The notes: generated from the letters alone by a model not told the origin. A stretch of DNA of 64,000 nucleotides from Oikopleura dioica (GCA_907165135.1 OU015567.1:11284001-11348000), one strand, 5' to 3'. Counted from the stretch's first letter, positions 1 through 64,000 are shown. Program-made: numbers and translations.

Positions 1-941
1 TTATTTTTTTAAGTTAAATCTCTTTTCTTTATTTGTTATAGAAAAGATTATCTCCATCAAAAGCGCATCAAATGCCTATCGATCATCATAAAATCAAGTT
101 TACAACACAACCTCCTTTATTGTCAACAACTCATTACTTGTCTCATAAGAGATCAAAAAATAACGATAACACCGTTCATTAACAATAACAATTACTGATA
201 AGAACAAACAGAAAAAAGCAAAGCGCCCTCTTTTGGAGATTCGTGGTTAGCGCTCGCGCGCCGCGCTTAATCGGCAAAAAAACGCGCTCTGAAGGGAAAA
301 ATCGCTGTTCTTTTTTTCCTTGTTTTTGCTTTTTTGGAAACTCCCTTAATAAGGGACCCTTATTTTTTATCACTATCTGCGTTGAAATAGAGAGATAACG
401 AAGAAGAATTGCCGAAAAGAAAAAGACTCGGAAGAAAAATTACGAAGGCGAATCAATGTGCGTTGTTTGCTAAGTGCGGATTAAAAATCAAAGACACTTT
501 TGAACTTGGGCGCCGATAGAACAACGAAAAACATACATTCCTACTCTCGGTAGTACAGAGAGACCACAGCACAGAGATTTCGCGTGAATAATAAAGAACT
601 TCAGAAGACTGCGATAAAAAGTTTATGGCCGAATAAGGAAGGGATAAATCTTCTATTAAAATTTATAAATGGCCCACTCCTCTAGAAGAAAAAAATTTAA
701 CTAGAAAGGGCATTTTAACTTCTCATTTTGAAAGTTGAATTGAAATGCATTTCTTTGAGAATCAGAAAAAAACGCGTAAAAAGATAGAGACATTTATTGG
801 GTTGATTTGGCCAAAGAAAATTCCCAAGAGAGCGCTCGGAGCCGCATTACCGAGGAATTAGGCAGCTCATCCAAAGGCGCTAAACCTCCAGAGAGACGCC
901 GCAAGAAGAAAAAAGGATGAGAACGCGACGATGAGCTGAAA

Positions 942-3900
942 ATGCAGATTCAGCCGAAATCGGCACTCTTTTGTTTACTTTCTATTCAAGGTAAGAAAAT
1001 TTTTTTAATTGTTTTATGATAAATGGGCAAAAATGAGTGCTTTTCTAATTTTCAAATAATTTGGGAAATCAGCACTTTTCAAGTGTGACTGATCTTGTCT
1101 GAATATATCCGGCGAGTCAGACTGTTCAGACAAATTTTTCTGAAAGAAGCCTCGAGCCCAAAGGTTTTTCTTTTCTTCTTTTGTGATCGCTGAGTTTTAT
1201 GTGGCTGGTAAGATCAAAGGCGAGGAAGAGCGATTTTGTTTAGTTTTTTCTCTCATTCAAGGGAGGTAGTAAAATTTAACCAACGCCAGCGTGTTGACTC
1301 ATGAACTGGACAAGCGCTGCTCATGACATGCCTGGACATTTTCAGATTTATCGGACCTGAAGCCAATTTTCGGAGACCCTTTTTGGCGGGAAGAACTTCG
1401 TCTTTTGATGAATTGCTGGTCTTATTATTACTTTTATTGGAAGACTTTCTGAAGTATAAAACTGTTGTTATCAATTTTCGCTGACGACTTTAATAATTTC
1501 CGTCAAGCTTTTTCGAGGCTTTAGAACTTTTTATAGAATCGTCGCCAACAAGTCCAATTGATCACATTCAACGTCGCGCATTCGTGATCGAGCGAGCCAT
1601 TTCAGACTTGAGATGTTCAAATTTTCAGAGTTTTTTTCTCAAAATTTGGCTTGGATGTTCGCCAATGAGTACGGATGCTGTTGATCAATGAGACGGAGTA
1701 ATTGAAGCGCTCGTTTCAACCCCTTGAAAGGGAATTAACGCGTTTTTTGCATAATTTAGAGCCAATTTAAGTCCATTCTTTTGACGAATTGAGATCAGAG
1801 GGATGCTTGTTTTGAAAGCGGAACTTGTATTTGAACATCTTATAAATACCTTCAAAATAGAGTTTGATTTGTGGCAGAAACTTAAGGCTACGGGGGTCGA
1901 CGAGGCTCTAACCATGGCCTTATTCCGGGAAACTCACAAGAGTTGGAGGCTTGGATCTTTCATTAAGAGTTAATTTGAACCTAGATCTTGATTTGTATAG
2001 AAGAAAATCTTAAGTTTATAGACATTTTCTTGCCAAAAAATCGCTTCAAAGTTGGCATCTCGACCTATATTAGGGTAAAATTGGCTTCAATTCTGAAGAA
2101 TTGAACCTATAAAGCTATGCTTAGTATATTTTTAAATGAAATTTCAAACCTTTTTGAGGCTTTGTATAGAAAGAAATCGTGGATTGAATCAATAAAAATA
2201 TCGAATATAATTTTTTGAAAAGTTGATCTCAGTAAAAATTGCATTTTTTGAAATAACCATAAACGATTTCTGCTCTAAAATCCAAAATATCTGACTACAT
2301 AAAGAACCAAGACAACCATCATATTTCTCGTGCTCTGAGCTTTCGAAAGAGCCCCAAATGACGAAAATCCAAGCCAAAAAAATTTTTTCGGTTAAAGTTC
2401 TAGCGCTCGTATCTCGGAAACTACAAATGATAACGACTCACTTTCAACTGTAAGTCTACTTTATTTTTTGCGGTGAATTCACATGGCATAATGAATATCG
2501 TCATACTTTCAAGTTAAGACCACATATAACGTCGACCCCCGTACCCTTAAGATTCCTTTAAGGTCTGTAAATAAAAACCGGACAAGTCAGGCTTTCAAAC
2601 TTTAGGCCAATAATCTCGACTGAGTCGCATGTTAATCATCCCTAACCGACACGCTCTGTGAAAATAGCTTCGTAATTGAATTAATTGCCAATTTTGGTGT
2701 TAAATGTTCGCGCAAATTATATTCGTAAGGGAAACAATGTCGTTGTTCTTTTTTGCAAATGTTGCCGAATATTGTCATTTTCGCATATTTTCAATGATTT
2801 ATTGGAAATGATTTTTCGCGCTTGAAAAGACCCGGGACAGGTACATCCATAAATAAATCAAGAACGGCATGGTTTTTAGACTGAATTTTTCATCCCCGTT
2901 GTCCGCGCCTTTGCGCGTGGAACAAGGCCAATTCTCTTTGTCATCCAGTTCCTCTTTTGTCAAAAAAGAAACTGTTCTAGCGCTGCTTTTCAAAAACACG
3001 CAGCTGATATCTGCTAGAAAGTTGACCAGTGCGGCAGTAGTATTTAGCCAAAAATTGAAGGTCTCGAAAAAAGCTGTCACGTGGTTGAGTAGACTTTTCA
3101 GGAGATAAGCAAGCGCCTCGAATTCTAGGATTCATCAAGGAAACCAATTTTTACTAATATATTAATTATCGTATTTTGAAGATTACGAAGCATTCATTTT
3201 GACCCAGGAATAGTTTCTGAACACTTATTTTCTTTCTAATTAGTAATCTCATTATCTAAAGAATATAATTAGTTTTATCGAGCGTTGTCGCCGCCCGCAG
3301 CCGGTCAAAGGGCTCAAAGCATGCACCCGCGAAGGAACCGTCGAGTCCCAGGTTCATCACGGAGCCCGAGGGAGCGCTTGGACAGAAGGGCCACACCGTC
3401 AAACTCTACTGCGAGTAAGTCTGCTTTCTTTGAAGAAGCCTGGTGGTCTCCTTAAACACTTCCTAAGGGAGGTAGTTAATTACTAACGCCGCGTGTTCAG
3501 AGTATCAGGATATCCGTATCCTGAAGTGACGTGGTTTTACAACGGTGTCCCCGTCGAACTGAACAACCGACGACTTAGCAATGGCAACGACCTTATGCTC
3601 ATTGACTTTGACGACTCATTAGCTGGATCTTATTTCTGCGAAGCCAAGAATACGCTGGGATCCATCAAGTCGAAAGAAATCGAAGCGAAACTCATCTGTA
3701 AGTCGTTTTTCGTTTGGTTTTGTGGAATTGCTTGATATTTGTAAAATCTGAGGCGAGGAAAAAAACTGTCAAAAATTTACGCGCGGCAATTAGCGAAGAA
3801 CATCTCGGTGATATATCGCGTGGCATTTCACTAAAGGCCAGAATGTTGAAAGCCACAGTTCTGCAAATAGATTTTTGTAACCAATTTACACAGCATAAGC

Positions 3901-6900
3901 GTTTATGCCCCGTTTTAGGGAATAATAAATAAGCCATTCGGGAGGTCTTTAATCAGCCGCTCGGGATTCTCTTTTCCGCTGCTACTAATTAGGTGATTAC
4001 CGGGCTCCTTGTTAGCCAGCAGAGGTTGTTATTAGATGCTGATTGTTTTTTGAAAAGGCCAAGATGAATAACTGCTGTTTTTCGCCGCAGAAATAAGATT
4101 TTTAACCATATTCTTATTCTTGGACTTCTACGGGATTGCTTATTGAATTCTAGCGCTCCTTGCATACCCTCTTGTTTTGAATGGCATCTACTGCATAAGC
4201 AAATCAAATGCGGTCGAAAAGAGAGCGTTAGTCTTTAAAATTAAAATTTCAGAATAGAATCTGAATTCTTCATCTATTTGCACCTATTTCATGCAATATG
4301 CACTCCCGTGAGTTTGATCAACTTGCACATGTTTTCTTGAAACGGGAAGCCATAGAAATGTTCAACAAGTAGAGTCTTTTTTCAAGCTTCTTTCTTGGGA
4401 TGAAAACAGAGAGGATTTCGAATGAGAGAATTAGGGCGAGGATGAGACCGAAGAAGTTCAAGATTAGGAATTATGGTTAGACTTGCCTGATTTTCCCTGA
4501 AATAGTTAAAATTGTATTTATGAGTCAATTTTATTTTATAGAGAAAAAAATATATTTTCGAAAGAAATCATAAACTTGTGGTTTTTAGTTTTCGATGGAA
4601 AATTCAAGGAAGAACCAAGAGCGACAGAAGGAGATGCCGGGTCGGAAGTCCAATTAACTTGTGGCCCTCCTGGTGGCTTTCCAAAGCCGGAAGTCTCCTG
4701 GTACAAGGATGAACAACTGGTTACACCTGACAATCGGCGAATACGCACTGAAATTATGACGAACGGAAAGGAAAGTGGGTCAGTTTTAATGAGTCTGAGA
4801 AATTGTGAAAAAACTGTGTTGACCCTGACTTGAGCACTATTTGGTGATCTCGAAGCTCAAAGAGTCCGACCGAGGATTTTATGTTTGCGTGGCGGAGAAC
4901 TCTGTCGGAAGAAATCAGACGGCGCCTGTGTATCTTCGTGTCAACAGTAAGTACGATCAACTAACAAATGCTTACAACTCTTAACTGCTTCTATCAGACA
5001 GGAGTCCTTATCAAGCTCTATTCCTCGGTCAAGTGAGAATTCCAAATTTCTCGAAAATTTCCACTGTTGACTTATTGATTCAAAAAAGAGCTTCGGTGAC
5101 TCTTTTGATTTTCCATTCATTCGGTCAGGAATTATCCGTTTGTCGGAAAAGTGGCTTTTCACCGCTCGTCCAGGTTGTGGACAAAGCTGGGGCATGTCCA
5201 TTTGATTTCATGGGCACACTCGGCCGGGGACAATAAGCGTTAAACGTCACAATTTGACGATTTGAGGGACCTGTGTTAGGACCCATGGCGCGTTCTGGCA
5301 ACATGGACACGTGCCGGTTGATTGATCGCTAATTTGGGCACACCCAGGCAGCCACGCGCGCCGAGGTTCTGCCTCGTCTTTTGTCGGCGCTTAGATCAAA
5401 CGGCCGCCGTTGTCAGTAAGGCACACAGCTACTAAGTATCTCAAATTTACGGAACACGTTTGAACACTAGAAAAGCAAACATCCGCCGCGAATACTATGT
5501 ATCTGACAGATGAATCGAAACCGCTTGAATACAGGAAATTAACGATTTCAAGTAACTAGAATAATATTCTCTTCCGGCGCTTGAAATGAATAAATAAATG
5601 TACACTTTGAAGTTCAATTGCCAATTCGAAATGTTTTTATTGGACTCTTGCTCAAGAACCTTTGACCAGCTTATTATTAAATACTTATAAAGAGATACTG
5701 CTTATGCTCACCGATCGATCGAAGACTCATCATCATCGAGACTCCTTTTTTGCATCAATCTCGTAAACGCAAGAGTGTCGTATTTAGTAGTAGAAACTAA
5801 ATAATGAACGCGGTTTAGGCGCCTTGCCAGGGACTAATGTAGCAAAATCACGAACGACTACTCGTAGGGGCCATCGATTTTGCCGAAACGAAAATGATCC
5901 TTTCCATTCTTTTCACCAATTTTAGCAGCGTATAAATATAGAACAATCTAATAATGGCTGTCTGAAATCATATAGCTGAACTGTATTGTAATCGACAACC
6001 TGTCAGACTCGCATACAGAATGAAGTTGATCGAAACATATGGCATTGATCTTCTATGATTTCAGTGTTATTTTCAGATCCTCCTTATTTCTTCCAAACAC
6101 TGCCAGAATTCGTTCAAGTGGAGGCAAATGTGGAAGCCGTCCTGCCGTGTCCGATTTCCGGAGAGCCGAAGCCTAAAATTACGTGGACGAGGCTGAACTC
6201 GAACCTGCCGAGCAAGCGCCTTTTCGGGTCAAATGACGAACTAAGAATACCCCAAATGAGTCCTGAAGATCAGGTAAGAGCTTGCGGAAGGTCTATTTAG
6301 CGATTTTGAACGAAAAGAATCAATTTTTTATGATGGTTCTCGACCGGTTAGGGAGCGGTAAATATTTCTACGCACGTGGACCATCTTTTTAAATATACAT
6401 TCACAGGAGTAACACATTTTCTTTCTGAAGGGCATCTACAAATGCACTGGCGAGAACTCGTTGGACTCCATCAGTGGTCAAATTGAACTTCGTTTATCCT
6501 CCGGGCCGAAGTTCCTCTCTTCGCCTAAGAATAAGACAATCCGTGAAGGAAAAGTCGCTCGCTTCTCATGTCGCATAACTGCCATTCCAGCGCCGATCAT
6601 CACGTGGAAAAAAGCCTCCGACATCATCGTGAACGACCGCCATTTTGACGTGAAATCGAATGGAGAATTAACTATTCAAAATGTTGCTGAGAGTGATGCT
6701 GGGGATTATACTTGTATTGGAAAGAATGATTTCGGGCAAATTGAGAAAACCGTCTCGCTAGAAATCACAAAATTTGACCTCAGGTAAGAATTATAATAAT
6801 GACAGTTTTTTGATATTATTCCTTCAGAGAGCCTCCCGTCATCCGTGGAGTAAGCTTTACAGATGGAGCTGTTGCATGTGAAATGCAGAATGCGAATGAG

Positions 6901-9870
6901 AACGACACCGTCTGGAAGTTCAACTCGGATATTCTCCGAACGTCTGCATTCTACACGCCGACCGAGAATGGCACCTACTCATGCTCCGTGAGCAACGACT
7001 ATGGCACGTCTGAATTCTCCTTTGCTTTCCCTCTTCTTGACACAGTATCTGGCATCGTGCGCAATCTCAAGTTACTGCGCACTCAGGCTGACGCAATCAT
7101 CGTCACATTTGATGCTCTGAGTGCTGAGGGCGACGATTTCAGGCAACGGTCAATGTGCCAAGTTTTTTAACTTATAAATTTTTGAGGAGTAATTATTGAT
7201 TCCCTGATCAATCTTTTAGATTCTCCAATGTATAAAACAGGAAAAAAGACCGTGAACAAAGATTATTCCAATTAGACAACAGCTTATCCAAGTTCAAGCC
7301 GATAACAGATCTCAAATCTGACAAAAATCTCAATCCTGACGACTCCGTCACGCGCAAGTTCAAAGTTCATCCTCAGATGCTCCTTGCCGACGAAGGAAGC
7401 TTCCTTATTCAGGACTTATCGTCGAATAGATCTTCTTATACAACAGGACTGATAGATTTGTCAGCTAGAGAGCTTGACCGGTCGATTAATGCAGATGCAC
7501 TTGGGATTCGCCCTTCACGATGTATGCCTGGAGAAGGATTCGTGGAGATCTTCCTTGACTACTCGAGGGTCATTGAAAATGACTGCTCTTCTGGACTCAG
7601 CGTCGTTACTGATGGGCCGGTGAGCGACTTCAAGATGATCAGTTGTGGCTCGAAGAAAACTATAATTGACACAAAGGAAAGAGTGAATTCAAGAATTTCT
7701 GTTCAGACGTGGAAATCTCTTACATTAGTTCAAGCAAGCTCATATATCAAAATTTCATTAAGTTATTCGTATCTCACTCCTTTCAAGCAACGTGGAACCT
7801 TTAAAATTCGCATTGAATCTCGCGAAAACAACGAGCTAGGCGCGTTTTTCATCGTCAAGTCCGACGGCGGCAACTCAATTCCGACCTGCATCGATCAATT
7901 GATCGAGTCTTTCAAAAGCAAAGTCAATGTAGAGACACAAATGGTCGATCTGACTTGGACGAAAAACCCTCTCATCGATGATGTCTTCATTGATTCCTAC
8001 CTCATAATGTGGTCTTCGGTTGCCTTAGAATCGACGAGTCCTGCTCTTCAAGAAGTAGATGATGGACTTAATAGGCCTCGGTTACACCGATAATTTGTAT
8101 TTACTTTCTATTAGATATTTTCATGAACCTCAAAAAAGAGTTCAACATTCAGAAGTTATTCAAGATGCGAATTTCCGCTACAGGCAGGGTCCCTAAATTA
8201 ACAATTTAGAGTGGATACATCATCTCTCTCTTAACTTCGTCAACTAGCCACTACTCCCTTTATAAATCATTCACAAACAAATCTCCATTTCTGCTCTTTT
8301 TTCCATCAACTCACTCAAGGATGTCCTTTGACGCGCGAAATAGAAAATATTTTGAATGGAACGTTTTACTTCCATTCACTTGGTCGGACGGATTTTAAAT
8401 AATCATGAGAGCTTGGCTTTAGGATTTTGAAAGTTGACGTTATCGAGGTTCAGTTCCTGCAGCTTGTCAAAAGAAAGCCGAATATCTGAGATTCTCCAAT
8501 AAAAAAGAAACTTTTCCCGTTTTAAGGAGTCTTAAATTAGCACCCATTTCAAAGTTTACCTCTCACTGCCGAACGAAACTACTCAATAACTGTGACACCG
8601 CTCATTTCGCTTGCTCAAGGGATGCCAGCCAAACTAACAACATCCCCTTCTCCTGACGATTTCTTTCCAAACCTCGTGAGATCGCCGCTGTTCATCGCAA
8701 TCATTTGTGCCGTTTCTGCAATTTTCTTCATCATTGTTGGAGCTGTTGTTTTTCATTGCTTTCGGGCGCCGCTTCCACCTCATAAACGTTGTTACAGGTT
8801 GGAAATAAATGGAGCCATCCTGTATTAACAATTTATACCGTAGGTCGACAGAGCATCACAATGGAACTCGGACAGTTCTGACCAAAGGGACAACCTACGA
8901 CGAACCGCAAAATTGGAACGAGATTCTCGGCCAGAACTTACTCCCTGATCACACAATGCCCATTTCAAATGGCAATCCCTACTCTCGAGGGAATGACCTG
9001 AGTATGAGCTACTTATCGACGAAGAATGACGATATGAGATCATCTCACGCTGACTCGATTAATATACATCATCAGCAAACTCCTGACATTCAATCAGGTG
9101 AAATCATAGAAGAGAATCTTTTTGAGGAAGTAAAACTCATTTCTAGCACATTATACTGTGGCCCCAGTTCAAAGTGAGCTCGTAAAACTCGATCTCCTCG
9201 AAGGAACTTATCTCAACAGCTCAAAAAGGCACTTTCAATCAACTGCAAGAAGTCTTCCACCTCCACCTGCGCTGCCTAGTGCACTTCAAAACTCTTCACA
9301 TTCAAGCAGCATATCGGTGATGTCCAACGGCGATTATCGGGACAGGTTCAACTTTCTACAATTTCTCGTACTTACGAATATCAGTAGATCATCACCTCAC
9401 ATAAGTTCAAATCGGATGACCTATCGACCGCGTCAGATGTCGAATCCGCCCGCCCACTCTGACAGCGACTACCAAGAACTGGAGGTTGACCATTATCAAA
9501 CAGTGCACACAAATCGCTCCAGAAATTCAAATATAATGCCGTACTATGATATCAACGAGTTCAAGCCTCTTTATTCAAACCGCCCTATTTATTCTGAAAT
9601 TCCTACAACCGTAAGTTTAGTTCGTAATATCTGCGCTAAAAGATCAATTTAGAGTCCGTACTAGAGAGGTAAAAGCATTTTTTTGCACTTATGATTCTCG
9701 CACACCCCTATACTGTTGATTATTGTCCACCATTTATCTCCTCAACTCAGCCTCCAATTTTAGAACGATGCGTACAACTACCGCCGAGATACCTCATTTT
9801 ATCTTCAATCAAACAGCGGGGAAACCTGCCCTCCGAATACGCCTCTTTATCGCCAGTAAATGAAGTCTGA
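942..9870 (+). CDS. Robo: Robo-like Ig-superfamily receptor (signal peptide, about 5 Ig, degenerate FN3, TM, Pro/Tyr-rich tail); multi-exon
   Basis: Exon 942-990 spliced to 3273 gives MQIQPKSALFCLLSIQVLSSVVAA. Ig1 reads PRFITEP..VKLYC..G.P.P.V.W. Ig2 CGPPGGFPKPEVSWYKD resembles the Robo CxPPxGxPxP motif. Further Ig exons lie at 6077-7143. TM segment LFIAIICAVSAIFFIIVGAVVF at about 8690; cytoplasmic LPPPPALP; stop TGA at 9868-9870. Confidence 0.7.
1886..2546. mobile_element. Non-autonomous TIR element (MITE) in intron 1 of the Robo-like gene
   Basis: 17-bp terminal inverted repeats GGCTACGGGGGTCGACG / CGTCGACCCCCGTACCC (16/17 match), flanked by TTAA at 1882-1885 and 2547-2550; no long ORF inside. 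Confidence 0.8.
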
Positions 9871-10158
9871 CTCTTATCTTTCCTTGCATGTCCACTTCAA
9901 AAACAACAGTTGTTCACTAGAGTCGAAAAAGTTGACCATTTCATTTTCTGTCGTAGCCTTTGTACACCTACTTTCCTCAAAGAAATAAATACAAATGATA
10001 CTATTTATTGAAGACGAGTAGATGATTTATTAGAATTTGAAATCTATCTGGAAATCGTGGAAATCAAACAGAAGTGCATCGGAACTATTAAATTTTTTGA
10101 ACATAGGGAGCGCAGCGAAAGACAAGAAGAGAGAGAGGGTGGAACGGAAGATGGGATC

Positions 10159-13100
10159 TCAGGAGGTTGATGTTGGGCCGCGGCCATCAGGGGGACCCAT
10201 TTGGTTCATGACCTTATCGAGCCACTCGTAGCATTTGAGGAAGCTGATTTCTATGAAAGCTTTTAGAAAAAGGGAAACATGGTGAATACTAACCTATCCA
10301 GCAAGGACAATCTGTGACAAGCTGCCTTGTGTAATTCTTACCCCATCCTTTTATGAAACTCAATGGGTTAAAACGAGCATGAAATAGCTCAATGGACATG
10401 ATTTTTTTAACCATTCCTGCATCGAACCACGCACATGTTCCCCATATTAGCAACCTGTTGATAAGATGAGACTGGTACAGAAGAATCTTAATTATTATTA
10501 TAAAAAGAAATAACTGAAACGATCTACCAGCTCTGGGAGTGTCGGGACTGAAGATAGAATGCACGCGTTCTTGAAGGTGGTTAGCAAAATTATAGATACA
10601 AAAGATGGCGTTCTTCTCTCCCGGCTGCAGCTTTCTTATTTCTCCGATTTCTAAAAAAAATATTTTGTCTTCCATGATTTCACTTTGATAACCTTTGTTT
10701 TCACGGAGATTCCATTCCATGCTTTGAATGAAGATGCCATAGGGCGAGTTATTTTGCAAGATAAACTCAAAGTTCTCCTTGCGGATTTCAATTCCTCGAC
10801 CAATGTGGTTGAGGAGATTTGAAGCTTTTTGATTTCTGCAAGGATGTGATAAAGACCTTGAATGTTTTCAAACTCACCGTTCAAGATGACTTCTTGAGCG
10901 CAAACAGAACCTGCCATTGTCAAATGGAGAACATCCCCTAAATATTCAAGTTTTGTCTTTTATCAGCATAATGCTCATTTACCCGTCGACTGTCACTGGA
11001 TCAATGTGAGACACAAAGTCTCCAACAAACTTGCTTTCTTCATAATACGCAATTTTGATCCAGTTGCTTGGTTTTGTAGGCGAAGTACAGTTAGTGTCAC
11101 TGTTACTGTTTAAAATTCATCATTACTTTAAATAACCATTGTACGAGGTCTTTTCTTGAAATGAATCTCCATTCCTGTCAACGAGAAACTGTGGCTGAAT
11201 GGAACCAAGATCGTGGTGTCCGCTGTTTGGATCCTGCGGGAGCATTGGTTGTCTATTTCGCCCCGGCGGCACGTGAGGAACATAATTGTTGATCCCGTTA
11301 TTGTTCATCTGATTATCGGGGAGTAGTACCCGCCAGAACCCGGCTGGTTCGAGGTGTCCATGTATTGATCGCCATAGCTAGAAAAGCGTTTTTGAGCAGG
11401 AAAACAAGCTTGAATTCTCGCAAAAAATGAGTAACACGTCGGGCAGACTTGAAAAACATAGCGACTCGTGGTGTATTTCATGGCGAAATTCTCACGCAAG
11501 AAAAAAATTCTTTGGTACAATTTGATAAACTCGCTAAGAATTCCCTCAAAAATTTTGTTCAAAACTGAAGACTAACTAAAAATATTAATTAATGTATCGC
11601 ATGTATACCTCCAGTATGGATGAGGTCTGTGGTATGACATTTTTCTGGCAGTATAAATTTGTGTCTTGTGAGAAGGCAGGGGGAGGATTTCAACTCTCTG
11701 AGGCAACGATTGCGTCTCTGCAAATCAGTGGGTCTGTATTTGTTTGTTTTATGTTTCTAGGCTTTGAAGGAGTGGCGAGCTTCTCGACATTCAGAAAAAG
11801 AGTTCCTCTAGGCGCTAAGGAGCGTGGCTGTTGGCTAGCTGCATGCTTGTAAAATGATAAACGTGTCCAATTCTCGATAAAAAGTTATTTTTCTTTTCGA
11901 CAAAATGCCACCACCCTAGTGGTTCTCCTGTTTGTCTGAAATCAGAATACTTCTTCGCAGATTTCGACCTAGGACCTCTAGGGACGCAGCAACCTGCGCC
12001 CAGAAAAAGTCTAATTAAATTAGACTCAAAGAAAGAAAAAGAGAGTCAAGGATAGATGAATCGCTTTTTTATGCTCTTCGGGATTTTTTATGTTCGCCGA
12101 GTAAACTTGAGTAAAGATAGAAGACCTTCAGACAATTTTTAAAATAAAATTATCGATCAGAATGCGCGCACGTAAGCTAGAATCTTACCCTTGATTTTGA
12201 TGACCTTGGGATGGAGCTGGACCGACGCGTTCTTTTTTCTGTTCGTAGTGGTAGGGGTTGAGGCAGACGTAAGATGTTTGCTGCGATTCAGCTTAAAGAG
12301 TTTTTAACAAAAAATAGACATTTGGGAAGCTGAGAATCGTTTGGAGATTATAGCTCCCATGACGAAAAGGGTCCCAATTAATTAACGATTCCGATAAATA
12401 TGATTTCGATAATTGAATCTCCAAGGATTCATATACTAATAAAGAATGGAATGCGGGGGAACATGACGCTCATAATTACCATATGAGTATCTGCACGTCA
12501 CTCGTGCTTCAAGATCGTGGTAGTTGCTCACGAACCAGTTTCGGAAGATTCTTTGTTCAAGAATTTCCACAAGTCACGCTTGACTGTATGAGTATGCTGC
12601 ATGAAAATCCGTGCCTGAAGTAACACATGTGTGGCACAACTTTCCGTTGGGCTACTTGCATGCGGCCATCGAGTGATCTTTAATTGAGTTAATCCAACGA
12701 TTTTATTAGATACAAGTATATTTTTCAAAAATTTAAGCCTAGGTCATTTTATAGTCAAAATTTGATTAAAATTCATAAATTATGAATCATAATATAAATA
12801 AAAAGTCAAGATCCTTTTCGTGTTTTTAGAATTAATATCACAATTCAAAAATGATAATACGTTTATGTAATAATAAGAAATATCAGAATCTTTATTCATT
12901 TCAAGCTTCAATAAGCTCGATAATAACCAAAGGAACTGATGGTATCTTATTATGGAAATAGCTAATCCAGATGCGATGGTACGACTAGTTCCCAAGTCCA
13001 ACCCGTCTCGGAGACTAAACAAGCAAGAAACTGCTTGGAGCTTGACACAAACTTACTAAGCAGCAGCAATTATTACTGCGAGGCGAATCTTTATGTAACC

Positions 13101-14026
13101 TAGAATAACGGCAATGAATAACTCCGGGTTCCTTGGTATTTTTATGCACAAAGTTTCGCTGTCCCGGTCTCTAATACAGCGGATGAGGTTTTCCAAGCCA
13201 CTTTTATCATCTTTTCTGTGCACTGGGTCATGACGAATATTTTGCATAAACCCTTCCATTGGGTTCTTATTTTGACCCGGTCCTTTTGAGACGTCTCACC
13301 AGCGAGCGTAAAGCAGCAGTTGTTACCTTCAAAGGCTCCAATGTGTTGGAACTTGTCCGATCTGAATTAATTGTACATAACGACGGTTCTTTATAAATAT
13401 TGGGTAAGAGAATTTGAAAGATTAAATAAATTTTCTTTTTATTTCAAATTTCAAAACTGACTCCAAAAGAGTAATAAAACTATAAGAAATAATCAGTTAA
13501 ATTTTTCCCAAAATTCTTCCAGTAAAATAATTTTTTGTCAAGAGTGAATAAGATTCAAGAAAATGTCTATTTTTCGATCTTTAGGAGAGCAAATAAGATT
13601 TTTGAACTGTTAAAATTAACCAATCAGATTTCAGCAGCACTAAAAAACGCCTCGAAAGCAGTTGAAGTTCAAGTCATGCCTCAGCGATTCGAAATGTCCG
13701 ACAAAACACTCATCAAGTTTGTCTGTCTCGGTAAAAATACAATACAGAAGTATCGATACGTACCGAAATGTCCGTTCTGGTTTCGCGTGACGCGCGCTTC
13801 CTTGCTTTCCTTCGTCGTAAACTGCATCAGATAGTCGACGATCTCCTGTTCGTTACTACCAAAATTCATTAATACCCAGTATATAAACGTATAAGAAGAA
13901 CCAGTGCAGCTTTGACTGTTATTGATCAGCCGTGAATCGAGCTGTCTCGCAGACTGACCTATAGTCGGGCTCCTCTGCCATCTCCATATCTTCTGTCGTA
14001 GAGTCGATGTTGTCGTTATTGTTCAT
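10159..14026 (-). CDS. Smad: Divergent Smad (MH1 + linker + MH2); multi-exon
   Basis: MH1: LRSLVRRLKRTG..LENL..CIKIPR/SLDGRMQVAQRKVVPHMCYFR. MH2: WIKIAYYEESKFVG..PVTVDG and [34 protein letters not shown]. C-terminus GPTSTS*. Start at 14026 is inferred. One -1 frame break at G4 11318-11321. Confidence 0.9.
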
Positions 14027-15528
14027 CTGACTGTACTCTTGTAGCACTGAGTAATTCCTGACCACTCACGCCTGGAGGCAGATGCTTCTCTCGAGAACTT
14101 TCTCTCTAGAATTCAAGCTGAAGGATGAACGAAGGCTCCCGGAGGAGATGAGAGGTGGTGTTGAACCAACTGATTGGCGGATTCAGGAACTGGAACTGGA
14201 TGAATCTTAGTATTTTTCTTCTATCTTCTTATGACCTCACGGGGCGCCGAAGAGTAGCCTCACTCCCCACCCGCTCTTTCTCTCTCTCTCTTTTACAAGT
14301 TTCCGCGGTTGATTTGAAAAAATAGGAAGCAAATTTTTAATTGCAAAAAAAGTTTTCTGCGCTCGGAAATGGTGATGTGCGAATGTATTCAAAGCTAAAA
14401 GCAAGTAATGATGGTGAACCAACACTCCTGATTGGGCTCTGGAAAAGTGCTGAGCACAGCACCGACGCCGTCGCTGCGCCGAGATCGCGCATTCTCAAAC
14501 GCGCGGTCTATTAACGCGACTTCCAGCGGGAACCGAAGCGGAATGAGGTCTGAATTCTTCCCTCCTTTTCATGATTACGTTACGATTGCGCATCAGGTTG
14601 ATTTCAATCAAAAAAGACAGGAAAACTGTAATTTTAGACGAGTTGTTTTGCTGAAAAATCGCTGAGCGAAGGGTGAGGGGCGCGATTCAAAATAGTCGTC
14701 GAGACCCGAGGTATCTCATAGTCAATGTGAGCGAATCGACCCCGCCAAACAGAGTCTCCAAGACATGAAAAAAGGATGATCCAGAATAAAATCCAGAGCA
14801 GCTTATCGTCAAATCGATGAGAGACAATTATTGTCCGACGAGTTCAAATTATCCAACACGAAAACATGCATCAAAACAATATCAAGTTCATATAAAACCG
14901 GGTTATACAATCGATAAAATAATAATTATATGAAGAAATCGAGTTGTTTTCAAGATTATAAATAGAATTTTGAATTGTTGTTTTGATGAAAATGACGTGT
15001 ATGGAAGGGTCTCAGGGTATTTTCTTAGAAATTTGTGATGATGAATTTTTTATGAAAAATGAAGATTTGTTGATGAAAAATTATAGAAAAGAATGTGTAC
15101 CTATTCTATGAAAAATGTGTTGCAATATGCAATTTTTTCGATAAATATTATTCTTTAATGCAATTCACTTAATCTTCCTCTAAAGCGTCATTTTAGATCA
15201 GAAGTTTCTAACTGCGGCTAGATGAAAGCTTTTTGTGTTCTTGATCAGCTTACTTGGTTTAGTTAGTTTCTTTTATGGGTGGTGCTGTTGGCGCGTCGCT
15301 TGAAATTTTAAACCTGCTGCTGATCCAGCCCTGGTTTTGGTTGCTAAACCTTCCACGTCCGATTCAGTCCGTTCTGGGCAGTCTGCGTTCTCAGTTTTTA
15401 GTTTCTCGAAAACTTGAAACTGTTTTGACAAACAACGATTGCCAGCAGTACGACTCAACTTGCCCTTTTCTGAAGCAGAGATCCTCAAGATTCCAAGTTA
15501 CGTAGAACTGCAGTGATCACGTGGGACG

Positions 15529-18500
15529 ATGCGACGAAAAGAGATATTTTTCCTCGGACTTCTGCAGACTGTTTCTTCTGCGAAACGATTCAAAACGAAA
15601 GCGGAGAAAATCGAGAAACAGTTTGGAGAGACAGATGCTGACGATATCATCTTCACAAAAGCTCAGATCGAAAAGATTCAAGAGTTGAATATCTTGGAGT
15701 CGCTGAATTTTGACATTTCGAGATTGAGGACGTTTCCGAACGAAACAGAGCCAGCATCGAGAAATGTGGCGAACAGAAATCTTTACGATATCTGGGATCA
15801 GCATGTTGATGATAGAGGAAATAAGCTGGTGCACTTTGAATTCAGTGAGACCATGAATAAGAAAGACAGAAAATTAATCCAGGCGGCGATGCAGGTAAAT
15901 AAAACCATATTTTCAAATTTATTCCGACTATGATAAATTCTCGTTTTTAGGAAATTGAAGATGCTAGTTGTATAAGATTTGTGCCGAGATGGAATGAGCC
16001 GGACTACCTACGAATTTTTCAAGGTAAACTCCTTCAAGAAACCTCGAATAAAATTTTCAGGGTATGGCTGCTGGAGCTTTGTTGGCCGAAAAGGAGGCGA
16101 GCAACAGATCTCTATCGGCTCTTGTATCCGTCGACATGGCTCCGTCGTCCACGAATTTCTCCATGCTCTTGGATTCTTCCACGCGCAATCTCGCCCCGAC
16201 CGCGACGAGTACATCGAAGTGAGATGGGACAATATCAAGGAGGGTGTTGAGCCAAACTTCATGAAGTTGAACATGCGAGAATGGTTCAATATGTCTACTC
16301 CTTATGATACTAGGAGTGTGATGCATTACTCAGGTCTTGCTTTCGCAAAAGATAGAAGAATTCCATCGATTGTCGTAAGTCGAGATTTATATTTTTTATT
16401 TAGTGAAAGTCTTTTTTAATCTAAACATAGTCAAGTTGTAAGGTAAACAAGTTTGGATATCCGCCTTGATTTCCTGGTGACTTTGCATGCTAATCTCAGC
16501 GTTTTCTTTAGGATTTGAGCACCAACAAGCCCGTCGTCGCTCAACGTGATGGCATGTCGAAATGGGACAAGGCGAAGCTCTGTATCCTTTACCAGTGCAA
16601 TTCGTGTCAAGTTTCCAACGCTAAGTTTACTTGTGGGTCCCAGATCATCCACAAGGTAATGTGAATCGTTTCGATCCGCACAGACTTGAGTTTTTCAGAA
16701 CAAACTTTGTGACGGATCCATTGACTGCGACCTTGGCCAAGACGAAAACTGCTACCGAAGATGTTGCGATTCAATGAAGATATCGCATAACAACGAAGAT
16801 CACTATTTGATGCGACATATTTACACCGACTCTGAAGAGGGTGCGAAAGACTTCTACGAGAATAGACATGGCCAAAAAATCTTTGCGACAGAAGGCCACT
16901 GGGTATTTGCTGATCAAAATGGTGAAGAAGTTTTCAGCTGGGAATCATTCTCCAGTTGTCCAACGGATATTGTTGAAGAAGGCAGATCCGTTCAATGCGC
17001 TGATGTTTTCACTCCGTGGTCTATGTGGAGTTCATGTGATCCAGATTGCTACGACGGAGTGAGGAGTCGAGAAAGAAGCTGTGCTGTAAGCGAAGCCTGT
17101 CAGGATGATGACCAAATCCAGCATGAGGCATGTACGCCTGCAAAATGCGCAGAAATGGCGACAGCACAGGCAACTACCACGTCTACGTCGACAACGACTA
17201 CCACCCCAGATGAAGAAGATGAAACTGAAGAAGATTTAACTCCAAGCGATTCCGCTGGATCAAACCCATTTGGGCCTCCCCAGGAAAGCTTTAATAAATT
17301 AATTTGATATCGAATTGCCTTCTACCGATCGACGAAAGTGATATCACAGTTAAATCATGGGATATCAATGAATTAAGTCTATCTTTATATTTGTCCGAAT
17401 ATTTCGTTTTGAGCTTCTAAAAGCCACCACCTGCGCCTCCTAAATCCACCACGACACCAAAAAAGACTACAACGACGACTTCTACAACGACTACAACAAC
17501 AAAGTCAACAACAACGACAACCACAACTACAACGAAAACGACAACAACTACTAAGAAAACAACAACTACCACTACACGCAAGTCAACAACAACAACAAAA
17601 GAGACAACCAGTACAAGCAAAGCATCAACAACAACCACAACGAAGGATGTAAGCGTTGTTCTTGCAGCTGATGGGACAACTGTGACGGATTGCACAGGAA
17701 AAAATCTTTTTGATTCTTTCATAATTGACGATTCTGTGGAACTCTTCGCTTGTGAACCAAAGATCTGCAACGTCAGATGTAAACATCCAACCGCTCGAGT
17801 CGAACATCCAGGTATTCGAAGCACGGGAAATATTGTCTGTCGAACACGAATCGGAAGTCCGGGAAGATGGAGACCAAAAGTCAAAGTAACTCCGTCGGGT
17901 TTTATCAATAAAGTCCTGGTGAAGTGCTCCGGGGGCACTGGAATCAAACCGACTACGACAAAAGCTACAACGACGACAACGGCCGCTTCAGGACCAGCGG
18001 ATGGCGCTGGAATTACATTTGGCCCTCCTGCAACTACAACAACTAAAGCAGTGCAAAACGTATGCCCTCATAAAATTAAACATATCAGAGATGGTTCTAG
18101 ACCTCCACTTCTTGCGGCGAAGTCAGATCAAAGCTCAAGGTCGCCGATGATGTTCAAATCAACTGCAAAGGAAATACATGTAAATTCGCGTGTGATGACT
18201 CAAGCAAGTTCATTTCCCGCCAACTTGTCTCCTGTAGAAAAGGAAAATACACTCCAAAACATGCTGTCGTAAGTCAAAGCTTTAAAGCCGATATGCTAAA
18301 CCAGCCTTATCATTTCAGAAAAGACAAATCAGGTGCGACGTTCATCCATCATGTGGAAATGTTGAAAACTTTTTTAATTACGATTTGACGGAAATGGATG
18401 TGATTTATCGTCAAAGCGAAGATAAAAATTCATTGGGAGATGCTTTCTTCGTTTGTAAGGAATTGTTTTTAAAAATCCGCAGAAACCATGCATTTTTATA

Positions 18501-18758
18501 AATTAGAAAAATGTACTTCCGTATTAATAGAGTTTTTATATAAAAAAACCAATGAAGGAACCAGAATATAAAATCGTCGCCTACAAGCAAAAAGCACCCG
18601 GATACACTATTGGGCGAATGATGGTTCCTCCCAAATTCGCCCGTCAATTTACCGAAGACATCACTGAACGAGGATATAAAGTGACTTGCCAACCAAAGAA
18701 AAAGTCTGCTAGGTGGACCGGAACAGTTCAAAAGCATCTGAAATGCGAGAAAAAATAA
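15529..18758 (+). CDS. Secreted astacin (M12A) metalloprotease with LDLa, TSP1, Thr-rich mucin-like segment and Cys-containing C-terminal modules
   Basis: Signal peptide MRRKEIFFLGLLQTVSSA; GCWSFVGR; HEFLHALGFFHAQSRPDRD; Met-turn SVMHY; LCDGSIDCDLGQDENC (LDLa); WSMWSSC..GVRSRERSC (TSP1). The last exon 18552-18758 is assigned by its similarity to the earlier C..RW module. Confidence 0.85.
17424..17650 (+). repeat. ACN-codon low-complexity tract encoding a Thr/Lys-rich mucin-like linker
   Basis: Runs of ACA/ACG/ACT translating to PPPAPPKSTTTPKKTTTTTSTTTT... Confidence 0.85.
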
Positions 18759-18880
18759 TTTAATTTCATCTTTTTGTCCAATAGTTTTCATATACTTGTG
18801 ATAATTCAATTATCAATACAGAAGCCCGCGATTTGTACCTTTGGTAACATCTGAATTGTAAACTTGCGACGTCATATTTG

Positions 18881-19136
18881 TATTGGGATCTTAGATTCGT
18901 TAGACTCCCTCGTCCCCTAAGGTCACTTGCTTATCTAGATCGAGCTTTGCTCGGTCGCCGCCGTGTATTTCTCTCCATTCGGTAATTCTCGCAGTTCGTG
19001 AATTAACCTCTATTTTACTCCAGCTCGAAATACAGACGTCAAAGATACTTTACTCGTTTTCTTCCTTCGTCCAGATATAGAGAGCAGGCAAACTACGCTA
19101 GAAGTGGGAGATTCAGCAGAAGCTAGGATCCCTTCA
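18881..19136 (+). repeat. 5' LTR
   Basis: TATTGGGATC...GATCCCTTCA; matches 25107-25362 base for base by eye. Confidence 0.97.
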
Positions 19137-19137
19137 G

Positions 19138-19148
19138 TGGTATCAGAG
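19138..19148 (+). promoter_or_regulatory. Primer-binding site complementary to initiator tRNA-Met
   Basis: TGGTATCAGAG, 1 nt after the LTR end; canonical tRNAi-Met PBS is TGGTATCAGAGC. Confidence 0.9.
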
Positions 19149-19651
19149 TAGTCCCGTTGGAGAAAAGGTAAATTTTCCGCCATCGACAACCGAAGTTTCG
19201 CAACTTGGACGCTGATTGGCCGTCAGCGGAGTCGAGGGGAACCGAATCACCAACCGCCACCGCGCCGCCGGAGAAACTCCACTCAGAGAATTTTCCGCGC
19301 CGCACCACACCAACACCACCCCGAGCGAGCGCCACCACACGAGCGCCACCACGACCCACGCGCCGAAAGTCGCGCCCACGCAACCACGCACGCACGCCGG
19401 GGAAAACCTAAAATACTCAGAAAAACAGAATTCTTTCGCCACTTTTCACCAAAAATCGAGAGAAGTTTACGAAGAATCGACCCTTGGACCAGACCTTGAA
19501 ATTTCGACAATCGCTGGACAGAGAAATCGTCGGGCGTTTGCGCAAAAGGCACCTCAGCTCATCATATTGCGACTTTTAGTCGCAGTATTTTCTGAGGGCC
19601 TGAAAGGTAATCCAAGGCCCATAAACCCTTACTGCCGATATATTTCGAGCT

Positions 19652-22600
19652 ATGGCGGCGAACAAATCACTGCTAGAAACCGTCACCGAAATAAGAAGCA
19701 TAAACGATCGAGTAAACTACCTCGAAGAACAAGTGCGAAATGACGAATCACTTAAGCCAAGCCTAGAGCCCTTGATCACAGAAAGCAGAGTAAAATTAGA
19801 ACAGCTCAGTACAACGCTTCTTACCTGCGAGCTCGATCAAGGAAAAGAATCTACGAATGCTACAATGAGAGAAGAAGCATGGGTGGCCACTACCTGGTCT
19901 CGTCACGTCCAAGACTTGCCGAAGCTGGACGCCGCATGCAACACATCTTTCAACACCTTCTTGGGCAGAGCCGACATTTATCACCGCGCCTACGTCCGCG
20001 ACAGACCTTCACGTGAACAGCCTTTCATCGCAGCAGTGTACAGCCACTTCGACTTGAACATCGAACGCTCACTTGGAACCGAATTTCTGAATTGTCAAGA
20101 CTGGAAATCGGCCAAGGCGCTGCTAGAGAAATCATTCGCCGCGAAGAGTCACTACTTACTGAAGCTAAGCGAAGTTTTCGACGTCGAATACGACCATTCG
20201 AAGCCGTTTGCACACTACACCGCCAACGTCTTGCAAAAGATGAACGAGGCGAAGCAAGCGACTTTGAACTCTTACCGACAAGAGAAGTCAGCCGACGCCG
20301 GGGTCGATGAAATATTCGACATATTCTCGACGATGATGCTGTACTTGAATCTTAGGAAAGAAGAACCAGACGTTTTCAACGCAATCCTTCCAAGCCTATC
20401 AAAAGTTTACGATATCAACGAACTCTGCCGTCTCGCCCAATCCACAAGACAGAATCGAGTTGACAGCGCGACCGTCTCCCAGCACTTCAACAGAAATAAG
20501 AACAAAAAGAAGAAGAATGCTAAGCGCGCCAGCACCGATTCTAAGGATGGGAAAGACGATAAACAACCAGAATCCAAGAAGATTAATACGACTAAGAACG
20601 TCGAAGATTTCCAACCATTCGATGTTCACTTTTACACAGTGAAGAAGAAGCGACCAGGAAAGGCTTATTTCGCTTCGGCTACCATCATTACGGGCTCTAA
20701 AAGTTTTGACGTATCGATGGAAGTCGACAGCGGAGCCGAGTCCTCCTGTCTGTCCGCTGCTTACGTTCCCGACAAATTTCTCCAGATGCTGAAGCCCTGC
20801 CCCTTCAAGGTCACCGGTTTCAGCCCAAATATCCCCGCCGAGCAGCCGAGGGGTATCCTTCCCTGCCGCTTATCATTCAATGGTGGCCCTGCATTCTCCT
20901 TGAATCTCACCATCATGCCAGGCAGTAAATACCCAAGTCTACTGGGCCGCGATATACTAGAGAATGCGATGACGGACAGCTTCACAGTCGACAATAAGAA
21001 TCGTACTCTCTCATTTTGCTACAACGAAGCCTTCACACAAACTGAGACTCAAGTGGTGAAGCTGGACGGAGTGAAGCGGACCAAAATCAAGAAATACTTG
21101 ACGACTAGATCAGCGGTCAAAGACAGCGATCGGTCCCGCACTCAACCACCACGAGAAGTCCCAAAGCTGGACGCGCCGAACAAGAACGCAGCCAGGTGCC
21201 CCATTCAGCTAGCGAAGCAAAAACTCGGAATAACCCTACCAGCAGACGCAGACCCGGGGCAAAAGAAGATGGTCGCCGAGCTGTGTTTGGAATTCGACGA
21301 CAGATTCGGCTGCGACGGTCAAAAAATGGGTGAATTCCCGTTCGAGATCGAAATCCCGACTGATGGTACGAGTCGAAACATCAGTCAACACCCGATTCCG
21401 CAAGCTTTTCATGGTCAGGTCAGCGATCACATCTCCGAACTGCTCGAAACGAAAATAATAGAAGAGATCAAAGACCAGAAAGGGTTTAACAGCCCGGTAT
21501 TGCCTATTCCTAAGAAATCTGGGGAAATGCGCTTCTGCATCAACTACAAAAACAGCCTGAACAAATGCCTCTCCGACAAATCCGACCCTTACCATCTCCC
21601 AAGCATGGAGGATACGATCGCGAACATTGGACCGGGCAATAAGTTTTTCGCCACAGTTGATCTACGAAGTGGATATTGGCAGTGCCCTGTAAAGAAAAGC
21701 GACAGGTACAAGACTTCCTTCCAGTGGGGTGGGAAATCTTACGCCTTCTGCAGACTACCATTCGGTTATCGATGCTCGGGGAATATATTCTCGCGCGTCG
21801 TAAACACAATTCTCGACTCAAGCCCCACCAGGAAAAAGATGCTTTCTTATATCGATGACATAGTGTGTTTTGGGAAGACTTTCAGCTGCTATTATAACAC
21901 TCTCCGAAACCTATTCATCGCGCTCCGCAAGTTTAACGCTAAACTCAAGGGCGAAAAGTGCTCTTTCCTACAATCCGAAGCTCACTTTTTGGGCCGAATC
22001 ATCAACGAAGATGGAATCAAACCGGACCCTGCGCAAGTCTCCGCTCTTCGTCAGATGAAACCCCCACGCTCCCAAAAGGAGTTAGCTTCATTAATCGGGT
22101 CATTGAATTGGATCCGAGGTTTTCTAGAAACGAAAATGGGCGAAGCTATTTCATCCGGTTGCTTCTCGAGCAGAATGAAGCCCATAAACGATGTTCGAAA
22201 TTCGGCGAACGAAACAAATTGTTTCAAGTGGACCAAAGAAGCGGATTTGGCGCTCAAGGAAATTCAACGACGACTCTCCGAGACTCCAGTCATAAGTTTT
22301 CCTAACTTTGACGAGTCTTTTCATCTCTACACAGACGCGAGCCTGTACGCAGCGGGTGGCGTCCTGCTACAAGAGTATGGCGGGAGAGTGCACCTAGTAA
22401 GCGCGATTTCCCACACCTTCAACAAAGCTGAAAGAAAATGGAACACTTCAGAAAAGGAAATGTTTAGCATTGTCTGGTGCTGCGAGCGACTGGAAAAGCT
22501 CCTGAAAGGTAGATTCTTTCAGATTCACACAGACCACCGATCTTTGATCTTCCTACACAAAAAGAAGTTCAAGAATTCTAAAATAAGCCGATGGCAAAGC

Positions 22601-24801
22601 CGATTGGAAGAATTCGATTTTCACATTGTCTACATCAAGGGATCAGAAAATCAATTCGCCGACTTTATGAGCCGCAGACCTGGCGAGGACGACAAATCAC
22701 TTGGATACGACTCCGAGTTTCCCGTTGGTCGCGAGTACGAAATCGACAAGAATTCACCAGTACGTGTCTTCGTCCCTTTCTGGAACGAAAATCAGTTTCC
22801 GGAGAAAATCACTTTATCAGAGGTGAAGATACATAAGGTAAACGTCAAGGCTATCGCGGCGCCAATGGAGATTCCGTTGGTGTCAGCGAATTATAATAAC
22901 ATTCTGGACTATCAAAGGGAGGACTCTGCTCTGAGTGCAATCATCACTTTTCTGGAATCTGGTAAGGAGCCACTGGACATAAAATCGCTGGTGAAGGACT
23001 CCGACCACCGACAATCGTCTCTACTCAAGATGGAAAAAGCTCTGTTCCTGGATAACACTACCGGGTGCTTGATGTGTCAATTCAAATCTGGCGCGCGGGC
23101 GGTGGTACCGGAAGCGGTAAAAGTCACTTTCTCTTTCTAGCTCACGACTTGTCCGGTCATCTGGGCGAGCCGCGGACTTTAGAGCGATTAGAGGACGTTT
23201 GGTGGCCTTCATTTCAAGACGATGTTTCTAACTACGTCCACAGCTGCGTCCCTTGCCTACGCAGAAAAGGATCTGCTGGAACTCGTACCAAACCGCCACT
23301 TGGAACCCTTCGTCGTGGAAAAACAGCTGGCGAATCGATTCAGATCGATTTCGCTTGTATGCCTCCCGCTGGCGGATTCAAGTATTATTTGGTGGTGGCG
23401 GACACTTTCTCTCGCTACACTTGGTGCATTCCGACACGGTCCGACACTGCTATCTGCGCCGCAAAAGCGCTCATCTACAAGGTCTTCCTTCCCATGGATT
23501 TCTTGCCGAAACATCTACACAGTGACAGAGGTACCCACTTCTGCGCAAGCGTGATTGACGAAATGTGTAAGCTTAACCAGATAAAACATACAATAAGTAC
23601 CGCATTTCACCCTCAATCAAACGCTTTCGCAGAAAGAGCGAATCGGACTATCAAAAACAGTCTATTCTGCATGGTCAACTCATCTTCCGGTCGAAAAACT
23701 TGGGCCGACTGCGTTCCCCACGTGATGCGCGCGCTCAATAGTGTGAAAAACAAAAGCACGAAAATTTCACCGCGAGAAGTTTGGTTTGGCCGAAAAAGTA
23801 CTTTCACCCACTCTACTGGCGCAGAAATGACAGCGGAAACACCTCAGGTGTTTGGTCTCAATGTGGGAGCTTTAGCGAAATCGGCGGAAGCCATTGTGAA
23901 AACTGCGATGGAAGCTGCTGACCGAGCCATGGAGCACAGGCTGAAAAACGAGCCTAAGCCGAGACCAATCCCGCTGGCGCTGTCGTGTACATTAAGCGAG
24001 AAAACCTGACCGACGCTAAAAGCAAGAAGGAACGCTGGGTAGGTCCCCTGAAAGCCGTTTCGAGCAACGACTGGGTCGTCATGGTCGAAGATAAAAAGGA
24101 CAACGTGATTTCATCCATCGAGAACACGTGGTTCACGCCGCAGAACGAAATCACGACTTACGCTGGATTGATTACTACGAGGCCGAGTACGTATTCCCAC
24201 ATTTAACCGAAATCGTTAAGTCGAAAGTCCCACAAAAATCGCCTGTTCCTACTTCCAAACCGATGGAAAAGTCCGGGTCGAAGTCGCATGGGGGAGGAAA
24301 TCTTCTCAGGTCGCGTCGACTCCGATGGTTGCTATGGAAAAACCGCCAAGATCATCTCTATCACCTATTTTGGAAAGTAGACGCCGATTGGACATGGAAA
24401 ATCTGGGAGATACAACCGCTACATCTATTTTGGACTCGTCGGTAGCTCCAGCCGAGCCGTCAGATCGCTGGTACTCTGGTGGTACTCTTTATGAAACTGC
24501 CGAGGACATGTCAGCTGATGCTACAGTGATTTCGGAGGTTGCTGCGCCCGACAATAGCCATATGTCAGTCGATAAACAAAATTCAACAGTAGTTGAGGGC
24601 TCAGCAACTGAAAACAGCAAGAAAAGAACCCGTCCAAAGTCTTCACCAGATCGTCAATACTCAGCCGGCGCCGATCCGAATGCGACTTTAACCGAAGTTG
24701 GAGCAGCTCATCTCCCGAAACATACAAAACGAGCACACCGTGAAACGAGGCCCGTCGAACCTCTAAACATCGGCACAAACTCGGGTCAGTCATACGACTA
24801 A
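19652..24801 (+). CDS. pol: Gag-Pol polyprotein, split into five frames by four -1 breaks
   Basis: Protease VDSGA; RT YIDD; RNase H TDAS/EKE/TDH/ADFMSR; integrase H-H..C-C, D (IQIDF), D (SDRG), E (AERAN). Breaks at about 23120, 23971, 24110 and 24295. Adding 4 nt gives one ORF of 1718 codons. Confidence 0.92.
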
Positions 24802-25106
24802 GCGCAAGTACTGCCCCACTCAGGTCCCCTATTCATCGACCGGGGCCTGAAAAGGTACGGAAATTATCACAGTTACCGTCGCCGACGTATTTTGAGTTCT
24901 TCTACATGTGCAGCTACTCCTTCATGTCATCACCGCTCGGACATCACGAAAACTTCGCATCTGATTCAAGCTTTTTCCCAAAAAGGGTTTTTAACGCGAA
25001 TCAGACTGCCTCGACGTTTCGAACCTGCCATGTTACTCATCTTACGCTTATACTCCTGCAAAAATCACACACTTTGGCCTTAGAGGACGTTTCAGTCTCA
25101 TGGGGG

Positions 25107-25362
25107 TATTGGGATCTTAGATTCGTTAGACTCCCTCGTCCCCTAAGGTCACTTGCTTATCTAGATCGAGCTTTGCTCGGTCGCCGCCGTGTATTTCTCT
25201 CCATTCGGTAATTCTCGCAGTTCGTGAATTAACCTCTATTTTACTCCAGCTCGAAATACAGACGTCAAAGATACTTTACTCGTTTTCTTCCTTCGTCCAG
25301 ATATAGAGAGCAGGCAAACTACGCTAGAAGTGGGAGATTCAGCAGAAGCTAGGATCCCTTCA
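25107..25362 (+). repeat. 3' LTR, preceded by a short G-tract (TGGGGG, 25101-25106) as putative PPT
   Basis: Direct repeat of 18881-19136. Confidence 0.97.
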
Positions 25363-25592
25363 TTTGACAACATTTATTGACATTTTTAGCATATTGACTA
25401 ATACTCTTGTCAGTAAGATATCTACAGTTTCCATCGTCGATATTTTTACAGTCATATGAAGCCGAGAATAAATATGTACCGTCTCGTTTTTGTGTAGCGT
25501 TTCATAAATACAAATGAATACGGTTGGAGGACAGTAGGGTTAAGCTACTGTGGACAGTTTTCTTCTAGATGTGGGTTAACTTTGCGAACTCG

Positions 25593-53364: not shown

Positions 53365-55846
53365 ATGTCGAACATGGTCACGAAGGATGATTTCAAAAAA
53401 CTTTTTGCGCGGCCGGAAATCATGAAAAAAGTGCTGGTGCAGTTTTGTCAAGCTCGTCGAGACGAGTCGATTGGTATAGGTCACTCTTGAAAATTTCAAG
53501 AATTAACCGGTTAACCGGCTGATTACCGGAAATCACGTTGTCAGCTCCCGTTTTTGTTCTAGTCGTCGGATTTTCATGTTTGAAACGTCAAAATGATCCT
53601 TATGATCAGGGCTTCTGTAGCCTCCGAGATGAGCCCCATGTCTCAACTCCTGCCGAGCTTATCACTAAAAGTTTGAATTTTACGCACTTTTTTCACTTTG
53701 AAAGTTCATAACGTAAAATTTTTACAGTAAATACTAATAAATCTTCTGCGGTTTTAAAAGAGAATAAAAAATTAATAATACCCACCGTTCAAAACTTTGC
53801 AACCAGCCGGTAAAAAAGCGCTGAATCAAAATTATGCCCTCCAATACCAATTTTTTGATTATATTTTTCTCCTCAAAGATCGAAACTATAACCGGGACAT
53901 TTTTGCACAAAATCAATGCTTTTTCTTTTGAAAGAAGATTTTACGGAGAATAAAGGGGTCTTTTTGAATTTCGAATTCCATAACTGGAACTTCTTGTATC
54001 ACCTCCTCCACTGCTCGCTTTTTTGTCAGGTTGACCAAGTTTGATTGTAGTAGACATTTGATGCCTTCTAGGACATTTGAGATGTTTTGTCAAGCGCCTG
54101 GATGAGCAAATCTCTTCTTGGAAAACTCGGCTTTGAGGAAACTTCAGTTAATTTCGAATTTTTCTCTTCGCTTTCAGCTCGGACGAGTTGGTAGACAATT
54201 GAATTCATCTCATGTTTTCAGTCCAACATCAATCAAATCTTTGAGCAGAATTTGAAAAAATGATGAGCGCAAGCTCACACACTCACGTAAAATTTCAAAG
54301 CAACTGCTCGCGCTCACTCACTCACCTTAAAATTGCGAAATCTCTGCTCGCGCTCGCTCATGGCCAAATTTTTGGAAAAGTAACGTCCGCGACCAAGCAT
54401 AGCCAGATTTCCGAAATTTTTCTTGATTTCATCTTTTAAGGGTACTACCTTCGATTCCCCCAAGTTTAACCTTGAAAAACTCAGTACTAAGTCATCTAGG
54501 AGGTCTTCATATAGGCTTTCCTTGATTTAAAAAACGGCTAAATTTCGGCGTGAAGTCAACATTTTTCCCAAAATGGCCTATGATTTGAGTGACATGATTG
54601 ACAACTGAGAAGCCGGGACTGATAAGAATTTTTCATTTTTGAACTTATTTGTTCTGAATGATCGCGGTTTACGTTCAATTGCAATAAAAATTCAATTAAG
54701 ATTTGAATATAATCAAAAAAGTGGTGTTTGAGGGCATTATTTTAATTTAGCGCTTTTTTACCGGCTGGTTACAAGGTTTTGAACGGTGGGTATTATTAAT
54801 TTTTTATTCTCTTTTAAAACCGCAGAAGATTTATTAGTATTTACTGTAAAAATTTTACGTTATGAACTTTCAAAGTGAAAAAAGTGCGTAAAATTCAAAC
54901 TTTTAGTGATAAGCTCGGCAGGAGTTGAGATATGGGGCTCATCTCGGAGGCTACAGAAGCCCTGATCATAAGGATCATTTTGACGTTTCAAACATGAAAA
55001 TCCGACGACTAGAACAAAAACGGGAGCTGACAACGTGATTTCCGGTAATCAGCCGGTTAACCGGTTAATCCTTGAAATTTTCAAGAGTGACCTATACCAA
55101 TCGACTCGTCTCGACGAGCTTGACAAAACTGCACCAGCACTTTTTTCATGATTTCCGGCCGCGCAAAAAATTTTTTGAAATCATCAAGCTGGATACCACG
55201 GGTGTGCTTACTGTCGAGGATTTCATCAAATCTTTGAAAAGTGGCGACTTGAAGTATCAAGTCAAAGCTGAAAAGCAAAGAAGATTTGGTGATGGACATT
55301 TTAATCGACCAGTTTAGGCTTCAAAATCTAAAAAAATATATTCTCTAATACAAATTTCATAGCCCATGAAAAGAGCTTGAATCTGTAACGGTCGATTCAG
55401 ACCATCGAGGCATTATTCTTCGCCCTGTCTTCCGGATGTCAGTCCATCATCCTGGTAATTACATAATTTTATCAACGAAAAATATTTCAATAATTTCAGT
55501 CGTTTGTCATATGAATGGCTGCTCGGACGCGCAAATTGCCCTGTCAACCTGGCAATCGCCAAAATTTTCGTCTTGGTCGAACCGATTTGGCAACGACTCT
55601 CTTTATCAAACTCCAAGAGCAAGTTCGAGGCATCTTCGAAAATGTTCAGAAGCCGGTGATAGCTGTGGCAGTCAAAGAGTAACGAAAAAAGTTCAATCAA
55701 TCGAGGAGAAGATTTGTGATAATTTTCGTGCTGCAGCTGATTTTGGCAAGAAAATGATCAATTCTTACATTTCCAGTGTTTCTGGAGGCTCCGACTATGG
55801 ATCAAAAGAAAGTGATATTAGGCAAGATTGCTTTCGATACTTTTGA
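53365..55846 (+). CDS. Uncharacterised gene interrupted by the foldback element (candidate transposon-derived intron)
   Basis: ATG 53365 MSNMVTK joins LDTTGVLTVEDFIKSLKSGDLKYQ at 55189 in frame. Downstream exons (..ELESVTVDSDHRGIILRPV..HHP/VVCHMNGC..CFRYF*) have consistent phase-1 introns. Confidence 0.5.
53386..55185. mobile_element. Foldback element with about 480-bp inverted arms and an about 840-bp non-coding spacer
   Basis: 53386-53865 is the reverse complement of 54706-55185 with few mismatches (near-identical in the outer 400 bp); AAG on both sides (53383-53385, 55186-55188). Confidence 0.92.
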
Positions 55847-55877
55847 ATAACTTAAATGTAGTAATCATGAAAAACTA

Positions 55878-56204
55878 ATGGCGAAAAAACGCGGAAACAC
55901 TCATGCAATGAGCCGTAAACTTCGAAAGCAAATGATCACGGACAACGAGCGTAATCGACACAAGGAGCGAGTAACGAAATCAACCCTTTACTGTAACACA
56001 CCAGGATGCTCTTGTGGAGGATTCAAGTGGGAAGATCTTCGAAGGTACTTTTATTATTTGAAAAATGCATAATTTTGTATATCTAGTGCGCAAACACAAC
56101 CTGCTCCAAGTTCTGCTCGAACACGGAGCACAGTATCTGACGGCGATTACTGTGTACATCAAAATCAAAGAACTCGACTTGCTTGGAAATATATTTTTTT
56201 GTAG
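55878..56204 (+). CDS. Small basic Cys-containing protein (two exons)
   Basis: MAKKRGNTHAMSRKLRKQ..YCNTPGCSCGGFKW; GT-AG intron 56045-56086; starts 31 nt after the upstream stop. Confidence 0.5.
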
Positions 56205-56223
56205 AAAAATAAAGATTGAATGA

Positions 56224-59200
56224 TTAAATTTCGTCCTCGTCTTCGAGGGACTCGCCAGCTTTGAGCTTGCGGATGATTTCCTTGAGCTTGGCGACTTCCT
56301 TGTTGTCTGCGTTTTTGGAAGCTGTGTTTTTGATCTCTTTGACTCGAGCAGCATAGGTCAAGGAAGTGACGGTTTCGTCCTGGTTGTACTCGACAGGAGA
56401 GATGTTTACGAACATAAGGGTCTTTGCATTTCCACCTGAGCAATTGATTAAAATTAATGGATGAGATATTCTTACCGAGAGAATCCTGCATAAGCTCAGT
56501 AAGTTTGTTGTTTCTGTAAGGAACGAATTGAGCTTCTGTACTGAGAGCATGAATGACATCACCAAGAGCTAAGATAAAATGAGCAAGAGAGCGTTCTTTA
56601 TATAAAACCTGAGAGCGATTTATTGATAGAATTCGCTTCCTTTAGCTGCTGCTGAGTAGCTCCCGTCTTTGCCGCTCTTTCTGAACCAGCCAAATCGATA
56701 AGTGAGAACTTTCCTCGATTGACGCTGCCAGTTGTCTTGTTTTTCACTTCTAGTAGAACGGAGAAGATCAAATGTGATCGAGAGGATTCGGAATTCATCT
56801 TTGTACTGGCGACTTTTCTGTTGGAGGTTCCTTTCTCGAAGATTCCATTCAACGCCTCGAGATCAGCCGCTTCTTCGATAACCGATCCCTGGACGTAGAC
56901 CATTCCTTTCTTATCCTTCTTGATCAAGTACTTCGCTGGAGCGTCGATTTTATCAGCAAGAAGGTCTTGAATTTGATCACAATAAAGTTCCATCATGTAA
57001 CAAGAGACTTTTGTCTCAAACTTGTCTTCATTCTCTTTTATGATTTCGAAAAGACCGCCAAATGCTCGCGGAGCAAGACCAGGAAAGTCTTCATTACCAA
57101 TCATGGTGAATGTTTTGCCGGAACCGGTCTGACCATAAGCTAGAACATAAATTAAGGAAATTGATAATAATCAGACTCATACCGAAGATGCAAACATTGA
57201 ATCCGTCAAAGGCTGATTGCAGGAGGAAGCTTGTATCGTTGAAAACATCTTCTTGCTTACTTTCAGCCGTGAAAACCTGGTCGAAATTGAACTCTTTAGT
57301 TCCTCGATTGGTTGTATTGATCTTGATTGTATATTCATCAGGTGACTCGACGACGTTGAAATTTCCGCGCTCTTTTTCGGTGTTGGAAATCGGCCTAGAT
57401 CGACAGTACACTCTGACCTTGCCCTTCATGTCCTCAATAATGTTGTAATATTTCTTTCGGAGAAGCATTTCCTTCTGGTATTTTTCGGTGATTTCTGCAA
57501 CCTCAGCCTTCGCTTCACGGAGCTCTTTCTGCAATTTCTTCTGATCAGCAGTAAGTTTTGCCACTTCTTCTTCTAACTTGTCAATTTTCTCCAAATCCTT
57601 TCCATGATTCTTTGTAGATCGCTCAAGTTTCTTCAATTTTTCAGAGTGTTCTTTGCAGAGGTCTTGTTGCTCCTTCAGTTTTTTCTTTGTTTCCTCATAC
57701 CGATTCTTGTACTTTTCAAGGTCTCCATCAGTTTTATTGAGTTTTGTCTGAACCATGGTTTTTTCGCGAGTCATTGTCAGATCATTCTTGCGAATCTGTT
57801 TTTCAAGATCATTTCGTTCGCGCTCCAAGACTTTGATCTTCGCCTAATTTTTGTCATATTTTTATGAAACATTATTAAAATCGTAATGATATCTTACCTG
57901 TAAGTCCTTGACTTGAGCATTGTCCCCAGTCCTGTTTCCTCTTACGGCAGCTGCTGCAACTGCAGTTGCTGCTCGACGAGGATTGCGTTTTGCTTCATCT
58001 TTGAACTGCTCCTTTTGTTTGAGCTGTTTTTCTAGCTTTTCAACCTTTCGTTTTTCTTCAGCTAGCTGATTGTTGAGCTCGTGGTTGGAGCTGTCTAATT
58101 TCTTTAGCTGATCTTCCATCTCGATGGCATGCGTTTCAAGATCCGCCATTCGTTTCTGATCTTCAGTTGTATCCGGTTCTTCGAGCGATTTGACGAGAGC
58201 TGCGATTTTAACCTTCTGTGCTGCATCGTTCTCATCCGCTTCGGCTAGTTTTCTCTCCAATTCGATAACATCGGCTTTGAGTTTTTCTACGAGCTCGCTT
58301 TGGTCTTCCATCAATTCAAGTTGCATCTGCGTTGTGTAGAATTTCTCCAAGAGTTCTTCGTCATTCATGATTTGGTCTGCAACTTGTTTTTCTTGATTAG
58401 CAGTGCCGGCTTCCATCGCAGCGACCTTTGTCATGAGCTCTTCGTTCTCGCATTTGGCTTCTCGAAGCTCATTTTCGAGTTCTTTAACGTACGAGTCGTC
58501 GTGAGTTCCTACTAGCGGGCCATCCGGGACAGAATCACCAGAATCGCCACTATTTTTGACGTGAGAAGCAACAGCAACTGCGCCCCCGGCTTTGAGGGCG
58601 GCATTTTCTCTTTTCAGGTCTTCGATCTCATTGCTGAACTTTTTTCGATCAGTTTCAGCTTTTTCGATGACTTCTTTCATGTCATCGCCGTAATTGGCCT
58701 CACGCTTTTCTTTTTCTTGCTTGAAAGCCAGGAGAAGGCATTTGAGTTGTTCTTTTAGTCTTCCATTCTGCTGTCTCAAATTTGTCATGTGGCCGTTCAT
58801 CTGCTCGGATTTTGTATCTTAGATCAAATTCAGTGTTAAATAAGGACAAAGTATGCATACCCAAATCAGACTTGGCTGCTTTGTACGCCTTTCTCATAAC
58901 TTCATATTTGATGGAGTACTGAGATTTCATTTGGACAACAAACGCTGAAAAATGTCCGTTTGCCTCGACCTCGATTTCTTTGTACTTTTGCTCAAGATTT
59001 CGGATGTCTTTGAGAAACGCTTGTTTTATCCCATCATTTTGTGCAAGAATCTTGGCAATATATGCCTTTGCAGTATCGTATGGGATGTATTGTCGCTCAT
59101 TTTTGCTTAAATTATTATTTCGTTTCAAAAGTGACTTTGCTTCTACTCACTTGAGAACAACTTGCGTGGAAAGATCAAGCTGAACGGGTGCCTCCTCGTT

Positions 59201-59872
59201 GTTTTCAGTTTTAGGGGCAACCTGCTCGGTTTGAAGTTTATTAGCAAGGTCGTCTGGCATCCATTCCGGTTGTTTCCAAGCGTCGAGGTCTGTATTCGAA
59301 AGCGTCGTCTTTGTTCTTGGTTCAGCAGAGAATATCGCCGGGTCAACCCGCATCGATTGCGAAGATGTTGGCCGAGAATCACCCGACTCAAGTGCAAATG
59401 GAACCACTTGATTCTTCTTTGGCGCAGGAGAAGTAACTCGCGAAGACTTTGGTGTCATCTCTTCGAGTGGAATTTCCTCAACTTTTGATACTTTTGATGA
59501 ATTCGAGATCTTGGAGCTCTCTCTTTCCATTGGCAACGCGTCTGCTTCCGGAGTTGGTTGAACTTCTGGTTCTACGACCTCAATAGGAGCAGGCTCAGCG
59601 GCGACTGGATCATCTTCTATTTCAGCCATCGGGATTTTGAAATCGAACATATTCTCTAAGTTTTCCTTTAAATCCACATCAGCAGGTTTTTCAGGCTCAG
59701 GTTCATGTACTGGCTCTGGACTGACAACATTTTTGGCTCTTTTCTTCTTTTTCTTCCCATCTTTGTCTTTTTCTTTCTTTTTCTTCTTCTTTTTCGCTAT
59801 TCCTGCGCTGACTTGAACCTCTTCTTGAACAGCTTCATTCTCTGGTGAAATTTCCTCTTGTGCTTCTTCCAT
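56224..59872 (-). CDS. C-terminal-motor kinesin-14 of KCBP / kinesin-C type
   Basis: Long coiled coil; neck LRKKYYNIIEDMKGKVRVYCR; P-loop AYGQTGSGKT; NSESSRSH; DLAGSER; GGNAKTLMFVN; C-terminal helix KEVAKLKEIIRKLK followed by an acidic tail. Confidence 0.95.
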
Positions 59873-60072
59873 TTTTTTTTGATAATTTTCAATGTCTTGA
59901 AAGAGCAATAGAACTCGTACAGTTTATGACAATGAGACAAAGCAAAGACGTTTCTATTTGAATAGAGCCCATTTTGCTCTTACTATTTGCTCACTCAGTG
60001 CTACATCAAACGAAAGACAAAATCAGCGGAAAGGCAAGTTTATTAGAATTAATGGGCAGTTTAATTTCAAAT

Positions 60073-62335
60073 TTATTGAGGAGGTTGATGGGGATGATGC
60101 GGGTGTTGATTCTGTTGCTGCTGTTGGAAAAATGCGAGCTCGGCTGCATTTGGTTGTCTTCTGAAACGGAGAATAGAAACTGATTATTTGTTCAAAATTA
60201 CCTTCCATGCTCAGAAAAATGTGCGGGTCGTGGTCCTAACGCGCCAAGTCCTTGAAGATTCATCCCAGCTAATGGATTTTGACCTGAGTCAAGATTAATT
60301 TAACAAGTTTTCTTGATAGGAGATTACCTGGTTGAAACGAATTAAGATTTGGAATCGGAATTCCCATACTCGTTTTGAGTGCATTTGGCATTGAAGCCAG
60401 ACCAAAAGGTAATTGTCCCATGAGAGGATTTATCTATCGAAACATCTAATAGATCGATAAAGAAACAATGTTTTCGTACCTGCGCATTTGCATGCTGCTG
60501 CATTTGTTGGAGAACACTTGGATGCGGTAATCTTGCCGGTCCTGGCTGTTCCACTTTATGAGGCAATGAAACTTTTGGGTGCCCATTGTCTGGCTTTGGA
60601 ATGGGATTCATGGCGATTGTCTTATCTCGTCGTTGGTAGATGTTCAATTCTTCTTTGACTCGCTTTAGCTCGTCCTCGTACTGTTGAATAACATTCATCA
60701 ATCTGAAAAGACAGTGAATATCATCTGACAACAACGAATATCTACCTCGATTCTTTTTCCTTGGATTCATCTTGAATCTTTTTGAGCTGCTCTTCTGGTG
60801 TCTCGTTGCTCTCTTCCCCGATCTTTGGAATGCTAACTTTTTCCCCAACGCTGTCAATAGTGATTGCTGGTAACTGCATGTCTTTGATTTCAAATTTGAT
60901 CTGTCCATTTTGGACTGCTGAACTAGTAGAGACTGTCTTCGATTCCGCAAGTTCTATTTCTTGGCGTTCTCGCTCCCGACGTTTTCTTTCTTTTGAAAGG
61001 TGAGCAAGGACGTCTTGATAGGTCACGACGAAGTGGGTAACGTTGATTGACTCTGCTTTCCGGCTCCACTGGTGGTATTGAACATAAAGGCGAGGCTGAA
61101 CCCAGAGCCACTGTCGACCTTTTGTCATCAGTCTGTAAAGAGGTGCTTGTAGCTCTCCGCATTGCAACACTTAAAATGACCAGAGTTTACTTTACAATTG
61201 ATTCGAAAACAAGAAAAAAAATACTTACATTTGCCAAAAGATTCTTCAATCTTCTCCAGATCATCAACATGAACTAAATCGAAATACGACTTCCCCAATA
61301 ACTCCAAGCTCGAGTATCCTAAGGCTGAACAGCTCTTTCCTTCGACATGTACAAATTTTCCTTCCAGACTCAGGCGAACGGAGAATTCAGAGGCGTTTTT
61401 GTCAGTGATTGCAAGATCTTTGATGTAAAGAGGAGATGAGAGCCGACATATTCCAACAAAACAAGTGTTGTCCTCGGTGTTTACGTCTACTAAACTGTTG
61501 AGGCCACAGAATGTATTTTGAGTGAATCTTCTGAAAGTGCCCTTGAGAATACAGTGTTCAAAGTCATTGCTCAAATCCATCTCAGGATTTCCTCTTCTCA
61601 AATGACATGAGAATTGTACTTCGGACGATTCTAGCCCCTGGGGAACTGGGAAAGGCTCGACGTTATTGAGCATATGATTTTGTGAAGATTCTTGGGCTTG
61701 ACCCTGAGAAAGCTTCGCAAAAATATCGCTCCTTTCGGCGTCATGGACAAATTGAAAGAAAGACTCGTTCATCAATGTCTCTGGCGTGTGCCCTAGAAAA
61801 TGTTTTTAAAATTTTCTAATGATCTATAATTTACCTAAAACGGGTGTGATGTTTTCAGAAACATAAATGACCTGTCCACTTTTGCAGATGGCAATCAAGA
61901 ATCCATCTAGGCTTTCAAGCATCAACTGCGAAAACTCAGCGTTGGAAATGTACGGAGGCTTCCACTGCTCTGTGACTTCTTTTTGCTGGGACGTCTGCGC
62001 GGACATTTCCTTATTACGTTTTAAAAACGAGATTGTTGCTTGAAGAACGGTCGATTTATCCATTTTACGGTTTGATCCTGCAACAAGAGTCATTAACTCA
62101 TTGATGAGAATGTTGAACTGATCTCGACGTTTCTTTTCCGACTGATTTCGAGACTTGCGCTTTTCATCGGGTCAAAATGTTTCACTAACTTTAGATTGAT
62201 TTCAAGCAACATATTCAGTGAAAATTTTGGCCTTTCCTTCGTCTTATCTTTTTCATCCTCATTACCATCATCCAGGTCGTCTCCCCAGGCCATATTATCA
62301 TCGAAGTCCATGCATGCTTCTGTTTTAATATTCAT
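60073..62335 (-). CDS. Clock: CLOCK/NPAS2-like bHLH-PAS transcription factor
   Basis: [37 protein letters not shown] (bHLH); WKPPYISNAEFSQLMLESLDGF (PAS-A); YRLMTKGRQWLWVQ..YHQW (PAS-B/PAC); coiled coil IQQYEDELKRVKEEL; Q/H/P-rich end. Confidence 0.9.
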
Positions 62336-62571
62336 TTTGTTATTTGCGCTTTCTCTCCGAAAAAATATCCCGGCTGAAATTGATTTGTGTGAACTGTTCA
62401 AGTAATTTGCCTCGGGGCTCGATTTCATTCAAGAAGAAAACGGGGATGAGGGAAGGTTCTTGATTTGAACGACTGGCGACAGAGTTTTCCCTTGGGAGAT
62501 TGTAGCGCAAGAATAACTCGCTGAGATTGATGAAATAAAAGTTTATTTGAAGATCTTTCCGTAGTTGAGGG

Positions 62572-63330
62572 TCAATTAAGATTCGAATTATTACTCTCGT
62601 TGCCGAAAACGTAAGGTGGGTTGTTAGTCTCCAAGGAAGATCGGCGCATCTCGCAGGAAATGGCGAGGACCATGCACAGAAGAATGTCAGTAAGATAGAT
62701 GATTTCGAGGATGCAGGCAGTTCTCTTTCGCTGAGGCTAGCGAACATGGTTATCAATAACTAGTCTTAAATTGGTACCTTAATTTCGTCTGAGTCCTGGT
62801 CGTTTTTGATGAATGAGATACCAAACAAAATTGTGATAATACCGTAAACACCAGAAAGGATGCACATGATGCTACAGGAGAAAAGTCCATCAATCCAATT
62901 ATAAATTTCAGCGAAAATTCCCAAGCAAGCGGTCGTCATGAAAAACCTGAAAATTTATTTCGAAAGAAAATTAATGAAAAAAAATTCTTACATATTGACA
63001 GCATATCCGAGAATTGGAAGGAAATTTACGGTACCAAAACAACAAAGACGGCCTGAGATGAAAATGCCGACGAAAGATAGAATAAGGAAAAGGACAGAAA
63101 GAGCCAAAATCTAAAATCAAAATTTAGTTTCGTCAAAACTCATTCGTGAAGAATGTCCTGTCTGAAAAGAGTGAAACAAGCACGTGTTTGCCACGCCTTT
63201 TCATCCCTCTTCGTTTGAACTTACCATATACGCCCATGTATCTCTCTCGTCAGGAACAAGGGGTCCGTCAAGGTCAAAAATCCTGGCATCGTTAATATTT
63301 ATTTCTTATTGAGTTGTTTGTACGCTTCAA
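62572..63330 (-). CDS. Multi-pass membrane protein, claudin/PMP22-like topology (5' end unresolved)
   Basis: Spliced hydrophobic segments ILALSVLFLILSFVGIFISG, FFMTTACLGIFAEIY, IMCILSGVYGIITILFGISF, TACILEIIYLTDILLCMVLAI. Confidence 0.55.
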
Positions 63331-63725
63331 GAGTCTCTTTTCTTTCCAAAGGGGAATCACAAAGAAGGGCTTTTGTGCTGCTTTTGCTAATCCAAAAAAT
63401 GCAGAGACTTGCGTACTACCTCTCTGCTAGTGTTGGCACCTGACCCTGAGTTGGAAGGAGATAAATTCTTTCGAAATAGTAAACACCATCAGCTGGTTAT
63501 AAGTTATAACTTATAACTGGTTAATAACTAATAAAGGAATATTAATATCCATTAACGGTTGTGATAAGTTATCAGTGATAATATTTGGCGGGTAAGAAAT
63601 CTTTATATAAATATAGCAAATAAGCTTATGCAAAACATAGTAACTGTGTAAGAGTATCAAATAGTATTATTCGATCCGTGAGTTTTCTAGTAGGAGCCAG
63701 TGTTCCTATCGATCAGATAGGCATG

Positions 63726-64000
63726 TCAGCGCTTCAAAATCCATGAGTTCCGTCCACTCGCCATAATTCTTTGCGAGTGAAGCGGGCACTGGACGATCGG
63801 TGAAAATGGGCTGTAGTCAAAGGTAGAGCAACTCTCGATAGAAGGAAGCACGTCCGAATTTAGAGAACTTAAAAATATGGGATTGAAGTTTTGGAAAAAA
63901 TTTAAATCTAGCACCCACGAGAACTTTGCCAATGTCAAGAGCAAGAAGATCGAGCAGGAGCTCGAGAAGGAGCAGCAGACGATGAACAAGACCATCAAGC
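63726..64000 (-). CDS. 3' end of a hydrophobic (membrane) protein truncated by the window edge
   Basis: Open frame from the window end with MVLFIVCCSFSSSCSIFLLLTL; stop at 63726. Confidence 0.4.
   Translation of the reverse strand, partial: LMVLFIVCCSFSSSCSIFLLLTLAKFSWVLDLNFFQNFNPIFLSSLNSDVLPSIESCSTFDYSPFSPIVQCPLHSQRIMASGRNSWILKR

What the first reader, a model, noticed from the sequence alone, without database searches (positions are those of the whole stretch)
53365..55317. A 1.8-kb foldback transposon that may act as a self-made GA-AG intron
Seen: 480-bp inverted arms (53386-53865 / 54706-55185) with termini GATG...CATC and AAG on both flanks. The element starts with GA directly after the left AAG, and the right AAG supplies an AG acceptor preceded by a T-rich tract. 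Excising 53386-55188 gives ATG TCG AAC ATG GTC ACG AAG | CTG GAT ACC (MSNMVTK-LDTTGVLTVEDFIK...), exactly the pre-insertion sequence, and this continues into further spliceable exons. The right arm has no in-frame ATG, so the downstream exon needs the left-hand start. Established: this lineage splices GA-AG introns, and TE insertions whose target duplication supplies a splice site are a recognised route of intron gain. Inference: this is a young intron created by a long-TIR element whose arms would pair and bring donor and acceptor together. The GATG terminus with a 3-bp TSD does not match CACTA (CAC...) or PIF/Harbinger (TAA/TTA) rules, so it may be an unclassified family. Caveats: a 3-bp match arises by chance 1 time in 64, and the donor GATGAT differs from the GAAAG/GAAGG seen in the other GA introns here.
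Basis: partly seen in the sequence, partly recalled or inferred. Interest (0 to 1): 0.78.

Follow-up and report, generated by a model that had tools for sequence, protein, structure and literature searches.

The report
Young foldback transposon splitting a first exon
A 1.8-kb hairpin-shaped jumping-DNA element has landed seven codons into the first coding exon of a real Oikopleura dioica gene; it could be spliced out exactly as a GA-AG intron on paper, but nothing available shows that it is.

Summary
The arms 53386-53865 and 54706-55185 are 480 nt long and 98% complementary, with AAG on both flanks.

The element is a real non-autonomous DNA transposon. Its 20-nt terminus occurs 232 times in the genome, against 0 for the control pattern. 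Of 50 copies, 36 have a 3-bp target duplication and 10 have a 4-bp one, with no target consensus.

The genome is Oikopleura dioica OKI2018_I69 and the host gene is chr2.g7183.

The split ORF is a true, constrained first exon:
- A North-Atlantic-type metagenome contig and seven ORFs from other lineages carry the uninterrupted MVTK|L site.
- dN/dS is about 0.12.
- A transcript-type protein from a sister lineage joins this exon to the next.

Removing 53386-55188 restores the ancestral sequence, as a GA...AG unit.

Splicing remains unshown, and five points count against it:
- The donor lacks the conserved +3 A.
- The donor and the T-tract lie inside a 480-bp duplex.
- AG-ending duplications occur at chance frequency (3 of 46).
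- The family is depleted from coding DNA.
- Another exonic copy is absent from other DNA samples.

The reference annotation starts the gene downstream of the element. This is weak evidence, because intron 1 is itself non-canonical.

This scan has reported young transposons inside coding exons of this genome several times before, on other DNA.

The parts
53365..53385 (+). Exon 1, 5' part, of gene chr2.g7183 (MSNMVTK). The start conserved across lineages is the ATG at 53374 (MVTK). The last three bases, 53383-53385, are the left copy of the AAG target duplication.
   Evidence: Orthologues read M(K)MVTKL... without interruption.
53386..53865 (.). Left inverted arm of the foldback element, with terminus GATGATTTCAAAAAACTTTT.
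53866..54705 (.). Internal 840 bp between the arms. The first ~360 bp are shared with the other 480-bp-arm copies and are 85-91% identical to an exon of a host gene at C5:15050609-15051039, so they look like a captured gene fragment. The rest matches other dispersed repeats. No transposase ORF is present.
54706..55185 (.). Right inverted arm, ending ...GAAATCATC.
55186..55188 (+). Right copy of the AAG target duplication. It would supply the AG acceptor of the proposed GA-AG intron 53386-55188.
55189..55312 (+). Exon 1, 3' part (LDTTGVLTVEDFIKSLKSGDLKYQVKAEKQRRFGDGHFNRP, then the first base of the next codon). It is coding and under purifying selection.
   Evidence: Representative search hit P0003 and its cluster. 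Against L073, dN is 0.155 and dS 1.26, with 21 of 32 differences at third codon positions. P0024 joins ...NRP to ELESV.
55313..55373 (+). Intron 1, 61 nt. Its boundaries are ambiguous by one base: TT...AG as listed here, or GT...AA at 55312-55372. It is non-canonical either way.
   Evidence: The junction NRP|ELESV in the transcript-type protein P0024, mapped on the window and on L073. This is an inference for this genome.
55374..55456 (+). Exon 2 (ELESVTVDSDHRGIILRPVFRMSVHHP). It contains the ATG at 55436 where the reference annotation starts the CDS.
   Evidence: about 18 synonymous against about 6 non-synonymous differences to L073, by Nei-Gojobori counting.
55457..55501 (+). Intron 2, 45 nt, GT-AG.
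   Evidence: A gap of 15 codons in the alignment of P0022 and P0024 to the window; sequence read.
55502..55821 (+). Exon 3 (VVCHMNGCSDAQ...SKESDI).
55822..55861 (+). Intron 3, 40 nt. It is GC-AG here, while the orthologue L073 has GT at this donor.
55862..56044 (+). Exon 4 (NHEKLMAKKRGNTH...CSCGGFKWEDLR).
56087..56204 (+). Exon 5 and the stop codon of g7183. Intron 4 is 56045-56086, GT-AG.

Best explanation
The feature is a non-autonomous, foldback-type DNA transposon 1,800 bp long, with two 480-bp arms and an 840-bp middle. The middle includes a captured host-gene fragment and encodes no transposase.

The element belongs to a family of roughly 115 copies in Oikopleura dioica OKI2018_I69. Most copies are ~640-bp hairpin MITEs. 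They duplicate 3 target bases, or less often 4, with no target consensus.

This copy inserted at an AAG seven codons into the first coding exon of gene chr2.g7183. That gene encodes a small Cys-containing protein of unknown function, conserved among Oikopleura lineages. All of this is shown by tool results.

What follows is inferred. Most likely this is a fairly recent insertion allele, possibly specific to one haplotype, and it is not efficiently spliced out. The normal start codon would then be followed by 34 element-derived codons and a stop. The gene copy would be either null or expressed as an N-terminally shortened protein from the ATG at 55436, where the reference annotation starts it.

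The GA (from the terminus) plus AG (from the AAG duplication) geometry is best read as a 1-in-16 coincidence of the target site, not a property of the family.
For: Transposon identity:
- Arms are 480 nt and 98% complementary.
- The terminus occurs 232 times, against 0 for the control.
- Of 50 copies, 36 have a 3-bp and 10 a 4-bp duplication.
- The flanks are single copy.
- There is no long ORF inside the element.

Exon identity:
- P0003 and six cluster members read MVTKL... without interruption.
- The orthologous contig L073 has an empty site.
- dN/dS is about 0.12 and differences fall mostly at third codon positions.
- The transcript-type protein P0024 joins exon 1 to exon 2.
- The organism and gene were identified through P0022, and the assembly size matches PMC8008620.

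Against a family-level splicing design:
- AG-ending duplications number 3 of 46, where 1 in 16 is expected.
- Insertion sites are less coding-like than 1,586 background positions (Mann-Whitney p = 0.0006; score >= 10 in 14% against 39%).
- Other exonic copies cannot be excised exactly by any G-N...AG pair. These are L008 in an integrin-alpha exon (TSD TCT), L013 (TTT) and L059 in a cadherin-like exon (TAT).
- The L008 site is empty in ENA and Logan DNA that is 98-100% identical.
- The assembly is one of two strongly diverged haplotypes of a single male.

Weak splice signals:
- GA donors in O. dioica have a conserved AG before and an A after (PMC7072748). Here the context is AAG|GAT.
- In the predicted fold, 473 of 480 arm positions pair. 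The pairing starts at donor base +1 and leaves only the AAG free.
- The reference CDS starts at 55436.
Against: - The exact GA...AG geometry with an upstream AG is what a functional O. dioica GA intron needs, and this species splices thousands of GA-AG introns.
- Transposon insertion is a listed route of intron gain in Oikopleura (PMC3443670).
- This copy has the most arm-to-arm differences of the seven 480-bp-arm copies (11, against 0-7). That hints it has been tolerated for longer than the other exonic copies, yet both halves of the exon are still open.
- The annotation argument is weak. Intron 1 of this gene is itself non-canonical, and the Bergen annotation also mis-models exon 1. Exon 1 could therefore have been dropped whatever happens to the element.
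- No RNA data could be consulted.
Confidence: 0.55

Rival explanations
1. The element is removed from the pre-mRNA as an exact GA-AG intron (53386-55188). The donor GA comes from the transposon terminus and the acceptor AG from the duplicated AAG. The full-length protein is still made, and this is an intron caught at birth.
For: - Exact removal restores the ancestral, constrained exon.
- The upstream AG and the GA fit the O. dioica GA-AG donor pattern.
- The mechanism, with the TIR giving one site and the TSD the other, is established for introners (PMC11282704) and for MITE-derived introns in the larvacean Fritillaria.
- Oikopleura is listed among species with intron gain by transposon insertion.
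- The copy has more arm divergence than the other exonic copies, yet the exon halves are intact.
- The ends lie 3 nt apart in the folded RNA.
Against: - The donor is GAT, not the conserved GAA, and the hexamer GATGAT matches the U1 target poorly by my own reading of the sequence, which no tool tested.
- The donor, the T-tract and any nearby branch site lie inside a near-perfect 480-bp duplex.
- At 1.8 kb it compares with a median intron of 49 nt.
- The family shows chance-level AG targets and depletion from coding DNA.
- The reference gene model has no intron across the element.
Confidence: 0.3
2. The element is tolerated by some other route. One possibility is inexact or cryptic splicing that leaves or removes a few codons. 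Another is removal guided by the hairpin, independent of GT/GA-AG. A third is transcription starting in or after the right arm, giving an mRNA translated from the ATG at 55436 as a functional shorter protein.
For: - Other copies sit in exons of large genes that still look intact, although their duplications cannot provide an AG. Examples are L059 in a cadherin-like gene with an open 1,078-codon exon, and L008 in an integrin-alpha gene.
- The reference CDS begins at 55436.
- Intron 1 of this very gene is GT..AA or TT..AG, so unusual splice choices do occur at this locus.
Against: - Exon 1 and the part of exon 2 before the ATG at 55436 are under purifying selection, so the N-terminus matters.
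- The private divergence of L059 is only 0.9%, so the intactness of its gene says little.
- The L008 site is polymorphic.
- No combination of cryptic sites was found that is shared by the copies.
Confidence: 0.15

Closest known systems
Introner-type transposon-born introns (Micromonas, Aureococcus and others; Huff et al. 2016, reviewed in PMC11282704)
   Same: A non-autonomous DNA transposon with terminal inverted repeats and a 3-nt target duplication. One splice site comes from the element's terminus and the other from the duplicated target. Exact removal restores the exon.
   Different: Introner families sit overwhelmingly inside genes and are shown to be spliced. This family is depleted from coding DNA, has no AG target preference, and no splicing has been shown. 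The arms are 480 bp rather than short TIRs, and the donor would be GA, not GT/GC.
MITE-derived non-canonical introns of the larvacean Fritillaria borealis (Henriet et al. 2019, as described)
   Same: The same animal group. Non-autonomous TIR elements sit in coding sequence, and the element ends and TSD form non-GT/AG splice sites.
   Different: In Fritillaria the phenomenon is genome-wide, has RNA support, uses AG-AC/AG-AT ends and goes with a modified spliceosome. Here there is one candidate with GA-AG ends in O. dioica and no RNA evidence.
Foldback / long-TIR non-autonomous DNA transposons (for example Drosophila FB; C. elegans Tc4, whose title is cited; details from my own memory)
   Same: Almost the whole element is two long inverted arms. 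The arms evolve in concert: every 480-bp-arm copy has 4-21 private changes present in both arms. There is no coding capacity.
   Different: The TSD is 3-4 bp with no consensus. From memory, FB makes 9 bp and Tc4 targets TNA. No autonomous partner was identified here.
Superfamilies with 3-4-bp duplications: Academ (3 bp per PMC5199201), Sola2 (4 bp, from memory; Sola2-like elements making 3-bp TSDs in this genome are reported in earlier scan notes), CACTA/CMC, PIF/Harbinger, Zator
   Same: A 3-bp duplication with a 20% minority of 4-bp fits Academ-like or Sola2-like enzymes best.
   Different: The termini are not CACTA. The target is not TWA. No Harbinger or CACTA transposase domain was found in the genome. 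The link to a Sola2-like or Academ-like transposase could not be tested, so the superfamily stays unassigned.

Membership tests
Non-autonomous class II (TIR/foldback MITE-like) transposon | Terminal inverted repeats | tested here: met
   480-nt arms at 98% complementarity; the same termini occur in more than 100 copies.
Non-autonomous class II (TIR/foldback MITE-like) transposon | Target-site duplication of constant length across independent copies | tested here: met
   36 of 50 copies have 3 bp, 10 have 4 bp and 4 have none; the sequences differ between copies.
Non-autonomous class II (TIR/foldback MITE-like) transposon | Empty site in related DNA | tested here: met
   For the focal site, L073 and P0003/P0007-P0012 are uninterrupted, though they come from diverged lineages. 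For copy L008, P0001/P0013/P0014 at 98-100% identity are empty.
Non-autonomous class II (TIR/foldback MITE-like) transposon | No transposase ORF; multiple dispersed copies | tested here: met
   Only ORFs of 40-60 aa lie wholly inside the element; the 65-81-aa ORFs that overlap it run across its ends into the flanks. No ORF of at least 80 aa is found in the longest copy. Copies lie on all five large contigs.
Introner / transposon-born spliceosomal intron | The element lies inside a transcribed coding exon | tested here: met
   Exon 1 of g7183 is conserved, has dN/dS about 0.12, and is joined to exon 2 in the transcript-type protein P0024.
Introner / transposon-born spliceosomal intron | The terminus and TSD provide a usable donor/acceptor pair that restores the frame | tested here: inconclusive
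   The GA...AG pair with exact restoration is present. However, +3 is T rather than the conserved A, and both sites lie in or next to a 480-bp duplex.
Introner / transposon-born spliceosomal intron | Removal from mRNA shown by transcripts | not testable with these tools
No Okinawan transcript-derived protein for this gene is in the collections. The reference CDS starts downstream.
Introner / transposon-born spliceosomal intron | The family is concentrated in genes, or its target supplies the splice site | tested here: not met
   Sites are depleted from coding-like DNA (p = 0.0006). NAG duplications number 3 of 46, which equals chance.
CACTA / CMC | Termini CACTA/CAC...; CACTA-type transposase | tested here: not met
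   The termini are GATGATTTC. There is no PF02992 match in the genome, but the control search also found nothing, so that absence is weak.
PIF/Harbinger | TSD TWA; DDE_Tnp_4 transposase | tested here: not met
   Only 2 of 36 three-base TSDs are TTA/TAA. There is no PF13359 match in the genome.
Academ-like or Sola2-like | A transposase of that superfamily carrying the same termini | not tested
   The 3-4-bp TSD is compatible. Earlier scan notes report Sola2-like elements with 3-bp TSDs in this genome.

The most novel reading that the evidence does not exclude
Oikopleura dioica may routinely remove hairpin-ended transposons from coding exons, through GA-AG where the target allows and through non-canonical or structure-guided junctions elsewhere. 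Fresh exonic insertions such as this one, and the integrin and cadherin copies, would then be near-neutral and would be introns at birth. That would make this a second larvacean, after Fritillaria, with an active transposon-to-intron pipeline.
Probability: 0.15. Interest if true: 0.75.

Novelty: new member of a known kind. Interest (0 to 1): 0.36.

Why it matters
If carriers splice the element exactly, this would be a dated, allele-level example of intron birth in a chordate with a GA-AG spliceosome. The donor would come from the transposon and the acceptor from the target duplication, and empty-site relatives are available for comparison. It would also help explain why O. dioica has so many lineage-specific, non-canonical introns.

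If the element is not spliced, it is an ordinary disruptive insertion allele in a very polymorphic species.

Two practical by-products follow either way:
- Both public annotations of this gene miss its conserved first exon.
- The family gives clean data on a transposase that makes 3- or 4-bp duplications, and on foldback arms that evolve in concert.

Tried and rejected
1. Pfam on the exon pieces and on the full sister-lineage protein gave no family.
2. A word-based protein search of the 42-aa exon, in the 45-142 aa range, gave nothing. The exhaustive representative search was then needed, and it did find the homologues.
3. A codon-usage score for the 42-codon exon was uninformative. It sat at the 20th percentile of coding segments and in the top 11% of non-coding ORFs. 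Comparative dN/dS settled the question instead.
4. Rfam on 51800-56300 gave only sub-threshold chance hits.
5. The search for an autonomous partner failed.
   - All 480-nt arm hits pair within 4 kb.
   - Termini that looked unpaired turned out to be ordinary elements of about 330-715 bp.
   - The 4-kb copy L068 has no ORF of at least 80 aa.
   - The extra internal match at C5:15050609 is a host gene, not a transposase.
   - No Harbinger or CACTA transposase domains were found.
   - Peptidase_C48 hits were listed, but their DNA could no longer be fetched.
6. Arm identity as an age measure was rejected as unreliable. The arms are homogenised: private changes are shared by both arms. The low arm identity of L059 is not matched by its private divergence. 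Arm identity and coding-likeness of the site are not correlated.
8. The joined (spliced) protein model was not searched. Exons were searched separately by reference.
9. Searches of earlier findings by sequence were blank.

Full report
**1. Observation**

The window holds one long inverted repeat in this region. Its arms are 53386-53865 and 54706-55185, 480 nt each and 98% complementary, with 840 nt between them. The junctions read ...GTCACGAAG|GATGATTTC... and ...GAAATCATC|AAGCTGGAT.... Both flanks are single copy in the genome.

**2. Organism and host gene**

The window is contig C5:11284001-11348000 of a 64.28-Mb genome in 19 contigs. This matches the Oikopleura dioica OKI2018_I69 assembly (PMC8008620). 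A protein search returned the deposited protein "Oidioi.mRNA.OKI2018_I69.chr2.g7183.t1" for this locus, from a contig of the same length as C5 (P0022).

**3. It is a transposon family**

- The 20-nt terminus GATGATTTCAAAAAACTTTT occurs 232 times with up to 2 mismatches, against 0 for the reversed control. That implies about 115 elements.
- Most copies are ~640-bp hairpin MITEs. At least eight, including this one, have 480-bp arms and are 1.36-1.86 kb long; a ninth is 4.0 kb because a 2.4-kb piece is inserted in its left arm.
- Among 50 copies with both ends, 36 have a 3-bp target duplication, 10 a 4-bp one and 4 none. The duplicated bases differ from copy to copy and show no consensus.
- AG-ending duplications number 3 of 46, against the 1 in 16 expected by chance.
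- No copy carries a transposase.
- The first ~360 bp of the middle of the 480-bp-arm copies is 85-91% identical to part of a 761-codon host ORF on the same chromosome. This looks like a captured gene fragment.
- The arms evolve in concert. Within-copy arm identity is 97.7-100%, while identity between copies is 92-98%. Each copy has 4-21 private changes present in both arms.

The superfamily is unassigned:
- The termini are not CACTA.
- TWA targets are rare.
- No Harbinger or CACTA transposase domain was found.
- A 3-4-bp duplication fits an Academ-like enzyme (3 bp per PMC5199201) or a Sola2-like one.
- The Sola2 idea comes only from earlier scan notes.

**4. The split ORF is a real first exon**

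Pfam and the word search gave nothing for the 42-aa piece, and its codon usage was ambiguous.

The exhaustive representative search found P0003, a 51-aa ORF that is 62% identical and reads MKMVTKLNTSGVV...RFGDGHFNRPV across the insertion point. Its cluster holds six more such ORFs.

A JGI metagenome contig, L073 (Ga0115008_10009003), carries the orthologous locus with an empty site. Its exons 2-3 are identical to the Bergen O. dioica protein P0025. Compared with L073:
- Exon 1 has dN 0.155 and dS 1.26, and 21 of 32 differences fall at third codon positions.
- Exon 2 behaves the same way.
- The upstream 200 nt is 66% identical and intron 1 about 53% identical.

P0024 is a 271-aa protein from a 913-bp Logan contig, so it derives from spliced RNA. 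It runs MVTKL...GHFNRP-ELESV...HHP-VVCHMNGC... to the C-terminus. Exon 1 is therefore part of the mRNA in a sister lineage.

Mapping P0022 and P0024 on the window gives five exons (see the parts list). I did not search the joined protein model. Exons were searched one by one by reference, as required.

**5. Consequence of the insertion**

Without removal, translation from the ATG at 53365 runs MSNMVTK, then 34 element-derived codons, then a stop (ORF 53365-53490). No in-frame ATG exists in the right arm or in the rest of exon 1. The next in-frame ATG is at 55436, which is where the reference annotation starts the CDS. A protein from that ATG would lack 69 residues that are under purifying selection.

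**6. Is it spliced?**

For:
- Exact excision of 53386-55188 restores the ancestral exon.
- O. dioica uses thousands of GA-AG introns, with a conserved AG before the GA (PMC7072748), and that AG is present here.
- The mechanism, with the TIR giving one site and the TSD the other, is established for introners and for Fritillaria.
- Oikopleura is listed among species with intron gain by transposon insertion.
- This copy has the most arm-to-arm differences of its subfamily.

Against:
- Position +3 is T where GA donors have a conserved A.
- In the predicted fold of the pre-mRNA, 473 of 480 arm positions pair. The pairing starts at donor base +1 and covers the whole T-tract, leaving only the AAG free (MFE -1052 kcal/mol). 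From general knowledge, splice sites buried in stable helices are poorly recognised. The pairing that brings the ends together therefore also hides them.
- The median intron in this genome is 49 nt.
- The family's insertion sites are significantly less coding-like than 1,586 background positions (p = 0.0006).
- The other clearly exonic copies have duplications that cannot give an AG: integrin alpha (TCT), an Ig-domain gene (TTT) and a cadherin-like gene (TAT).
- The integrin site is empty in 98-100% identical DNA from other samples.
- The assembly is one of two very different haplotypes of one male, so haplotype-specific damaging insertions are expected.

The annotation evidence is weak in both directions. 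Intron 1 of this gene is itself non-canonical (GT..AA or TT..AG here; GT..CA or TT..AG in L073), and the Bergen model also gets exon 1 wrong.

**7. Verdict**

- The insertion of a real transposon into a real, constrained first exon is established.
- The "self-made intron" is a correct statement of geometry but an untested statement of function. I put it at about 0.3.
- A non-spliced or poorly spliced insertion allele gets about 0.55.
- Other rescue routes get about 0.15.

Earlier notes of this scan report the same kind of situation many times in this genome on other DNA, always without RNA. The phenomenon is a known kind, and this is a new, tidy member of it.

Noticed in passing
window 55312-55373 (and L073 about 5136-5214): Intron 1 of g7183 must be non-canonical. 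The transcript-type protein P0024 joins ...NRP to ELESV..., which in the window requires GT..AA (55312-55372) or TT..AG (55313-55373). In the Bergen-type contig it requires GT..CA or TT..AG.
   Followed up: partly
window 53365-55456; proteins P0022, P0025: Both public annotations miss the conserved first exon. The OKI2018_I69 model starts at the internal ATG 55436. The Bergen model has an N-terminus (MKRKKDLETDILTDQLWLLK) that does not match the conserved exon 1 of the other lineages.
   Followed up: partly
window 55822-55861: Intron 3 is GC-AG here, while the orthologous donor in L073 is GT.
   Followed up: no
window 53866-54225; L071:7618-9903 (minus strand): The shared inner ~360 bp of the 480-bp-arm copies is 85-91% identical to part of a 761-codon host ORF at C5:15050609-15051039, which has no Pfam family. 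This looks like gene-fragment capture by the transposon.
   Followed up: partly
arms of L001, L003, L004, L008, L011, L013, L015: The arms evolve in concert. Each copy has 4-21 private substitutions present in both arms, and arm identity within a copy exceeds identity between copies. In the focal copy, 8 of the 11 arm differences cluster at arm positions 411-465.
   Followed up: yes
50 family copies (loci L001-L070): The same family makes both 3-bp (36) and 4-bp (10) target duplications, which is an unusual mixed footprint.
   Followed up: yes
L008:1501-3113 (C4:8581678-8583290): A 1.6-kb copy splits an FG-GAP exon of an integrin-alpha gene between VVGS and PYW. ORFs from other samples have the site empty. 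One of them, P0014, has an extra Tyr two codons away (GSPYYWF), which could be unrelated or an excision scar.
   Followed up: partly
L059:4381-5020 (C1:3687502-3688141) and L013:415-1980 (C1:10675272-10676837): Further copies sit inside coding exons. One is in a large cadherin-like gene that has an intact 1,078-codon exon nearby. The other is in an Ig I-set-like exon.
   Followed up: partly
window 55502-56204 (protein P0022): The g7183 protein contains two similar modules: VVCHMNGCSDAQ...PRASSRHLRKCSEAGDSCGSQ and LYCNTPGCSCGG...PAPSSARTRSTVSDGDYCVHQ. This points to an internal duplication. It has no Pfam family.
   Followed up: no
window 52290-52560: A GC-rich, single-copy stretch upstream of g7183 has long ORFs on both strands, poor coding scores and no Rfam match. 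Its nature is unknown.
   Followed up: partly
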